From an uncultured Candidatus Saccharibacteria bacterium (GTDB lineage Bacteria > Patescibacteriota > Minisyncoccia > Phycocordibacterales > UBA5272): a stretch of 56,848 nt of DNA. The translations under genes and the position numbers were made by a program. The first letter of the stretch is position 1, and each line of letters opens with the position of its first letter. The stretch covers positions 1-56,848 of the forward strand of contig CAYOQQ010000004.1 of NCBI GenBank assembly GCA_964406165.1, written 5' to 3'. This document shows positions 1-56,848 of the stretch, in pieces. The notes under the pieces were generated by a model. That model did not search any database. It worked only from the letters and a program-made list of their open reading frames with translations, and was not told where the DNA came from.

Positions 1-1
1 T

Positions 2-208
2 GTGTGGGAAGGGGTGTGCGTGATTAGTTCTTGGGATAAACAAGAATCATCAATTTTTGCAAATGTGACGTGCAAAGACAAGCACACCAAAGTAAATGAC
101 GCTGAGACATTGCTATCATATGTCAACAACAAAAATAATCCATACTGTTTTGCAGACAAGAATGACAAATTGTATTGCAAGATAGGCGATAAAAAACGAA
201 TGAAGTAG
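2..208 (+). CDS. 3' end of a hypothetical protein (5' part outside window)
   Basis: The ORF is open to the window edge and stops at 206-208. A hairpin/T-run follows at 241-276. No recognisable domain. Confidence 0.3.
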   Translation: MWEGVCVISSWDKQESSIFANVTCKDKHTKVNDAETLLSYVNNKNNPYCFADKNDKLYCKIGDKKRMK

Positions 209-240
209 AAGGTCACAGATCCACTTCTTCATTAAGAATA

Positions 241-276
241 CCCGTTACTGGTAAAACAGTGACGGGCTTTTATATT
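241..276 (+). terminator. intrinsic terminator
   Basis: The cccgttactg / cagtgacggg stem is followed by cttttatatt. Confidence 0.55.
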
Positions 277-337
277 CTAGATGAATGCGTGCTACACTTT
301 TAAGTAGTATTTATGTCGAACATAAAGACACTCTTAT

Positions 338-565
338 ATGCAACCCCACCCCAATGACCCTCTGTACGGTAAAACACTTAAAGTAATTCTTGAGTATCTG
401 GTAAAAGAATATGGATGGAAGGAACTTGGTGAGCAGATAAAAATAAATTGTTTTGTCAGTGACCCAAGTATCAAGTCAAGCTTAACCTTTCTCAGACGTA
501 CCCCATGGGCACGAGAAAAAGTTGAGGAGCTGTATATCTATACTATTTCTAAGCAGGTAAGGTAA
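338..565 (+). CDS. small conserved protein, VF530/DUF2132-like
   Basis: The 75-aa ORF contains LEYLVKEYGWKELGEQIKINCF...LTFLRRTPWAREKVE, which resembles the DUF2132 (VF530) family from memory. Confidence 0.5.
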   Translation: MQPHPNDPLYGKTLKVILEYLVKEYGWKELGEQIKINCFVSDPSIKSSLTFLRRTPWAREKVEELYIYTISKQVR

Positions 566-581
566 GTTTTGTAGTGAAATA

Positions 582-625
582 GAAAACAGGCCAGCGCGAA
601 GTGTTGGCCTGTTTTCTTGGCTTTT
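582..625. terminator. bidirectional terminator between convergent genes
   Basis: The gaaaacaggccag / ttggcctgttttc stem is flanked by an A-run and a T-run. Confidence 0.6.
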
Positions 626-634
626 TGTAACTTT

Positions 635-2197
635 TTAGTTATCGTTTAAAGCTCCGCGAGTTAGAGTTCCAACATAACCCGTTGTTGAAATACTTTTCGT
701 AGCTTGGAAACGCTTTACTGCATCAAGAGTAAGAGAACCGAAGTAACCGGTAGCATCAGAGACTAAGTAGTTTTCTCCGATGAGATATTTTTGAAGCTCA
801 ACTACTTCATTACTTGTTTGTCCGTACCACATATCAACACTAAATGTGTAAGGTCCACCAGTTCCATTGTTAGAAGTATCTGATTGGTTTACATTAAAGG
901 CAATAGGTAGACATGTAGCGTTACTATTTTGGCATACAGTTACAACAGATGTTCCGAAACTTTTACCAGTAACAGTAAGTACTGTATTGTTAATACTTGC
1001 TACAATTGGAGACGATACTCCTGATTGTAGGTAAAAAGCTGACCCGTTACCTCCTGTCATATTTAATCGAATAGTTTCATTCACTGCGAGGAATAGTGTG
1101 TAGTTTAAGTTAGATGTTTGAGTTGCACTTGTAATTGTAACGAGAAGAGTACTGCAAGTTGCATTTGATGAGCAGATGTTAAGAGTACGAGTACCACTTG
1201 TTTGACCACTCACAGAAAGTGAATTACCTGATACCTGAGTCATGAGGGTATCACCACTTACGGTAGATACAGAATATGATCCATTACCACCAGTCATTTG
1301 TACTGTGCCAAGCTGGCTTGCTGATAGTGAAAGAGTTGTAGGACTTAACATTACTGCATTATTTGCAGAACCAGAAACTGTTACGTTCACGCTTCCACAT
1401 ATGTTATTTGAAGAACATACATTGAGTAATCGTGTACCAGTAATCGAACCACTAATAGAAATCGAGTTACCGTTAGCAAAGTACATAAGGTTATCACCAG
1501 ATACTGTTGTAACAGTATAGGGTGAGTTACCACCATTTACGGTGAACACTCCTGACTGACCAGGGGTAAGGGTGAGAGTTGAAGGAGAAATGGTGAGTCC
1601 GTTACTTGATGTCGTATTGGTTGAAATAGTTGTTGATGAACATAATCCTCCACTTGTCCCACAAATTGTTACAACTGAATTCCCACTAGAGAGCCCAGTG
1701 TAGGATATTGTGTTTCCTGAAAGAGCGACACTGATGACAGCACTGTTAGAGTTGGAAGAGATGTAGTAGATACCTGTTCCTCCTGAGATTGTCATAGAGC
1801 CACTCTGACCAACGGTTATGTAAGGATTGGTTTGACTAAATGTGATTTGGCCTTGTGATCCAGCATTTTGGTAAGGCCAGGTGAGACTATTAGAAGTGTA
1901 ACCATTAATAATAGTATACACAGGAGTCGTGGAGTTTATTCCAACCCCGGTCGTACTAATTGTTCCAGAAAAGCTACCTGTGTTATTTGTCGTACCAAGA
2001 ACTTGCGAATGAGTTGTTCCGTCAGAATTTGATTTAAAGTAGAGTGCTATTTGGGAATTGCCATCTGCTCCTGTGATTGAGACAACAACATTGTTCCCAT
2101 CTCCAGTACTTACTGCAGATAACTGAGGTGAAGCAGCAGATGTGACAGCAAAAGGTACCATACATGCAATCATAAAACTAAGAATATATTTTTTCAT
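635..2197 (-). CDS. secreted surface protein with about 5 Ig-like S/T/G-rich repeats and a C-terminal peptidoglycan-binding domain
   Basis: It has an N-terminal signal peptide (MKKYILSFMIACMVPFAVTSA). Repeated modules of about 85 aa read (L/I)SP(T/S)TL(S/T)L...GGNG(S)Y(S/T)V.TVSGD...C. The C-terminus (VVELQKYL...GYFGSLTLDAVKRFQ) is PG_binding_1-like. Confidence 0.7.
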   Translation of the reverse strand: MKKYILSFMIACMVPFAVTSAASPQLSAVSTGDGNNVVVSITGADGNSQIALYFKSNSDGTTHSQVLGTTNNTGSFSGTISTTGVGINSTTPVYTIINGYTSNSLTWPYQNAGSQGQITFSQTNPYITVGQSGSMTISGGTGIYYISSNSNSAVISVALSGNTISYTGLSSGNSVVTICGTSGGLCSSTTISTNTTSSNGLTISPSTLTLTPGQSGVFTVNGGNSPYTVTTVSGDNLMYFANGNSISISGSITGTRLLNVCSSNNICGSVNVTVSGSANNAVMLSPTTLSLSASQLGTVQMTGGNGSYSVSTVSGDTLMTQVSGNSLSVSGQTSGTRTLNICSSNATCSTLLVTITSATQTSNLNYTLFLAVNETIRLNMTGGNGSAFYLQSGVSSPIVASINNTVLTVTGKSFGTSVVTVCQNSNATCLPIAFNVNQSDTSNNGTGGPYTFSVDMWYGQTSNEVVELQKYLIGENYLVSDATGYFGSLTLDAVKRFQATKSISTTGYVGTLTRGALNDN

Positions 2198-2293
2198 TTT
2201 GTTGTGTGGATTAAAGTTGGTTAATTAGAAAGTTGTTAAAGATAGATGTTTTTTTGCATAATATGCTTATAACTTAGGTGTCCTGTACTACGT

Positions 2294-2875
2294 ATGACGC
2301 ATGAGACGTTGGAATATTACACCTCAAACAGAAGTTTGATTCAATATGGAATGCTATACTTTCTGTATATGAACGATATTGAACATAAAGATGACCAAAA
2401 TTTTTGGAATATTATTTATTCGGCATTCTTTGCAGGTATTTGTTTTCTGTTGTGTGTAATTCTTATACAAGTACGTGGGTCGCTTCCAACATCGATTTCT
2501 TTCTTTGACATGGCTCTTATTATGCTCGCCACTTTTCGTCTCACTCGACTTTTTGTATATGATAAAATTACTCGTTTTTTAAGAGATTCATTTTTTAATG
2601 CGCACGAGTCTTATACAGAAGAAGGTGTAACGTATTTTGTAAAAAAAGAAAGAACAAATGGTCCACTACGGACAGCCTACGAGCTACTCACGTGCCCATG
2701 GTGCTTTAGTGTGTGGGCAGCAACTGTCGTTGTCTTTTTCTACTTCCTGACTCCACTTGCATGGCTTCCGATTTTTATCCTCGCCGTATCAGGTGTTGCA
2801 TCCTTCTTTCAGCTTGTTGCTAACATGGTTGGTTGGACAGCCGAGAATGGAAAGTTACGAGCTACAAAGGGTTAA
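2294..2875 (+). CDS. integral membrane protein, DUF1360-like
   Basis: It has four predicted TM helices. The RLTRLFVYDKITRFLRD and CPWCFSVW motifs resemble DUF1360. Confidence 0.45.
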   Translation: MTHETLEYYTSNRSLIQYGMLYFLYMNDIEHKDDQNFWNIIYSAFFAGICFLLCVILIQVRGSLPTSISFFDMALIMLATFRLTRLFVYDKITRFLRDSFFNAHESYTEEGVTYFVKKERTNGPLRTAYELLTCPWCFSVWAATVVVFFYFLTPLAWLPIFILAVSGVASFFQLVANMVGWTAENGKLRATKG

Positions 2876-2997
2876 TTATTAACAAAACTGTTGACAGCGA
2901 AGGTTTTAGAATGAGAAGTGGTGTTACACTTGTAGTAGCAGGGTTGTATCGTGCACATATCAAGAATCTAACTCTTGTACCCTCATATTATTTCAAT

Positions 2998-3939
2998 ATG
3001 AAAAAAATTATGCGCATTCTCTCAGTAGTTATTGGTATTAGCTTAGTTGGATATTTGTTTTCATATATAGGAAGCCACAACATGGGGGTACTTAACCCTA
3101 AGGGGCTCATAGCAGAAGCTGAAAAAAATCTCCTTATTACAGCGGTATCACTCATGATGATTGTTATTATTCCTGTGTTTGTTATGCTTTTTTCTTTCGC
3201 ATGGAGATATAGAGCAAGTAACACAAAGGCAAAGTATGCGCCAGATTGGCACAATAATCTTCCTCTTGAGATAGTTTGGTGGCTTGTCCCAGTTACTATT
3301 ATCGCCATTTTAGGTACAATAACTTGGAAGACGACTCATGACCTGGATCCTTTTAAACCACTTGACCTTGACGTTAAGCCTGTGACTGTTCAAGTTGTTG
3401 CACTTGATTGGAAGTGGCTCTTTATTTATCCAGACGAACATATTGCCACAGTTAATTATCTTGTTATTCCAAAAGACACACCTATTAACTTTATTATTAC
3501 TGCTGATGCACCAATGAATGCATTTTGGATTCCCCAGCTTGGGACTCAGATTTATGCTATGCCAGGGATGTCTGCAAAGTTACATTTGGTTGCAAATGAA
3601 GAAGGAATATATAAAGGGGTGTCATCTAATTTCAGTGGAGACGGTTTCTCAGGAATGAAATTCGATACTAAGGTTATTTCTGGTGAGGAATATGCTGACT
3701 GGGTTAATACCGCTAGAACTATTTCAAGCCCGCTTACTAAAGAAACGTATACTGCTCTTGCTAAACAATCTAAAAATGTACCTGTACACCTTTTCTCTTC
3801 TGTTGAAGATGGGTTGTATGATTCTATTATTATGAAATTTATGGCACCAGGAGAAATGGGTACCAATAAGAGTTCTTCCGGCGCCTCGCAAGGCTCACCG
3901 ATGAATATGGAGGGGATGGGTACAATGATGTCACATTAA
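2998..3939 (+). CDS. cyoA: cytochrome o/bo3-type ubiquinol oxidase subunit II
   Basis: Start chosen at the internal ATG (MKKIMRIL..., lipoprotein/TM-like). The cupredoxin-like domain has [14 protein letters not shown] and no CuA Cys ligands, as in quinol oxidases. It is first in the cyoABCDE order. Confidence 0.88.
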
Positions 3940-3959
3940 TAATCAATATACATACAATT

Positions 3960-5906
3960 ATGCTAGGAAGATTCACAACACAAGCGCTCCCTCATGATCC
4001 TATTGTTATCGCTGCAACTGTCTTTATGTCAGTTATTGTAATAGCTGTAGTCTGGGCACTATTTCACTTTAAAAAGTGGAAATGGCTATGGACTGAATGG
4101 ATAACTTCTGTAGACCACAAAAAGATTGGCATCATGTATCTCATTCTTGCTTTTGTGATGCTGCTCAGAGGTTTTATTGATGCGGCAATGATGCGTACAC
4201 AGCAAGCTATTTCTATTGGGGATAATATGGGGTTTTTGCCGCCTGATCACTATGACCAAATATTTACAGCACATGGGGTGATTATGATTTTCTTTGTGGC
4301 AATGCCGTTTATGTTTGGTCTTATTAACTTAGCAGTGCCACTTCAGATAGGTGCTCGAGATGTGGCGTTCCCTTTTCTTAATTCAATGAGTTTTTGGTTT
4401 ACAGTGATGGGGGCATTACTCGTAAATGCATCACTGGTGCTTGGGGACTTCGCAGCAGTAGGATGGCTTGCGTACCCGCCGCTTTCTGAGCTTCAGTTTA
4501 GTCCTGGTGTCGGGATGGATTATTATATATGGTCAATACAAATCGCTGGTGTTGGGACATTACTTTCTGCAATTAACTTTTTTGTAACAATTATTATGAT
4601 GCGTTGTAAAGGGATGACGCTTATGCGGATGCCAGTCTTTACATGGACTAGTCTCTGTTCGATGATTCTTGTTATTATTGTGTTTCCAATTCTTACTGCA
4701 ACACTTGCAATGTTAGGGGCCGATAGACTTTTAGGGATGCATTTCTTTACATCATCATTTGGAGGTAATCCGATGATGTATGTAAATCTCATCTGGGCAT
4801 GGGGGCATCCAGAGGTGTATATTCTTATACTGCCTGCATTTGGAATCTTTTCTGAAGTAGTTGCAGCATTTTCAAAGAAGCGATTATTTGGGTATACGTC
4901 TATGATTTATGCGACAGTAGCTATAACGATCTTTTCATTTTTGGTGTGGCTTCACCATTTCTTTACTATGGGGGCAGGGGCTAATGTGAATGCGTTCTTC
5001 GGTATTATGACAATGATTATTGCAATTCCAACCGGAGTGAAAATTTTCAACTGGCTCTTTACGATGTTTAGAGGCAGAATTACCTTCGCCTCCCCAATGC
5101 TTTGGATGATGGGTTTCATCTTCACCTTTACATTAGGTGGCATGACAGGAGTCATGCTTTCAGTACCTGGAATTGATTTTCAAGTACACAATAGTCTCTT
5201 TTTGGTTGCACACTTCCATAATACGATTATTGGTGGAGTTGTGTTTGGGTATTTTGCAGGACTTGTGTATTGGTTCCCGAAGTTCTTTGGGTTTAGACTG
5301 AATGAAAAATTTGGTAAGCTTGCATTTTGGCACTGGATTATTGGGTTCTTCGTGACATTTACTCCACTTTATATCTTAGGATTTATGGGTATGACTCGAA
5401 GGTTACAACATATTAGTGATCCGGAATGGAGGCCATTACTTATTATTGCTGCAATTGGAACTGCGATTATCTTTGTAGGTGTTGTGATGCAGGCAATTCA
5501 ACTTATTGTGAGTATTAAGGATAGGAAGAAACTTAAAGATACAACAGGTGACCCATGGGATGGGCGAACACTCGAATGGTCAACAACATCACCACCACCA
5601 TTTTATAACTTTGCGATTTTACCTGAAGTGAACGGTCGTCATGCATTCTGGGATATGAAATACGGTGATGCAGAAAAAATAAGTAAGGTGTATAAAGATA
5701 TCCATATGCCAAAGAATACTCCTCTTGGTTTTTATATAGCCATTGCTAGTTTCTTCTTTGGTTTCGGTCTTGTGTGGCATATATTCTGGTTAAGTATCAT
5801 TGCCATAATTAGTATTGTTGCTCTTGTAGTTAGTCGTTCTTTTGATACAGAAACGTCATATATCATCACCAAGGAAGAGTTACTTCGCTTAGAAAAGAAG
5901 CATTAA
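3960..5906 (+). CDS. cyoB: cytochrome o ubiquinol oxidase subunit I (heme-copper oxidase)
   Basis: 648 aa with motifs [30 protein letters not shown] and [11 protein letters not shown]. Confidence 0.95.
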
Positions 5907-5919
5907 TTCCTACAATCTT

Positions 5920-6534
5920 ATGACAAAAAAAATATCACAAAAAAATAATGTAGAGATGCTTCATGAGACTCATGAAGAGGGTGGAAAGGCACTCTTTGGA
6001 TTCTGGGTGTATATCATGAGTGATTGTTTGTTGTTTGCAAGTCTTTTTGCAACATATGTGGTACTTCGAAATAGTACATTCGGTGGGCCATCAGGAAGAG
6101 ATCTCTTTAATATGCCGTTTGTGCTCACTGAAACAATAATTCTTCTCTCCAGTACTTTTACTTATGGGTTAGTTACCTTTTATGCTCATCATAAACAACA
6201 TAAGTCATATGTGCTGTCATGGATGTTCGCTACATTTGCACTCGGTCTTCTTTTCTTGGTAATGGAAGTCAGTGAGTTTAGTAGTCTAATTCATGATGGA
6301 TACGGTCCAGATAAGAGTGCATTTCTCTCTGCATTCTTTACACTTGTCGGAACTCACGGGCTTCATGTGTTCTTCGGCCTTATCTGGATGGTGAGTTTAT
6401 TTGTTCAGGTCCTTAAGCAGGGGCTATCGCCACGAATCTCACAGAAACTTTCAATGCTTGGATTGTTCTGGCATTTCCTTGATATTATTTGGATATTTAT
6501 TTTTACTATTGTGTACTTAATGGGGATTGTATAA
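5920..6534 (+). CDS. cyoC: cytochrome o ubiquinol oxidase subunit III
   Basis: 204-aa five-TM protein containing FWHFLDIIWIFIFT, in operon position. Confidence 0.9.
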   Translation: MTKKISQKNNVEMLHETHEEGGKALFGFWVYIMSDCLLFASLFATYVVLRNSTFGGPSGRDLFNMPFVLTETIILLSSTFTYGLVTFYAHHKQHKSYVLSWMFATFALGLLFLVMEVSEFSSLIHDGYGPDKSAFLSAFFTLVGTHGLHVFFGLIWMVSLFVQVLKQGLSPRISQKLSMLGLFWHFLDIIWIFIFTIVYLMGIV

Positions 6535-6544
6535 TTAAAGTACT

Positions 6545-6922
6545 ATGAAAAAATCTTTTGAAGTTGTTAATGAAAAGTTCGAATCTTCACGTGATGCACT
6601 GTTCTCGTACATAGCAGGTTTCTTCCTGTCACTTTTTTTAACTATTATTCCGTATGTCATGGTGACTGAGCAGATGCTTGACCGAAAAAGTTCACTCATT
6701 TGGATTTTCTTCTTTGCGGTTGCGCAACTTTGTGTTCAGGTACTTTTTTTCCTCCATCTCCCTGCAAAAGAAAAACCATATTGGAATATTATTGCGTTTG
6801 TATATACATTACTAATCGTCGCATTCTTAGTTATAGGGTCAATGTGGATCATGTATCACCTTAATATGAATATGATGGGGGTGTCGCCATTTCATTCTAA
6901 TGAAGGATTTATTCCACAATAA
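6545..6922 (+). CDS. cyoD: cytochrome o ubiquinol oxidase subunit IV
   Basis: 125-aa three-TM protein immediately after cyoC. The LFFLHL motif is typical of CyoD/QoxD. Confidence 0.8.
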   Translation: MKKSFEVVNEKFESSRDALFSYIAGFFLSLFLTIIPYVMVTEQMLDRKSSLIWIFFFAVAQLCVQVLFFLHLPAKEKPYWNIIAFVYTLLIVAFLVIGSMWIMYHLNMNMMGVSPFHSNEGFIPQ

Positions 6923-6956
6923 GAGATGACATTCTGATAATAGGCTTTGTTATATA

Positions 6957-7820
6957 ATGCTTAAAGATTACTACACACTTACAAAGCCGGGGATTATGTA
7001 CGGGAATGCTCTCACTGTTATAGCGGGATTTTTCCTCGCATCACAAGGGGATATACAGTGGAGATTACTTTTTCTTGTGCTCATCGGGTTATCTTTAGTA
7101 ATTGCTTCCGGGTGTGTCTTTAATAACTATATAGATCGTGATATTGATGCCCTCATGGAGCGAACAAAAAAACGTGCACTTGTCCGTGGGGCAATACCAC
7201 TTACCTATGCACTCGTTTTCGCTACTGTTCTTGGCTTGTTAGGTATAAGTATATTGGCATTATTCACAAATAGTCTTACGGTTACCGTGTCTTTAGTTGG
7301 GTTATTAGTATATGTGGTCGTGTATAGTTTGTGGCTTAAGCGTACATCAACCCACAGTGCTCTTATTGGAGGCATATCTGGAGCTATTCCGCCAGTTGTG
7401 GGGTATCTAGCGGTAAGCGGTGTGATTGATACTGGGGCGGTGTTACTATTCATTATCTTAGCTCTCTGGCAGATGCCTCACTCATTTGCAATCGCGCTGT
7501 ATAGAGTTGATGATTATACTCGAGCACATATTCCGGTTCTTCCTGTAGTTCGTGGAGTAAAGCAGACCAAAATACAGATACTGATCTATACAGTGCTTTT
7601 TGTATTTGCGACACTTATGTTGTATGTATTTGGGTATGCTGATATGTTGTATTTTTCAGTAATGATAATTTTGGGTGCAATATGGATATGGATAGCAGTC
7701 ATAGGACTACGTAATGAATCTAATGAGATTACAAAGTGGGCAAAGCGATTATTTGGTTTCTCAATTATCACACTACTTGTGTGGTGCTTGGTTATTGTGG
7801 TAGAACACTTTATAGTGTAA
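6957..7820 (+). CDS. cyoE: protoheme IX farnesyltransferase (heme O synthase)
   Basis: UbiA-family motif NNYIDRDIDALMERTKKR, polytopic, follows cyoD. Confidence 0.9.
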   Translation: MLKDYYTLTKPGIMYGNALTVIAGFFLASQGDIQWRLLFLVLIGLSLVIASGCVFNNYIDRDIDALMERTKKRALVRGAIPLTYALVFATVLGLLGISILALFTNSLTVTVSLVGLLVYVVVYSLWLKRTSTHSALIGGISGAIPPVVGYLAVSGVIDTGAVLLFIILALWQMPHSFAIALYRVDDYTRAHIPVLPVVRGVKQTKIQILIYTVLFVFATLMLYVFGYADMLYFSVMIILGAIWIWIAVIGLRNESNEITKWAKRLFGFSIITLLVWCLVIVVEHFIV

Positions 7821-7828
7821 TCATTAGT

Positions 7829-8827
7829 ATGAAATCAAAAAAGAATGCCATTTTTTCTGTGATTCTATTTCTTGTTGCTGGTTCCGCTCTTATAGGTGTG
7901 TATTTCTTTTTTTATGGCAGACAACCTATTACGTATCATCGAGAAGAAGCTATTGATGCTGTAGAAATGTATTCCGCAACCTCTACACAACAGTCTGTTA
8001 GATTACTATTTGTTGGAGATATGATGTTTGATAGATATATCAGAAAAATGGCAATTAAATATGGAGAAGAACACCTCTTTTCTTGTATTAACCCACTCTT
8101 ACAAGAACAAGATATGGTGATTGGAAATTTAGAAGGTCCGATAACTTCTCGGCAATCTACAAGTATGGATACAAAAATTGGTAGTCCAGAAAATTATTAC
8201 TTTACTTTCCCTACATCAACCGCAAAACTCCTTTTTGGTCATAATATAAAACTGGTTAACATTGGGAATAATCATATTAATAATCAAAGAAGGGAGGGGG
8301 TTGTCGAGACAAAGGCAGTATTACAAAAAGCTGGGGTTGGTTATTTTGGAGGACTACTCGGAGATGAGATTGTATATCGGGAAACTATTCACGGAATCTC
8401 TTTCTCGTTTATTAGTTATAACCAATTTGGCGGAAAAGGTGAGGACGTTGTTGTAGCTAACATTAAATCAGAAAAAGAGCTTGGAAGAGTCGTTATTGTA
8501 TATGCACATTGGGGAGAAGAGTACCAAGATGTGAGACAGGAAATTCGATTAACTGCAAAACATTTTGCTGAAAGTGGAGCAGATCTCATCATTGGGTCAC
8601 ACCCCCATATCGTACAGTCACATGAGCTCATTGGCACTGTGCCAGTGTATTATTCACTTGGTAATTTTATTTTTGACCAATATTTTCAAAAGGAAGTTAT
8701 GGAAGGGCTAACTCTTTCAGTTGAACTGTTACCGGATAAAAAAATAACCATCAAAGAACACCCGGTGGTACTATATAAAGATGGTAGAACGTGCCCAAAA
8801 TCTGATGATGCAAGTAAACAGATATAG
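7829..8827 (+). CDS. CapA/PGA_cap-family metallophosphoesterase-like protein, membrane anchored
   Basis: Start taken at the internal ATG (MKSKKNAIF..., TM anchor). Motifs: FVGDMMFDR, GNLEGP, IGNNH, AHWGEEY, GSHPH. Confidence 0.75.
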   Translation: MKSKKNAIFSVILFLVAGSALIGVYFFFYGRQPITYHREEAIDAVEMYSATSTQQSVRLLFVGDMMFDRYIRKMAIKYGEEHLFSCINPLLQEQDMVIGNLEGPITSRQSTSMDTKIGSPENYYFTFPTSTAKLLFGHNIKLVNIGNNHINNQRREGVVETKAVLQKAGVGYFGGLLGDEIVYRETIHGISFSFISYNQFGGKGEDVVVANIKSEKELGRVVIVYAHWGEEYQDVRQEIRLTAKHFAESGADLIIGSHPHIVQSHELIGTVPVYYSLGNFIFDQYFQKEVMEGLTLSVELLPDKKITIKEHPVVLYKDGRTCPKSDDASKQI

Positions 8828-8841
8828 TGTAGAATGAGGAC

Positions 8842-10161
8842 ATGTTACATCCTCTTAATTCTATAGAGCAAAATACGTATGATGTCATTATCGTAGGAGG
8901 TGGCGCTTCAGGGATGATGGCCGCATGTAGCGCTGCACGTAATGGAGCACGTGTACTTGTTCTTGAAAAAAATAAACGTCTTGGTGAAAAACTTCGTATT
9001 ACCGGTGGTGGAAGATGTAATATTTTAAATGCAGAAGAAGATGAACGGGTGCTTTTAAAAAAATATGGTAAGGCTGAACAGGCGCTTTATTCAACGTTTG
9101 TGCAGTTCGGGGTGCAAGAGACAACTCATTTTTTTATGTCACGTGGTATGAAGTTAGTAGTAGAAAACGCTAAGAGAGCTTTCCCGAGTACCTTTTTAGC
9201 CGAAGATGTTGTCTCACTATTAGAGCGTGAAATGAAGGTGTTAGGTGTAGAAGTTAGTTACATGACCCCAGTTACTAAAATAGAAGCTAAAGATGGCGCT
9301 ATTGTAAGAGTTGTATCACATAAGAGAGTATTTAGCGCAGAAGAGTACATCTTCGCAACAGGCAGTGTTTCTCATCCTGAGACAGGTTCAACTGGGGATG
9401 GCTTTGTGTGGCTAAAGAATATTGGTCATACGGTAAAAGAACCAACACCGACCATTGTGCCTCTTGCTGTTAAAGAAACATGGGTAAAAGAACTAGCTGG
9501 AGTATCCCTTGATGGAATGAAAATTACTTTTTTCGTGGACGGTAAAAAAGAATTTGCCCTTTCAGGGAGGGTGCTCTTTACTCATTTTGGTCTATCTGGT
9601 CCTCTTATATTAAATAATGCACATAAGGTTGCAGACTTACTACATACTGGTACAGTTACTGCAACAATAGATATGTCGGCAGTTAACGATTTTTCTATTC
9701 TTGAAAAAGAGGTGATGGCAGTTTTTGATGCAAATAAAAATAAGACACTAAAAAATGTTGTTAAAGAAATAGTGCCAAATGGAATGCATAAAGGGGTGAT
9801 AACAGTACTTGGAGGACATATAGATACAGAAACGAAAGTGCACTCAGTTACTAAGGAAGAGCGTAAAAAAATTGTGCATCTTCTTAAAGCACTTCCGCTT
9901 ACTATTGAGGGGTTGATGGGTTTTGATAAAGCGGTAGTTGCAGATGGTGGAGTGCCACTTGATGAAATAGATATGAAAACAATGCGTTCAAAAAAGATAA
10001 AAAATCTTTTAATTACAGGAGATTTGCTCCACATTAATAGACCTTCAGGTGGGTATTCACTTCAGTTATGTTGGACAACTGGTTATGTTGCCGGCAATAA
10101 TGCGGTAAAGGGAATTCTACCTACACATGGGGGAAAGGGGGGTATTCATACGTTAAAGTAA
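8842..10161 (+). CDS. HI0933/BaiN-like FAD-dependent oxidoreductase
   Basis: N-terminal dinucleotide-binding motif YDVIIVGGGASGMMAA, GGGRCN, and a C-terminus typical of the HI0933-like family. Confidence 0.8.
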   Translation: MLHPLNSIEQNTYDVIIVGGGASGMMAACSAARNGARVLVLEKNKRLGEKLRITGGGRCNILNAEEDERVLLKKYGKAEQALYSTFVQFGVQETTHFFMSRGMKLVVENAKRAFPSTFLAEDVVSLLEREMKVLGVEVSYMTPVTKIEAKDGAIVRVVSHKRVFSAEEYIFATGSVSHPETGSTGDGFVWLKNIGHTVKEPTPTIVPLAVKETWVKELAGVSLDGMKITFFVDGKKEFALSGRVLFTHFGLSGPLILNNAHKVADLLHTGTVTATIDMSAVNDFSILEKEVMAVFDANKNKTLKNVVKEIVPNGMHKGVITVLGGHIDTETKVHSVTKEERKKIVHLLKALPLTIEGLMGFDKAVVADGGVPLDEIDMKTMRSKKIKNLLITGDLLHINRPSGGYSLQLCWTTGYVAGNNAVKGILPTHGGKGGIHTLK

Positions 10162-10162
10162 T

Positions 10163-10834
10163 ATGAAAAATCAGGTTGAAATAGAAAAAGAATGGAAGCT
10201 TGAGCTGCAAGATTATTTTGCTGGTACTGATTTTAAGAAGTTGGCAGATTTTATAAGGAATGAATATGTTACTAAAAAAGTTTTTCCAAATCCTAAAACT
10301 ATTTTTAGAGCATTTGAGTTAACACCATTTTCAAAAGTTAAAGTTGTCATTTTAGGGCAAGATCCCTATCATAATGATGGACAAGCACACGGACTTTCAT
10401 TCTCTGTTCAAGATGGTGTACTTCCTCCTCCGTCATTAAAAAATATTTATAAGGAAATTGAAAGTGATACTGGAGTTAAAAAAGATTTTTCAAAAGGTAA
10501 TTTAGAGAGCTGGGCACAACAGGGTGTGTTTTTATTAAATGCAATACTAACAGTTGTTGAACATGCTCCTGCTTCACATCAAGGGAAAGGATGGGAATTA
10601 TTCACAGACACTGTCATTAGAAGCATTTCAGAAAAGCATGAGCATGTTGTATTTATGTTATGGGGTAATTATGCGCGAAGTAAGAGAGATTTAATTGATA
10701 GCTCGAAACATCTTATTCTCGAAGCACCTCACCCCTCACCATTTTCTGCGTACACTGGATTTTTCGGCAGTAAGCATTTTTCAAAGTGTAACGAATATTT
10801 AAAAAGAAATGGTAAAACTCCAATAGACTGGTGA
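10163..10834 (+). CDS. ung: uracil-DNA glycosylase family 1
   Basis: Motifs ILGQDPYH and EAPHPSPFSA (HPSPLS-like). Confidence 0.9.
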   Translation: MKNQVEIEKEWKLELQDYFAGTDFKKLADFIRNEYVTKKVFPNPKTIFRAFELTPFSKVKVVILGQDPYHNDGQAHGLSFSVQDGVLPPPSLKNIYKEIESDTGVKKDFSKGNLESWAQQGVFLLNAILTVVEHAPASHQGKGWELFTDTVIRSISEKHEHVVFMLWGNYARSKRDLIDSSKHLILEAPHPSPFSAYTGFFGSKHFSKCNEYLKRNGKTPIDW

Positions 10835-10958
10835 TTTTTCTGGTCAAAAATCGTGTGTCACAAAATGCAGTCTCTTTTGTTATATAAGGTATCAGGGGAA
10901 TAAGCGTAAAATCTACTTTCCTCTTCATGATTATTGTCATTAATTAGTATTAATTTGT

Positions 10959-12083
10959 ATGAAAAAAACACTATTCACAACACTTGTTCTTGGGATGACC
11001 CTTTCAGGTATTTCGGTATTCGCTGATAACGATGTAACACTTCCATCTACCCCGACTGTTTCATCAGTTCCAATGGTTTCAGAAAAGGAAGAAATGGTAT
11101 CAACTAACAATGGTAGACACCAAAAAGCAAAGTCACGTGCGGATAATCTCATTAAGGAGCGAATCAATAAGTTGCAAGAAAATATAAAGGTGATTACTTC
11201 CGATAAATCACTTACTGCTGACCAAAAAACAGCACTCAATACTATTTTGAACACAAATATTGCTGGGCTTACTACACTACAAGCTTCAATTGCAACTAGT
11301 ACTGATGCTACAAGTACAAAAAATCTTGTAAGTTCTATTTTTACTCAGTTTAGAATTTACGGAATTGTAATACCTCAAGTTCGCCTCGAGAAGCGAATTT
11401 ATGATCTTCAGAATCATTCGACTAAACTTTCTGACACATTCATTAAAGTTCAGTCCAAAATTGATGAATACAAAGGAAAAGGTAAGGATGTAACGGTATG
11501 GCAAAAGAGTCTTGATGACGCTAAGATTCTTGTTGCTAATGATATGAATACACTTGCCAATGCGCTTATAAGAGTATCAGCTCTTAAGCCTGTTGATTAC
11601 GGTACAACAAGTAAAGCGGTAATTGAGCAGACGAATGTTGATATCAAGAATGTGCTTAAAGATTTTAATTCAATAAAGAAAAATCTACATAAGCCAGCTG
11701 CGATGGGTAATGTATCAAAAAAGATACGAGGTGACGGTGAACACAGTCCTTCCCCACTCTTTGGGACTTCATGGACATGGATAAGCTCAACAGTAAATGG
11801 TGTAACAACAACTGCACCACAAGGTGGTAAATTCGTACTTTCTTTTGGAGAAGATAATCGAGTAAATAGTACAACAGACTGTAATGGTGTAGGTGGTAAG
11901 TATACTCTTGGTGCAAGTAGCTCAATCACATTTGGACAGTTTATGTCTACTATGATGTTCTGTGAGGGGTCAAAAGAGGCTGAGTATTCAGCACAACTTA
12001 TGAATACTAGTTCATATACATTAGATGGAGCATCACTTGTATTAAAGAATGCTTCAGGAACAATGATGTTTAGTAAGAAATAA
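10959..12083 (+). CDS. secreted protein with a helical N-terminal region and a C-terminal META (HslJ-like) domain
   Basis: It has a signal peptide. The C-terminal 110 aa (W.W......FVLSFGEDNRVNSTTDCNGVGGKYTL...MMFC) resemble META/DUF306. Confidence 0.55.
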   Translation: MKKTLFTTLVLGMTLSGISVFADNDVTLPSTPTVSSVPMVSEKEEMVSTNNGRHQKAKSRADNLIKERINKLQENIKVITSDKSLTADQKTALNTILNTNIAGLTTLQASIATSTDATSTKNLVSSIFTQFRIYGIVIPQVRLEKRIYDLQNHSTKLSDTFIKVQSKIDEYKGKGKDVTVWQKSLDDAKILVANDMNTLANALIRVSALKPVDYGTTSKAVIEQTNVDIKNVLKDFNSIKKNLHKPAAMGNVSKKIRGDGEHSPSPLFGTSWTWISSTVNGVTTTAPQGGKFVLSFGEDNRVNSTTDCNGVGGKYTLGASSSITFGQFMSTMMFCEGSKEAEYSAQLMNTSSYTLDGASLVLKNASGTMMFSKK

Positions 12084-12104
12084 GAATATTCGAATTGGAC
12101 ATAC

Positions 12105-12134
12105 AAAAGGTGGGCGCGTAGCGCCCGCCTTTTG
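12105..12134. terminator. bidirectional terminator
   Basis: aaaaggtgggcgc-gta-gcgcccgcctttt lies between convergent genes. Confidence 0.7.
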
Positions 12135-12139
12135 TAGTA

Positions 12140-12787
12140 TTAGTGTGCTATTGTGTACGCGCTAACGCTTGAAGCGCCCTTTTCTAGCAGAACTTTCCTC
12201 GCTTCAATAAGGGTAGCCCCTGTTGTTGTAACATCATCAAGTAAGATAATGTCTTTATGTTGTACATCAGGGTGTGCCAAGAAAGTGTTTTTTCTGTTTA
12301 TCAATCTCTCATGTCTTGAATGAGTGGCCACTTGTCTTCTTTTTGTGACGGGCCCACTATACGAAAGATAGTGACTTTTAACAGGTAGATTAAGTTCTTT
12401 GCCTACAAATTGTGCAAGTACTTCAGCGTGGTTGTATCCTCGCAGTAGTTTTCGTAGTTTTGGCATCGGAATAGGCACTAACATATAATCTCTATTTTTA
12501 ACTTGTGGAATTTCCTGAGCAACAATTTTCGCTAAGGGTACAATAAGATCTTTCCTGTGAAAATATTTAGTAGCGTGAACTATACGCTTAATACGATGGT
12601 CTCTAAAGGAGTAGAGACTGATAATAAAAGGTGCAGGTGTTTCGATTGATTTAGTTAATGTTTTAGAACAGGGTTTGCAGAGCGGCAATTGGTCTGTATC
12701 ACTTTTACAAAGGTAACAATTAACCGGGAAAAGTAGTAAAGATATTTTTGAGACGGATTGTGAAAGTAGCTTTGTAATCATCCACAT
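12140..12787 (-). CDS. comFC: ComF-family phosphoribosyltransferase-like competence protein
   Basis: N-terminal CxxC...CxxC (CYLCKS..CKPC) and PRTase motif IILLDDVTTTGATL. The start is moved to an internal ATG to avoid overlap with divergent pilM. Confidence 0.75.
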   Translation of the reverse strand: MWMITKLLSQSVSKISLLLFPVNCYLCKSDTDQLPLCKPCSKTLTKSIETPAPFIISLYSFRDHRIKRIVHATKYFHRKDLIVPLAKIVAQEIPQVKNRDYMLVPIPMPKLRKLLRGYNHAEVLAQFVGKELNLPVKSHYLSYSGPVTKRRQVATHSRHERLINRKNTFLAHPDVQHKDIILLDDVTTTGATLIEARKVLLEKGASSVSAYTIAH

Positions 12788-12841
12788 ATCTATATAGTTT
12801 ATAAAGAAAAAATACAGAAAGATAGTATATACTACAAGTGT

Positions 12842-13909
12842 ATGTTTCACCTTTTCAGTAAAGACGAACTTGCACAAGCGATTGGTCTGGATATTGGAAC
12901 TTCAGCCGTGAAAGTTGTACAACTTCGCAGAGAAAAAAATAAAATCATTCTTGATACATATGGTGAAGTGGCACTTGGGCCATATGCCGGCCTTAAAATT
13001 GGTCAAGGTGCACATTTGGGTGAAGAAAAGCTACTCGAGGCAATCCAGGATTTATTTAAAGAGGCAAAAATTACTGCTAGAAATACCGTTATTGCAATTG
13101 ATCCACAAGGAGCCTATGTTTCACTTGTCCATGTACCAAAAGTTCCTGACGAGCAGTTACGCACCATGATGCCACTAGAAGCCAGAAAATATATCCCAAT
13201 TCCACTCACTGAAGTACAAATGGACTGGTGGCATGTGCCAGAAACAGTTAAATTCAGTACTGATGATAAATCAGCAAACGTGGTGCTTGCCGCAGTCAAC
13301 AATTCAACACTCATTGCATATGATAGTCTGGTTAAAAAATTAGATTTACGAAATGTTGAATATGAGATACATGGGTATAGTCTATTGCGTAGTTCACCAC
13401 CACACACACATAGCATGGTGATGTATGTGGACATTGGAGCAGAAAGCACAACGCTCTCACTCGTGTATCAGGGTATTGTTTTAGACATGCACGTTATTAC
13501 ACGTGGGTCACAAGAAAGTACGATGCAACTATCTCGTGCATTATCAATAACAGTAGACACAGCAGAAGAATCAAAGAGAGTTTTTGGATATAAGGGTGAT
13601 GAAGCTAATCCATACTTAAAAGATATCCTTGAATTATCGAGTTATCCACTTTTTGGAGAGGTCGCAAGACTATCGCTTATGTACGAAAGAAAGTATAATC
13701 AGACTATAGAAGGAATAATTTTAACAGGTGGTGGGGCAAGAGTACCAGGCATGCTTACTACGTACAGTAAGACAGTTCATATTGCCGGGAGAATTGTAAC
13801 ACCGTTTGAGCAGGTGATAGTACCAGAGTTCTTAACAGAAATGATGGAGCGAGTTGGTCCAACATATGCTGTTGCACTCGGGTGTGCACTTAAAAAATTA
13901 ATTTCTTAA
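12842..13909 (+). CDS. pilM: type IV pilus assembly protein PilM (actin-like ATPase fold)
   Basis: It contains IGLDIGTSAVKVVQL and LTGGGARVPG and is first in the pilus cluster. Confidence 0.85.
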   Translation: MFHLFSKDELAQAIGLDIGTSAVKVVQLRREKNKIILDTYGEVALGPYAGLKIGQGAHLGEEKLLEAIQDLFKEAKITARNTVIAIDPQGAYVSLVHVPKVPDEQLRTMMPLEARKYIPIPLTEVQMDWWHVPETVKFSTDDKSANVVLAAVNNSTLIAYDSLVKKLDLRNVEYEIHGYSLLRSSPPHTHSMVMYVDIGAESTTLSLVYQGIVLDMHVITRGSQESTMQLSRALSITVDTAEESKRVFGYKGDEANPYLKDILELSSYPLFGEVARLSLMYERKYNQTIEGIILTGGGARVPGMLTTYSKTVHIAGRIVTPFEQVIVPEFLTEMMERVGPTYAVALGCALKKLIS

Positions 13910-13921
13910 TTTAACCTACTC

Positions 13922-14668
13922 ATGGCATTCTCATTTTCTCCAGGACAAATAGCACCACAAGGAAGCCAGGCAGCGGTAGCGCCAGGTACTGTAGCACCAG
14001 GAACAGCTATTGCACCAGTTCAAGGGGAACCATCAACATCTCCACTGCTTATTTTACGTGAACGGTCAGAAGGAAAGCCTATATCTATTATGGCTTGTAT
14101 TCAGCTAGTACTAACTGTAGTTGCCATTTTGTCAGTAATTACTTCAGTTATTCTGTACTCGTATATGGTCTATCTATCTTCAAATATAGAAAAGCAGAAA
14201 ACTCTTATTGGTGAAAAAGACGCACAATTTAAAACCTACCCATTTGATGAGATGCAGATATTGTCAGTTAAATTTGCTTCATTAGATACAGCACTTAAGT
14301 CATATATCTCACCAAGATCACCATTAAAGTTTTTGGAAAACGTTGTTGAAAACCAAGTATATTTTGATGATTTTTCATTAACGCAAACCATAAATGGTGC
14401 AGGGTATGTTATTGAGTTTTCTGTGGTTACAAACAACTACCGTGCACTTATCCAGCAATTGGAGTCCTTAAACTTACGAGAATACAGTAAGGTTGCTCCA
14501 AAGCCATCAGCTAATAATCTTACAGACGCAGGTAATGCAGTTAAGATAAAAGTATCAACACCGATTTTCGTACAAGGTGTACTTCCTGATGAAATTGTAT
14601 TTTTGGATCCATTTGCTGTTTCAACTTCGACCCCAGTTAAGCCGGCTTCTGCAACAACTACACCATAA
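13922..14668 (+). CDS. bitopic membrane protein, PilN-like by position
   Basis: It has a Pro/Ala-rich N-terminus and a single TM, and sits directly after pilM. No strong motif. Confidence 0.4.
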   Translation: MAFSFSPGQIAPQGSQAAVAPGTVAPGTAIAPVQGEPSTSPLLILRERSEGKPISIMACIQLVLTVVAILSVITSVILYSYMVYLSSNIEKQKTLIGEKDAQFKTYPFDEMQILSVKFASLDTALKSYISPRSPLKFLENVVENQVYFDDFSLTQTINGAGYVIEFSVVTNNYRALIQQLESLNLREYSKVAPKPSANNLTDAGNAVKIKVSTPIFVQGVLPDEIVFLDPFAVSTSTPVKPASATTTP

Positions 14669-14679
14669 TAAACATTACT

Positions 14680-15273
14680 ATGTCACCAAAGATATTTACA
14701 TTACTCATAGTTCTCACAACAGCCTTCTTGTATTATGGTTTCTATATACCTGCCTTTAATCCAGTCCCGGGGCTTGTGTGGACACCGAAAGATACAATTC
14801 CAAGTCTGCAGGCTCAGAGTGTGACTTATACTAATGCACTTACTCAGATTTCAGAAGTAGAGCGAGGTGCCGCAAAGTTAAACTCAGATTATCTTGCTGT
14901 ATCAACAAGTACGATTGCTAGAATGCAAATCATGCTACCTAATCAGGTTGATAAATTAAAATTAATTAATGAAGTTAAGGCAATTGCTGATAAGGCAGAA
15001 GTACCTATTAGTAATGTGCTTGTAACTGAGGATACGAGATATCGTTCTTCTGATATGGGGGCGTACAATGTCACCTTTAACCTCAAGGCCAGATACCCTG
15101 CTTTTAAGCGACTTATGGCAGCATTCGAAAAAAATATGCGATTCTATTCTGTGACAGCAATATCAATCAAACGCCCGATAGAGGGGCAAACTGCTGAACC
15201 AGGGAACGCTGTGTTTGATAAGGAGGCTCTTACTATGTCAGTTACTTTTAGAGTGTATTACTTAAAACGATAA
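14680..15273 (+). CDS. bitopic membrane protein, PilO-like by position
   Basis: N-terminal TM followed by a coiled and alpha/beta region, third gene after pilM. Confidence 0.4.
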   Translation: MSPKIFTLLIVLTTAFLYYGFYIPAFNPVPGLVWTPKDTIPSLQAQSVTYTNALTQISEVERGAAKLNSDYLAVSTSTIARMQIMLPNQVDKLKLINEVKAIADKAEVPISNVLVTEDTRYRSSDMGAYNVTFNLKARYPAFKRLMAAFEKNMRFYSVTAISIKRPIEGQTAEPGNAVFDKEALTMSVTFRVYYLKR

Positions 15274-15278
15274 TATAT

Positions 15279-15620
15279 ATGCAAATTAGTCTTTCAAAAT
15301 TAAATGCAGTTGTAACAGGAATCATCATCGTAGGCTTAATAGCGTACACAGGATATTTCTTGTTTGGTATTTTTGTAAGAGGACCAAAGCCTGACCCAAC
15401 TCCAGTCATCTCTGAGGCGAGCGTTGGTGTTTATGGTACTAAAATGCAAAAAGCAGCTTCAGCACTTGTTAATCCTTCACAAAAAGTTAATCTTTCTAAA
15501 AAAGATTTAGCATTTACGGAAAAAGATCTTTTTAACTCATTTACGGAGCTTCCTATTAAAGTGCCTTTAACAGATTCACGAGGACGTGAGGATCCTTTTG
15601 TCCCGTATGTTGCTCCTTGA
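15279..15620 (+). CDS. small bitopic membrane protein of the pilus cluster
   Basis: 113 aa, single TM, tightly packed between the PilO-like gene and pilB. Confidence 0.35.
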   Translation: MQISLSKLNAVVTGIIIVGLIAYTGYFLFGIFVRGPKPDPTPVISEASVGVYGTKMQKAASALVNPSQKVNLSKKDLAFTEKDLFNSFTELPIKVPLTDSRGREDPFVPYVAP

Positions 15621-15639
15621 CCTTTTTGTTAGTCACAAT

Positions 15640-17358
15640 ATGTTAACCGAAATCGAACCTAAAGAAATCGATGCAAGTGTATCCTCGACAGAGGGTGTTC
15701 TTGTTGATGATTTACTTGCGAAGAAAAACATTACAAGTGATGAGATAACAGAAGTGAGAAGTACCCTTCATGGCCTCCCAATTTACCGTGGGGACATCGG
15801 AGATAATAAAGATTTAACTAAATACATTAATATTGTGCAGTCTAAGCAATTTTTGGCTGTACCACTTGAGATGAAAGATGAAGTGCTTCTTGTGGGGGTG
15901 GTAGACCCTGAACACGGGAATGTGCTTGCAAGTCTTCAGTTTTTATTCGGAGCTGATCATCAGGCGTACAAAGTGTATCTTATTACCTATGATGCATTTA
16001 AGAAACATTTCGGTATTATTTCAGCAGACGATCTTGAAGAGAAGGCTAGTGTAACAGATCAGGTGGATAATGAAGTACTTTCATATGTTTCTAAAGAGGA
16101 TGACAAATTAGATGACGATGAAGAAGATGATGGAGAAATAGATCTAGAAAATACAAGTGGATTACTAGATAAAAATCTTGCAAAACTCCCAATACCTGAA
16201 ATTTTTAGTACGATTTTGCGTTATGCCATTGATAACACAGCATCTGATATCCATATTGAACACATCGGACTTTCTGTGCGTACTCGTGTGCGTATGGACG
16301 GTCGACTAGAACAGATTGCAGCTCTTCCTGCTAAACTTCACCCGATGATTATTGCCCGTATTAAGATTCTTTGTGGCATGAAGCTAGATGAAAAACGAAA
16401 GCCACAAGACGGGCGTTTTAGTACAAAATTCGGAGATCGAAAGATCGACTACCGTGTGTCATCATTCCCAGGTTATTACGGTGAAAAGATCGTAATCCGT
16501 ATTCTCGATAGTATTAAAGGAGTAAAACTCCTAAATGATCTTGGTTTTTCTACATTACAGATGACTCAAATTCGTGCAGCTCTCGGTGCTCCGTATGGAA
16601 TGGTACTTATCTCAGGACCTACAGGATCAGGAAAGACAACAACTCTTTATTCGATGCTCAATGAAATCGACCGTGATCACAAGAATGTGGTGTCACTCGA
16701 GGATCCGGTGGAATATAACGTGGGAGGTATGAACCAATCACAGGTGTTCCCAGATATCGGGTATACCTTCGCCTCAGGACTTCGTTCTATTCTTCGTCAG
16801 GACCCTGATGTAATCATGGTGGGAGAAATTCGTGATGGTGAGACTGCTCAGCTTGCTATCCAGGCAGCGCTCACTGGTCACTTGGTATTTTCAACAATCC
16901 ACACCAACACGTCTATTGGTGTAATCACACGACTTCTTGATATGGGTATTGAGTCATACCTTATTGCCCCGGTTTTGATTGCCGCTTTAGGTCAACGACT
17001 TTCTCGTAGAATTGCAGATGATTGTGGCAAACCTATGGAAATGACTGCATCTCTTAAGGAGATGGTTCAAAAGCAGTTTGCTGATTTACCTGATGAGTTT
17101 AAAAAGGAATTCCAAATTGATAGGCCACTTTATGAAGCAGTGGGTAATACACAGTTCCCAACTGGTATGAAAGGTCGAGTTCCTGTATTTGAAGTACTTT
17201 CAATAACAGATGAAATTGAAGAAGCTATATTGCGCAGTAAGGGTGAGGAAGCGATTCGTGAAATTGCACGTAAGAATGGGATGATAAGTATTAAAGAAGA
17301 TGCAATGATTAAATGCATGGGTGGGCTCATTCCATTTATTGATCTGGCAGAACTGTAA
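15640..17358 (+). CDS. pilB: type IV pilus assembly (extension) ATPase PilB/GspE family
   Basis: Walker A GPTGSGKTTT, T2SSE signature LRQDPDVIMVGEIRD, and a His box. The start is set at the internal ATG just after the upstream stop. Confidence 0.9.
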   Translation: MLTEIEPKEIDASVSSTEGVLVDDLLAKKNITSDEITEVRSTLHGLPIYRGDIGDNKDLTKYINIVQSKQFLAVPLEMKDEVLLVGVVDPEHGNVLASLQFLFGADHQAYKVYLITYDAFKKHFGIISADDLEEKASVTDQVDNEVLSYVSKEDDKLDDDEEDDGEIDLENTSGLLDKNLAKLPIPEIFSTILRYAIDNTASDIHIEHIGLSVRTRVRMDGRLEQIAALPAKLHPMIIARIKILCGMKLDEKRKPQDGRFSTKFGDRKIDYRVSSFPGYYGEKIVIRILDSIKGVKLLNDLGFSTLQMTQIRAALGAPYGMVLISGPTGSGKTTTLYSMLNEIDRDHKNVVSLEDPVEYNVGGMNQSQVFPDIGYTFASGLRSILRQDPDVIMVGEIRDGETAQLAIQAALTGHLVFSTIHTNTSIGVITRLLDMGIESYLIAPVLIAALGQRLSRRIADDCGKPMEMTASLKEMVQKQFADLPDEFKKEFQIDRPLYEAVGNTQFPTGMKGRVPVFEVLSITDEIEEAILRSKGEEAIREIARKNGMISIKEDAMIKCMGGLIPFIDLAEL

Positions 17359-17549
17359 AATATTGATTTTAGTCAGTGACAGTAGACTTTCAATACAGAA
17401 AATAATTCATGTAAGCTGTATTTGTATTTATATATTACTAAACTCTACAAACTGTCCATAGTTATCCAATTGTACTTATTAACTTGCTTGGTATACTTCA
17501 CTCTATAAGGCTGTGCGCTTTGTGACTAAATTTCTTCATTACCTCTACC

Positions 17550-18608
17550 ATGAATTATAAAACTGAACTTGACGATATTGTAATGACTCTTGTAAAAGAG
17601 AATGGGTCAGATATTCACTTTACCGTCGGGCATCCACCTATTTTAAGAATAAATCGTGAGCTTATCCCACTTACTCGAAAGCCAGAGTTAACTGCGGAGC
17701 ATACACTTGGTTTTCTTCATGAGATGATAGAGGAGAAGCAGTTAACGAACTTCGTGGTGACTCAGGAGCTTGATTTTGCCTATGAACATCGGAATGAGTA
17801 TCGTCTTCGAGGTAATGCATGTTTCCAGAAAGGTGTTATTGCTGTCACGCTTCGACTTATTCCGAAAGTAAGGTCACTTGCAGAGCTTGGGCTGCCGGAG
17901 CAACTCATTCATATTTCTCGAGAACGACAAGGGTTCTTCCTTGTTGTGGGTTCTGTAGGGCAAGGAAAATCAACAACTTTAGCTGCCATGGTTCAACAGA
18001 TTAATTCCGAATCCAAAAGACATGTATTAACAATTGAAGACCCAGTTGAGTTTCATTTTGATCAAGAAAAATCTCTAATCGAGCAACGTGAGGTTGGTAT
18101 TGATACTTCTAGCTTTACTTCAGCACTTTTGCATTCATTGCGACAAGATGTGGATGTGATAATGATTGGTGAAATGAGTGATAGAGATACTATGCAAACT
18201 GCAGTTACTGCAGCAGAAACAGGGCACTTAGTGTTGGCGACACTCCACAGTAACTCAGCTGCTCAGACTATTGACCGTATTATTGACTCGTTCCCGGGAG
18301 ATCAGCAGAATCAAATTAGACTTCAGCTTGCCTCTTCGCTTATAGGTGTGCTTTCACAGCACCTTATACAAACAACTTCTGGAGGTCTAACTCCTATTTT
18401 TGAGTTACTTTTGAATACTGGAGCTGTTTCAAATCTTATTCGTGAAAATAGAACAAATGAAATTGATAACGTTATTGAGACAGGGGCAAAGGATGGCATG
18501 ATCGATCTTGATAGATTCCTTGCAGATCTTGTGCGACGAGGAATTGTTGCACGTGATGTTGCGTATGGGTTCGCAAGAAGACGAGCTCTATTTGATAGAC
18601 TTCTATAA
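17550..18608 (+). CDS. pilT: twitching motility (retraction) ATPase PilT
   Basis: 352 aa with GSVGQGKSTT, LRQDVDVIMIGEMSD and ATLHSNSAAQTIDRI. Confidence 0.9.
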   Translation: MNYKTELDDIVMTLVKENGSDIHFTVGHPPILRINRELIPLTRKPELTAEHTLGFLHEMIEEKQLTNFVVTQELDFAYEHRNEYRLRGNACFQKGVIAVTLRLIPKVRSLAELGLPEQLIHISRERQGFFLVVGSVGQGKSTTLAAMVQQINSESKRHVLTIEDPVEFHFDQEKSLIEQREVGIDTSSFTSALLHSLRQDVDVIMIGEMSDRDTMQTAVTAAETGHLVLATLHSNSAAQTIDRIIDSFPGDQQNQIRLQLASSLIGVLSQHLIQTTSGGLTPIFELLLNTGAVSNLIRENRTNEIDNVIETGAKDGMIDLDRFLADLVRRGIVARDVAYGFARRRALFDRLL

Positions 18609-18616
18609 AGTAATAT

Positions 18617-19843
18617 ATGCTATATCACTATTCTTGGTTAAATGATAATGGTAACAAGGAAGAGGCAGACGTTGATGCAACGTCGCTTGATAATGCTATT
18701 ATACTTATCCAAAGTAAGGGTATAAAGACAATTCTTGAAGTTAAAGAAAAGGTTGATAAAGAGAATAATGTTATCGCAGCGGTTACGAATTCGAAATTTT
18801 TTAAACAAAAAATCAAGCCAAAAGATGTGGTGCTTTTTTCACGCCAAGTTGCAACACTCTTTGAAGCGGGAGTTTCTGCACTTCGTGCATTTCGGCTTCT
18901 TGCACAGGAAAATGAAAATAAAACGCTTCAAGAAGAGATTATGGCTGTTGCGGATGATATAGAGTCAGGTATCTCTCTTTCTGACGCTCTCACTAAGCGA
19001 CCTGAGCTTTTCTCGAATTTTTATGTGAACATGGTAAAAGCGGGTGAAGAAAGCGGGAAACTTAACGAAGTGTTCTTATACTTGGCGGATTATCTTGATC
19101 GTAACTATGAACTCTCACAAAAAATAAAGAAAGCTCTTACATATCCGAGTTTCGTTATTGGAACATTCTTCGCAATTATGATTGGTATGCTTACTTTTGT
19201 GGTTCCAAAAATGGCTAAAATGTTCGCAGAAGAAGGTGCCACACTCCCACTTGTTACTAGAATGGTATTGTTTGTTTCTGATCTGTTCGTTAAGTATGGC
19301 CCAATCACTTTCCCAATGATTGGTGTTGGGATTTTCTTTTTCATTAGATGGAAAAATACAGAAGAGGGTGGATATAAGGTTGATGAATTCACTATGAAAG
19401 TACCTGTATTTAAGGACGTTGTTCAAAAAATCTTCTTACAGCACTTGGCGGATAACATGAACACGATGCTTTCAAACGGTGTGCCAATTGTTAAATCACT
19501 CGATATTACAACATCTATTCTTGAAAATAGAGTATATAAGCAACTCATGGGGAGAGTCTCCCAAAAAGTACAAACTGGTAAATCGTTTTCAAAAGCACTT
19601 TATGAAGAGCCTCTTGTCCCGAACATTCTTGTTCAAATGGTGCATATCGGTGAAGAAACCGGAGAACTTGCGTATATCTTGAAAAATCTTGCAACATTCT
19701 ATCGCCGTGAACTAGACACTGCTATTGATAGTATGATTGGTCTTATTGAGCCTGCTATGATTGTAAGTCTTGGTGTAGGTGTAGGTGTACTTGTTTCTGC
19801 GATTCTTCTGCCGATGTACTCACTTTCAGATGCTATTAAGTAA
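18617..19843 (+). CDS. pilC: type IV pilus platform protein PilC (T2SS F family)
   Basis: It has two T2SF repeats (FSRQVATLFEAGVS... and MLSNGVPIVKSL...) and is polytopic. Confidence 0.9.
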   Translation: MLYHYSWLNDNGNKEEADVDATSLDNAIILIQSKGIKTILEVKEKVDKENNVIAAVTNSKFFKQKIKPKDVVLFSRQVATLFEAGVSALRAFRLLAQENENKTLQEEIMAVADDIESGISLSDALTKRPELFSNFYVNMVKAGEESGKLNEVFLYLADYLDRNYELSQKIKKALTYPSFVIGTFFAIMIGMLTFVVPKMAKMFAEEGATLPLVTRMVLFVSDLFVKYGPITFPMIGVGIFFFIRWKNTEEGGYKVDEFTMKVPVFKDVVQKIFLQHLADNMNTMLSNGVPIVKSLDITTSILENRVYKQLMGRVSQKVQTGKSFSKALYEEPLVPNILVQMVHIGEETGELAYILKNLATFYRRELDTAIDSMIGLIEPAMIVSLGVGVGVLVSAILLPMYSLSDAIK

Positions 19844-20034
19844 TTAGGTGACATGTGAGTTTAAATTTCAACTCCTTATCTAAAATAACGTACCAGTTTG
19901 GAGCTTTGAGTTATTTCAATTCATTATTTTACAGAATAATTTGACAACTTATCCACATATATTTAGCTAATTACTTGTTTTTTGAAATAGTATGGGTATA
20001 TACTAAAACGTATCTATAAAAGATAGAAAAAATT

Positions 20035-20739
20035 ATGTCAAACACATTTACAAAAAATAGTTTCCGTGGATTCACCCTTATTGAGCTTCTCGTGGTTATC
20101 GCCATCATTGGTCTCCTTTCAACAATTATTGCTGCACCTATTCAGAGTGCTCGTAAGAAGGCTCGTGATGCTAAGAAGATTGCCGAACTAAAGAGTACAC
20201 AGCTTGCGTTTGAACAGTACGCTGAATCTAACTCAGCACAGTACCCGACAACTCTCTCTGCACTTTCTCCTCAGTTCATGCCTGTTCTTCCAACGTTTGC
20301 TGCTTCTACAACATCTAATCAGCGTGACTCATTCCTTTACACATATTACACAGCGTCATCTACTGGTGCTCAGAGTCAAATCTTCGCATATCACTTCGGT
20401 GTTAAGCTAGAAGTGTACGGTCCTGCTCTTGAAACTGACCGTGACTGTAAAGGTGCTGACCTTACTGATCAGCTCGCTATCCCACTTTGTGCTGTATACA
20501 ACGGTAACTACATGGTTGGAACTCGTGTAGCTACTGGTAACCAAATTCCATTTGCTAGTATGGCTTCAACAACTGGAGGGGGTCAAGCTCCTAACAGTAT
20601 CACCGGAACAGACTTCGAAGCTTCAAGTTCTACAGCCGCTGTATCAAGTGCTCTAGGTATCTCAATCTACACAGAAAACTCAACTACAACTTGTATTGCT
20701 ATCAACGACTGTATCTTCGATATTACGTCTCAGCAATAA
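20035..20739 (+). CDS. pilA: type IV pilin, copy 1
   Basis: Prepilin leader and class III signal: MSNTFTKNSFRG/FTLIELLVVIAIIGLL (G-1, F+1, E+5). Confidence 0.8.
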   Translation: MSNTFTKNSFRGFTLIELLVVIAIIGLLSTIIAAPIQSARKKARDAKKIAELKSTQLAFEQYAESNSAQYPTTLSALSPQFMPVLPTFAASTTSNQRDSFLYTYYTASSTGAQSQIFAYHFGVKLEVYGPALETDRDCKGADLTDQLAIPLCAVYNGNYMVGTRVATGNQIPFASMASTTGGGQAPNSITGTDFEASSSTAAVSSALGISIYTENSTTTCIAINDCIFDITSQQ

Positions 20740-20763
20740 TTCTTTAGTAGGAAACTGTTAATT

Positions 20764-21522
20764 GTGTTGTCTATCTTAGCTTTCATTTACGGTGCATCTA
20801 TTGGAAGTTTTGCACAAGTTGTTGCTTCACGACTACACGTAGCACCTATTATGAAAGGACGTAGCAAGTGCCTCTCCTGCGGAGAGGCACTTCGCGTTTC
20901 TGACCTGGTTCCAATTTTCTCTTATCTTTTCCTCGGTGGTAAGTGTAGATACTGTAAAAGCTCGTATGGAGTATCTGCGCTTGTCGTTGAAGTGCTTTTT
21001 GGGATTACTTTTCTTCTTCTCTATAAATGTATCTTGGTTGGTCAGGTGTCAATGTTTATTAGCTTACTCTGGCTTGTTTACTACACAGCACTCTTTATTG
21101 TGCTAGGTGTTATGGCTTTATATGATAGAGCTCATTCATATATACCAATTCAATTCCTTTCTGCCTTCTTAGTATTGTGTGGTGGTATGTTTGTCTTGAG
21201 AGTTATTGAAGATCCAAGCCTCACCACAATTCTCTCCCCACTATTTGTCGCTCTCCCATTTCTTCTTATCTGGTTAGTAACTAAAGGAAAGGGATTAGGG
21301 TTTGGAGATGTCATTCTATTCTTTGGAGTAGGGGCATTCTTCGGATCGTTACAGGGGTTTGCTGTGCTTATGATTTCTGTATGGACAGGAGCTTTATGGG
21401 GGCTTTATGTTAAATTTGTCCTTACTAAGAAGAAGGGGTATACCGCTATTCCCTTTGTACCGTTTATAGTTCTAGGGTTCCTGTTTGTGTTATTCACAGG
21501 TATTGATGTGTTTATGTTGTAA
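20764..21522 (+). CDS. pilD: prepilin peptidase (A24 family), copy 1; last codons altered by the duplication junction
   Basis: GTG start, CLSCGE...CRYCK zinc motif, polytopic, GFGDV catalytic Asp region. It ends VFML*, whereas copy 2 ends VFMFQF*. Confidence 0.8.
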   Translation: MLSILAFIYGASIGSFAQVVASRLHVAPIMKGRSKCLSCGEALRVSDLVPIFSYLFLGGKCRYCKSSYGVSALVVEVLFGITFLLLYKCILVGQVSMFISLLWLVYYTALFIVLGVMALYDRAHSYIPIQFLSAFLVLCGGMFVLRVIEDPSLTTILSPLFVALPFLLIWLVTKGKGLGFGDVILFFGVGAFFGSLQGFAVLMISVWTGALWGLYVKFVLTKKKGYTAIPFVPFIVLGFLFVLFTGIDVFML

Positions 21523-21565
21523 TTAGGTATATACTTAGTACTATCTACAAAAGATAGAAAAAATT

Positions 21566-22270
21566 ATGTCAAACACATTTACAAAAAATAGTTTCCGTGG
21601 ATTCACCCTTATTGAGCTTCTCGTGGTTATCGCCATCATTGGTCTCCTTTCAACAATTATTGCTGCACCTATTCAGAGTGCTCGTAAGAAGGCTCGTGAT
21701 GCTAAGAAGATTGCCGAACTAAAGAGTACACAGCTTGCGTTTGAACAGTACGCTGAATCTAACTCAGCACAGTACCCGACAACTCTCTCTGCACTTTCTC
21801 CTCAGTTCATGCCTGTTCTTCCAACGTTTGCTGCTTCTACAACATCTAATCAGCGTGACTCATTCCTTTACACATATTACACAGCGTCATCTACTGGTGC
21901 TCAGAGTCAAATCTTCGCATATCACTTCGGTGTTAAGCTAGAAGTGTACGGTCCTGCTCTTGAAACTGACCGTGACTGTAAAGGTGCTGACCTTACTGAT
22001 CAGCTCGCTATCCCACTTTGTGCTGTATACAACGGTAACTACATGGTTGGAACTCGTGTAGCTACTGGTAACCAAATTCCATTTGCTAGTATGGCTTCAA
22101 CAACTGGAGGGGGTCAAGCTCCTAACAGTATCACCGGAACAGACTTCGAAGCTTCAAGTTCTACAGCCGCTGTATCAAGTGCTCTAGGTATCTCAATCTA
22201 CACAGAAAACTCAACTACAACTTGTATTGCTATCAACGACTGTATCTTCGATATTACGTCTCAGCAATAA
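21566..22270 (+). CDS. pilA: type IV pilin, copy 2 (protein identical to copy 1)
   Basis: Its 234-aa translation is identical to 20035-20739. Confidence 0.8.
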   Translation: MSNTFTKNSFRGFTLIELLVVIAIIGLLSTIIAAPIQSARKKARDAKKIAELKSTQLAFEQYAESNSAQYPTTLSALSPQFMPVLPTFAASTTSNQRDSFLYTYYTASSTGAQSQIFAYHFGVKLEVYGPALETDRDCKGADLTDQLAIPLCAVYNGNYMVGTRVATGNQIPFASMASTTGGGQAPNSITGTDFEASSSTAAVSSALGISIYTENSTTTCIAINDCIFDITSQQ

Positions 22271-22294
22271 TTCTTTAGTAGGAAACTGTTAATT

Positions 22295-23059
22295 GTGTTG
22301 TCTATCTTAGCTTTCATTTACGGTGCATCTATTGGAAGTTTTGCACAAGTTGTTGCTTCACGACTACACGTAGCACCTATTATGAAAGGACGTAGCAAGT
22401 GCCTCTCCTGCGGAGAGGCACTTCGCGTTTCTGACCTGGTTCCAATTTTCTCTTATCTTTTCCTCGGTGGTAAGTGTAGATACTGTAAAAGCTCGTATGG
22501 AGTATCTGCGCTTGTCGTTGAAGTGCTTTTTGGGATTACTTTTCTTCTTCTCTATAAATGTATCTTGGTTGGTCAGGTGTCAATGTTTATTAGCTTACTC
22601 TGGCTTGTTTACTACACAGCACTCTTTATTGTGCTAGGTGTTATGGCTTTATATGATAGAGCTCATTCATATATACCAATTCAATTCCTTTCTGCCTTCT
22701 TAGTATTGTGTGGTGGTATGTTTGTCTTGAGAGTTATTGAAGATCCAAGCCTCACCACAATTCTCTCCCCACTATTTGTCGCTCTCCCATTTCTTCTTAT
22801 CTGGTTAGTAACTAAAGGAAAGGGATTAGGGTTTGGAGATGTCATTCTATTCTTTGGAGTAGGGGCATTCTTCGGATCGTTACAGGGGTTTGCTGTGCTT
22901 ATGATTTCTGTATGGACAGGAGCTTTATGGGGGCTTTATGTTAAATTTGTCCTTACTAAGAAGAAGGGGTATACCGCTATTCCCTTTGTACCGTTTATAG
23001 TTCTAGGGTTCCTGTTTGTGTTATTCACAGGTATTGATGTGTTTATGTTCCAGTTTTAG
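22295..23059 (+). CDS. pilD: prepilin peptidase, copy 2 (probably the ancestral full-length C-terminus)
   Basis: Identical to copy 1 through residue 251, then FQF*. Confidence 0.8.
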   Translation: MLSILAFIYGASIGSFAQVVASRLHVAPIMKGRSKCLSCGEALRVSDLVPIFSYLFLGGKCRYCKSSYGVSALVVEVLFGITFLLLYKCILVGQVSMFISLLWLVYYTALFIVLGVMALYDRAHSYIPIQFLSAFLVLCGGMFVLRVIEDPSLTTILSPLFVALPFLLIWLVTKGKGLGFGDVILFFGVGAFFGSLQGFAVLMISVWTGALWGLYVKFVLTKKKGYTAIPFVPFIVLGFLFVLFTGIDVFMFQF

Positions 23060-23137
23060 TGAACTTTACTTACCGCTGTTCACAGGTATCCTTGTTGTAT
23101 GAGCATTATCTAACGATGTTAGTGCTATTATATATGT

Positions 23138-23797
23138 ATGTCCTTACGGAAAGTATTTTTTGCTAGTTCAATAAAAAAAGGTTTTACACTTGTTGAATTA
23201 ATCGTAACGATATCAATTATGGCAATGATTCTCGGTATAACTATGTCAGGTGGGCCACAGTCGCTTATGCGAATATCATTAGCCGAAAATACATATCAAG
23301 CAGAACTTCTTATTCGTGAGGTTCAATTGCAAGGAAGTAGTATTAATTCGCTTAATAATACGTTTGGCGGAGCAGGGGTTTTTTTTAATCGTGCGAGTTC
23401 GTCGCAGATACTTAAATTTAAAGATCGAGCAATAGCAGATCCGACTCGTGCAATAAGTATTGGGAATGGTCTCTATGATACCATTCCAATAAATGAGAAA
23501 GAATCATTACAAATGATAACCAACAAGCATGCAATTGGGAAGTTATGTGTCGCAACAACAGCACCTTCAGTCTTTTTTTGTAACACAGCAAACAGTCCAG
23601 CAATTAATACACTTACCGTTTCTTTTACTCGACCAAAGCAAGCTGCTCATATTTATATTAACAATTCAACATCTACTGATTATGCGGCAGCTTGCATACA
23701 ATTTGATTCATTTCGGTCGCCAGAGCCTGGTTTTGTAAAATCTATACTTGTGTATAAGTCAGGCATGATAACAAAACGTACAGCAACATGTAATTAA
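23138..23797 (+). CDS. minor pilin / pseudopilin
   Basis: Prepilin signal KKG/FTLVELIVTISIMAMIL. Confidence 0.7.
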   Translation: MSLRKVFFASSIKKGFTLVELIVTISIMAMILGITMSGGPQSLMRISLAENTYQAELLIREVQLQGSSINSLNNTFGGAGVFFNRASSSQILKFKDRAIADPTRAISIGNGLYDTIPINEKESLQMITNKHAIGKLCVATTAPSVFFCNTANSPAINTLTVSFTRPKQAAHIYINNSTSTDYAAACIQFDSFRSPEPGFVKSILVYKSGMITKRTATCN

Positions 23798-23798
23798 T

Positions 23799-24455
23799 AT
23801 GAGTACAACACTTTTCAAAAATAATAAGCTAAAGGGATATTCACTTGTGGAAATACTAGTTGTGTTAGGGTTATTTTCTTCTATTGCGACCTTATCTCTT
23901 GGTGCACTCCTTAATGCACAGTCGGTGAACGCAAGACTCCAAGAGACACAGGCAATTTTAGACAATATGAATCTCTCTACGCAGACGGTTACCCGAGAGA
24001 TTCGCTTTGGGTCTGATTTTTATGGAACATCTACTACACCAGTTGGGGCACTTGCAAGTATTGCAACAGTCCCTACAATTCGTAGGAATTGTCAACCAAC
24101 AGGACCTCAATGTAGTGTACTTATTTTTAAACCATCTGATGCAACAAATGATCTAGATCGTGTGGCATATTATGTAAGTAAAGGGGTTCTCTATAAAGAT
24201 GTATATCCTTATTTAGGTACAACAACAATACTTCAAATGACTTCAGATGATGTGTATATTTCATCATTACGTTTCTATATTGATGGTGCTAATACTTCTT
24301 CAGGAACAAGTGATGATGGTGATTCAATTGATTATAAACAACCTATGGTGACAATTTTCTTATCAGGAGTTACTCGACCACTTAAGGCAGGTACCCCTCC
24401 TGCAACTTTTGATATTCAGACTGTTGTTTCTGCGCGTGAATTAGATAATAAATAA
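23799..24455 (+). CDS. minor pilin / pseudopilin
   Basis: Prepilin signal LKG/YSLVEILVVLGLF. Confidence 0.7.
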   Translation: MSTTLFKNNKLKGYSLVEILVVLGLFSSIATLSLGALLNAQSVNARLQETQAILDNMNLSTQTVTREIRFGSDFYGTSTTPVGALASIATVPTIRRNCQPTGPQCSVLIFKPSDATNDLDRVAYYVSKGVLYKDVYPYLGTTTILQMTSDDVYISSLRFYIDGANTSSGTSDDGDSIDYKQPMVTIFLSGVTRPLKAGTPPATFDIQTVVSARELDNK

Positions 24456-24474
24456 CAAACAAGTAGAAACGTAT

Positions 24475-25359
24475 ATGACATTTTTCAAAAAAACAATTAA
24501 AGGATTCACACTTCTTGAAACACTTGCATCAATTGCGGTGCTTTCTCTTGTTATCATTGGGCCACTCTCAGTCACCATTAGTTCATCAGGATATGCGAGA
24601 CTCACAAAAGATACAATCGTGGCAACATATTTAGCTGAAGAAGCGGTTGAATTGCTTCAGAATCAGTATGATTCGCTCTATATTTATTGTAAGAAAAATG
24701 CGTCTTCTACTGAACTTGGTGGGTACTGTTATCCTCGCACAGACGAGATGACTACGGGTCAAACTGCTTGGAGATTATTTAAGACTAAATTATCAAGTGT
24801 AAAAATAGACCCAGCAGATCCAACTCAGACATCATGTTTTTTACCTAATGATGGTCAGCCGGTGTATACATCTGTGGACCACGGGAATGCTAATGGGTGT
24901 GCTTTTGATGTTAAAAGTTTCCAAGACGCTACCATTACTCAACCACTCCCAAGATATGATGCATCAATAGCTAGTTGTAAGTATTTAGTTCCAGTATCAA
25001 CTTCAACTTCAATTTTGGTTGCAAGTACAACAGGTGGAGGAGTATATAAAGACGGGAGAGAGAATCTCGGCGCAGGAGTAGATAGCCAAACGGGTTACAT
25101 CATGTATACGACAGTTACTGCAACGTCTACTAGCTATGTTTGTAGTGGTGTGCCTGCTCACATTGTTGCGGGAGGATTAGTCCAACCTAAACAATATGCC
25201 AGAACAGTGACCATAGAGCAGTTAAGTACATTTGAGACTGGGGATGCAGATACAGAGTATAGTGACGACTTGCGTATTACTTCAAATGTAAGCTTTAAGG
25301 CACTCAATGGAGTTTCTCACAATGTGAAAATAACACGATTTATGCATGCGCGCCCATAA
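24475..25359 (+). CDS. minor pilin / pseudopilin
   Basis: Prepilin signal IKG/FTLLETLASIAVL. Confidence 0.7.
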   Translation: MTFFKKTIKGFTLLETLASIAVLSLVIIGPLSVTISSSGYARLTKDTIVATYLAEEAVELLQNQYDSLYIYCKKNASSTELGGYCYPRTDEMTTGQTAWRLFKTKLSSVKIDPADPTQTSCFLPNDGQPVYTSVDHGNANGCAFDVKSFQDATITQPLPRYDASIASCKYLVPVSTSTSILVASTTGGGVYKDGRENLGAGVDSQTGYIMYTTVTATSTSYVCSGVPAHIVAGGLVQPKQYARTVTIEQLSTFETGDADTEYSDDLRITSNVSFKALNGVSHNVKITRFMHARP

Positions 25360-25370
25360 TTTTTATTTCT

Positions 25371-26096
25371 ATGTATTTTATTACAAAAAAACGCAATAAA
25401 AAAATTATCGTTAAAGGTTTTATTCTGCCTTTTACTATGCTTATAGCTACGCTTGTATTGTTTGTGACAACTGGTGCACTAGCACTCCTCACTAAGCAAC
25501 AGTACTTTTCCAAGGTGTATAAACAGACACAGGCTGCATACTATGCAGCAGATGACGCTGTTTCCTGTGCAATAACTATTGATGATACATATGTATCAAA
25601 TGACGGTCTCGGGATATTCCCGTCCAGCTCTACAACCCCAGCGGGGCTAGAAGATTTAAGCGCCCCATATGATTATATTGATTCAGTCATTAGTTATATA
25701 AATACTAAACGACAAGCAGAAATTCCTCCTCTTACCCCAGATTTAACAAAAGATGGTATAACGTGTGGTCAAAGTCAGATTTTCGCAGAAGGAGGAAATC
25801 CTAATTTTAATCCACATTTTACAATAACAGATTATAATTACGCATATTATTTTACAAATCCACTCACATCATTGCCAGACAAAGAGTATGGTGTAACTTC
25901 TAGTTTTAATATGCAAATGGATTTAGGTCTTGACCCAGAAGATACATTGGGGACAAGACACCTGTATCGCTGTGCTAAGGTTACTGTTAGTAAGACAGCT
26001 TCATTTAGGCAGGTCATAGCCCAAGGGTACTCATCATGTGAAGGTACAGGAAATGCAATTGAAAGAGCTGTTGTTAATACAACTATCATTCAATAG
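25371..26096 (+). CDS. PilX-like minor pilin (no E+5)
   Basis: VKG/FILPFTMLIATLVLFV hydrophobic N-terminus without Glu5, last gene of the pilin set. Confidence 0.5.
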   Translation: MYFITKKRNKKIIVKGFILPFTMLIATLVLFVTTGALALLTKQQYFSKVYKQTQAAYYAADDAVSCAITIDDTYVSNDGLGIFPSSSTTPAGLEDLSAPYDYIDSVISYINTKRQAEIPPLTPDLTKDGITCGQSQIFAEGGNPNFNPHFTITDYNYAYYFTNPLTSLPDKEYGVTSSFNMQMDLGLDPEDTLGTRHLYRCAKVTVSKTASFRQVIAQGYSSCEGTGNAIERAVVNTTIIQ

Positions 26097-26138
26097 TCAA
26101 GCAGCCTTTTATTTACAAGGTTTTTTGTGATAAACTGA

Positions 26139-28142
<2,004 letters not shown>

Positions 28143-28150
28143 TCACATTT

Positions 28151-28435
28151 ATGTCATTTACAGAACTCGAACTCGATAATCTTTCAAAGCTTGCACGAAT
28201 CGATATTGCGCCAGATGAAAAAGCACAGATGCTTGCTGATATGCAGGCAATTCTTGGCTATATTTCAGAAATCAACTCTATTGAGGGGGAACTTACTCGT
28301 GGAGAGGAAGATGTTTTTAATGTGGTACGAGAGGATGTAGTAACCCGTCCGACTGGTTCTAATACTGATGCAATTCTTGCGAATGCTCCAAAGGTAAAGG
28401 ATGGTTATGTGGAGGTGGAACAAGTTTTAAAATAG
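28151..28435 (+). CDS. gatC: Asp/Glu-tRNA amidotransferase subunit C
   Basis: 94 aa with LSKLARIDI...E in the position upstream of gatA. Confidence 0.85.
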   Translation: MSFTELELDNLSKLARIDIAPDEKAQMLADMQAILGYISEINSIEGELTRGEEDVFNVVREDVVTRPTGSNTDAILANAPKVKDGYVEVEQVLK

Positions 28436-28479
28436 TGTGTAGTCAGTAGCGTATAGCGGGTAGAACATACAAAAAACTT

Positions 28480-29898
28480 ATGCAAAAAACATTACGACAA
28501 TTACATGAAGAATTAAAAAGTGGGGCGCTTACTATTGAAGCGCTTGTTGAAAATGCTAAAAATGTAATTAACGAAAAGGAAAAGGATGTTCATGCATTAC
28601 TTGGAATGTATTCAGATACACTTGTTGAATCACAGATTGCTAAAGCAAAAGAAATGTTCACCGATAAAACAGCGACAGTTCTTACAGGTGTTCCAATTGT
28701 TCTTAAAGATAATATTTTGGTACAGGGTGAAGTTGCGACAGGAGGATCAAAGATTCTCGAGCACTACGTAGCAACATATGACGCAACCGTTGTGAAGAAA
28801 TTGAAAGCTGCAGGAGCTATCTTACTTGGTCGCGCTAACATGGATGAATTCGCGATGGGTGGCTCAACTGAGAATTCGGCGTACGGTGTAACAAAGAACC
28901 CAATTGATATTACAAAAGTTGCAGGAGGGTCATCAGGTGGGTCAGCGGCAGTTGTTGCGTACGGCGGTGTACCAGTATCTCTTGGATCAGATACCGGAGG
29001 ATCTATCAGACAACCAGCCTCATTCTGTGGGCTTGTAGGGCTTAAAACAACTTATGGGGATGTATCTCGTTATGGTCTTATGGCTATGGGGAGTTCACTT
29101 GATCAGATTGGACCGTTTGCACATTCTGTAGAAGATGCTGAAGAGGTATACAAGATAATTACAGGGCACGATGAGCATGATAGTACTTCTTTGCCAGAGA
29201 AAATCCGACAATCCGACAATCCGACTAAAGATATTAAGAAAGTAATCGGTGTGCCACAAACATTTATTTCAAAAGATGGAGTAGACTCTGAAGTGCTTGA
29301 GAATTTTAATTCTTCAATAGAGAAACTTAAGCAAGCAGGATACACAGTCAAGGATATTACTATTAATCATCTTGAAAAGGCACTCTCTGTTTATTATGTG
29401 ATTATGTTTGCAGAAGTATCGAGTAACCTCGCACGATATGATGGTATTCGTTATGGACTCTCTCATCCAGGAGAGACAAGTATCAGGAGTTACTTTGAGT
29501 CACGAACTGCTGGATTCGGACCAGAAGTTCGCCGTCGAATCTTACTCGGTACTTATGTGCTTTCATCTGGATACTATGATGCTTACTATAACAAGGCTAA
29601 CCTTGTACGAGATATGCTCAAGAAAGAATTCGCCCGAGTATTTAAGGATATCGATGTTATCGCAACCCCTACTTCACCAATACCGGCATTTGCAATCGGG
29701 GAGAAGTCACACGACCCACTAGCTATGTATCTTGCTGATATATTCACGGTACCAGTTAATATCGTTGGAGTTCCTGCAATCTCAATTCCTTCAGGAAAGA
29801 CAACGAATGGTCTTCCACTTGGAATGCAATTCATCGCTCCACATATGGCAGAAAATGTTTTGTTTACTATTGGAAAAGAATTTGAGAAATTGGTTTGA
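28480..29898 (+). CDS. gatA: Asp/Glu-tRNA amidotransferase subunit A
   Basis: Amidase signature GGSSGGSAAVVA...GSDTGGSIRQPA. Confidence 0.93.
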   Translation: MQKTLRQLHEELKSGALTIEALVENAKNVINEKEKDVHALLGMYSDTLVESQIAKAKEMFTDKTATVLTGVPIVLKDNILVQGEVATGGSKILEHYVATYDATVVKKLKAAGAILLGRANMDEFAMGGSTENSAYGVTKNPIDITKVAGGSSGGSAAVVAYGGVPVSLGSDTGGSIRQPASFCGLVGLKTTYGDVSRYGLMAMGSSLDQIGPFAHSVEDAEEVYKIITGHDEHDSTSLPEKIRQSDNPTKDIKKVIGVPQTFISKDGVDSEVLENFNSSIEKLKQAGYTVKDITINHLEKALSVYYVIMFAEVSSNLARYDGIRYGLSHPGETSIRSYFESRTAGFGPEVRRRILLGTYVLSSGYYDAYYNKANLVRDMLKKEFARVFKDIDVIATPTSPIPAFAIGEKSHDPLAMYLADIFTVPVNIVGVPAISIPSGKTTNGLPLGMQFIAPHMAENVLFTIGKEFEKLV

Positions 29899-29989
29899 AA
29901 CTGTATTTAGATACTGGATAACACATAAAAACAAAAGCACAGGTTGTGGTACCATATAGATACACACTGTAACTTACAGGGACTTTACT

Positions 29990-31396
29990 ATGTCCATTTC
30001 CATAGATTATCTTTTTAATAGAATATATGACGTGCTGCTTTGGTTTAAGTACACATGGTTGTTTACTATACTTCGTACTGAGCCAGAAAAGTATGTGCAA
30101 GATGTGGAATACAGAGATTGGGACGGTTTACGTGACAGGGGCTGGTTTGATGAATACTTCGCAGCTAAAAGCGCAGCAGTTCCTGAAGCAGATACTCACA
30201 TTTCTTTATGGCAACGAATGCTCGAATCTTTTGGGATGAAGCTCCCTGATAGTGATCTTGATGGTATACCTGATGTTTCTGATACGAGTAAGTATGATAG
30301 TCATAATCTTACAAAAGCTGAATTAAAAGAAAGATTTGAGCCAGACTATACACTGAGCGACCATATTCGTGATGCATTTGGAATTGGGCCGCGAGACTTT
30401 GATAAAGATGGAGTTCCTGATAGTTATGAACTCAAGCATGGAATGAATCCTAAGAACCCAGACACTGACAGAGATAGTATTTTAGATGGAGAAGAGCTTG
30501 CTCAGGGTGCTGACCCACTTAATAGTGATACTGACGGTGATATGGTTTTAGATGGACGAGATGAAGCACCTCTTGATAAAAGTGTTTCATCAATTGGTAA
30601 AGACACAGATGGCGACGGTCTCAGTGATAGAGTCGAAGGGTATCTAGGTAGCGATATTTCAAAAAAAGATACTGATGGAGATAACATTACTGATAACATG
30701 GATACCTATCCGCTTGATCCAGAAAATCTGGGACAAGTTGCTGCTGTTGATTTTGCTAAAGCTGGTGAAGGGCTACATTTTTCTATTCAAAATCCAGTCC
30801 TTGGATTGGTTACGGATATGATATCAGTATTAGTAATCATCATCATGGCAATTTTTGTGTATGTGCTTATGAGATGGGTCTTTACGTTTCTTGCAGGTTT
30901 CGCACATTATGAGCATCATTTCCATCATACGGCTCACCATACACACAAGGTTCATGTTATTCGTGACTCTATGCATGAAGAAGAGACTCATGATACAGAA
31001 GATTCACACGAGATGCCAGCGGGTATCCCAGGACTTCCAATAGGAACTGATGAACATATCCAGACACCATCATTTAAGGAAATGAAAGATCACCCTAAGT
31101 TTGCTGTTATTCAAGGATATCTCAGTAGTCAGAGTGAAGCACTCTGGAGAATAGGAATTATGGAGGCAGATAATGTACTTCTTGAAGTGTTAACAGAGAA
31201 GGGGTATCAAGGTGATGGTGTGGGAGAAAAATTAAAAGGAGCAAGCTTTAAGACAATTGATTTAGCATGGGATGCACATAAGGTTCGAAATAGAATTGCT
31301 CACGAAGGATCTGATTTTGAGTTAACTGAACGAGAGGCGAAGCGAGCTTTCATGCTTTACGAGTCTGTGTTACGTGACTTAAAAGCAATAAGATAG
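29990..31396 (+). CDS. membrane protein with thrombospondin-type-3-like Ca-binding repeats, TM, His-rich linker and a C-terminal helical domain carrying an Rx4H motif
   Basis: At least six D.D.DG..D repeats (DSDLDGIPD, DFDKDGVPD, DTDGDMVLD, DTDGDGLSD, DTDGDNITD). TM VLVIIIMAIFVYVLM, then HYEHHFHHTAHHTHKVH, then WDAHKVRNRIAHEG. Confidence 0.6.
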   Translation: MSISIDYLFNRIYDVLLWFKYTWLFTILRTEPEKYVQDVEYRDWDGLRDRGWFDEYFAAKSAAVPEADTHISLWQRMLESFGMKLPDSDLDGIPDVSDTSKYDSHNLTKAELKERFEPDYTLSDHIRDAFGIGPRDFDKDGVPDSYELKHGMNPKNPDTDRDSILDGEELAQGADPLNSDTDGDMVLDGRDEAPLDKSVSSIGKDTDGDGLSDRVEGYLGSDISKKDTDGDNITDNMDTYPLDPENLGQVAAVDFAKAGEGLHFSIQNPVLGLVTDMISVLVIIIMAIFVYVLMRWVFTFLAGFAHYEHHFHHTAHHTHKVHVIRDSMHEEETHDTEDSHEMPAGIPGLPIGTDEHIQTPSFKEMKDHPKFAVIQGYLSSQSEALWRIGIMEADNVLLEVLTEKGYQGDGVGEKLKGASFKTIDLAWDAHKVRNRIAHEGSDFELTEREAKRAFMLYESVLRDLKAIR

Positions 31397-31412
31397 TGAG
31401 TTGCTGTAGATA

Positions 31413-31440
31413 TTGACTTTTAATATATATGATGTATAAT
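31413..31440 (+). promoter_or_regulatory. sigma70-type promoter for the nuclease gene
   Basis: TTGACT (31413-18), 16-nt spacer, TATAAT (31435-40), with TG immediately upstream. Confidence 0.6.
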
Positions 31441-31474
31441 ATAAATCTTTGTTCTCTTGTAAAAGGACCCAAAT

Positions 31475-32446
31475 ATGAATAAATCAATTCGAGTCGCAGT
31501 AGTTGTTACTGCTACTGTTCTTGTGGCTTCGCTGTGCGCTTGGTCATTTTCCGCAAAGCAGTCTCAAGAATCTGCGCAAGTTGCCACTGCTCCCGCTATT
31601 TTAGGGGTTGCTACGACAACTGATGTTGCAAATGCAACTACTTGTCCGTACATGATGGTGAGCTGGAATCTTGGTAACTTCGGCAAGTCAAAAACTGATG
31701 AAGTTATCAAGAAGATTACTCAAGTTCTAAAAAGTAAAAATGCAGATATTCTTGCAATTCAAGAAGTGACTGCAGGTAAGGGTTTCGGTGCTAAGAAAGT
31801 ATCAGACCTGGCGATGGAACTCACTAACAGTACAGGTGAAGGATGGGATTATGTTGTGAGCGATCCAACTCTACCTACTTCTCCCGGTGTTGAGAGATAT
31901 GCCTATGTGTTTAAGAAAGCAAAGGTCTCAGTGAATCATGACAAGGTGCAGTTGCTCAGTGAGCTTCAAGATCAGATTGATCGTGAACCTTATTACGGGA
32001 CTTTTAGTTTCAAAAATAAGTCTTCACAATCAAAACTCGATGTGATGATGTTCAGTATTCATACTGTTCCAACGGCGAAAAATCCCAAGCTTGAAGTTGA
32101 GACACTTCCGTCATCTGCTACTCTTCAAAAGATTCAGAAGGAAAATCTTCCTGCAATTTTTTCTGGAGACTTCAACCTTGGGCCTGATGCAACCGACCCA
32201 ACATTTGTAACCTTAGGGTTTAAGGGGACGATTAAGCAGAAGACTTCCCTTAAGCAGAAAGTGACAGCGACGGGAGAGTATTTGTTTCATCAGTACGATA
32301 ATGTGTATGTGAAAAACATTCGCGTCTGTGGTTCTGGTGTAATAGATTTTGTTCAGATGTTGTACTTGCCTGTAACTGACGAAAGTCTGGTGCAAGCTCG
32401 TACGGTGAGTGATCACTTGCCAGTTTACGTCAATTTTGGACCTTGA
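31475..32446 (+). CDS. secreted endonuclease/exonuclease/phosphatase (EEP, DNase I-like) family nuclease
   Basis: Signal/anchor sequence plus SWNLGNFG, ADILAIQEV, GDFN and the C-terminal SDHLPVYVNF. Confidence 0.8.
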   Translation: MNKSIRVAVVVTATVLVASLCAWSFSAKQSQESAQVATAPAILGVATTTDVANATTCPYMMVSWNLGNFGKSKTDEVIKKITQVLKSKNADILAIQEVTAGKGFGAKKVSDLAMELTNSTGEGWDYVVSDPTLPTSPGVERYAYVFKKAKVSVNHDKVQLLSELQDQIDREPYYGTFSFKNKSSQSKLDVMMFSIHTVPTAKNPKLEVETLPSSATLQKIQKENLPAIFSGDFNLGPDATDPTFVTLGFKGTIKQKTSLKQKVTATGEYLFHQYDNVYVKNIRVCGSGVIDFVQMLYLPVTDESLVQARTVSDHLPVYVNFGP

Positions 32447-32474
32447 TAGTTTTAGAACCTAATTGGTTCATCAA

Positions 32475-32504
32475 CCCCGATACGAGAGTGTCGGGGTTTT
32501 GTTT
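32475..32504 (+). terminator. intrinsic terminator of the nuclease gene
   Basis: ccccga-N10-tcgggg followed by ttttgttt. Confidence 0.7.
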
Positions 32505-32534
32505 ATAATTTATGTCTATTGATTAAACTAAAGG

Positions 32535-32540
32535 TATAAT
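32535..32540 (+). promoter_or_regulatory. candidate -10 box (GGTATAAT) upstream of module A
   Basis: aaggtataat lies 20 nt upstream of the first conserved block. No good -35. Confidence 0.3.
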
Positions 32541-32560
32541 TAGTTCTTAGATTATTAAAG

Positions 32561-32770
32561 CTAGGAATCGGTCACGGAGACTGTTTCTCGCTTCACTCGA
32601 AACAGTCTCGCTAGGTTCCAAGAACCGAACTTGCTAGTTCGCCCGTATTCGATTTCCTCGCGGTGCGATTTACAAATCGCCTGGCACACAACAAGCAGTT
32701 GTTGTGCTTCCGTTACAGACAAGTAAATAAAAAGAGACGCTGGGGTACAGCGTCTCTTTTTATTTACTTG
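32561..32770 (+). repeat. tRNA-linked structured module Met-A (candidate ncRNA or att scar), including its own terminator hairpin 32733-32762
   Basis: It shares blocks AGGAATCGGTCACG, CCCGTATTCGATTTCCT and GTGCTTCCGTTACAGACAA with module B. Hairpins at 32577-87/32599-609, 32665-80 and 32684-707. Confidence 0.6.
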
Positions 32771-32939
32771 TTGCGGGGACAGGAATCGGTCACGAAATCA
32801 CTTCCTCGCAAGCTCGTCAGAGATGATTTCTCGACCCCGTATTCGATTCCTGGCGCACATGACGCAGGTCATGTGCTTCCATTACAGACAATTAAAAAGA
32901 AAGTAGCACTGATTAACAGTGCTACTTTCTTTTTAATTG
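32771..32939 (+). repeat. tRNA-linked structured module Met-B, including terminator hairpin 32894-32934
   Basis: It starts with a copy of the antisense tRNA-Met 3' end. The exact match is 21 nt (32768-32788 = 32937-32957, so it begins 3 nt before the module boundary). GGAATCG 32782-88 pairs with CGATTCC 32844-50. Hairpin 32855-76 has a GCAG loop. Confidence 0.6.
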
Positions 32940-33010
32940 TTGCGGGGACAGGAATCGAACCTGTGTCCCGAGGTTATGAGCCTCGTGAGTTACCTCTACT
33001 CTACCCCGCT
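32940..33010 (-). tRNA. tRNA-Met(CAU), initiator-type; CCA not encoded
   Basis: Hand-folded 71-nt cloverleaf: AGCGGGG-TA-GAGT-AGAGGTA-ACTC-A-CGAGG-CTCATAA-CCTCG-GGAC-ACAGG-TTCGATT-CCTGT-CCCCGCA-A. Initiator hallmarks are the 1:72 mismatch (A/A) and A11:U24. Confidence 0.85.
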
Positions 33011-33135
33011 ATATTTGTAAACGTCAAAGTATAATACCATATTTAATTATATTCTACAATGGCAATCGTTTGATATTTATGAATCAGGGTTGAAAAAGTG
33101 TCAAATTTGTAGTAGTATTTGTTGTACTCAGTGTA

Positions 33136-33163
33136 AGAAAAATAAAATATGTCAGTGTAGCTC
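33136..33163 (+). repeat. orphan copy of the tRNA(CAU) upstream motif plus the first 13 nt of the tRNA
   Basis: The 28-nt agaaaaataaaatatgtcagtgtagctc is identical to 33277-33304. Confidence 0.8.
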
Positions 33164-33291
33164 GAGAAACTTGGTTTCGAAGATGTCCTGATTTAACAAA
33201 ATCAAGTCTTGGACTAAAGCCAGCAGGCAAAGGACACAGTTGGCCAAGGTGATACTATATCTAGTGCTCTGATGGTAGAAAAATAAAATAT

Positions 33292-33368
33292 GTCAGTGTA
33301 GCTCAGTTGGTTAGAGCGAAGGACTCATAAGCCTTAGGTCGGTGGTTCGATCCCACCCACTGACACCA
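33292..33368 (+). tRNA. elongator-type tRNA(CAU): tRNA-Met or tRNA-Ile2 (lysidine); CCA encoded
   Basis: 77-nt cloverleaf: GTCAGTG-TA-GCTC-AGTTGGTTA-GAGC-G-AAGGA-CTCATAA-GCCTT-AGGTC-GGTGG-TTCGATC-CCACC-CACTGAC-A-CCA. Confidence 0.85.
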
Positions 33369-33434
33369 CAACAATGTTTCACTTTTATGTTTAATCATGG
33401 TATATACTATATAACTCAACAATAAGGAGTATGT

Positions 33435-33671
33435 ATGGGCACTCCAAATGAAGTAGTTCAGCTATCTGTGTTTAAGTGTGTTCAGAAAGGGTGTGATGGG
33501 GATATTGAAAGAAACGCTAATAGTCAAAAAGGAGGAGGGTATTTTATTACAATAACGTGCAATAAATGCTCCCGTCAGTATAGCGGAGCACCGTATGATA
33601 CGATTTCTATTTCGAAAAAAAGTATTGAGGCACTACATCTTGCACAAAATAATCCACAAAAAACAAGATAA
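33435..33671 (+). CDS. small zinc-ribbon-like protein
   Basis: 78 aa with FKCVQKGC ... ITCNKCSRQY (two Cys pairs). SD aaggag lies 5 nt upstream. The terminator at 33689-33716 follows. Confidence 0.5.
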   Translation: MGTPNEVVQLSVFKCVQKGCDGDIERNANSQKGGGYFITITCNKCSRQYSGAPYDTISISKKSIEALHLAQNNPQKTR

Positions 33672-33688
33672 AGTTCTGCTGTTAAGAT

Positions 33689-33716
33689 ACCTTCACATTT
33701 GTGAAGGTTTTATTTT
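33689..33716. terminator. terminator between convergent genes
   Basis: accttcaca-tt-tgtgaaggt followed by tttatttta. Confidence 0.65.
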
Positions 33717-33768
33717 AGTTAAGGGTTGCTATTCCTGGTCCTACGCTTGCTAGCTACGGACATCTTCG

Positions 33769-35007
33769 TCACTCTTCGTTCCTTGACCATTTCTTAGCAA
33801 CATCATCCATCTCTTTTTTAATAGCCTCTACGAAACCATTTTCGATATGTGCTTGCTTAAGAATTGTTCGTGCGTATCTGTGGTAGAAAAAAAGCGGACA
33901 GAGTGAAGATTTAACAAGTGATACTGTTATAGGTACGTTCACTGCCTTGTCGGCTTTATTTTTGTCAGTAAATGACATTGAGAGAGTAATATTTTCAATG
34001 GTGTAGTGTTTGAAGTTTCCTTTCATCTGGAGTTCTTCAAGACAGGTAAAGAGAGGGTGGAGGCCATTTTCTTGTTGAGAGCTTGGAAGCGTGAGGCGAA
34101 TTTTGTTTTTTTGTTTTTCACTACCAAAAGAAAAGGTGATAGCTTTTATCTTCCACATTAAAAGCGGAGTACCGCGATTTGTTTTTGCAAAATCAAAACT
34201 CTCATCTTTAAATGGTGCTAAGTCAAATGATTCAATTTTCTCGGTATATCCATCGTTACAAATAATTCTTAGGAATGTGTCGAGGAAAATAAGTTTCTCA
34301 TATTTGCTCCCAGTGTAAGAAATAAGAATCTCTTTATCTTGTGGAAGGTATACAATTCTTACTTTTTCAACTTTTTTCTTAGTTGCTGTTTTGTCGAGAT
34401 TTCCAGTTTCACTGTCTCGTTCAGTGGTTAGTTCGGGTGCACCTTCAAATGTTGCATCAACATACAAGACACCATTTAGAGTTTTCGATTCTACAAGACA
34501 CTCAGTTACACGATCTTCTTTGTTTGCTAAGCGAGTGAATTCTTTTGTGAGCTCGGTTATTTTAAGATTAGCTTCTGTAAGGTCTACTTCTTTTGCTTCG
34601 TAGAGCATGTAGTTAGGCTTTACATAAAAGGTGTGAAGGAATTGTACTTCATCATAGAGGTCTTTGTGGAAGAGGTAATAGTATAGTACTCTGTCATGAT
34701 CAGATGAACATTCAATATGAGTCTCGTGTTTAGCTACTTTTCGCTCAATAAAAAGTGAAGAGAATAGGTCAGAGGCATGAGGTGTGGAGATACTAGAAAG
34801 AGGGGCGAGCTCACGCTGAATATCAATTTTCTGTTCTGGCGGAAGTGAATTGTAGAAATCGTTAAGAATAGCAATAACATTCTTTCTGGTGGTCTGCTCA
34901 GTAATTTCAAAAATCGCCATTATGTCATGTCGCTTATAGAGTTCAACCAAAAGGTCGGGTGCGTAGATTTTTTTGAAGTAATTTTTGGTAGAAAATGCTT
35001 GAGCCAT
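33769..35007 (-). CDS. hypothetical 412-aa protein (orphan, no recognised domain)
   Basis: Long uninterrupted ORF between two tRNA genes, cytoplasmic and Lys/Glu-rich. Its stop codon lies inside the 25-bp repeat 33759-33783. Confidence 0.6.
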   Translation of the reverse strand: MAQAFSTKNYFKKIYAPDLLVELYKRHDIMAIFEITEQTTRKNVIAILNDFYNSLPPEQKIDIQRELAPLSSISTPHASDLFSSLFIERKVAKHETHIECSSDHDRVLYYYLFHKDLYDEVQFLHTFYVKPNYMLYEAKEVDLTEANLKITELTKEFTRLANKEDRVTECLVESKTLNGVLYVDATFEGAPELTTERDSETGNLDKTATKKKVEKVRIVYLPQDKEILISYTGSKYEKLIFLDTFLRIICNDGYTEKIESFDLAPFKDESFDFAKTNRGTPLLMWKIKAITFSFGSEKQKNKIRLTLPSSQQENGLHPLFTCLEELQMKGNFKHYTIENITLSMSFTDKNKADKAVNVPITVSLVKSSLCPLFFYHRYARTILKQAHIENGFVEAIKKEMDDVAKKWSRNEE

Positions 35008-35212
35008 ATGTACAGGTTGTAGGGATTAGGTTATAGGTTGTAGTTAGCAAACAATAGGATTTAGTGTAGCATGGTAAAAAATATTTCTTCCCAGTAATCA
35101 CCAACTTGAAAGAAGCTGTATTTATGGTAGAATGTTGGAGTTGAAGTGCCACAAATTCGCTAAATAGTAGACAATCTAGTGTAATCATAATGTGTAGCAA
35201 AAAATAAAATAT

Positions 35213-35286
35213 GCAGTGGTAGCTCAGCTGGTTAGAGCACCGCCCTGTCACGGCGGGGGTCGTGGGTTCAAATCCCATTCACTGCG
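35213..35286 (+). tRNA. tRNA-Asp(GUC); CCA not encoded
   Basis: 74-nt cloverleaf: GCAGTGG-TA-GCTC-AGCTGGTTA-GAGC-A-CCGCC-CTGTCAC-GGCGG-GGGTC-GTGGG-TTCAAAT-CCCAT-TCACTGC-G. Confidence 0.9.
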
Positions 35287-35340
35287 CACATACTAAAAAG
35301 CACGACTTAAGTCGTGCTTTTTAGTATGTGCGCAGTGAAT
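35277..35340. repeat. perfect 30-bp-stem palindrome (loop ttaa) containing the tRNA-Asp 3' end and a bidirectional terminator core
   Basis: attcactgcgcacatactaaaaagcacgac (35277-35306) is the exact reverse complement of 35311-35340. Confidence 0.9.
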
Positions 35341-35533
35341 AGTACAAGGCTAAACGCCTTGTACGTGGGATTTGAATGAAGAAGCGGTCTACAAAAGTAA
35401 TACAACAAAAGTTGGTTTCATGACTTTTGTTGTATTACTTTTGTCGCTTTTTCCTTAGGCGAAAGTTAAGAGTATTTTATGAATCATGTAGTGATGAAAT
35501 AAAATACCTTAACAATCGCCAAATCCCATTCAC
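35341..35533 (-). repeat. tRNA-linked structured module Asp-1
   Basis: Read on the minus strand it starts with GTGAATGGGATTTG (antisense of tRNA-Asp 35269-35282) and ends with CATTCAAATCCCAC plus the hairpin 35342-64. It also has a 22-bp internal hairpin (35390-35443). Confidence 0.55.
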
Positions 35534-35655
35534 CTGCGTGGGACTTCGGGATTTGAATATGCGATTAGTAAATCGCGCCGAGAGGCGATATCGCGAATCT
35601 GCTTCGAGGAGCAGAGCGACGAGGCAGATTTGTGACCAAATCCCATTCCCGGTAC
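35534..35655 (-). repeat. tRNA-linked structured module Asp-2
   Basis: The minus strand reads GAATGGGATTTG-GTCAC-hairpin ... GCGATTTACTAATCGC-ATATTCAAATCCC. The GTCAC block and the GCGATTTACNAATCGC hairpin are shared with the Met modules. Confidence 0.55.
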
Positions 35656-35699
35656 TGTTAAAAAAAGACTCTATTATCATTACATGCTAAACTCATAGT

Positions 35700-36071
35700 A
35701 TGAAAAAACTGTACATAAGTAGTATATTGTTTTTACTTCTTATTGGAGCAACTTTTTATTTTGTTGCCAATAAAGAAGCGAAAAGTGTGGATGGAAAATG
35801 TAAAGCAGGGTATAGTTCACAGTATGTATTTACCGGTGGTGATAAAGGATATTACACTCCGTGTATTAAAAATGCTGTAGACGCAGGGGTTGTGTGTGAG
35901 ATAAATAGTCAGTGTTCAACTGGGTATTGTATCCCATTAGAAACATTTGTTAGAAATTGTGCTGAGCAAAAGTCATCTTGTGAGAATATAACTGGAACTT
36001 GTTCAGAAAATAAATCAGTTCAAGTCTCAATACCAAAGAAAAATAGTATTTATATAGTACGAAACAAATAA
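35700..36071 (+). CDS. small secreted cysteine-rich protein
   Basis: Signal/anchor MKKLYISSILFLLLIGATFYF with 10 Cys in the mature part. The next gene starts 13 nt downstream. Confidence 0.55.
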   Translation: MKKLYISSILFLLLIGATFYFVANKEAKSVDGKCKAGYSSQYVFTGGDKGYYTPCIKNAVDAGVVCEINSQCSTGYCIPLETFVRNCAEQKSSCENITGTCSENKSVQVSIPKKNSIYIVRNK

Positions 36072-36084
36072 AAATCATACTTAC

Positions 36085-37929
36085 ATGCCCTACCCAATCC
36101 GGCACATTACCCAAAAAGATATTATCTCAGATCCTGTTGGGTCGTATCGAGAATTTCGTAACCGTATTTTATTTGAAGGACAACTTGCTCCGTTTCCAGA
36201 GTTTGCGCCAGTCGTTGATTTTCTCATTAAAGAACTCTCAGATTCATTTATTCAGACGATGATGCTTGAACATCCTGCTCTTCGGCTTGAGTACACTGAA
36301 GTAAGAACACTGTTGTTCCACATTAACTTAACGTTTTCGCTTGATGATCAGGAAACATATCCATATGATGCGCCATTTTCTGCTCCATATCCTTACAGAC
36401 CGACTATTGATGCCATAGAAGCTGCTATACGATTTTTCGATAAAGTTAACAGGCTAGACCCAGAGAATCGTGCTGTTAAGTTATATCACTTTGATCGCTA
36501 CTGCTACCATAGACACGCTCTTGTAACAAGTGAGGAAGTCATTATACTTCCAACTTTAGAAGACTTAGGTATTGTTGATTTTATCCGTACTCGATCTGTG
36601 CCAATAGAGTTCGTCGGAGTTATTTCTAAAACATTACGAGTGGATGGGCACGCTCAGTCACCTCTTGATTTTTGGTATCACGATTTAAACCATGCCAGAA
36701 GGTTATTTGCATATATTAAAAAGAGGCTTAAAGAAAGAGGGATTACATCACACGAGGCAGCACTTAGATATTATTCTGAAGTGAATGAGTTTATGGAAAG
36801 TGTTATTGTTCCACAGTTTATTTCTTTAAATGGTTTTTCTGAAGAAGAAATTGGGCTAAGGAAACTTTGCACACTTATTATTTTCGAAATTGTTCATGAG
36901 ACAGCTCTTACACTTGAGCGAGATGCGCTTATTGGGGATGTGTTACGAGGGAATGGTCCACAGCCATTTGAGTATCAATTGCACGATGAAGGGTTAACTG
37001 AAGAAAACTTAAGAACCCCAACTGGAAATATTCAAAGTGGTGCTCAACACGGGCGTCTCGATGCTAGTAATGCTACAAAAGTGAGATACTTTTTAGATGC
37101 TGCATCTATTGGGCTTCTTGCTAATGTGTACAGTAAGCTTAATCATTATTACTATGATAATGCGACAACTGTTAATGAGGATATCGTCCCAACAGCTTGG
37201 AGAACCCCTGAGAAAATTGTTGAAGCTGCGAAGTATATTTTAACTGTACTAAAGTGTGAGCACACCCCAAGTGATGAAGAATTATATAGGCTTGTTACAG
37301 ATAGAGAGGGTACAAAAGAAAGAATACTAAAACCTGCTATTACAGAAAATGAGAGTACTCAAAAAGTGCAGGATGCAACGGACCCGCTAACTGCAGAAGA
37401 AGTTATTGAACTCATACGATCACGCGGTAAAAAAGTATACACGTTATTCGGCTACTCAGCATTAGGATATGAGTCACATGACCGTATGCTAGATGTAGTT
37501 AAAGAAAAAATAAGTTCGCTATCTAGAGATGAATGGGTAATAGCAATTGGTGCAACAGAAGAAGGGGTGGGGTCTTGCTATAGTGTAGCTAAAGAACTAG
37601 GTTTCGAAACTATCGGTATCGTCTCTACACAGGCATTGTCATATAGTGGTAAGTTCTCTGACTATGTTGATATGATTTATATCGTCAATGACGAGTTGTG
37701 GGGTGGGTATATTCCAGGTACGACTAAACTCGCTGAAACAACAAGAACATTCCTTTCGTGTAGTGATTTTATCCTAGCACTTGGTGGAGGGGATAATACT
37801 ACAGTAACTCTAACTGCAGCGAAGTCTATTCAGCTACCATTTGAGTACATACCATTTGAGATGAACCATGAGAATGCAAAAAAGAAGCAGATAGAAGATG
37901 TTCGAGGGTCTGCAGTAATTTTTGCGTAA
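36085..37929 (+). CDS. hypothetical 614-aa protein with a C-terminal SLOG/LOG-like (TIGR00725-like) Rossmann domain
   Basis: The C-terminal 180 aa run VYTLFGYS...IGATEEGVGS...GIVS...SCSDFILALGGGDNTTVTL. This matches the GG.G...Rn..lv..sD..ia.gGG.GT architecture of the LOG/SLOG superfamily. The N-terminal 430 aa are unrecognised (contains FWYHDLNHARR). Confidence 0.5.
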   Translation: MPYPIRHITQKDIISDPVGSYREFRNRILFEGQLAPFPEFAPVVDFLIKELSDSFIQTMMLEHPALRLEYTEVRTLLFHINLTFSLDDQETYPYDAPFSAPYPYRPTIDAIEAAIRFFDKVNRLDPENRAVKLYHFDRYCYHRHALVTSEEVIILPTLEDLGIVDFIRTRSVPIEFVGVISKTLRVDGHAQSPLDFWYHDLNHARRLFAYIKKRLKERGITSHEAALRYYSEVNEFMESVIVPQFISLNGFSEEEIGLRKLCTLIIFEIVHETALTLERDALIGDVLRGNGPQPFEYQLHDEGLTEENLRTPTGNIQSGAQHGRLDASNATKVRYFLDAASIGLLANVYSKLNHYYYDNATTVNEDIVPTAWRTPEKIVEAAKYILTVLKCEHTPSDEELYRLVTDREGTKERILKPAITENESTQKVQDATDPLTAEEVIELIRSRGKKVYTLFGYSALGYESHDRMLDVVKEKISSLSRDEWVIAIGATEEGVGSCYSVAKELGFETIGIVSTQALSYSGKFSDYVDMIYIVNDELWGGYIPGTTKLAETTRTFLSCSDFILALGGGDNTTVTLTAAKSIQLPFEYIPFEMNHENAKKKQIEDVRGSAVIFA

Positions 37930-38004
37930 TAAGGGTGTATGTTACTAAGGTAAACACGGTATAACTTGAGCACTTTCGGCCTACCCTTATGTTAAACTTA
38001 TACT

Positions 38005-38394
38005 ATGTTCGGTCTCATTTCTGACTATGCTAAATGGCACTATTCGTATGCGCTCTTAGCTATTGTTCATCTTGCACAGGAGTTCGTACGGTTCTTCTTT
38101 AACCTATTCTCAGTAACTCTTTTCTTGAAGAGTATATTTAGTCCGATATTTAGTATTTCTTTAAATGATGTTAGTTCACCTGAAGTAAGTGATATTGTAG
38201 CAGTATTTATGGGTGGTGTGTTCACTAGGATAATCGGAGCCTTTATGAGAAGTCTTCTTATACTTATTGGAATCATTTGCGGGCTCATGAGTAGCCTCTT
38301 TTTTGTTATTGTTGGTGTGATGTGGATATGTATGCCAGTTGCTCTACCTCTGCTTGTCTATGTCTTAGGTGTAGTCACTTTTTCTTTACTATGA
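38005..38394 (+). CDS. small polytopic membrane protein, translationally coupled to the Clp-like gene
   Basis: 129 aa, 3-4 TM helices. Its stop TGA overlaps the next ATG (ATGA at 38391-94). Confidence 0.5.
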   Translation: MFGLISDYAKWHYSYALLAIVHLAQEFVRFFFNLFSVTLFLKSIFSPIFSISLNDVSSPEVSDIVAVFMGGVFTRIIGAFMRSLLILIGIICGLMSSLFFVIVGVMWICMPVALPLLVYVLGVVTFSLL

Positions 38395-40841
38395 AATTCC
38401 AAGAAGTACTTACCATTGCAAAAAAATATACAAGTGTTGCACTCTTAAATAAAGTAGTGCCAATTGCTGTTAGGAATCTATGTATTCCATTTTCTCTAGT
38501 CATAACACTGGTATCAACTATTCTTTTCTTGTTGACTGAGTTGCATGTTCGGTATGGTTTTATTCCAGCTAAATATGAGGGGCCATTCTTAGCACTAGTA
38601 CCATACGAGAAACTGCTTTTATTCGTAGCAGTCCTTACCCTTATTATTTTTATGTGTATGTATGCGCTCCATGCGTATTACAGATACTACCTACTTGCAA
38701 GTATCGAACGAGTATTTCGTTCAAATGAAACAAGAATGAGGGTTTCGTATGAAGCAGGCATAGCACTCGTTGCTAGTCAATCAAAAGGCATTGTTGCTGG
38801 ATTACTTGATGTTAAGGAGTCACAATTTATTTTAGATAGACTACTCTTAACCAAAGACGCTGTGCTTACACTTCAAGGTGTTGTAATTGATATTGAAAAA
38901 GCTGTTCCTGAGAATAATACAACAGTGACACTGGGGTCGTTATGGAAACTGTTGTATGAACAATCAGACGCGTTACAAAAACTATTACTCTCCCAAAAGG
39001 TGCAACAAGACATATTCGAAGCAACGTGTGATTGGTTAGATAGGTTACTTGAAGATGAAAAAAGAAATAGCGCATGGTGGTGGCGAGAAAATCTCAGTAA
39101 GACTCGAGGTATCGCTAAGTCACTCTCATACGGTAGTGCAATTATTATCAGTAGATATGCGCGTGAGCTTGTTATGAGTACTGGGAATCTAGGTAAAATC
39201 CAACTACATAGAAATGCGATTGTGTCTCTTGAAGATGCTTTAGCTAAAAAATACGGAGCTAATGCAGTTATTGTGGGTAATAGAGGAACAGGTCGGCATA
39301 CTGTGGTGAGCATGCTGTCTAAGATGATAGACCAGGGTGACTGTTATGCAGAAATTGAACATAAGCGAATATTTGAATTCGATAATAATGTGCTCGGTGC
39401 GCTAGACCAAGGAGAACTCATAAGTGTCTTAGGAAGGTGTTTCGAAGAAGCAATAGCAATCAGAAATATTATTTTCGTGTTTAATGATTTACCTGCTTTA
39501 TATGAGATGACACAAAGGCAAGGGGTAGATATTTTCCAAATCATGGAGAGGTATATTAATCATGCGGATGTCTCAGTTATTTGTATTTGTGACCAGATGT
39601 TCTATCAAGCAGAAACTCATAAACCACTCTTTGATAAAGATTTCGAAGTGATTCATATTGATGATATGAATACGAAATTATTAATTCCGTATATCGAGGA
39701 CCATGCAGTGATAGTAGAAAATTCTACAGGAACATTTTTTCCATCACATACAATACATGCAGTAGCATCAGCTCTTACAAGATATTTCGTTGAAGATTCT
39801 CCTTTAGTTAAAGCTGAAGATTTACTCATTAAGATTGCAACAAGCACAAGTGGTTCAAAGCATGTACTTTTGGATGAAACTGCTGTTTCTGAAACAATAC
39901 GCTCAATCACAGGGGTTCAGACTGGGGAGATACATACCGATGAAAAAGAAAAGTTACTTAATCTAGAAGCAATATTACATGAAAAAGTAATGGGGCAAGA
40001 TGAGGCAATTAAGATAGTTGCTAGCACAATGAGAAGGTCTCGCGCAGGGCTTACTAGTTCATCTAAACCAATTGGTTCTTTTCTTTTCCTTGGTCCAACT
40101 GGTGTTGGTAAGACAGAAACAGCAAAGACACTTGCTTCAGTATTTTTTGGTAGTGAAGATCATATGTCACGTATTGATATGAATGAATACACTATGAGTG
40201 ACTCCTCTCAAAGACTACTTGGGGATAGTAACCAAGAAGGTGACATCGCAACACTCATCCATGGAAGACCATATGGCGTCCTTTTATTAGACGAATTCGA
40301 GAAAGCTACAACAGATGTGAAAGATATCTTTTTAAGAGTACTCGATGAAGGTGTCTTTACTAATGGTGCAGGTAAAATGATTTCTGCACGAACTCAGATT
40401 ATCATTGCGACATCAAATGCAGGATCTTCATATATACAAGATAGTGGTCTTCATGCCTCAAGCACTAAAGAAGAGATTGATACAATTAAGAATAAATTAA
40501 TAGAAGCGATTGTTTCTGAGGGGTTATTTAGACCTGAGCTTATCAATAGATTCGACGCAGTCGTGCTATTCCATCCTCTTGGGGATAATTCTAGGACTCT
40601 CATTGCTAGGAAGATGTTAGATGCTCTTAAGAAGCGTGCCCTTGAGCAAGGATACAGTGTTAATTTTACGGACGCACTTATTGAAAAACTATTAGGAGTA
40701 GAAGGAGATGCGGCATTTGGTGGTAGAGCTATACAAAGGAATATTCAAAGTGAGGTTGAAGAAGCTCTTGCTCGAAAGATTATTGAAGGTAGTCTTAAGG
40801 TGGGGGGTGAGATTGTTTTAGGCGCAGGTGACATACAGTAA
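38391..40841 (+). CDS. membrane-anchored Clp/Hsp100-type AAA+ ATPase (ClpB/ClpC-like D2 module, degenerate D1)
   Basis: Two or three N-terminal TM helices. D2 has VMGQDEAI, Walker A FLGPTGVGKTETAK, Walker B VLLLDEFEKA and RPELINRFD. The first AAA region has only GNRGTGRHT. Confidence 0.8.
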   Translation: MKFQEVLTIAKKYTSVALLNKVVPIAVRNLCIPFSLVITLVSTILFLLTELHVRYGFIPAKYEGPFLALVPYEKLLLFVAVLTLIIFMCMYALHAYYRYYLLASIERVFRSNETRMRVSYEAGIALVASQSKGIVAGLLDVKESQFILDRLLLTKDAVLTLQGVVIDIEKAVPENNTTVTLGSLWKLLYEQSDALQKLLLSQKVQQDIFEATCDWLDRLLEDEKRNSAWWWRENLSKTRGIAKSLSYGSAIIISRYARELVMSTGNLGKIQLHRNAIVSLEDALAKKYGANAVIVGNRGTGRHTVVSMLSKMIDQGDCYAEIEHKRIFEFDNNVLGALDQGELISVLGRCFEEAIAIRNIIFVFNDLPALYEMTQRQGVDIFQIMERYINHADVSVICICDQMFYQAETHKPLFDKDFEVIHIDDMNTKLLIPYIEDHAVIVENSTGTFFPSHTIHAVASALTRYFVEDSPLVKAEDLLIKIATSTSGSKHVLLDETAVSETIRSITGVQTGEIHTDEKEKLLNLEAILHEKVMGQDEAIKIVASTMRRSRAGLTSSSKPIGSFLFLGPTGVGKTETAKTLASVFFGSEDHMSRIDMNEYTMSDSSQRLLGDSNQEGDIATLIHGRPYGVLLLDEFEKATTDVKDIFLRVLDEGVFTNGAGKMISARTQIIIATSNAGSSYIQDSGLHASSTKEEIDTIKNKLIEAIVSEGLFRPELINRFDAVVLFHPLGDNSRTLIARKMLDALKKRALEQGYSVNFTDALIEKLLGVEGDAAFGGRAIQRNIQSEVEEALARKIIEGSLKVGGEIVLGAGDIQ

Positions 40842-40900
40842 GTCTAGATAAATAGTAATACTATTGCAATTTGTCAAGTTTTCTGGTAGTGTCTATCGTT

Positions 40901-41383
40901 ATGAGTCAACTTGCGGGGGCACATGCACATAGTGATACAAAGCACACATCAGGACATGATGATTTTTTGATGCGCTTTAGAAAAAATCTTGTAAAAGAGC
41001 TAGTTCTTTCTATTAAAATGATGAGAACAGCATTTGGAATTATTTTTGCTGTAGTGTTTGGATTTTTTTTCTTTATTATTGAGTTTGATTTTGCAAAGAA
41101 ATTTTTTGCACTTATTTTCCTACCTGCTACTACCTATATTATGGGTAAATATCTTACACTTCTCCCGATGACTATTATTATTGCGGTTACAATAGTTTCA
41201 TTGTTTTCTCTCGCAAATGCAAAAGAAGGAGATGATGTTTTCAATTGGTTTGGTGATATTATTGGATCTATTGTGGAAGCTTCTACTGCGAAATCTGGTG
41301 GTGAAGTGCCTCTTTCAAAAAGAATATTTGGTTTCATAGTTTTGTCTACTGTAGCAAGCTTCTTGATTGTTTTCCTTGTGTAA
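40901..41383 (+). CDS. hypothetical polytopic membrane protein
   Basis: ATG start preferred over the upstream TTG. 160 aa, 4 TM. Confidence 0.4.
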   Translation: MSQLAGAHAHSDTKHTSGHDDFLMRFRKNLVKELVLSIKMMRTAFGIIFAVVFGFFFFIIEFDFAKKFFALIFLPATTYIMGKYLTLLPMTIIIAVTIVSLFSLANAKEGDDVFNWFGDIIGSIVEASTAKSGGEVPLSKRIFGFIVLSTVASFLIVFLV

Positions 41384-41415
41384 CAGTTTTCCCTGTTTAT
41401 TGCTATAATTAAGTA

Positions 41416-41730
41416 ATGTTAAGGAAATTATTTTCTAAAAAAGAATCAGTCCCACTTGAGGAAATTCTTCGTAATGGTGCATTAATTCTTGATGTTCGGA
41501 GTAAAGAGGAGTTCGCATCAGGCCATGTGAATGGTGCAAAAAATATTCCCATTACCGAGCTTGAGCAAAATATCTCTGTTCTTGGACCAAAATCTACTAC
41601 TATTGTTACTTGTTGTATGTCTGGCGGAAGAAGCTCTGTTGCAGTTAGTATTCTTACTAAGCACGGTTATACAAATGTGCATAATGGTGGTGGTTGGCAA
41701 TCTGTTAAAGCTGCACAGAATAAGAAATAA
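41416..41730 (+). CDS. single-domain rhodanese-like sulfurtransferase
   Basis: 104 aa with active-site loop CCMSGGRS. Confidence 0.8.
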   Translation: MLRKLFSKKESVPLEEILRNGALILDVRSKEEFASGHVNGAKNIPITELEQNISVLGPKSTTIVTCCMSGGRSSVAVSILTKHGYTNVHNGGGWQSVKAAQNKK

Positions 41731-41774
41731 GTGTAGATGTGGGGCGATGACTTCTTCATTTGTTTATGATAGTT

Positions 41775-41783
41775 TGGTATAAT
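41775..41783 (+). promoter_or_regulatory. extended -10 promoter element TGGTATAAT upstream of trhO
   Basis: TGnTATAAT lies 18 nt before the ATG at 41802, implying a very short leader. Confidence 0.45.
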
Positions 41784-41801
41784 CGCTGTAATAAATCGCT
41801 T

Positions 41802-42695
41802 ATGAATTTCCAAGTATTGCTTTTTTATAAATACGTTACTATTGAAAATCCTCAGGAATTAAAGGGGTCTTATCTTTCGCTTTGTAAAAAATACAATCTC
41901 CTTGGACGTACACTTATTGCAGGAGAAGGGATTAATGGAACAGTAGAAGGAACAGTCGAAGATACTGAGAACTTTGCGAAAGAGCTACGAACAGATGTTC
42001 GATTCTCTGATATGCAGATTAAGCGTAGTGCAGGAAACGGAAAGTCATTCCCGAAACTATCGGTAAAAATTCGTGAAGAAATTGTAGGTACTCGATTCCC
42101 GAGTGAAGTTGATCCTCGGATCAAGACTGCTCCACACCTCTCACCGGAGGAGCTCAGGAAGTGGTACGAAGAAGATAAGGACTTCGTTGTGGTGGATATG
42201 CGTAATTCATATGAGTTCGAGTCAGGACACTTCAAAAAATCAATTGACCCTGGAATGACCGCATCACGTGAGCTTCCACAACTTATTGACAAGATCAAGA
42301 AAGAAACAGAAGGGAAGACAGTTCTTACGGTCTGTACCGGTGGAGTACGCTGCGAAAAGATGTCAGCGTATCTACTTCATGAGGGATTCAAAGATGTGTA
42401 CCAGCTAGATGGTGGTATGCATTCGTATATGGAGAAATATCCAGGGAAAGATTTTCTTGGGACGTTGTTTACATTTGATAATCGACTCGTGATGGATTTT
42501 GGTGGAGAGCGAGAAATTATCGGTAAGTGTAAACGCTGTAATGCAACTAATGAGCAATACCAGAACTGTGCGAATGCTGAGTGCAATATGTTATTTATTA
42601 TATGTAACGACTGCATGTCTTCTGAGGGTCCAGGATTTTGTAGTGAGAAGTGTGAACGTTCAACAGTAAGAGTTGTGAATCGTGTGCGCGCTTAA
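41802..42695 (+). CDS. trhO: rhodanese-domain tRNA U34 hydroxylase TrhO (YceA/UPF0176 family)
   Basis: N-terminal LLFYKYV, rhodanese loop CTGGVRCEK, and a C-terminal Cys-rich tail. Confidence 0.8.
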   Translation: MNFQVLLFYKYVTIENPQELKGSYLSLCKKYNLLGRTLIAGEGINGTVEGTVEDTENFAKELRTDVRFSDMQIKRSAGNGKSFPKLSVKIREEIVGTRFPSEVDPRIKTAPHLSPEELRKWYEEDKDFVVVDMRNSYEFESGHFKKSIDPGMTASRELPQLIDKIKKETEGKTVLTVCTGGVRCEKMSAYLLHEGFKDVYQLDGGMHSYMEKYPGKDFLGTLFTFDNRLVMDFGGEREIIGKCKRCNATNEQYQNCANAECNMLFIICNDCMSSEGPGFCSEKCERSTVRVVNRVRA

Positions 42696-42696
42696 T

Positions 42697-43440
42697 ATGC
42701 AAAGCAATCCATTACTGGGAATATTTGATTCTGGTGTTGGAGGGTTCAGTGTCTACAAAAAAATTAGAAACACTACACAAGTAAATTGTGTTTATTATGG
42801 TGATTGCATGCGTGCGCCGTATGGCAACCGCGAAGAAACAGAAATAATAAGTTTCATTAAAGATGATATTGCTTTTTTACAAGATAAAGGAGTAACCCAT
42901 TTTGTAAATGCGTGTAATAGCATGTCAGTGCTTACTACTAACACACTACTTGGTGAGTGTAATGTTTCCCAAGAAAAGTATGTTGATATGATTCGTGCTT
43001 TTGATACGTATACCAATTTTCCATCGGACGCTGTTGTTCTTGTTATTGCAACTAAAGCAACAATTAGAAGTGGGGCATATCAAGAGGTACTACAGAAAAA
43101 AGGAGTAGAAGTGCTCAGTTTCGTGTATGAAGATTTGGCTGGTGCAATTGAAGCTAATGCTAGTCGTGAAGAGATCTTACGAATTATTGAAAGAAGTATT
43201 GTTTATGCCAAGGAACATAATGTGACGCATATTGTATATGGCTGTACGCACTACCCACTTGTTGAAAGACTCTTTAATGAAGTGAAAGAAAAAGTTACGT
43301 GGGGTGGTGAGTTTATTGATCCAGCGGTGTATGTTGCACAAGAAGTAAAATCGTGGAACCTGTCAGGGGAAGGGTCCTTTGTGCCGTATTCAAGTAAAGA
43401 TACTCCTGCGTTTATAAATAATGTAATTAAGTTTTTGTAA
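42697..43440 (+). CDS. murI: glutamate racemase
   Basis: Motifs GIFDSGVGG, ACNSMS and GCTHYP. Confidence 0.85.
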   Translation: MQSNPLLGIFDSGVGGFSVYKKIRNTTQVNCVYYGDCMRAPYGNREETEIISFIKDDIAFLQDKGVTHFVNACNSMSVLTTNTLLGECNVSQEKYVDMIRAFDTYTNFPSDAVVLVIATKATIRSGAYQEVLQKKGVEVLSFVYEDLAGAIEANASREEILRIIERSIVYAKEHNVTHIVYGCTHYPLVERLFNEVKEKVTWGGEFIDPAVYVAQEVKSWNLSGEGSFVPYSSKDTPAFINNVIKFL

Positions 43441-43476
43441 TAGTGTTTAGTGTAATGTGTGGTAGTATGCAACTAC

Positions 43477-44223
43477 ATGAAATTCGAAGATAAGGTTGAA
43501 CAGTTGCGCATCAAGAAACACCAAGGGAGAGAGACTCCAGAATTTTTGGCTGATGTTGCTAAGATGACACATGGTGAAGCATTCGAATACCTACTAGGAG
43601 AGGTAGTTTTTTGTGGTGCAAAAGTAGACTTGTCACTTCGGCCTATGATCCCACGACCTGAGACTGAGTTTTGGGTCAAGCAGGCAATTGATGACTTGCT
43701 CGCGACTCGTAGACAGTTCGTACTCAGAACATTAGATCTCTTTTCAGGTTCTGGGTGTGTAGGGCTTGCAGTTGCAAAAAATATCCCAGAAGCAACAGTG
43801 GACTTCATCGAGCTTGATCCGAAATTAAAACCAGGGGTTGAGAATTCTATTGTTCGAAATAATATTAAGAAGCTTCGTGCACGAGTACTCACGGGAGACA
43901 CATGGGAAGGGGCTGGAGGAACATATGATGTGATTTTCGCAGTGCCACCATATGTGCCACCACAGATGAAAGATGAAGTGATGCAAGAGCTCGGCGCAGA
44001 AGATCCGTTATCATTTTTTGATAAAGAGGATGGTTACTACTATCATAAACAAGTACTTTCAAGAGCAAAAGAATTCCTTAAAGATGATGGGGTTCTCTAT
44101 CTCGAATTTGATATCACCCAACGTGAACAGATAGAACAGCTCGCAAAAGACTACGGCTATCAAAACTACTCCTTCTTAAGTGATCCATACGGACATGAGT
44201 TTGTAATTAAAGTAGGAAAATAA
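43477..44223 (+). CDS. prmC: release-factor glutamine N5-methyltransferase (HemK/PrmC-like)
   Basis: SAM motif LDLFSGSGCVG and (N/V)PPY motif AVPPYV. Confidence 0.7.
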   Translation: MKFEDKVEQLRIKKHQGRETPEFLADVAKMTHGEAFEYLLGEVVFCGAKVDLSLRPMIPRPETEFWVKQAIDDLLATRRQFVLRTLDLFSGSGCVGLAVAKNIPEATVDFIELDPKLKPGVENSIVRNNIKKLRARVLTGDTWEGAGGTYDVIFAVPPYVPPQMKDEVMQELGAEDPLSFFDKEDGYYYHKQVLSRAKEFLKDDGVLYLEFDITQREQIEQLAKDYGYQNYSFLSDPYGHEFVIKVGK

Positions 44224-44332
44224 TTTATAACTACATTTTAAAAAATGTAAATATTGACTTATACTAGTATTAGTTGTAGTATACAGCCTAGCTTATATTT
44301 TTGTAAGCAGTTCTTTGTTAAAGGATATGCTC

Positions 44333-44998
44333 ATGGAACGATTCTTCCTGTTCTTACCTTCGGTGTTGATAATTGCAAGTATTGGGGTAATTGCACTTTT
44401 GTTCGCAAGATACCATTACAAGAAGTTCAAAGAACATCTGCAAGATGCGGAATGGTTAGAAAAGAACCAGCTCAAACTTAGTATCTGGTTTGGTACTCCG
44501 GTGGTAAATATTGTGGCACCTACGCTTGAGGAATTAATTTTCCGCGCCCCGCTTGTAATTGCTTTTTCTGCATTAACGGCGGAGGCATGGATAGGGATTG
44601 TCATTTCGACGATACTTTTCGGCTTAATGCATTTTCCTGGTAGCAAGATTGAATTCAGTGAACTTGTTTCGCTGACCAGAAAATCGAATAAAGATGAAAT
44701 TGATGGTGCAGTGCTTACTTATCAGGCCGAAAACAGAGGGAAACTTTTATTCCGTAAATGTTTGCATGTTGTGCTGACAGCAATCCTCGGTCTCCTTGCT
44801 GGATACTATGGAGTTCTGTATCAATCCATTTGGGTAGCGGTTGGTATTCATGCTGCTTGGAATTTGTTTATGCCAGTCCTTATCCCTATTCTAGTTGGTT
44901 GCCTTTATGCAATCTATTATTTATTGACTGCTGCACTATTGAAAGTAAGAGCCAGTCAAGAAAGAAAACGACATAAGAATTTCTACACCTCGATTTGA
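44333..44998 (+). CDS. CPBP-family intramembrane glutamic endopeptidase (CAAX protease-like)
   Basis: Motifs EELIFRAPL, FGLMH and HAAWN. The start is uncertain (TTG 44315, ATG 44327 or 44333). Confidence 0.75.
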   Translation: MERFFLFLPSVLIIASIGVIALLFARYHYKKFKEHLQDAEWLEKNQLKLSIWFGTPVVNIVAPTLEELIFRAPLVIAFSALTAEAWIGIVISTILFGLMHFPGSKIEFSELVSLTRKSNKDEIDGAVLTYQAENRGKLLFRKCLHVVLTAILGLLAGYYGVLYQSIWVAVGIHAAWNLFMPVLIPILVGCLYAIYYLLTAALLKVRASQERKRHKNFYTSI

Positions 44999-45013
44999 GG
45001 TTGTATAAAGTGA

Positions 45014-45046
45014 CCATTGGTGCCGTAACGGTGCCAGTGGTTTTTA
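45014..45046 (+). terminator. intrinsic terminator
   Basis: ccattggtgcc-gtaac-ggtgccagtgg followed by ttttta. Confidence 0.55.
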
Positions 45047-45159
45047 TATTTTAGGACGTAGAGGAAATGACTTAATAATAGTTATTACTTTAATTTTATT
45101 TTAAATTTAACTACCTTAGTGTAGTATTTACATAGAGTTTTTTATACCAAAAGGAGAAA

Positions 45160-45663
45160 ATGATGGGGGGACTTACACGTCGAAGAGTGAACATTCTTAG
45201 GTTGGTAAAGCGACACAAGGAACACCTTAGACACCTAGATCTTGATAAGCGAACCCCAGAGGAAGTATTTCTTTGGTTGGTTGCGCATAGTGTAACACTC
45301 GAAACAAAAGAATCTGATGTTTTAGGGTTATGGTTTGGCTTCGGCTCTTTGTATCAATCAGCAACTGAAGATAAACCGGGTGCACTGCTTCACGGGAATC
45401 AAATCTGCCAACATCTAGGTGACGAATTTACCTTAGGGAAGTTCGCTAGAGTACGCGATAGACTTCTGCTAACTTTTGCACTTCAGCTAAGAGACCAGAC
45501 ACCTGTGCAAGAGATAGGGGAGATATACTGCTATCAACCACCACCGAAAGTAAGTAAATATAAGCAGGTAAAAAGTAGTGGGGTTAAAAAAATTGTCTTG
45601 CTGTCTAATATAAACAATATATATGTAGCAAGGACAACGTTTACTTGGCCGGTGAGATGTTAA
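45160..45663 (+). CDS. hypothetical 167-aa protein, tentatively sigma-70 region-4-like HTH
   Basis: SD aaggag. The segment LETKESDVLGLWFGFG...ICQHLG.EFTLGKFARVRDRLLLTFALQLR loosely resembles sigma region 4.2. It has its own terminator. Confidence 0.45.
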   Translation: MMGGLTRRRVNILRLVKRHKEHLRHLDLDKRTPEEVFLWLVAHSVTLETKESDVLGLWFGFGSLYQSATEDKPGALLHGNQICQHLGDEFTLGKFARVRDRLLLTFALQLRDQTPVQEIGEIYCYQPPPKVSKYKQVKSSGVKKIVLLSNINNIYVARTTFTWPVRC

Positions 45664-45666
45664 CAA

Positions 45667-45695
45667 GGGCGACCAGAGGTCGCCCTTTTATTTTG
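45667..45695 (+). terminator. intrinsic terminator
   Basis: gggcgac-cagag-gtcgccc followed by ttttatttt. Confidence 0.75.
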
Positions 45696-45726
45696 CATAC
45701 CAGTCCAACGTAAATGATAGAAAGAT

Positions 45727-45755
45727 TTGACAATAAGTATAATTCAGTGTAGAGT
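45727..45755 (+). promoter_or_regulatory. sigma70-type promoter
   Basis: TTGACA, 17-nt spacer, TAGAGT. Confidence 0.5.
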
Positions 45756-45804
45756 ATTTTTTGAATCTAGTTCATTGGGAATTAGAAAAACAACAGGAGA
45801 ATGA

Positions 45805-46614
45805 ATGAAAGTATCAATCGAATGGCGTGGCACCGTAAGTGCTCCGCTACGATCTGAATTCGAACAAAATGTTCGAAAGACTCTCTTTGCTTTTTTTAAG
45901 CGTTACACTGGCTCAATCAACGAAATCAAGCTTGCCGCTTTTCGTCCGGGCAGTACCAATATTGAACGTCTAGTACGCCCAGCACCACCGACTGCAAACT
46001 TCGGTTTGAATCCGGTCGGATATAGAGCAATGATTGTGCTTGATGGTTCAAAGTCTCAAGGGTTGATTTGTCTCATGACTATCGACAACAAGACAGAGGC
46101 TGAAGTGGCTGCAATCATCGAAGCTGGTCCTTATCACAAGAAACGTGGTGGCGCTCAGCGAGATGGAGAAGAGTTCGAAGATAGTGGTTTCAGCCAAGAA
46201 GCTGGCTCTGTAGTCTCATCTGCCTCAGAAGGGGGCGATGTCGCTGTGGAGTCTGCAGTTGAAACAGCAGTAACCAGTGTAGGTGTAGAAAAGATAGTTT
46301 CTGTCCCCGAGGTAGAAACTGAAATGTCTGACGCCGAACTTCTGCAGTATGTTGCCAAGATACTTAGCGACAGGAAAGAAACTGTTGCATTGCTTGCTGA
46401 ATCTTCTCAGGCGGAAATTAATCTCACTAATGAGGTTCATGACCTGGTAAGTAAGCTTGCTACTGCGAGAGCAAATCTTGCCATTGTGTCTGCAAAAGTT
46501 GAAGCCAATAAGGCAAAACTGTCGGAGTTCCATATTCCTGAAGCAGTGAAGGAAAAAGCATTAGCAGCGAAGGCTCGCCTTGATGCAAGTTTCGGAGAAT
46601 GGGAAAACTCGTAA
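45805..46614 (+). CDS. hypothetical 269-aa protein with an acidic linker and a C-terminal coiled coil
   Basis: SD aggaga. More G+C-rich than the flanks. The Ala/Glu/Lys-rich C-terminal heptad-like region has no recognised domain. Confidence 0.55.
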   Translation: MKVSIEWRGTVSAPLRSEFEQNVRKTLFAFFKRYTGSINEIKLAAFRPGSTNIERLVRPAPPTANFGLNPVGYRAMIVLDGSKSQGLICLMTIDNKTEAEVAAIIEAGPYHKKRGGAQRDGEEFEDSGFSQEAGSVVSSASEGGDVAVESAVETAVTSVGVEKIVSVPEVETEMSDAELLQYVAKILSDRKETVALLAESSQAEINLTNEVHDLVSKLATARANLAIVSAKVEANKAKLSEFHIPEAVKEKALAAKARLDASFGEWENS

Positions 46615-46633
46615 GCAGTTCTCTCTGTTCAAA

Positions 46634-46660
46634 GCCCCAGGTTATCTGGGGCTTTTTTAT
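46634..46660 (+). terminator. intrinsic terminator
   Basis: gccccag-gttat-ctggggc followed by tttttt. Confidence 0.8.
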
Positions 46661-46809
46661 TTATTTGACAGTAATTTATTTTATAGTAGTGTATATAGTG
46701 CTCACTGATAATTCGTTCAGAGAGTCTGCGCAAGCAGGGTTCTTTACATATGTGGTGACATACTCGACTCAAGTCTATGTGCTTGCGCCACAATCGGAGA
46801 AAAAGAGAA

Positions 46810-47937
46810 ATGGCATATCAGGTAAAAGTCCAAAACGGTGCTCTGGACCTGCACAACAAGTCGGTCATTTTGCGGGGGGTCATTGACCCTGACAGTTATG
46901 ACCGTATCCAGGTCGCTTCGTACCAGCGAGAGCGGCGGACACTCCCGAAACTGAAAGGCATGATTGCAGCCATCAAGGCTGGCGAGCAGATGCCTGATAT
47001 TGAGATCGGTGTCCGTGGCGAGAACTACCATGAACGCGAAGGGTGTTTTTACATCCATGATGACTGTTTCACTGTTGATGGTCTGCAGCGCCTCACTGCG
47101 TGTCAGCGGGTAATTGCTGAAGATGCAGGTGTCAACGTCCGTCTCGGAGCTATGTTCCATTTCAACACTACTGAAAAGTGGGAGAAAGATCGCTTCAAGG
47201 CGGTGAACGCAGGTGATGGTGGTCGTATTGCTGTCTCCCCGAACATTCTTCTGCGCAACAGTGCGGATGAGTGCAAGACGGTGGATGCGCTCATGAAGAT
47301 GAGTGCTTCCGACAAAGAGTTTGTGCTCCGTGGCAAAGTGAGCTGGGGCCAGAACAAGGGTCGCAGTGAGCTTTTGACGGCACTCACAGTACTCAAAGTA
47401 AGCGGTCATTTGCACAGTCACTTCGGTCCTGGTCGTTCGACAAAGTACACCGAGCTGATGAAAGCTTGTGATAAGACTCTTGCGATTGTTGGTCCGAACA
47501 TCTGGAGGGCAAACACGCGTGAGTTCTACGCTGTGATTGATCGAGCATTTGGTATCACCAAAATCGCATATGCTGATCTGATTAACCACATCAAGTTCGG
47601 CTTCTTGCGAGTATTGGCTCAGGTCTTTGCTGACCATGCCAACTTTTGGGAAGGTACCAAGCTGTCGGTGAATCGTCGTGACGAAGAGAAGTTGCGGCAA
47701 TTCGCGATCAGGGACCCTGGTGTCACTGGTCTCATCAGTGCTGGTGGCGGGGTCAATCCGGTCCTGTATCAGCTGCTGGTGGCACACCTCAATAGTGGAC
47801 GCCGTACCAACAGGTTGGTGAAATGGAATGGTCAGCCTGCTGACGGCGCCATGTCGATGAATGCTAACACCGATGATGAGATGGATCCTGATTCTGGTTT
47901 CCAAGAGTCAGGTATTAGTGAGCTTGCATTGAACTAG
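46810..47937 (+). CDS. ParB/Srx-superfamily protein (DUF262 / DGQHR-like motif VDGLQRLTA)
   Basis: ATG with SD ggagaaaaagagaa. Motifs SYQRE...DIEIGVR...FTVDGLQRLTA resemble the DUF262/DndB-type ParB-like N-terminal domain. This is the most G+C-rich gene of the window. The + strand was chosen over the mirror ORF because of these motifs, the SD, and the promoter and terminators on +. Confidence 0.6.
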   Translation: MAYQVKVQNGALDLHNKSVILRGVIDPDSYDRIQVASYQRERRTLPKLKGMIAAIKAGEQMPDIEIGVRGENYHEREGCFYIHDDCFTVDGLQRLTACQRVIAEDAGVNVRLGAMFHFNTTEKWEKDRFKAVNAGDGGRIAVSPNILLRNSADECKTVDALMKMSASDKEFVLRGKVSWGQNKGRSELLTALTVLKVSGHLHSHFGPGRSTKYTELMKACDKTLAIVGPNIWRANTREFYAVIDRAFGITKIAYADLINHIKFGFLRVLAQVFADHANFWEGTKLSVNRRDEEKLRQFAIRDPGVTGLISAGGGVNPVLYQLLVAHLNSGRRTNRLVKWNGQPADGAMSMNANTDDEMDPDSGFQESGISELALN

Positions 47938-47965
47938 AAAAGAACCTCACGTCTTGAGACGTGGG

Positions 47966-48056
47966 CCCCTAGTATACTGAGTATAATAGGGGCTTTTATT
48001 TTTATCACAAGAGTGGTTTTTCTCTTAACCCGGCATCGTAAGATGCCGGGTTTTTG
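47966..48056 (+). terminator. two consecutive intrinsic terminators
   Basis: cccctagtatac..gtataatagggg followed by cttttattttt, then acccggcatc-gtaa-gatgccgggt followed by ttttg. Confidence 0.75.
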
Positions 48057-48139
48057 TATTATGTATTTCAACCAAGCAAAAGTTTTCTGCCTTGAAAACC
48101 ACCACGGAGCCTGGTAGGCGAGTAAGAGTGCATTTTTCG

Positions 48140-48164
48140 AGGAACGAAGAGTGACGAAGATGTC
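48140..48164. repeat. 25-bp exact inverted copy of 33759-33783
   Basis: aggaacgaagagtgacgaagatgtc is the reverse complement of gacatcttcgtcactcttcgttcct. The adjacent 24 nt form a hairpin in both copies with two compensatory pair changes. Confidence 0.85.
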
Positions 48165-48298
48165 TGAAGCCAACAGGCGTAAGACGGAAATAAATCTAGG
48201 ACACGGGTTTTCAAAGGAGAAAACTAAAAAAAGTAAATAAGTTTTATTAAGTTACGAAATGTGTGTCGTATCGATTCGCTGTACATTTTTATAAAACA

Positions 48299-48327
48299 TT
48301 GACATTTTATAGCATGTTTGCTATAAT
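48299..48327 (+). promoter_or_regulatory. consensus sigma70 promoter of the DEAD-box helicase gene
   Basis: TTGACA (48299-304), 17-nt spacer, TATAAT (48322-27). Confidence 0.75.
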
Positions 48328-48333
48328 GTATCT

Positions 48334-48603
48334 ATTATTTCCTTATGGATATCCATGTGTAGTCAGTACTTTATTTGACGCGTTGTGGCTAACCATACGT
48401 CTATCCTCTAGATAGAAGAGATTTCATCGAAAGAAATCGAGCGCAAATAATTTAACTAAACCAAATTAGGGTTTACAAAAATAGATGAAATACGAGGCGA
48501 AACAAAAGTTTCAAAGAGATGTACGAATAGTACATCGATGAAGAAACTTGCCGTTTTAACGAAGTAGTTCACTATTTTTGGGAAGCCTAAAATAAAATAT
48601 TTT
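48334..48603 (+). promoter_or_regulatory. long (about 270 nt) 5' leader of the helicase gene with a 12-bp palindrome ATGGATATCCAT at 48345-56
   Basis: Inferred from the distance between the consensus promoter and the ATG. Several local hairpins and no ORF. Confidence 0.45.
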
Positions 48604-49938
48604 ATGTATACTATAACAACAGGCGGTTCATCTGATTCACGTTCAGATTCACGCTCACGTTCACCAAGTCCACGCGGACGTTCTTACTCATCCTCACCTC
48701 GCGACGGAGGGTATTCATCACGCGACGGAGGGAGTCGTGGTGGCTATTCTTCACGTGGCGGATACTCACGTGGAGGATCTTCAGCACCGCGAGCTTTTAA
48801 TGCAAAGCGAAGTTTCAAGAAAGACTACATTGATGAAAAGCTTTTCATTAACAAAGAAGCAGGTGTTACAGAAACAGACAACTATGTACCTAAGCACAAG
48901 TTTACTGACTTCAACATCGCAGAACAATTATCGGCTAACTTAACTGCAAAGGGTCTTATTAATCCATCTCCTATTCAGGATCAATCTATACCTGTAGTTC
49001 TTACCGGAAAGGATGTGATTGGTATCGCTTCAACAGGAACAGGTAAGACGGCGGCGTTTCTTATCCCTCTTATTAATAAACTTGTTGCTGATAAAGATCA
49101 TAAGATGATGGTGCTTTGTCCAACTCGTGAACTTGCTCAGCAAGTAGAGGCAGAATTCATCGCGTTTACTCGTGGTATGAAGCTCTTCTCTGTATCATGT
49201 GTAGGTGGTTCACCAATCATGCGACAGATTAAAGAACTCGAGCTTGGTGTTAATGCCGTTATCGGTACACCAGGACGAGTTATGGATCTTATCGAGCGCG
49301 GGAAGATCAAGATGGATTACTTCGACAGTATCGTGCTTGATGAAGCAGACAGAATGCTTGATATGGGGTTCATCGATGACATGCGTTCTATTTTAGGTGC
49401 TATGCCAAAGACAAAGCAGGGGCTTTTCTTCTCTGCGACATTTTCTCCTGAGATCAAGAGACTTTGTACTGATTTCTTGAAAGACCCTATTACTGTTTCT
49501 GTTAAGACACGTGATACAGCGTCATCTGTGATGCAAGATGTTATTCGTGTTAGTGGAGATGCAGATAAGGTAGAAGCACTTCATGAAATTCTTAATAAGC
49601 CAGAATACTCTAAGGTGCTTATTTTTAGAGAAATGAAGCGTCATGTGGATGGTCTTGCTGAAGAGCTCACTAAGCGTGGTTTTAAAGCTCTTGGTCTTCA
49701 TGGTGATATGCATAACCGCGAACGAGAAAGAGCTGTTAAGGCTCTTGAGAGTGGTAAGGTACAAGTTGTGATTGCAACTGATGTTGCAGCACGTGGACTT
49801 GATATCAATGATATCTCACTTGTTATTAACTACGATATTCCAAATAACTACGAGACATATATTCATCGTATCGGACGAACAGGACGTGGGACGAAGCTTG
49901 GGCATGCTCTTACATTCGTACCGGGCCGACGTGGGTAA
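48604..49938 (+). CDS. DEAD-box ATP-dependent RNA helicase with an N-terminal Ser/Arg/Gly-rich low-complexity tail
   Basis: Q motif PSPIQ, motif I ASTGTGKTAAF, the DEAD box, SAT, and HRIGRTGR. The N-terminal 60 aa read SDSRSDSRSRSPSPRGRSY...SRGGYSRGG. Confidence 0.92.
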   Translation: MYTITTGGSSDSRSDSRSRSPSPRGRSYSSSPRDGGYSSRDGGSRGGYSSRGGYSRGGSSAPRAFNAKRSFKKDYIDEKLFINKEAGVTETDNYVPKHKFTDFNIAEQLSANLTAKGLINPSPIQDQSIPVVLTGKDVIGIASTGTGKTAAFLIPLINKLVADKDHKMMVLCPTRELAQQVEAEFIAFTRGMKLFSVSCVGGSPIMRQIKELELGVNAVIGTPGRVMDLIERGKIKMDYFDSIVLDEADRMLDMGFIDDMRSILGAMPKTKQGLFFSATFSPEIKRLCTDFLKDPITVSVKTRDTASSVMQDVIRVSGDADKVEALHEILNKPEYSKVLIFREMKRHVDGLAEELTKRGFKALGLHGDMHNRERERAVKALESGKVQVVIATDVAARGLDINDISLVINYDIPNNYETYIHRIGRTGRGTKLGHALTFVPGRRG

Positions 49939-49982
49939 TAATCAACGCCGTTTACTGAGTAATTTTAGTGAGTAAAATAAAA

Positions 49983-50009
49983 GGGCGAACGCTAGCGGTC
50001 GCCTTTTTG
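49983..50009 (+). terminator. intrinsic terminator
   Basis: gggcgaacgc..gcggtcgcc stem followed by ttttt. Confidence 0.6.
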
Positions 50010-50057
50010 TGTATGTAACCACTACCCCGAGTCACTAATAGTATGTATACTCACTAT

Positions 50058-50612
50058 ATGAATACCAAAATTGCTGTATCTGGTGTGCTGAGCACTTTTC
50101 TTTTGGCATCGACTGTCTTCGCACAAGCAGTAACCAGTGATGACTTTGTCCTTAAGAATACCCAAGGAGAAGTAACTGCTCGACTAACTACTTCAGGCGA
50201 AGGGACCCCGGCACTTTTTTTCTATGATGCGAATAAAAAAGTTCGTATTAGTATCGGTCTGTACAGTGATGGTGTACCTGGGGTAGTCTTAAATGATGAA
50301 AATGAAAAGGCTGGAGCGATTATGCGACTGGTTACTAATCAGGGTAATCCTGTTGTGGTATTAAAAGAAAACGGTCAAGATAAAATTATAATTGATAAAA
50401 ATGGTTTGCCGAAATCAAGTACTACCTCTCAGATAGTCCCACTTGCACTCGCAACACTTTTCGGATTCCTAGGAGGCCTTCTTTCTATGGCTTTTAGTAG
50501 AAAAAAAGAAAATGTAGCTACTCAATTTGTTCAAACTCCTGTAGTGACTCAGCCAGTAATACAGCCTGTAATGCAAGCTCCTAACGTACAACAACCACCT
50601 GCAACAGTATAA
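50058..50612 (+). CDS. secreted hypothetical protein with a C-terminal TM anchor
   Basis: Signal peptide ...LLASTVFAQA, C-terminal TM IVPLALATLFGFLGGLL, and a Q/P/V-rich tail. The start may instead be at 50043. Confidence 0.45.
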   Translation: MNTKIAVSGVLSTFLLASTVFAQAVTSDDFVLKNTQGEVTARLTTSGEGTPALFFYDANKKVRISIGLYSDGVPGVVLNDENEKAGAIMRLVTNQGNPVVVLKENGQDKIIIDKNGLPKSSTTSQIVPLALATLFGFLGGLLSMAFSRKKENVATQFVQTPVVTQPVIQPVMQAPNVQQPPATV

Positions 50613-50723
50613 TTTTGCATTGTGTGCTCCCATACGTTATAGTAGATATATACACTGTAATCAGTTACGAAAGAATGTGTTTTGTTTCTTTAGAAATTAA
50701 AAATGTAAATAAATTGTAACTAT

Positions 50724-51260
50724 ATGTCAAATCTACAAGAAGGAGCTTCTGTGCCAAATGTAACTTTTAAAACTCGTGTTCGTGACGAATCAGTAGAAGG
50801 CTCTAATCCATTCCGCTGGCAAGACCTTACAACAGATGATGTGTTTAAGGGAAAGAATATTGTTATCTTCTCTCTTCCTGGTGCGTATACACCAACTTGT
50901 TCATCAACCCATGTCCCAGGATATGAGGCTGACTATGATGCGTATAAAGAGCTCGGAGTAGACGAAGTGATCTGTCTTTCTGTTAACGATGCATTCGTAA
51001 TGTATAACTGGAAGAAGCACCTTGGTGTTGAAAAAGTATTCATGCTACCGGACGGTAATGCTGACTTTACTCGTGGTATGGGAATGCTTGTTAAGAAAAA
51101 TAACGTAGGATTTGGTGACCGCTCATGGAGATACTCAATGCATGTAGTTGATGGAGTTATCAAGAAGATGTTTATCGAAGAAGGGAAAGCTGATAACTAC
51201 GCAGCTGATCCTTTCGAAGTGTCAGATTCACAAACGATGCTTACTTACCTCAAGGGGTAG
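50724..51260 (+). CDS. peroxiredoxin (Prx5-type, AhpC/TSA superfamily)
   Basis: Motif FSLPGAYTPTCS with the peroxidatic Cys. Confidence 0.85.
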   Translation: MSNLQEGASVPNVTFKTRVRDESVEGSNPFRWQDLTTDDVFKGKNIVIFSLPGAYTPTCSSTHVPGYEADYDAYKELGVDEVICLSVNDAFVMYNWKKHLGVEKVFMLPDGNADFTRGMGMLVKKNNVGFGDRSWRYSMHVVDGVIKKMFIEEGKADNYAADPFEVSDSQTMLTYLKG

Positions 51261-51273
51261 AAGGAGAAGACAA

Positions 51274-51386
51274 TCAGACCGCTACGCTGACAGACACCAG
51301 ACAGCACAATGGAAGATGTAAGGATTTATAGTCTAGTTGTATACATACTGTTTGTTAGTCTGTAGTCTGAAAGCGAAGCGGTCTGA
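51274..51386 (+). promoter_or_regulatory. long imperfect stem-loop in the leader of the DUF305 gene
   Basis: 51274-51302 pairs with 51358-51386 (helices of 10+4+5+5 bp). The 3' arm ends inside the SD (gagg 51385-88). Confidence 0.4.
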
Positions 51387-51396
51387 GGTCTTACCC

Positions 51397-51882
51397 ATGG
51401 TACACTCGTCATATATGAAACCTATCATAAATGTGTTTAAAAACATGCAGGCATTTAGTTTTATTGTCGGTATGTCAGTTGGTGCAGCTGTTGGACTTGT
51501 TCTCTTTTGTTATATGGTTCCTCATGGTCCAAAAGCAATTGCAATGCTACGTCATTACACCGCACATATGCGAGGAGAGCAGAAGATTGCACAAAAGAAT
51601 AGAGACGATTTTCAGTCGCTCTACATGAACCATGGAACCGGAACAATGGCAATGAATCATGATATGGGGACACCGAACCCGTATGTTATGTCTACTGTAA
51701 TGTCTGAGAAGCAGTTTCTTCAGGATATGACATTACACCATGAAGCAGCAATTGTTATGGCAAACCAAGTTCTACTGCTTCCTAATCTGCACCCAGAAGT
51801 AAAGCAACTAGCAGAAGCTATCATTAAAGCTCAAACCACAGAAGTAACCCAAATGAAATTGTGGATGAAAATGTGGAAATAA
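51397..51882 (+). CDS. DUF305-domain protein (membrane anchored)
   Basis: TM anchor, then FLQDMTLHHEAAIVMA and ...AIIKAQTTEVTQM, typical of DUF305. The start was chosen after the SD gagg. Confidence 0.65.
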   Translation: MVHSSYMKPIINVFKNMQAFSFIVGMSVGAAVGLVLFCYMVPHGPKAIAMLRHYTAHMRGEQKIAQKNRDDFQSLYMNHGTGTMAMNHDMGTPNPYVMSTVMSEKQFLQDMTLHHEAAIVMANQVLLLPNLHPEVKQLAEAIIKAQTTEVTQMKLWMKMWK

Positions 51883-51929
51883 AATGAATAACGAGTCTTA
51901 TCTAACTATTAATCATTAACTATACAATT

Positions 51930-52442
51930 ATGTTTAACCTCACAATTACAACCTATTCTAAGAATCTTGGTAACCTAAAAGCTATTCTTGAAAAAGCAAA
52001 AGCTTGGCAGACTGCTCAGAAAATTAACGATGAGACAATTATGAATGCACGCCTTGCACTTGATCAGTTCAACCTTGCTTCTCAAGTTCGCTCAACAACT
52101 AACTTCGCTAAGAACACTGCAGCTGCACTCTGTGCAGTAGAAGCTCCTGTTTTTGAAGACAATGAAAAAACTCTTTCAGATCTTCAAGCCAGAATCGATA
52201 AGGTGATTGCTTTCCTAGGCACTCTTACACCTGACATGGTTAAAGATGATCTTGAGACAAGAATTATTCCTCTTGCATGGATGCCAGGGAAGGGGCTTAC
52301 TGCAAAGTACTTTGTTGAAGAGTATGCACTTATGAATTTTTATTTCCACTACACAACTGCATATTCAATCCTACGTCACTACGGGCTAGCAATTGGTAAG
52401 ATGGATTATATGACAGGTGTTGATCTAAGAGATGTAGCGTAA
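51930..52442 (+). CDS. DUF1993-family protein
   Basis: 170-aa four-helix-bundle-like protein. The N-terminus (...LGNLKAILEKAKAW) and C-terminus (FHYTTAYSILRHYG) resemble DUF1993. Confidence 0.55.
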   Translation: MFNLTITTYSKNLGNLKAILEKAKAWQTAQKINDETIMNARLALDQFNLASQVRSTTNFAKNTAAALCAVEAPVFEDNEKTLSDLQARIDKVIAFLGTLTPDMVKDDLETRIIPLAWMPGKGLTAKYFVEEYALMNFYFHYTTAYSILRHYGLAIGKMDYMTGVDLRDVA

Positions 52443-52444
52443 CT

Positions 52445-53167
52445 ATGAAAGACGCTATTAGTATTAAGGGTCTTAAGAAGACATATGACGGAGGTAAACA
52501 AGCTCTCAAGGGAGTAGATTTTACTGTTCCTGATGGAGATTTTTTCGCTCTCCTTGGTCCTAATGGTGCCGGGAAGAGTACACTCATTGGTATCTCGTGT
52601 GGGCTTGTTAATAAGACATCAGGTTCAGTTGCTATCCAAGGATACGATATTGATACAGATGGTGATACTGCAAAGGTTCATGTGGGGCTGGTGCCACAAG
52701 AATTTAATTTCAGCATCTTCGAAACAGTTGAAGATATTCTCTTCACACAAGCTGGCTACTACGGTATTTCACGACGTGAAGTTGCACCACAGATTGATAT
52801 GCTCCTTAAGAAGCTTGGTCTAGAAGAGAAACGTAAAGTAAAATCAATGACACTCTCTGGTGGGATGAAAAGACGTCTCATGATTGCTCGTGCTCTTGTG
52901 CATAAACCTACGTTACTTTTCCTTGATGAGCCAACTGCAGGAGTTGATGTTGAACTTAGACTTGAAATGTATGAATTCTTACGTGAATTAAATAAAAGTG
53001 GTGTAACGATAATTCTTACAACCCATTATCTCGAAGAGGCTGAAAAGTTATGTAAGCACATTGCAATTATGAGTAATGGAGAAGTTAAAAAAACAGGGAC
53101 ACTCGAAAGTGTGATGGACGGTCGACCACTTGAAGAAGTGTACTTAGAAGCAACTAGTAACAAATAG
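52445..53167 (+). CDS. ABC transporter ATP-binding protein (ABC-2 exporter type)
   Basis: Walker A GPNGAGKST, signature LSGGMKRR, Walker B LLFLDEPTAG. Confidence 0.9.
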   Translation: MKDAISIKGLKKTYDGGKQALKGVDFTVPDGDFFALLGPNGAGKSTLIGISCGLVNKTSGSVAIQGYDIDTDGDTAKVHVGLVPQEFNFSIFETVEDILFTQAGYYGISRREVAPQIDMLLKKLGLEEKRKVKSMTLSGGMKRRLMIARALVHKPTLLFLDEPTAGVDVELRLEMYEFLRELNKSGVTIILTTHYLEEAEKLCKHIAIMSNGEVKKTGTLESVMDGRPLEEVYLEATSNK

Positions 53168-53169
53168 CT

Positions 53170-53943
53170 ATGAATAGTAAACAACTTTTTACCGCGTATA
53201 TGACCATTGTTCGTAAAGAAGTGATTCGCTTCTTGCGTATTTGGCCACAGACATTCTTACCATCTGTGATGACCACAGTGCTCTACTTTCTCATTTTTGG
53301 AAAGTTTATTGGCTCACAGATAAGTGACATAGGTGGGGTGTCATATATGGCGTTTATTGTGCCCGGGCTTGTGATGATGGCTATACTAAATGGATCCTTT
53401 CAGAACATCGCTTTTTCGTTCTTCCAGCTTAAATTCATGAAGACGGTAGAAGAAATTCTTGTTTCCCCAATGCCAGCATGGGCGGTTGTGAGTGGGTATG
53501 TCACAGGGTCACTTCTTCGTGGACTTGTGATTGGCCTCCTTGTCTTTTCTTCTGCATACATCTTCGAAGTGATACCTGTTGCGCATCCATTCTTGGCACT
53601 ACTTATCGCAAGTATGACTGCGATACTATTCTCTCTTGTTGGGCTTGTTAATGCTATTTATGCAAAAGGGTTCGATGGTATCAATATCATTCCGACCTTT
53701 GTGATTATGCCACTTACATACCTGGGTGGAGTGTTTTACTCACTCTCACTACTTCCTCCAATCTGGCAAACAATTTCACACTTCAATCCTGTGCTCTACA
53801 TGGTGAGTGCATTTCGTTATAGCATCTTAGGATTTTCTGATATTGCTTTCGGTACTTCAATGCTCGCACTCTTTGGATTCACAGCGGTTATGTTTATGTG
53901 GGTACTGTATCTCTTCAAAACTGGACGAGGACTTAAAGCGTAG
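53170..53943 (+). CDS. ABC-2 type transporter permease
   Basis: 257 aa, 6 TM, directly downstream of the ATPase. Confidence 0.8.
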   Translation: MNSKQLFTAYMTIVRKEVIRFLRIWPQTFLPSVMTTVLYFLIFGKFIGSQISDIGGVSYMAFIVPGLVMMAILNGSFQNIAFSFFQLKFMKTVEEILVSPMPAWAVVSGYVTGSLLRGLVIGLLVFSSAYIFEVIPVAHPFLALLIASMTAILFSLVGLVNAIYAKGFDGINIIPTFVIMPLTYLGGVFYSLSLLPPIWQTISHFNPVLYMVSAFRYSILGFSDIAFGTSMLALFGFTAVMFMWVLYLFKTGRGLKA

Positions 53944-53974
53944 ACTTTCTGCTAGCTACTCAATTATGATATTG

Positions 53975-54006
53975 AAAATCCGCGACAGTGTCGCGGGTTT
54001 TCTTTT
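53975..54006. terminator. bidirectional terminator
   Basis: aaaatccgcgac-agt-gtcgcgggtttt. Confidence 0.7.
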
Positions 54007-54577
54007 AACTTCTTTTAACTTTTGCGATGAATTTTGCAAGATGTCTATCGCGCTTCTCACCTTTCCATTTATCTAAGTTCCCACACACTTGTATATCAAC
54101 TAAATCAATACCACAGAACCCAAAGACACACGTCTCCCAAAATGTTCGAAGTGGCATAATAAACGGAAGATGGTAGTACCATGATGGCCCACCACAGGTT
54201 GCGAAGACCTTTGCACTTCGACCTTGAAGAAGCTTGAGCACTTTTCCTTCCGGTGTATATTTATAAGCAATACCAGGCCAGATAGTAAGGTCAACCCAGT
54301 TCTTTAAAATAGCAGGAGCAGCACTCCACCACACAGGGTGCACAATGACAACTTCGTGTGCCCAGACGATTTGTTCTTGGAACTTCATCTGTACTTTTGA
54401 TTTTTTAAACTCGCGGATATTCTCAAATGCGAAGTTGTCTACTTTATACTCCTTTGTGTACAGATCTACAATTTCTACAACGTGCCCCTTAGCACGTTTA
54501 ACATCTGCATAGGTGCTTGCAATAGTGTGTGTATCACCTGCATGAGATGGGTGTGCGGTGATGATGAGAATGTTCAT
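54005..54577 (-). CDS. flavodoxin-like-fold NAD(P)H (quinone) oxidoreductase (Flavodoxin_2 family)
   Basis: The N-terminus MNILIITAHPS and the overall pattern match NAD(P)H dehydrogenase (quinone)/KefF-like proteins. Confidence 0.7.
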   Translation of the reverse strand: MNILIITAHPSHAGDTHTIASTYADVKRAKGHVVEIVDLYTKEYKVDNFAFENIREFKKSKVQMKFQEQIVWAHEVVIVHPVWWSAAPAILKNWVDLTIWPGIAYKYTPEGKVLKLLQGRSAKVFATCGGPSWYYHLPFIMPLRTFWETCVFGFCGIDLVDIQVCGNLDKWKGEKRDRHLAKFIAKVKRS

Positions 54578-54669
54578 GTAGACAGTATATAGTTAATGAT
54601 TGATAGTTGGTTGGGGATATCATTCATTTTGTTTTGGTTGTCGATTGTCCTCTGTTAAACTAGTTAGTA

Positions 54670-55275
54670 ATGAAACAACACATTTTTGTAATCCATGGTG
54701 GGACAGCATTTGAAACATACGATGAATATATTTCTTTTCTTCGTAAGAGGGAGGTGAGTCTTGAAGGCTTACAAGGTAAGGATTGGAAAACGAATCTACA
54801 AGATGCATTAGGTGGTGAATATGAAGTGTATTTACCAAAGATGCCAAACTCTCAGAATGCAGTCTACAAAGAATGGTGTCTGTGGTTCGAAAAGTTTCTA
54901 CCACTTCTAAATGATGGAGTGATATTTGTTGGTCACTCATTAGGTGCGGTTTTCTTGGCGAAGTATCTTAGTGAACATGATGTGTCGAGAAAAATAAAAG
55001 CAACACTTCTTATTGCTCCACCATTTGGAAGAGATTTAGGTGAACCACTTCCGCAGTTTTCGATAACTGAACCACTCACAAAGTTCAGTGAACAGGGAGG
55101 AAGGATTGTTATATTCCACAGTAAGGATGACCCAGTTGTTGATTTCGCTGAGCTTGCACATTATCAAGAACAGTTGCCAGAAGCGATAATAAAAATTTTC
55201 GAAGACAGGGGGCACTTTAATATGGAAGATTTTCCGGAGATTGTAGGAGAGATTAAACAAATCAGCTCATGGTAA
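54670..55275 (+). CDS. alpha/beta hydrolase, YdeN/RBBP9-like serine hydrolase
   Basis: Nucleophile elbow GHSLGA. The size (201 aa) and the IHG...LLIAPP pattern also fit. Confidence 0.65.
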   Translation: MKQHIFVIHGGTAFETYDEYISFLRKREVSLEGLQGKDWKTNLQDALGGEYEVYLPKMPNSQNAVYKEWCLWFEKFLPLLNDGVIFVGHSLGAVFLAKYLSEHDVSRKIKATLLIAPPFGRDLGEPLPQFSITEPLTKFSEQGGRIVIFHSKDDPVVDFAELAHYQEQLPEAIIKIFEDRGHFNMEDFPEIVGEIKQISSW

Positions 55276-55379
55276 AGGGTTAGAATGTCAAGGGAACACC
55301 AGAAAAGTGATGCTTTTCGGTTGTTTTTTCTTGTTTTTCTTTTATCCACTTGCCAATTATGGACTTTTATAGTACCTCA

Positions 55380-55388
55380 TGGTATAAT
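55380..55388 (+). promoter_or_regulatory. extended -10 element TGGTATAAT upstream of rpoB
   Basis: TGnTATAAT lies about 240 nt upstream of the rpoB ATG. Confidence 0.45.
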
Positions 55389-55439
55389 CCATCCACTATT
55401 GACCACTGATTTAGTTACGAATGAGGCAATAAAGAGATA

Positions 55440-55528
55440 AAAAACAAACAAATTTGACGAATTTCCGAATCAGCAGATTCGCGGCTTGGCCGTAAATCAT
55501 TTGGCTTCATTCAAATTAGTTTGTTTTT
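55440..55528 (+). promoter_or_regulatory. structured element in the rpoB leader
   Basis: aaaaacaaac-a-aatttga (55440-57) pairs with tcaaatt-a-gtttgttttt (55511-28): 17 bp with one mismatch, enclosing 53 nt that contain further hairpins. Confidence 0.45.
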
Positions 55529-55626
55529 GCAAACAGTGAGTAGTTCTGCATCCTTTATTAGTAGGGTTTTACATTTAATAAGAAAGCCAAAACAAGCAAG
55601 GGCCTGTTTTGGCGACATTTGTCGTT

Positions 55627-56694
55627 ATGCCAAAAACAACCACGTCTTCAAATGCGCGTCCGCAAAAAACTTTTGCGAAGTACCGTACACCTCTTACTAA
55701 GCTACCTAACCTCGTCGAAAATCAGATTCTTTCATACAAAGACCTTACCGAAAAAGGTATCGTCGAAATCTTCCGAGAATTCTCACCACTTCGTGATTAT
55801 TCTGAGAAGAAGTTTGATCTTGAATTCATTTCATTTGAACTTTCACCAGCAAAGTACGATGAAGTGTATGCAAAGGAAAACAAACTAACCTACGAAGCTC
55901 CTCTCCGAGCTCGCGTAAAGCTTTCAAATAAAATTCTTAATACCGTAAAGGAACAAGAAATCTTCATGGCTGACTTCCCATTAATGACTGTTCACGGAAC
56001 ATTCATTATTAACGGAGTTGAACGTGTGGTTGTTCCTCAGCTTGCCCGATCATTCGGTGTTTTCTTCGATTCTGAAGAAACAAAAGGCAAGCGATACTTC
56101 GGCGCTAAGATCATCCCTTCACGTGGTGTGTGGATTGAGCTTGGAACTGAACCAGATGGTGGAGTATATGTTCGTGTTGATAAGAAGCGTAAGTTCTCAG
56201 CTATTGCACTTCTTAGAATCTTCGGATTCACAAGTGATGATGCTATTAAGGCAGCATTTAAGGATCATGAAATTGCAGGTCCACTTATGGCAACTCTCGT
56301 TGACCGTGATGAAGTAAAGACTCTTCATGATGCGTATATCGAAATCTACAAGCGTCTTCGTGATGGTGATCTCGCTACTCCAGAAAACGCTAAGGAATAT
56401 ATTGATTCAATTATTTCTCCAGAGCGTTATGACCTTTCTCCTGTTGGACGTTTCCGTTTCAACAAGCGATTCGGTAAGAGTATTGACCAAAAGGATAAGG
56501 AGGCGCAGCGTCGAACTCTTTCTAAGGAAGATATGGTGGATATCATTACTCATATTATTGAGCTTAACCATAACCCTAATGCAGTTGAAGACGATATTGA
56601 CCACCTCGGAAGCCGTCGTGTTCGTTACGTAGGTGAAATGATGGCACAAAAGATCCGTACAGGTATGATGCAGATGAAGCGTAATTCAGGATAA
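55627..56694 (+). CDS. rpoB: DNA-directed RNA polymerase beta subunit, N-terminal part (frame ends at a premature TAA)
   Basis: Motifs LPNLVENQILSY, FIINGVERVVV and HLGSRRVRYVGE. The stop at 56692-94 falls in the middle of a conserved region. Confidence 0.9.
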   Translation: MPKTTTSSNARPQKTFAKYRTPLTKLPNLVENQILSYKDLTEKGIVEIFREFSPLRDYSEKKFDLEFISFELSPAKYDEVYAKENKLTYEAPLRARVKLSNKILNTVKEQEIFMADFPLMTVHGTFIINGVERVVVPQLARSFGVFFDSEETKGKRYFGAKIIPSRGVWIELGTEPDGGVYVRVDKKRKFSAIALLRIFGFTSDDAIKAAFKDHEIAGPLMATLVDRDEVKTLHDAYIEIYKRLRDGDLATPENAKEYIDSIISPERYDLSPVGRFRFNKRFGKSIDQKDKEAQRRTLSKEDMVDIITHIIELNHNPNAVEDDIDHLGSRRVRYVGEMMAQKIRTGMMQMKRNSG

Positions 56695-56848
56695 GATGTC
56701 AGTTATTGATACTGATACAACTCTTCCGATTGCAATCATCAATCAGCGTCCACTTCAGGCTCGTATCAAGGAATTCTTTACAACCAACCAGCTTTCACAG
56801 TTCATGAACCAGGAAAACCTTCTCGCAGAAGTTGAGCACCTTCGTACT
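56681..56848 (+). CDS. rpoB: rpoB continuation in the +1 frame (partial, runs out of the window)
   Basis: The translation VIQDKMSVIDT...IKEFFTTNQLSQFMNQENLLAEVEHLRT matches the conserved RpoB segment (B. subtilis ERVVRERMS...[28 protein letters not shown]). Confidence 0.85.

Follow-up and report, generated by a model that had tools for sequence, protein, structure and literature searches.

A family of folded repeats carrying sense and antisense copies of the tRNA 3' end downstream of tRNA genes in Patescibacteria

We identified a large, previously undescribed family of folded repeats that trail more than 30 kinds of tRNA gene in one clade of ultra-small (Patescibacteria) bacteria. The family has at least 355 copies, 221 in 120 genome loci and 134 in 77 metagenome contigs, and is restricted to this clade. 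About 80% of copies lie 30–60 nt, or one unit further, downstream of a co-oriented tRNA gene, and each copy carries a sense and an antisense copy of the 3' end of its own tRNA, much like the poorly understood tRNA-linked repeats (TLRs) of E. coli. The family was recognized from two tandem modules, A and B, next to a tRNA-Met gene in a 56,848-nt stretch of Candidatus Saccharibacteria DNA (contig CAYOQQ010000004.1; hereafter, the window). A third and a fourth copy follow the tRNA-Asp gene of the window.

The modules had been described in an earlier note, and what it observed was confirmed in every sequence-level detail: the two tandem modules, the 21-nt repeat of the tRNA end, the shared blocks, the compensatory hairpins and both terminators are present. 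Its interpretation was only partly supported. The note was right that the stems differ while pairing is kept (so that selection or templating acts on a single-stranded structure), that the element is tRNA-linked and that the identity to the tRNA starts in the T-loop. However, it placed the structure on the plus strand, convergent with the tRNA, while the folded strand is the tRNA-sense (window minus) strand and the modules are co-directional trailers. What the note took for an antisense copy of the tRNA end opening each module is, on the correct strand, a sense copy that closes each module; the true antisense segment is the block that it called the sense T-loop half. The units start at the terminator that follows the tRNA, not at a plus-strand promoter near 32545, where a consensus scan found none. 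The note could not see that the modules belong to a family serving over 30 tRNA species.

Modules downstream of the tRNA-Met and tRNA-Asp genes

The tRNA-Met(CAU) gene is located at 32939–33010 on the minus strand (ARAGORN; Rfam tRNA model, 62.2 bits) and is probably the initiator, as it has a 1:72 mismatch, with the first acceptor pair flagged as non-canonical. Its 3' portion from T54 onward is the template for segments t', a' and X of both modules. In tRNA-sense order a unit contains a terminator hairpin; segments a' and t', together an antisense copy of tRNA positions 54–73 split at 64/65 by hairpin P2; a conserved purine-rich bulge; a conserved hairpin P3; and X, a sense copy of the tRNA 3' end starting at T-loop position C56, often followed by a second terminator.

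Module B starts 50 nt after tRNA-Met on the same strand; all of the following parts of modules B and A are on the minus strand. Terminator hairpin H1 (32888–32940), between the tRNA and module B, has 24-bp perfect arms and a U-tract and was called as a minus-strand terminator (32936->32892). The a' segment with the conserved GGAAG (32877–32892, minus sense AUUGUCUGUAAUGGAA) is a decayed antisense of the tRNA acceptor 3' strand and trailer, in which only UUGU:ACAA still pairs. It is followed by P2 (32855–32876, GCACAUGAC-CUGC-GUCAUGUGC) and by t' (32842–32852, CAGGAAUCGAA), the antisense of tRNA positions 54–64 (T-loop plus T-stem 3' strand), which pairs with X. The conserved bulge (UACGGGG) and P3 (GUCGAG...CGUGAC) occupy 32789–32841; the apex of P3 has a tandem-GA motif (CUGACGAG/GCGAGGAAG) whose K-turn-like reading is an inference. 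The minimum free energy fold of the module has −45.7 kcal/mol (z = −4.0). X (32768–32788, CGAUUCCUGUCCCCGCAACAA) is a sense copy of the tRNA from C56 through the discriminator plus 3 trailer nt. It is identical over 21 of 21 nt to 32937–32957 and sits inside a 109-nt direct repeat, 32680–32788 against 32849–32957, with 76% identity. On the plus strand the closing helix is seen as TTCGATTCCTG at 32842–32852, complementary to CAGGAATCGAA at 32949–32959 and to the copy at 32781–32788.

The second terminator hairpin (32719–32771), between modules B and A, also has 24-bp perfect arms and was called on the minus strand (32767->32723). Module A (32561–32723) is the older, distal copy. It contains a' (32708–32723), P2 (32685–32707), an inserted hairpin (32665–32680), t' (32648–32658, AGGAAAUCGAA, with one extra A), the bulge (32642–32647) and P3 (32570–32641, with stem 32577–87/32599–609 and an inserted double mini-hairpin at 32610–32641). 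Its X is reduced to CGAUUCCU at 32563–32570 (AGGAATCG as read on the plus strand), with no terminator after it. Module A was detected by the family profile (nhmmer) at 51.4 bits, while the covariance model (CM) gave 34 bits for its 5' part. The blocks shared by the modules are AGGAATCGGTCACG, CCCGTATTCGATT (two exact copies) and GTGCTTCCRTTACAGACAA. Hairpin GAGACTGTTTC/GAAACAGTCTC stands against GGTCACGAAATCA/TGATTTCTCGACC, and the two GCAG-loop hairpins differ in stem sequence.

The tRNA-Asp(GUC) gene (35213–35287, plus strand) carries two further members on its own strand. The first unit (35277–35376) is of a 'perfect palindrome' type: a 64-nt perfect palindrome at 35277–35340, with its left arm starting at tRNA position 65, is followed by P2 (35343–35363) and by t' (35366–35376), fully complementary to tRNA positions 54–64 (35267–35277). 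Its P3 core is replaced by an unrelated 145-nt insert with a 22-bp hairpin (35391–35444), and an X copy is located at 35519–35533. In the second unit (35534–35655; nhmmer 61.2 bits, CM 38.9 bits) P2 is truncated and fused to the preceding X; t' (35548–35557), inserted mini-hairpins (35560–35590), P3 (35592–35637) and X (35637–35650, CAAAUCCCAUUCCC) follow.

The family, its fold and its strand

Recurrence of the same architecture in 221 copies in genome loci and 134 in metagenome contigs shows that it is not due to chance. Among the 221 copies in genome loci, 176 have a same-strand tRNA within 300 nt upstream, against 14 with an opposite-strand tRNA in the same position. Metagenome contigs, used as a replicate with the same search pattern and nhmmer profile, gave 102 of 124. 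Distances peak at 40–60 nt or one unit further, and relatives have one to three units per locus. In module-bearing loci 147 of 241 tRNAs carry a copy, a figure biased by how the loci were chosen. Segment t' is complementary to its own tRNA at 10.25 of 11 positions, and X is identical over 18 or more of 18 nt in about a third of copies, the rest being decayed. Where X and the tRNA differ, t' follows the tRNA and never X alone.

Helices P2, t':X and P3 are 97.8, 84.7 and 89.7% paired, respectively, and 28 of their 35 pairs show double changes (in P2, 9 of 9 pairs are changed on both sides). The covariation score was 0.432 against 0.195 for shuffles (0 of 500) and ∼0.13 for slid partners. In contrast, an acceptor-like a':X helix is only 42.5% paired, which is background. 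P3 cores are 94–100% identical between different genomes and different tRNAs while P2 stems vary; the same core type occurs at different tRNAs, and different types occur at the same tRNA. Two G·U pairs at the base of P3 remain in 80–101 of 108 copies.

Several measures place the structure on the tRNA-sense strand. P3 has 277 G·U cells on this strand against 24 A·C cells. The CM scores module B at 114.9 bits on the minus strand and 14.7 bits on the plus strand, terminators were called on the minus strand only, and the fold has z = −4.0 on minus against −2.9 on plus.

Presence of the modules is patchy among close relatives, and many copies are decayed, as expected for selfish or neutral DNA. Locus L004 of a relative (89% LigA identity) lacks the Met-i modules but has one at the other tRNA-Met(CAU), where the window has none. 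The nuclease neighbour, used as a synteny handle, found no relatives; ligA worked instead. Rfam searches at the gathering threshold and at E <= 10 gave only tRNAs, the miRNA-like sub-threshold hits being the terminator hairpins. In a phage database only the tRNA matched, and no copies were found in viral contigs. A search with the 19-mer GTGCTTCCRTTACAGACAA gave two chance hits only, because this a' block is tRNA-specific. Upstream of solo copies Rfam found nothing; these copies are preceded by decayed X-like or module-like remnants.

Interpretation and competing explanations

With moderate confidence at most, we read modules A and B as tandem copies of a lineage-specific family of TLR-type repeats, the Patescibacteria counterpart of the E. 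coli TLRs, that produce a trailer RNA. The analysis itself demonstrates that the family exists, fixed downstream of and co-oriented with tRNA genes, that t' and X are matched to whichever tRNA lies upstream, that P2, t':X and P3 are conserved helices and that the strand is the tRNA-sense one. Transcription, processing and any function are, on present evidence, inferred from sequence alone. In the inferred mechanism, RNA polymerase reading through the tRNA terminator would transcribe the module, and t' would pair with X to rebuild the T-stem of the tRNA as the base of a long P3 hairpin. The RNA would end in a tRNA-like 3' segment that the tRNA 3'-end machinery, or the next terminator, can define, as was proposed for the E. 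coli TLR sRNAs RrA/B/F. P2 and P3 would form the functional or protein-binding body, and in read-through transcripts t'/a' could alternatively clamp the genuine tRNA 3' third. Arrays such as B then A would grow and shrink by recombination between the tRNA end and its X copies, with distal copies such as A then decaying. Some observations sit less well with this view. Without a conserved a':X helix the 3' end is not a full minihelix mimic; t' following the tRNA fits templating from, or pairing with, the tRNA at least as well as an internal t':X helix; in the perfect palindrome type read-through RNA would unfold the tRNA acceptor stem; and quasipalindrome template switching could imitate compensatory change.

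A serious rival, possible but less likely, is a non-autonomous mobile or integrative DNA element that works as folded single-stranded DNA. Here t'/a', just 5' of the foot of P3, would act as a base-pairing guide for the target, the sense strand of a tRNA gene 3' end, while X at the 3' foot of P3 would be the matching right-end cleavage or crossover site. Equivalently, the t':X hairpin would rebuild the duplex of tRNA-gene positions 56–64. A trans-acting HUH or tyrosine enzyme would insert units after the tRNA end or after a resident X, giving tandem arrays and occasional cargo. The family is indeed multi-copy, patchy and decaying, with tandem accretion and interchangeable core types; identity starts exactly at C56, t' follows the tRNA, there are perfect 30–35 bp palindromes, and strand-specific G·T pairs with an extrahelical bulge suit protein-recognized DNA hairpins. 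Copies with a perfect X lie at the far end of 0.7–3 kb accessory cargo downstream of the matching tRNA, as in genome loci L017 (methyltransferase), L112 (with a G2P-like HUH Rep fragment, PF05144, E = 1.5e-7, in unrelated-looking cargo), L025 and L019; locus L166 has two identical modules 3.3 kb apart. However, no transposase, integrase, TnpB or RT was found in 52 ORFs next to solo copies, a search for 5' and 3' halves separated by an ORF found no split autonomous copy, and pairs of empty and filled sites were too diverged to fix the element ends. Modules occur on both replication strands in the window. Retargeting to over 30 tRNA species needs co-ordinated change of t', a' and X, for which no mechanism is shown; tandem sheared-GA (K-turn-like) motifs and near-invariant G·U pairs are more typical of RNA; and cores that are 100% identical across divergent genomes need either constant horizontal transfer or host-level constraint.

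A more far-reaching possibility, which we consider unlikely although the evidence leaves room for it, is a base-pairing-programmed system aimed at tRNA 3' ends. It could be a miniature single-strand-DNA element whose 11–20 nt internal guide (t'/a') chooses the tRNA gene end it inserts behind and is re-templated for each tRNA. It could also be a trailer RNA using the same guide to clamp the T-arm and acceptor 3' strand of its own tRNA precursor, with X as a built-in decoy, amounting to a per-tRNA quality-control or maturation switch. Either form would also explain the long-unexplained E. coli TLRs.

Neutral origin by palindrome-driven replication errors (quasipalindrome template switching and fold-back copying) at tRNA terminators, in a lineage with reduced repair, is very unlikely. 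In this scenario hairpins are perfected mutationally, and the tRNA arm, being under selection, dictates its partner. Perfect 30–64 nt palindromes running into the tRNA, the exact tiling of the reverse complement of tRNA 54–73 plus trailer by a' and t', nested mini-hairpin insertions and t' following the tRNA all fit. Still, such errors cannot create the same P2 and P3 sequences independently at hundreds of sites, so that a common origin and spread are needed; the two G·U pairs at the base of P3 stay uncorrected, and unpaired motifs (AAUAGGG, the CUGC loop) and whole cores are conserved across genomes.

Comparably unlikely is one of the two readings of the earlier note, in which the modules are stacked attL/attR scars of integrase-borne islands once located in the tRNA 3' end, with the conserved blocks as arm regions. 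It explains the direct repeats beginning in the T-loop and fits the few copies that flank small accessory-gene islets. The note had suggested looking in relatives for an integrase-bearing element; none was found at any of the sites examined, and 62 neighbouring ORFs (10 + 52, a sample short of whole genomes) gave no integrase or recombinase family. Moreover, most units are only ∼170 nt from repeat to repeat, and att scars do not predict a tRNA-matched antisense copy, covarying hairpins or the same core, 94–100% identical across genomes, behind over 30 different tRNAs. The other reading, a plus-strand structured or antisense ncRNA starting near 32545, is a remote possibility: the plus strand also folds (−41.6 kcal/mol, z = −2.9) and the terminators are bidirectional in shape, but family orientation, G·U/A·C asymmetry and CM scores oppose it, and no plus-strand promoter or terminator was called there.

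Further identities were rejected. A tRNA-like minihelix or tRNA pseudogene is ruled out by the background level of a':X pairing and by GGGGUCGCG being constant whatever the tRNA. A hammerhead (CUGACGAG) was rejected by eye, as the motif is not conserved across copies; no Rfam ribozyme family reached the gathering score, and none appeared at E <= 10 in 32400–33100. In a box C/D-type guide the tRNA-complementary segment would adjoin the D-like box, which it does not, and against an LTR-type primer-binding site the antisense copy extends into the trailer of the gene, not into CCA.

Comparison with known systems

tRNA-like RNAs (the tmRNA tRNA-like domain and bacterial Y RNA YrlA) share a T-stem-like helix followed by an acceptor 3' strand and discriminator at the 3' end, but the modules have no conserved acceptor helix and no T-loop, and ARAGORN and Rfam give no hit. 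Integrase att repeats at tRNA 3' ends (genomic islands, CIMEs) share the direct repeat starting in the T-loop, tandem accretion and occasional cargo; the modules differ in the absence of an integrase among the ORFs sampled, in their ∼170-nt size and in having an antisense copy of the tRNA end and conserved covarying hairpins.

IS200/IS605-family ends and their miniature derivatives (PATEs) have strand-specific imperfect hairpins and, in IS608, a short guide 5' of the hairpin foot that base-pairs with the flanking target and with the element's own end; their order is cleavage site, guide, hairpin. In CTX-phage attP(+) a folded single strand recreates the duplex target, and integron attC sites, which likewise present a recombination site from a folded single strand, have conserved structure with variable stems and tandem arrays. 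The module has the order target, guide (t'), hairpin (P3), matching end (X). The guide, however, would be 11–20 nt rather than 4 nt, the target is a different tRNA for each copy, the RNA-type motifs are unexplained, no Y1/HUH or tyrosine recombinase was found in the 52 ORFs sampled, and no ends could be defined from the diverged empty and filled sites.

The closest known system is the TLRs of E. coli (rttR/rtT downstream of tyrT-tyrV; rrA/rrB/rrF downstream of rRNA operons), known since 1978 and still without an assigned function apart from three rRNA-operon members (PMC8144298). The modules have no sequence or structure homology to E. coli TLRs or to Rfam RtT, even at E <= 10; they serve over 30 tRNA species with hundreds of copies, have a terminator or palindrome between the tRNA and each unit, an antisense copy spanning 54–73 and split by conserved P2, and a conserved P3 core of discrete interchangeable types, and some copies border accessory-gene cargo. 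What is shared is only the logic, so that the modules are of the same kind as the TLRs but not of the same family. TLRs lie immediately downstream of, and co-oriented with, a stable-RNA gene, in 1–5 tandem units per locus, each ending in 18–19 nt identical to the 3' end of the upstream tRNA or rRNA, and rrA/B/F lie between two terminators, are made by read-through and are processed (PMC8144298). The modules agree in location, in orientation, in the number of tandem units (two after each tRNA in the window) and in the terminal identity (21 of 21 nt in module B, while module A keeps only 8 nt). We found that in tyrV the identity also starts inside the T-loop and that the tyrV/rttR unit also contains GGGGAAGGAT, antisense to its terminal AUCCUUCCCC, the two pairing as the closing helix. 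The window shows the same design, a sense and an antisense copy of the stable RNA 3' end closing a structured body, in a distant, genome-reduced phylum, expanded to most tRNA species with clear covariation and a conserved core. The data set is large enough to ask whether the design is for 3'-end processing mimicry, tRNA clamping or guide-directed mobility. It also warns annotators that much 'intergenic' DNA next to Patescibacteria tRNA genes is a structured repeat that breaks assemblies (the matching public contig ends inside this tRNA-Met).

Tandem modules and their position behind tRNA genes

The region next to the tRNA-Met(CAU) gene (32939-33010, minus strand) holds what the earlier note described, and the observation stands as a description of the sequence. 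The first acceptor pair of this tRNA is non-canonical, which fits an initiator. On the plus strand, 32768-32788 repeats 32937-32957 exactly; this 21-nt repeat is part of a 109-nt direct repeat with 76% identity. The shared blocks, the two GCAG-loop hairpins with different stems, the inner hairpins and two perfect 24-bp terminator hairpins were all found. Surrounding genes are bacterial: NAD-dependent ligase (ligA), an amidase, an Exo_endo_phos nuclease, cytochrome oxidase subunit I, type IV pilus ATPases and rpoB. The ligA relatives place the window in Patescibacteria, in Paceibacterota/‘Nomurabacteria’-type MAGs. The gene for the cytochrome/quinol oxidase subunit I (3960-5906; COX1, E = 4e-148) is located in what the ligA relatives indicate to be a genome of a group usually described as fermentative. 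Four ORFs of 123-614 aa around the tRNA cluster (29990-31396, 33769-35007 on the minus strand, 35700-36071 and 36085-37929) have no Pfam family. The only public contig encoding the window's nuclease (Logan contig SRR12487045_33964) is identical to the window; it ends inside the tRNA-Met, just after the second copy of the 21-nt repeat, so the repeats probably break short-read assemblies.

The modules belong to a family. Loci syntenic with ligA in relatives carry homologous modules next to the same tRNA-Met. An iterated nhmmer profile found 37 copies in the window plus 53 ligA loci, including a third window copy downstream of tRNA-Asp; the copies lie behind two kinds of tRNA-Met(CAU), tRNA-Asp and tRNA-Leu. 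We then searched species-representative genomes with the core pattern GAATAGGGGTCGCG-N(22-52)-GTGACC. Nearly all hits are in the same clade, with several contigs per genome.

Over all loci there are at least 221 copies. Taking the nearest tRNA within 300 nt, it is upstream on the same strand in 176 copies, upstream on the opposite strand in 14, downstream on the same strand in 13 and downstream on the opposite strand in 5. Distances cluster at 40-60 nt, with a hairpin in between, or one unit further. A replicate in metagenome contigs, found with the same search pattern and nhmmer profile, produced 134 copies; of the 124 not cut by a contig end, 102 lie behind a co-oriented tRNA. More than 30 tRNA species are involved. 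No copies were found in viral contigs.

Anatomy, structure and strand of the units

Read in the direction of the tRNA, every unit has the same order: a hairpin after the tRNA; a'; RGAAG; P2, a 9-11 bp stem with loop CUGC; t'; the bulge AAUAGGG; P3, with base GUCGCG/UGUGAC; and X. The X segment is a sense copy of the upstream tRNA from T-loop C56 onward, while t' is the reverse complement of tRNA positions 54-64. Both change with the tRNA (e.g. CAGGAAUCGAA/CGAUUCCUG for Met, UGGGAUUUGAA/CAAAUCCCA for Asp and GAGACUCGAA/CGAGUCUC for Leu-CAA). On average, t' matches its own tRNA at 10.25 of 11 positions. Together, a' and t' tile the reverse complement of tRNA 54-73 plus trailer without gap or overlap, with P2 inserted at 64/65.

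A second, unrelated core type occupies the P3 position within the same a'-P2-t'...X frame (GGCCGCAGUGAUG...stem...CCACGAGGGGCGG, with a box-C-like GUGAUG opposite CGAG). It was seen at locus L017 (18710-18851), in the closest relative, L004 (18111-18220), and at locus L158 (around 2200-2400, minus strand); so the frame, not the core, is the constant feature. A small double-hairpin cassette of the type GAAUUAGUAAAUUC-G-CUUCUUGGAAG is inserted at different places inside different modules (window 32610-32641 and 35560-35590; locus L019 15413-15577 and 16094-16225), as if it were a nested mobile mini-hairpin.

Pairing was assessed on an alignment of 108 sequences. In P2, 97.8% of cells are paired and 9 of 9 pairs show changes on both sides; in t':X the figures are 84.7% and 6 of 9, and in P3 89.7% and 13 of 17. 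The acceptor-like a':X helix is paired in 42.5% of cells, which is background, and is not conserved; because of this, the unit is not a tRNA-like minihelix. The covariation score is 0.432, while shuffles give 0.195 (0 of 500 reach the observed value) and slid partners give about 0.13.

Several lines of evidence identify the folded strand. P3 has 277 G·U cells on the tRNA-sense strand against 24 A·C, and two G·U pairs at its base are present in 101 and 80 of 108 copies. A covariance model scores module B, the copy nearest to tRNA-Met, at 114.9 bits on the minus strand and 14.7 bits on the plus strand. The terminator scan calls both hairpins on the minus strand only and finds no plus-strand promoter near 32545, where the earlier note had proposed to look for a transcript start. 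The folded strand is therefore the tRNA-sense strand, which reverses the orientation given in the note (modules on the plus strand, convergent with the tRNA).

Configurations, turnover and cargo

Units occur in two configurations. In the first, a' and the sequence before it form a perfect 30-35 bp palindrome with tRNA positions 65-73, the trailer and the terminator core (about -50 kcal/mol), and X has decayed beyond the T-stem. The tRNA-Asp of the window shows this type, with a 64-nt perfect palindrome at 35277-35340 and t' at 35366-35376. The second configuration is that of module B: the terminator is separate, a' has decayed, X is identical to the tRNA for 18-23 nt and a second terminator follows. 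Where X differs from the tRNA at positions 56-64 (52 cells), t' pairs with the tRNA in 50 and never with X alone.

The P3 cores fall into discrete types that are 94-100% identical between different genomes and different tRNAs, while the P2 stems and the tRNA-specific parts differ. Presence of the modules is patchy. The closest relative, at 89% LigA identity, lacks the modules behind the 72-nt tRNA-Met but has one behind the other tRNA-Met(CAU); the window shows the reverse.

About a fifth of copies are not next to a tRNA. Several of them sit at the far end of 0.7-3 kb of accessory genes downstream of the matching tRNA, with a perfect X; others are preceded by decayed X-like remnants. At locus L112, 2.9 kb of cargo between tRNA-Leu-CAA and a module with a perfect Leu X contains a 222-aa ORF (751-1419, minus strand) with a Phage_CRI/G2P-type rolling-circle Rep N-terminal domain (PF05144, E = 1.5e-7). 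At locus L166, two nearly identical Leu-UAA-type modules (193-305 and 3558-3670, minus strand) lie 3.3 kb apart on one strand and flank three ORFs: an IucA/IucC-like protein, a hydrolase-like protein and an unknown. No integrase, transposase, TnpB or RT was found in 52 neighbouring ORFs.

Repeats were also seen on the 5' side of tRNA genes. A perfect 28-nt direct repeat is present in the window at 33136-33163 and 33277-33304, where the promoter-proximal AGAAAAATAAAATAT plus the first 13 nt of the plus-strand tRNA-Met is duplicated 141 nt upstream; the 113-nt spacer holds small hairpins with UUGG loops. Weak homologues lie upstream of other tRNAs (e.g. locus L026 18831-18910, before tRNA-Asp). 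This may be a 5'-side counterpart of the 3' modules. Tandem repeats on the 5' side of tRNA-Met were found at L017 (16215-16470) and L026 (16120-16450); each holds the first 25-30 nt of the tRNA (acceptor 5' strand and D-arm) plus the upstream promoter-like region, followed by a palindromic AACCUCGGAGGUU hairpin.

Interpretation and comparison with tRNA-linked repeats

The interpretation offered in the earlier note is supported only in part. The existence of the family, its location behind co-oriented tRNA genes, the matching of t' and X to the upstream tRNA, the P2, t':X and P3 helices and the identity of the folded strand are shown by the sequence analysis; transcription, processing and any function of the modules are inferred. 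With moderate confidence, we favor the reading of the modules as a trailer RNA of the tRNA-linked repeat (TLR) type. In this view, read-through of the tRNA terminator would yield an RNA whose t':X helix rebuilds the T-stem of the tRNA and presents a tRNA-like 3' segment, with P2 and P3 forming the conserved body; arrays would expand by recombination at the tRNA-end repeats, and distal copies such as module A (the second copy after tRNA-Met) would decay.

The main rival, possible but less likely, is a single-strand-folding mobile DNA element whose t'/a' act as a target guide. The mobility-like features and the cargo fit this reading better, although no enzyme for it was found in the 52 neighbouring ORFs and it lacks defined ends. 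The two readings are not mutually exclusive. Conventional att scars and a plus-strand antisense RNA, both of which the note had considered, and neutral palindrome mutagenesis alone are each unlikely.

The closest known kind is the E. coli tRNA-linked repeat family, which has 22 members at ten loci (1-5 per locus) whose last 18-19 bp are identical to the 3' end of the upstream tRNA or rRNA. The rRNA-operon members lie between two terminators, are made by read-through and are processed; the rest have no known function (PMC8144298). We examined the tyrV/rttR locus directly. Each 178-nt unit ends in AAUCCUUCCCCCACCACCA, so the identity starts in the T-loop; each unit also contains GGGGAAGGAU, the antisense of AUCCUUCCCC, and the MFE fold pairs the two as a closing helix. 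So the logic is the same, although there is no sequence or Rfam similarity. The new features of the family described here are the spread to most tRNA species, the split antisense copy reaching through the acceptor strand, the conserved P2 and P3, the interchangeable core types and the occasional cargo.

Follow-up and report, generated by a model that had tools for sequence, protein, structure and literature searches.

Arrays of remnants at tRNA genes have been reported for the tycheposon islands of Prochlorococcus (bioRxiv 10.1101/2020.12.28.424599). Tycheposons, CIMEs and other integrative elements of tRNA and tmRNA genes insert inside the 3' half of the tRNA, bring a replacement 3' part and are flanked by partial-tRNA direct repeats, and in tycheposon-like arrays later insertions push older ones outward, with remnants and cargo staying beside the tRNA. 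The elements described here are alike in all of these respects. Folded single-stranded sites offer a further comparison. The forked hairpin attP(+) of CTX-phi and the attC site of integrons are reportedly sites of this kind; attC has R'' (RYYYAAC) and R' (GTTRRRY) boxes at the base of its hairpin and is recognised by the tyrosine recombinase IntI. IS200/IS605 elements are said to be single-strand transposons with PATE- and MITE-like derivatives. They use the Y1 HUH protein TnpA, subterminal hairpins and a guide of 4-5 nt that pairs with the cleavage or target site. Classical attP and attB sites, finally, are duplexes of ~40-50 bp with a shared 2-bp core and usually one fixed target, and serine recombinases cut duplex DNA and are not known to require folded ones, which weighs against a folded substrate in the elements described here.

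The window analysed here, the whole 56-kb stretch (56,848 nucleotides) from an uncultured Candidatus Saccharibacteria bacterium, holds two folded units 3' of tRNA-Asp and two 3' of tRNA-Met. We consider it likely that both pairs are recombinase-less miniature derivatives of Patescibacteria integrative elements, which could be mobilised in trans or could be in decay. The features of the Asp locus are the following.

35213-35287, plus strand: tRNA-Asp(GTC), docking gene of the Asp units (ARAGORN; Rfam, 67.7 bits)
35269-35286, plus strand: C56-to-3'-end segment of tRNA-Asp, copied in the Asp units
35269-82, plus strand: CAAATCCCATTCAC, with a second sense copy at 35520-33
35277-35340, no strand: perfect palindrome with 32-nt arms (repeat search)
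35328-35340: acc5' (GTGCGCAGTGAAT), inverted copy of the acceptor 3' strand, which opens the first Asp unit
35342-35533, plus strand: Asp-1, second unit type (type B; sequence inspection)
35342-64, plus strand: Asp-1 H0 hairpin, loop TAAAC
35365-74, plus strand: Asp-1 P1-5', inverted copy GTGGGATTTG
35391-35444, plus strand: Asp-1 perfect hairpin of 22 bp
35458-35520, plus strand: Asp-1 terminal hairpin GGCGA..TCGCC
35520-33, plus strand: Asp-1 junction, ..CAATCGC and then the direct repeat (second copy of CAAATCCCATTCAC)
35534-35649, plus strand: Asp-2, canonical unit (match of covariance model R1; contains the core pattern)
35534-47, plus strand: Asp-2 H0 remnant (CTGC loop and 3' arm)
35548-55, plus strand: Asp-2 P1-5', inverted copy GGGATTTG, then bulge AATAT
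35561-76 and 35577-86, plus strand: Asp-2 optional hairpins GCGATTAGTAAATCGC and GCCGAGAGGC
35590-35636, plus strand: Asp-2 H2, last bases GTGAC
35637-49, plus strand: Asp-2 direct repeat CAAATCCCATTCC (P1-3'), sense copy CAAATCCCATTC(C)

The Asp insert is bounded by repeats of 14 and 12 nt that run from C56 on, and the tRNA gene is intact. The block of Asp-2 first read as GTCAC is GTGAC on the plus strand, with its last base at 35636. The palindrome is made up of the tRNA-Asp 3' end, a hairpin of terminator type and acc5'. It exists because each unit opens with such an inverted acceptor strand directly after the terminator hairpin, and the order of tRNA 3' part, hairpin and acc5' recurs in the folds of loci L042, L010 and L039. 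An earlier sequence-only reading of this DNA had called the palindrome perfect, which it is, and had given it a 30-bp stem, which falls short of the actual arms of 32 nt. A block homologous to Asp-1, including an H0 with the TAAAC loop, is present in two copies in L033. The Met locus lies on the other strand.

32939-33010, minus strand: tRNA-Met(CAT), docking gene of the Met units (ARAGORN; Rfam)
32957-32937, minus strand: tRNA-Met 3' part CGATTCCTGTCCCCGCAACAA
32888-32940: perfect terminator hairpin 3' of tRNA-Met, 24-bp arms, terminator-like on the tRNA-sense strand (repeat search)
32768-32877, minus strand: Met-2, canonical unit in tRNA sense (R1 match)
32876-32855, minus strand: Met-2 H0, GCACATGAC-CTGC-GTCATGTGC
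32850-32838, minus strand: Met-2 P1-5' GGAATCG with bulge AATACGG
32835-32789, minus strand: Met-2 H2, last bases GTGAC
32788-32768, minus strand: Met-2 direct repeat, 21 nt of the tRNA-Met 3' part
32719-32771: second perfect terminator hairpin, 24-bp arms, 3' of the repeated tRNA-Met 3' part (repeat search)
32560-32707, minus strand: Met-1, expanded, older unit (sequence inspection)
32707-32684, minus strand: Met-1 H0
32680-65, minus strand: Met-1 hairpin GCGATTTGTAAATCGC
32657-32644, minus strand: Met-1 P1-5' GGAAATCG with AATACGG
32570-60, minus strand: Met-1 truncated repeat CGATTCCTAGC

Here the insert is bounded by tRNA-Met repeats of 21 and 7 nt, again beside an intact tRNA gene. Met-1 holds additional hairpins, CGAACTAGCAAGTTCGG among these, and an H2-like hairpin with a GTGAC end, and has sub-blocks in common with the end of the tmRNA-integrated element L059. 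The window units measure 105-190 nt, keep both junctions and contain no ORF with a family match. The hairpin GCGATTTACNAATCGC occurs at 35561-76 on the minus strand and at 32665-80 on the plus strand, with 0.04 matches expected in shuffled sequence, and a repeat search found a 25-nt block of 88% identity common to Met-1 and Asp-2. The blocks, repeats, inverted copies and shared hairpin listed in the sequence-only reading are all present where it placed them, and the likeness it saw between the modules does exceed chance, as judged from these figures and from the matches of a model built on other genomes to Met-2 and Asp-2.

This covariance model, R1, was trained solely on units of other genomes, with the window excluded. 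It matched Met-2 at 32773-32877 on the minus strand (64 bits, E=1.8e-10) and Asp-2 at 35560-35652 on the plus strand (39.7 bits, E=1.9e-5), whereas Asp-1 and Met-1 were not detected at E<=1. Other genomes do contain sub-blocks of the latter two: L033 has GGCGAAAGTTAAGAG in two places, and both L059 and L061 have GAACTAGCAAGTTCGG. A search with the core pattern returned 41 loci, from which R1 was built, several per genome and 41/41 in MAGs of Patescibacteria. The neighbouring genes in other genomes are those of the Asp, Met, Lys, Gly, Ser, Glu, Trp, Val, Leu, Arg and Pro tRNAs and of tmRNA, so that the earlier notion of one family customised to two tRNAs was correct and too narrow. An exact core of at least 30 nt recurs in MAGs of Saccharibacteria, Paceibacterota and Gracilibacteria. 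In the sampled loci about one tRNA gene in two has a unit 3' of it, which begins 37-67 nt beyond the tRNA; this frequency and the fixed spacing would also fit a host-beneficial or RNA-level role.

In viral, phage and plasmid collections the units were not encountered. Asp-, Met- and core-specific patterns gave zero units in IMG/VR, as did blastn against GenBank phages and PLSDB plasmids, and a phage attP was rejected on these grounds. Rfam 15 reported only tRNA at gathering score, with nothing except miRNA-type hairpin noise for the units at E<=10. The 412-aa ORF, used to scan metagenome contigs for synteny, yielded 5 loci, of which 3 were useful. This family of mobile elements was not found in the databases and papers searched.

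All units follow one order: hairpin H0, stem P1, the conserved hairpin H2 with its GTGAC end, and, directly repeated, the adjacent tRNA from C56 on. In an alignment of 34 units, 93% of the cells are paired as compared to 35-44% in slid controls. Covariation was observed for 9/9 pairs of H0 and 6/9 of P1, the H2 pair 46-92 alternates between GC, CG and UA, and divergent copies show further covariation in the H2 stems. Covariation of P1 with the T-arm extends over at least 14 tRNA species and tmRNA, P1 agreeing with whichever tRNA or tmRNA ends upstream. A contiguous P1 run of at least 7 pairs is present in 52% of units with their own partner and in 13% with swapped partners.

Certain G·U pairs of H2 are conserved in 31 to 34 of 34 sequences and are valid solely on the tRNA-sense strand, and therefore the folded strand is that of the tRNA, plus for Asp and minus for Met. 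Both these pairs and the R1 scores (64 and 39.7 bits) oppose the earlier orientation of the modules, which were taken as minus-strand modules convergent with the tRNA; nor is there a promoter-like site, on either strand, for the antisense transcript that was expected from about 35680. That convergent minus-strand units use antisense T-loop segments to pair with mature or precursor tRNA is in our view highly improbable. The units do hold 7-20 nt complementary to the tRNA 3' part, but this segment belongs to the tRNA-sense strand, where the repeat beside it already occupies it by pairing in cis; the G·U pairs conserved in H2 would turn into A·C mismatches on the opposite strand, where R1 has no match in the window at E<=1, and the minus strand near 35680 lacks a promoter.

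The tRNA sense of the units and their fixed spacing of 37-67 nt after the tRNA are compatible with another reading, which we judge unlikely: the unit would be expressed as a small RNA imitating the upper half of the tRNA beside it, the cassettes being secondary. An acceptor-like stem would be followed by H0 and by a T-stem that P1 lengthens and that H2, instead of a T-loop, closes; the RNA would arise by read-through from the tRNA gene, be processed by tRNA enzymes and act as a decoy, processing signal or regulator. Many units indeed close with an acceptor-like stem of the same bases as the tRNA acceptor (e.g. L042, L010, L019, L039), but this stem is missing in many others (e.g. L031, L029, L037). 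Strong covariation together with G·U pairs is what one expects of an RNA, and loop sequences are conserved among units, although G·T pairs fit folded single-stranded DNA equally well. No promoter-like site was found upstream of the units on either strand, a strong terminator hairpin lies between tRNA and unit, and Rfam has no matching family. Inverted copies, covariation and strand-specific G·U (or G·T) pairs are all present in the units. The fold may be a single-stranded mimic of an attachment site, a replication origin or a guide.

Direct repeats begin at C56 and are 12-33 nt long, the one of 33 nt, in L010, extending into the old terminator. Beyond the end unit of the L067 element lie a perfect 20-nt 3' part of the old tRNA-Leu, the terminator of that tRNA and a resident unit. 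L034 has 4 junctions with an identical repeat, 3/4 of them matched by R1, and 2 kb of cargo including a MazF-type toxin; L018, L030, L009, L041 and L020 also contain cargo, and a recombinase is present in none. The cassettes bounded by units are small, and their contents include toxins, methyltransferases and other accessory genes. Flanking genes of close relatives are 90-96% identical at the amino acid level, yet unit number and type differ at the same tRNAs: after tRNA-Asp the window has two units, L004 and L010 have one each, and L009 has three plus ORFs, a site polymorphism also known from tRNA and tmRNA islets. This fast turnover between near-identical genomes, and the position of units at the borders of cargo cassettes and at the ends of recombinase-bearing elements, speak further against a small RNA. 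The unit core of the L004 Asp unit is ~98% identical to that of a Met unit in a genome with a 62%-identical flanking protein. Cores that are nearly the same beside different tRNAs, and across lineages, are an indirect hint that mini units might be mobilised in trans. Neither a circular form nor an empty site was observed.

Full-length relatives encode a rolling-circle Rep of the Ff gpII type (Phage_CRI), always followed by a large serine recombinase (500-556 aa; Resolvase, Recombinase and zinc-ribbon domains). The gene of this recombinase overlaps tRNA-Val, tRNA-Trp, tRNA-Leu or tmRNA at the 3' end in 5/5 contexts that reach the junction; in the sixth, L055/56, the fetched DNA ends before it. 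Four contexts have as their far end a unit, or a fold resembling one, that finishes in GTGAC, detected by the model in L055/56, L057 and L067/68 and recognised by eye in L059. At the far end of L063 the fold is of another kind but obeys the same logic, and its inverted target copy is re-matched too. Where most tRNAs have units, one situated close to a large element's end could be a resident; L067, the single clear case, speaks against this. Recombinases that are 70-72% identical sit in tRNA-Val and in tmRNA, and those of L057 and L067, only 20% identical, have the same GTGAC junction, which weakens the idea of H2 as a mere recombinase-specific binding arm (P-arm).

Neither recombinase nor Rep was found in the window (Pfam on nine flanking ORFs; tblastn with two recombinases and the Rep) or in the 8-kb loci holding mini units. 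Unlike their full-length relatives, with a recombinase beside the junction, the window copies thus lack an internal one, and since these relatives have unit ends, the window copies are best read as recombinase-less miniatures comparable to CIMEs. The earlier suggestion of a T-loop integrase, now absent, was largely right. The lack of a nearby recombinase, the clearly degenerate copies (Met-1, Asp-1, L014, L020, L047) and the shorter or decayed outer repeats could also mean that the units are inert scars, debris of attachment sites whose fold has no function beyond a terminator or chance symmetry. This appears quite improbable, because three helices are kept by compensatory changes across phylum-level distances, the exact core is common to MAGs of three lineages, and the inverted target copy is re-matched per tRNA even in the differently built L063 end. 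Deletion end-points are uniform as well, with terminator, acc5', H0, P1 and H2 retained every time.

For the elements of the reading that we favour, the layout and probable mechanism are as follows. The element probably inserts into the T-loop of a tRNA or tmRNA gene, at or directly 3' of C56. In tRNA sense it consists of a replacement tRNA copy from C56 to the 3' end, then cargo or a terminator hairpin alone, then a folded end unit of ~100 nt; the tRNA gene stays intact because the element brings the replacement copy. The end unit runs from the inverted acceptor 3' strand through H0, P1-5' and the conserved bulge AAUA(C)GG to H2 with its GTGAC end; P1-5' repeats, in inverted form, the 3' strand of the T-stem and the 3' half of the T-loop. 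The displaced old 3' part of the tRNA would become the direct repeat after the unit and pair with P1-5'. Successive insertions would pile up into arrays, and hence give two units per window tRNA, the palindrome and the ends that had been described as retargeted. While architecture, covariation, strand, distribution, turnover and gene content are documented by the data above, catalysis and the working of the fold are proposals. The likely catalysts are the serine recombinase, the Rep (on single-stranded DNA) or both. The unit itself is probably active as single-stranded DNA of the tRNA-sense strand, which would rebuild a duplex attachment site with H2 as one arm and P1 plus the acceptor stem as the other, and it may also be a replication origin.

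More tentatively, and with considerable doubt, the unit can be viewed as a nucleic-acid-encoded targeting device for programmable, guide-directed integration by the serine recombinase and/or HUH Rep. A Rep-made single strand of tRNA sense would fold so that H2 and P1 with the acceptor stem recreate the duplex site, and P1-5' together with acc5' would be the guide that chooses the T-loop of one particular tRNA or tmRNA. Replication from unit to unit within an array would pack the local tRNA 3' part into a new circle, and new targets would thereby be gained automatically. Such a device, if real, would stand apart from integrons, CTX-phi, IS200/IS605 and IS110 bridge-RNA systems.

Whichever role the fold has, the miniatures differ from CIMEs and tycheposons in several ways. 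The enzymes are large serine recombinases and gpII-type Reps rather than tyrosine recombinases, the mini forms are only ~130-220 nt long with a uniform layout, and a conserved covarying fold with an inverted target copy is retained, which to our knowledge is not a described feature of CIMEs or tycheposons. With CTX-phi attP(+) and attC the units have in common two inverted copies of attachment sequence, 60-150 nt apart and foldable into a duplex site, strand-specific features and tandem arrays of elements or cassettes; association with a rolling-circle Rep recalls CTX-phi, and toxin-antitoxin genes as cassette cargo recall integrons. In contrast to both, no tyrosine recombinase was found here and XerCD or IntI are not implicated, the target is a tRNA T-loop and not dif or attI, and folding is deduced from covariation. 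The R'' and R' boxes of attC are absent in the units.

IS200/IS605 elements resemble the present ones in the HUH enzyme of the autonomous form, the end hairpins and the abundant gene-less miniatures. A change of guide resets their target, and the pairing of P1-5' with the segment from C56 into the T-stem is reminiscent of this. The HUH protein here is, however, a gpII-type replication initiator and not Y1 TnpA, pairing spans 7-20 nt rather than 4-5, a serine recombinase is present in addition, and the system is known from sequence. The recombinases share their domains, and the position of the gene directly beside the attachment junction, with phiC31/Bxb1-type systems, but here recombinases of 70-72% identity occupy different targets (tRNA-Val and tmRNA) and the element end has a long structured region.

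Several other candidates were considered and rejected. Signatures of self-cleaving ribozymes, hammerhead (CUGANGA..GAAA) and hairpin (N*GUC, GUAUAUUAC), were inspected by eye and set aside because CUGACGAG of Met-2 is not kept in other copies. A retron ncRNA would account for the flanking inverted repeats and hairpins, but a reverse transcriptase is absent nearby. An integron attC is disfavoured by the lack, on inspection, of R boxes in the unit ends GGAATCG..GTGAC/CGATTCC and by the lack of IntI in any locus examined. HUH strand transfer from TCG/AATA of the unit to the bottom strand of the tRNA gene predicts a unit orientation opposite to that observed.

With about half of the tRNA and tmRNA genes of the sampled loci docked, the units mark a main route of gene acquisition in the tiny CPR genomes. 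The covariance model can delimit islets in MAGs, and it accounts for tRNA-fragment "pseudogenes", palindromes and assembly breaks beside tRNA genes. The combination of a large serine recombinase, a rolling-circle Rep of filamentous-phage type and a folded end with a re-matchable inverted target is absent from the databases and papers searched. If the target were set by a nucleic-acid segment rather than by protein, this would be of direct interest for programmable DNA insertion.

The Rep belongs to the Pfam family of gpII, the protein that recognises the plus-strand origin of the Ff phages (M13/f1); no morphogenesis genes were seen. The M13 nick region, CTTT/AATAGTGGACTC, and the conserved unpaired unit segment TCG/AATAGGGGTCGC agree at 9/12 positions after the nick and are then followed by an inverted repeat; this is a similarity only, and in contrast to Ff, the nick-like segment lies here on the strand opposite to the Rep coding strand.

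Three tRNA genes lie in the window, and two of them are followed by repeat modules, Met-1 and Met-2 after the minus-strand tRNA-Met gene and Asp-1 and Asp-2 after the tRNA-Asp gene. The genes and the tRNA-derived copies on the Asp side are located as follows.

32939-33010, minus strand, tRNA-Met gene
33292-33368, plus strand, tRNA-Met gene
35213-35287, plus strand, tRNA-Asp gene
35520-33 and 35637-49, sense copies of CAAATCCCATTCAC
35367-74 and 35548-55, inverted copies GGGATTTG

All of the sequence elements listed in the sequence-only reading were confirmed in the window, as was the GTCAC/GTGAC block. The hairpin GCGATTTACNAATCGC, common to the Asp and Met sides, has 2 exact sites against 0.04 expected in shuffles, and the palindrome at 35277-35340 is perfect with arms of 32 nt. 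Searching the window against Rfam identified no family besides tRNAs, and no Rfam model for the folded unit described below.

Read in tRNA sense, the repeated tRNA pieces all begin at one nucleotide, C56 of the T-loop. The sequence 5' of the repeat is GTGAC in Met-1, Met-2, and Asp-2 and CAATCGC in Asp-1. With the junction marked by a caret, the Met junctions read TT^CGATTCC.. in the tRNA gene and GTGAC^CGATTCC.. in the modules, and the Asp junctions read TT^CAAATCCC.. and GTGAC^CAAATCCC.., respectively. Such a shared start is the hallmark of elements that insert into the T-loop and supply the 3' part of the tRNA themselves.

The core pattern GAATCTGCTTCGAGN{4,14}GAGGCAGATT, searched among GTDB species representatives, was found at 41 loci, all in Patescibacteria MAGs, spanning Saccharibacteria, Paceibacterota, Parcubacteria, and Gracilibacteria and often with several loci per genome; it had no match in IMG/VR. 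The folded end-piece, here termed the unit, has six parts whose order (in tRNA sense) is identical in each copy.

Part 1, hairpin H0, with a covarying 9-10-bp stem and the loop CUGC
Part 2, P1-5', the 5' strand of stem P1
Part 3, bulge AAUA(C)GG
Part 4, hairpin H2, ending GUGAC
Part 5, P1-3', which is the tRNA from C56 onward
Part 6, acceptor 3' strand

In many copies an inverted acceptor 3' strand lies directly 5' of H0 and closes a three-way fold resembling the top half of a tRNA; it also accounts for the palindrome formed with the 3' end of the tRNA on the other side of the terminator. It is possible that the unit is an RNA mimicking the tRNA top half, although it has no promoter and lies behind a strong terminator. 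The T-arm that matches a unit is that of the upstream tRNA in the same orientation, and the earlier proposal of one family customised to two different tRNAs was borne out far more widely, for Asp, Met, Lys, Gly, Ser, Glu, Trp, Val, Leu, Arg, and Pro tRNAs and for tmRNA. In the fetched loci, a biased sample chosen for its units, a unit begins 37-67 nt past the gene end in 34 of 64 tRNA or tmRNA genes.

Structure statistics were computed for 34 units (alignment A1). Paired cells amounted to 93.2% versus 35-44% with slid partners, compensatory changes were seen at 9/9 H0 pairs and 6/9 P1 pairs, and H2 was paired at 98%. P1 fits its own partner far better than the partners of other units, and divergent copies differ in H2 stem sequence and keep the pairing. 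The view that the units are inert scars is contradicted by this covariation and by the uniform layout. Three positions of H2 are conserved as G·U pairs in 31 to 34 of the 34 sequences, and these become A·C mismatches on the opposite strand. R1, a covariance model of the unit built from other genomes only, matched about 75 forward-strand copies in 46 sources and two modules in the window.

32773-32877, minus strand (tRNA sense), Met-2, 64 bits
35560-35652, plus strand (tRNA sense), Asp-2, 39.7 bits

Both the conserved G·U pairs and the R1 matches favour the tRNA-sense strand, which contradicts the earlier idea of an antisense RNA directed at the tRNA. Asp-1 represents a second unit type (H0 loop TAAAC, junction ..CAATCGC^) with two further occurrences in L033, one of the loci retrieved from other genomes (labelled L), and Met-1 has sub-hairpins in common with the end of a tmRNA-integrated element.

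Full-length elements were reached from L030, where the 3 kb inserted between tRNA-Leu and a unit encode a truncated Phage_CRI (Ff gpII-type) Rep. Its homologues, of about 357 aa, lie in a constant gene module of regulator, small ORF, Rep, small ORF, and serine recombinase. The recombinase has a Resolvase domain, with Recombinase or zinc-ribbon domains added in several, and is large (502-556 aa) where the gene is complete; in L055 the ORF called close to the end of the contig is a Resolvase of just 248 aa. The fetched DNA covers the junction in five contexts, and in each of them the 3' end of a tRNA or tmRNA gene is overlapped by the recombinase gene on the opposite strand; in the sixth, L055/56, the DNA stops short of the junction.

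L057, tRNA-Val
L059/60 and L066, tmRNA
L063/64, tRNA-Trp
L067/68, tRNA-Leu

The far end is a unit or unit-like fold ending GTGAC^C56 in four elements, matched by the model in L055/56, L057, and L067/68 and read by eye as an expanded form, with no model match, in L059. R1 detected no unit in L063, whose far end follows the same logic in a different build: in order, an inverted acceptor strand, a hairpin, an inverted T-loop, hairpins, and a 19-nt direct repeat. The arrangement in L067 is decisive for the element boundary: beyond the end unit come the old 3' part of tRNA-Leu (20 nt, perfect) with its own terminator and then a resident mini unit. Between the recombinases of the tRNA-Val and tmRNA elements identity is 70-72%, and it falls to 20-28% between these and the recombinases of L063 and L067. 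A conserved pseudo "tRNA 3' part", reading GGTTCGAC..GTTTCTCCACA or AAAGTTCKGAAASCCAC..GCACA, was observed in full-length elements on the tRNA-sense strand, just 5' of the terminator in front of the end unit. Elements in different genes have similar versions of it, so it lies within the element.

L057, 3190-3130
L059, 3300-3240
L030, 3330-3385
L055, 3800-3750
L067, 5830-5790

The modules in the window are best explained as miniature, gene-less forms of this serine-recombinase/Rep element family. Each is made up of a replacement 3' part of the tRNA, followed by a terminator and the folded end unit. Successive insertions would have stacked them, the newest copy adjoining the tRNA; the outer copies have shorter or decayed repeats. 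Units also bound cargo. L034 contains four GTGAC^CGACTCCGTG-type junctions, three matched by R1, and a 2-kb cassette of three ORFs, one being a PemK/MazF toxin; in L018 the order is tRNA-Asp, a YecM gene, and two units, and further cassettes carry a methyltransferase, a 2'-5' RNA ligase-like protein, or DUF1360. No recombinase gene was found in the cassettes examined.

The modules fit an established concept, that of integrative-element derivatives lacking a recombinase and of remnant arrays, the stacked units resembling the remnant arrays of tycheposon islands (bioRxiv 10.1101/2020.12.28.424599). That concept does not cover the fold, which is conserved, covarying, and strand-specific and contains a re-matched inverted target copy, and no description of this family was found in the literature searched on Patescibacteria/Saccharibacteria. 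Our preferred reading is that the unit fold acts in single-stranded DNA made by the rolling-circle Rep, where H2 and P1 plus the acceptor stem would rebuild a duplex attachment site around GTGAC^C56, opposite the conserved bulge. Such a folded site would be analogous to CTX-phi attP(+) and integron attC. Candidate enzymes for making the junction are the serine recombinase, Rep, or a host recombinase. A further role of the fold may be that of a replication origin, for which a weak lead is the sequence likeness of the bulge and H2 start to the M13 gpII nick region (9/12 positions).

Syntenic contigs were obtained through homologues of the proteins flanking the window modules. L004 (~90% aa identity) has a single Asp unit and lacks Asp-1, and in L009 (96% aa identity) the Asp unit differs in its H2 stem and is followed by a small ORF and more units. 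The flanking protein of L010 is just 62% identical, yet this contig carries a Met unit with a core 1 nt different from that of the Asp unit in L004. The exchange is confined to the tRNA-derived segments, and the 33-nt direct repeat of the Met unit extends into the old terminator. The tRNA cluster of the window is a rearrangement hot spot: the block of two divergent tRNA-Met genes (32560-33370) is inverted in L009 (6900-7570), and L004 retains just the initial ~9 nt of the tRNA-Met (72 nt), followed by a glutaredoxin-like ORF. Units at L031 6230-6327 (Gracilibacteria MAG) and L046 7639-7736 (Saccharibacteria MAG) are nearly identical, including H0 and P1, which across class-level lineages could reflect horizontal transfer or mis-binning. 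Three units at L028 3722-4184 form a perfect tandem (period 182 nt, identical flanks of 145 nt), which points to recent amplification of the unit with its downstream sequence.

A second kind of mini-insertion was observed on the 5' side of tRNA genes.

Window, 33138-33304
L004, 340-475 and 2655-2790
L009, 7260-7160, minus strand
L010, 4600-4725

The promoter and first 13-24 nt of the tRNA (AAAAATAAAATATGTCAGTGTAGCTC) are duplicated 141 nt upstream of the plus-strand tRNA-Met, with a conserved insert of ~115 nt between the tRNA 5' part and its duplicate. The same layout occurs upstream of tRNA-Asp (L004, L010) and of the other tRNA-Met (L009), with junctions in the D-loop region (..TAGCTC^GAG.., ..CAGCT^CGAGG..), and suggests a further family of elements, one replacing the 5' part of the tRNA. 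Between the tRNA genes, 33435-33671 and 33769-35007 encode a CxxC-rich 78-aa protein, of which L004 and L009 have two paralogues, and a 412-aa protein that matches no family, both conserved in relatives. Elsewhere in the window, two consecutive ORF pairs at 20035-23059 (234+252 aa, then 234+254 aa) look as if a two-gene module had been duplicated in tandem.
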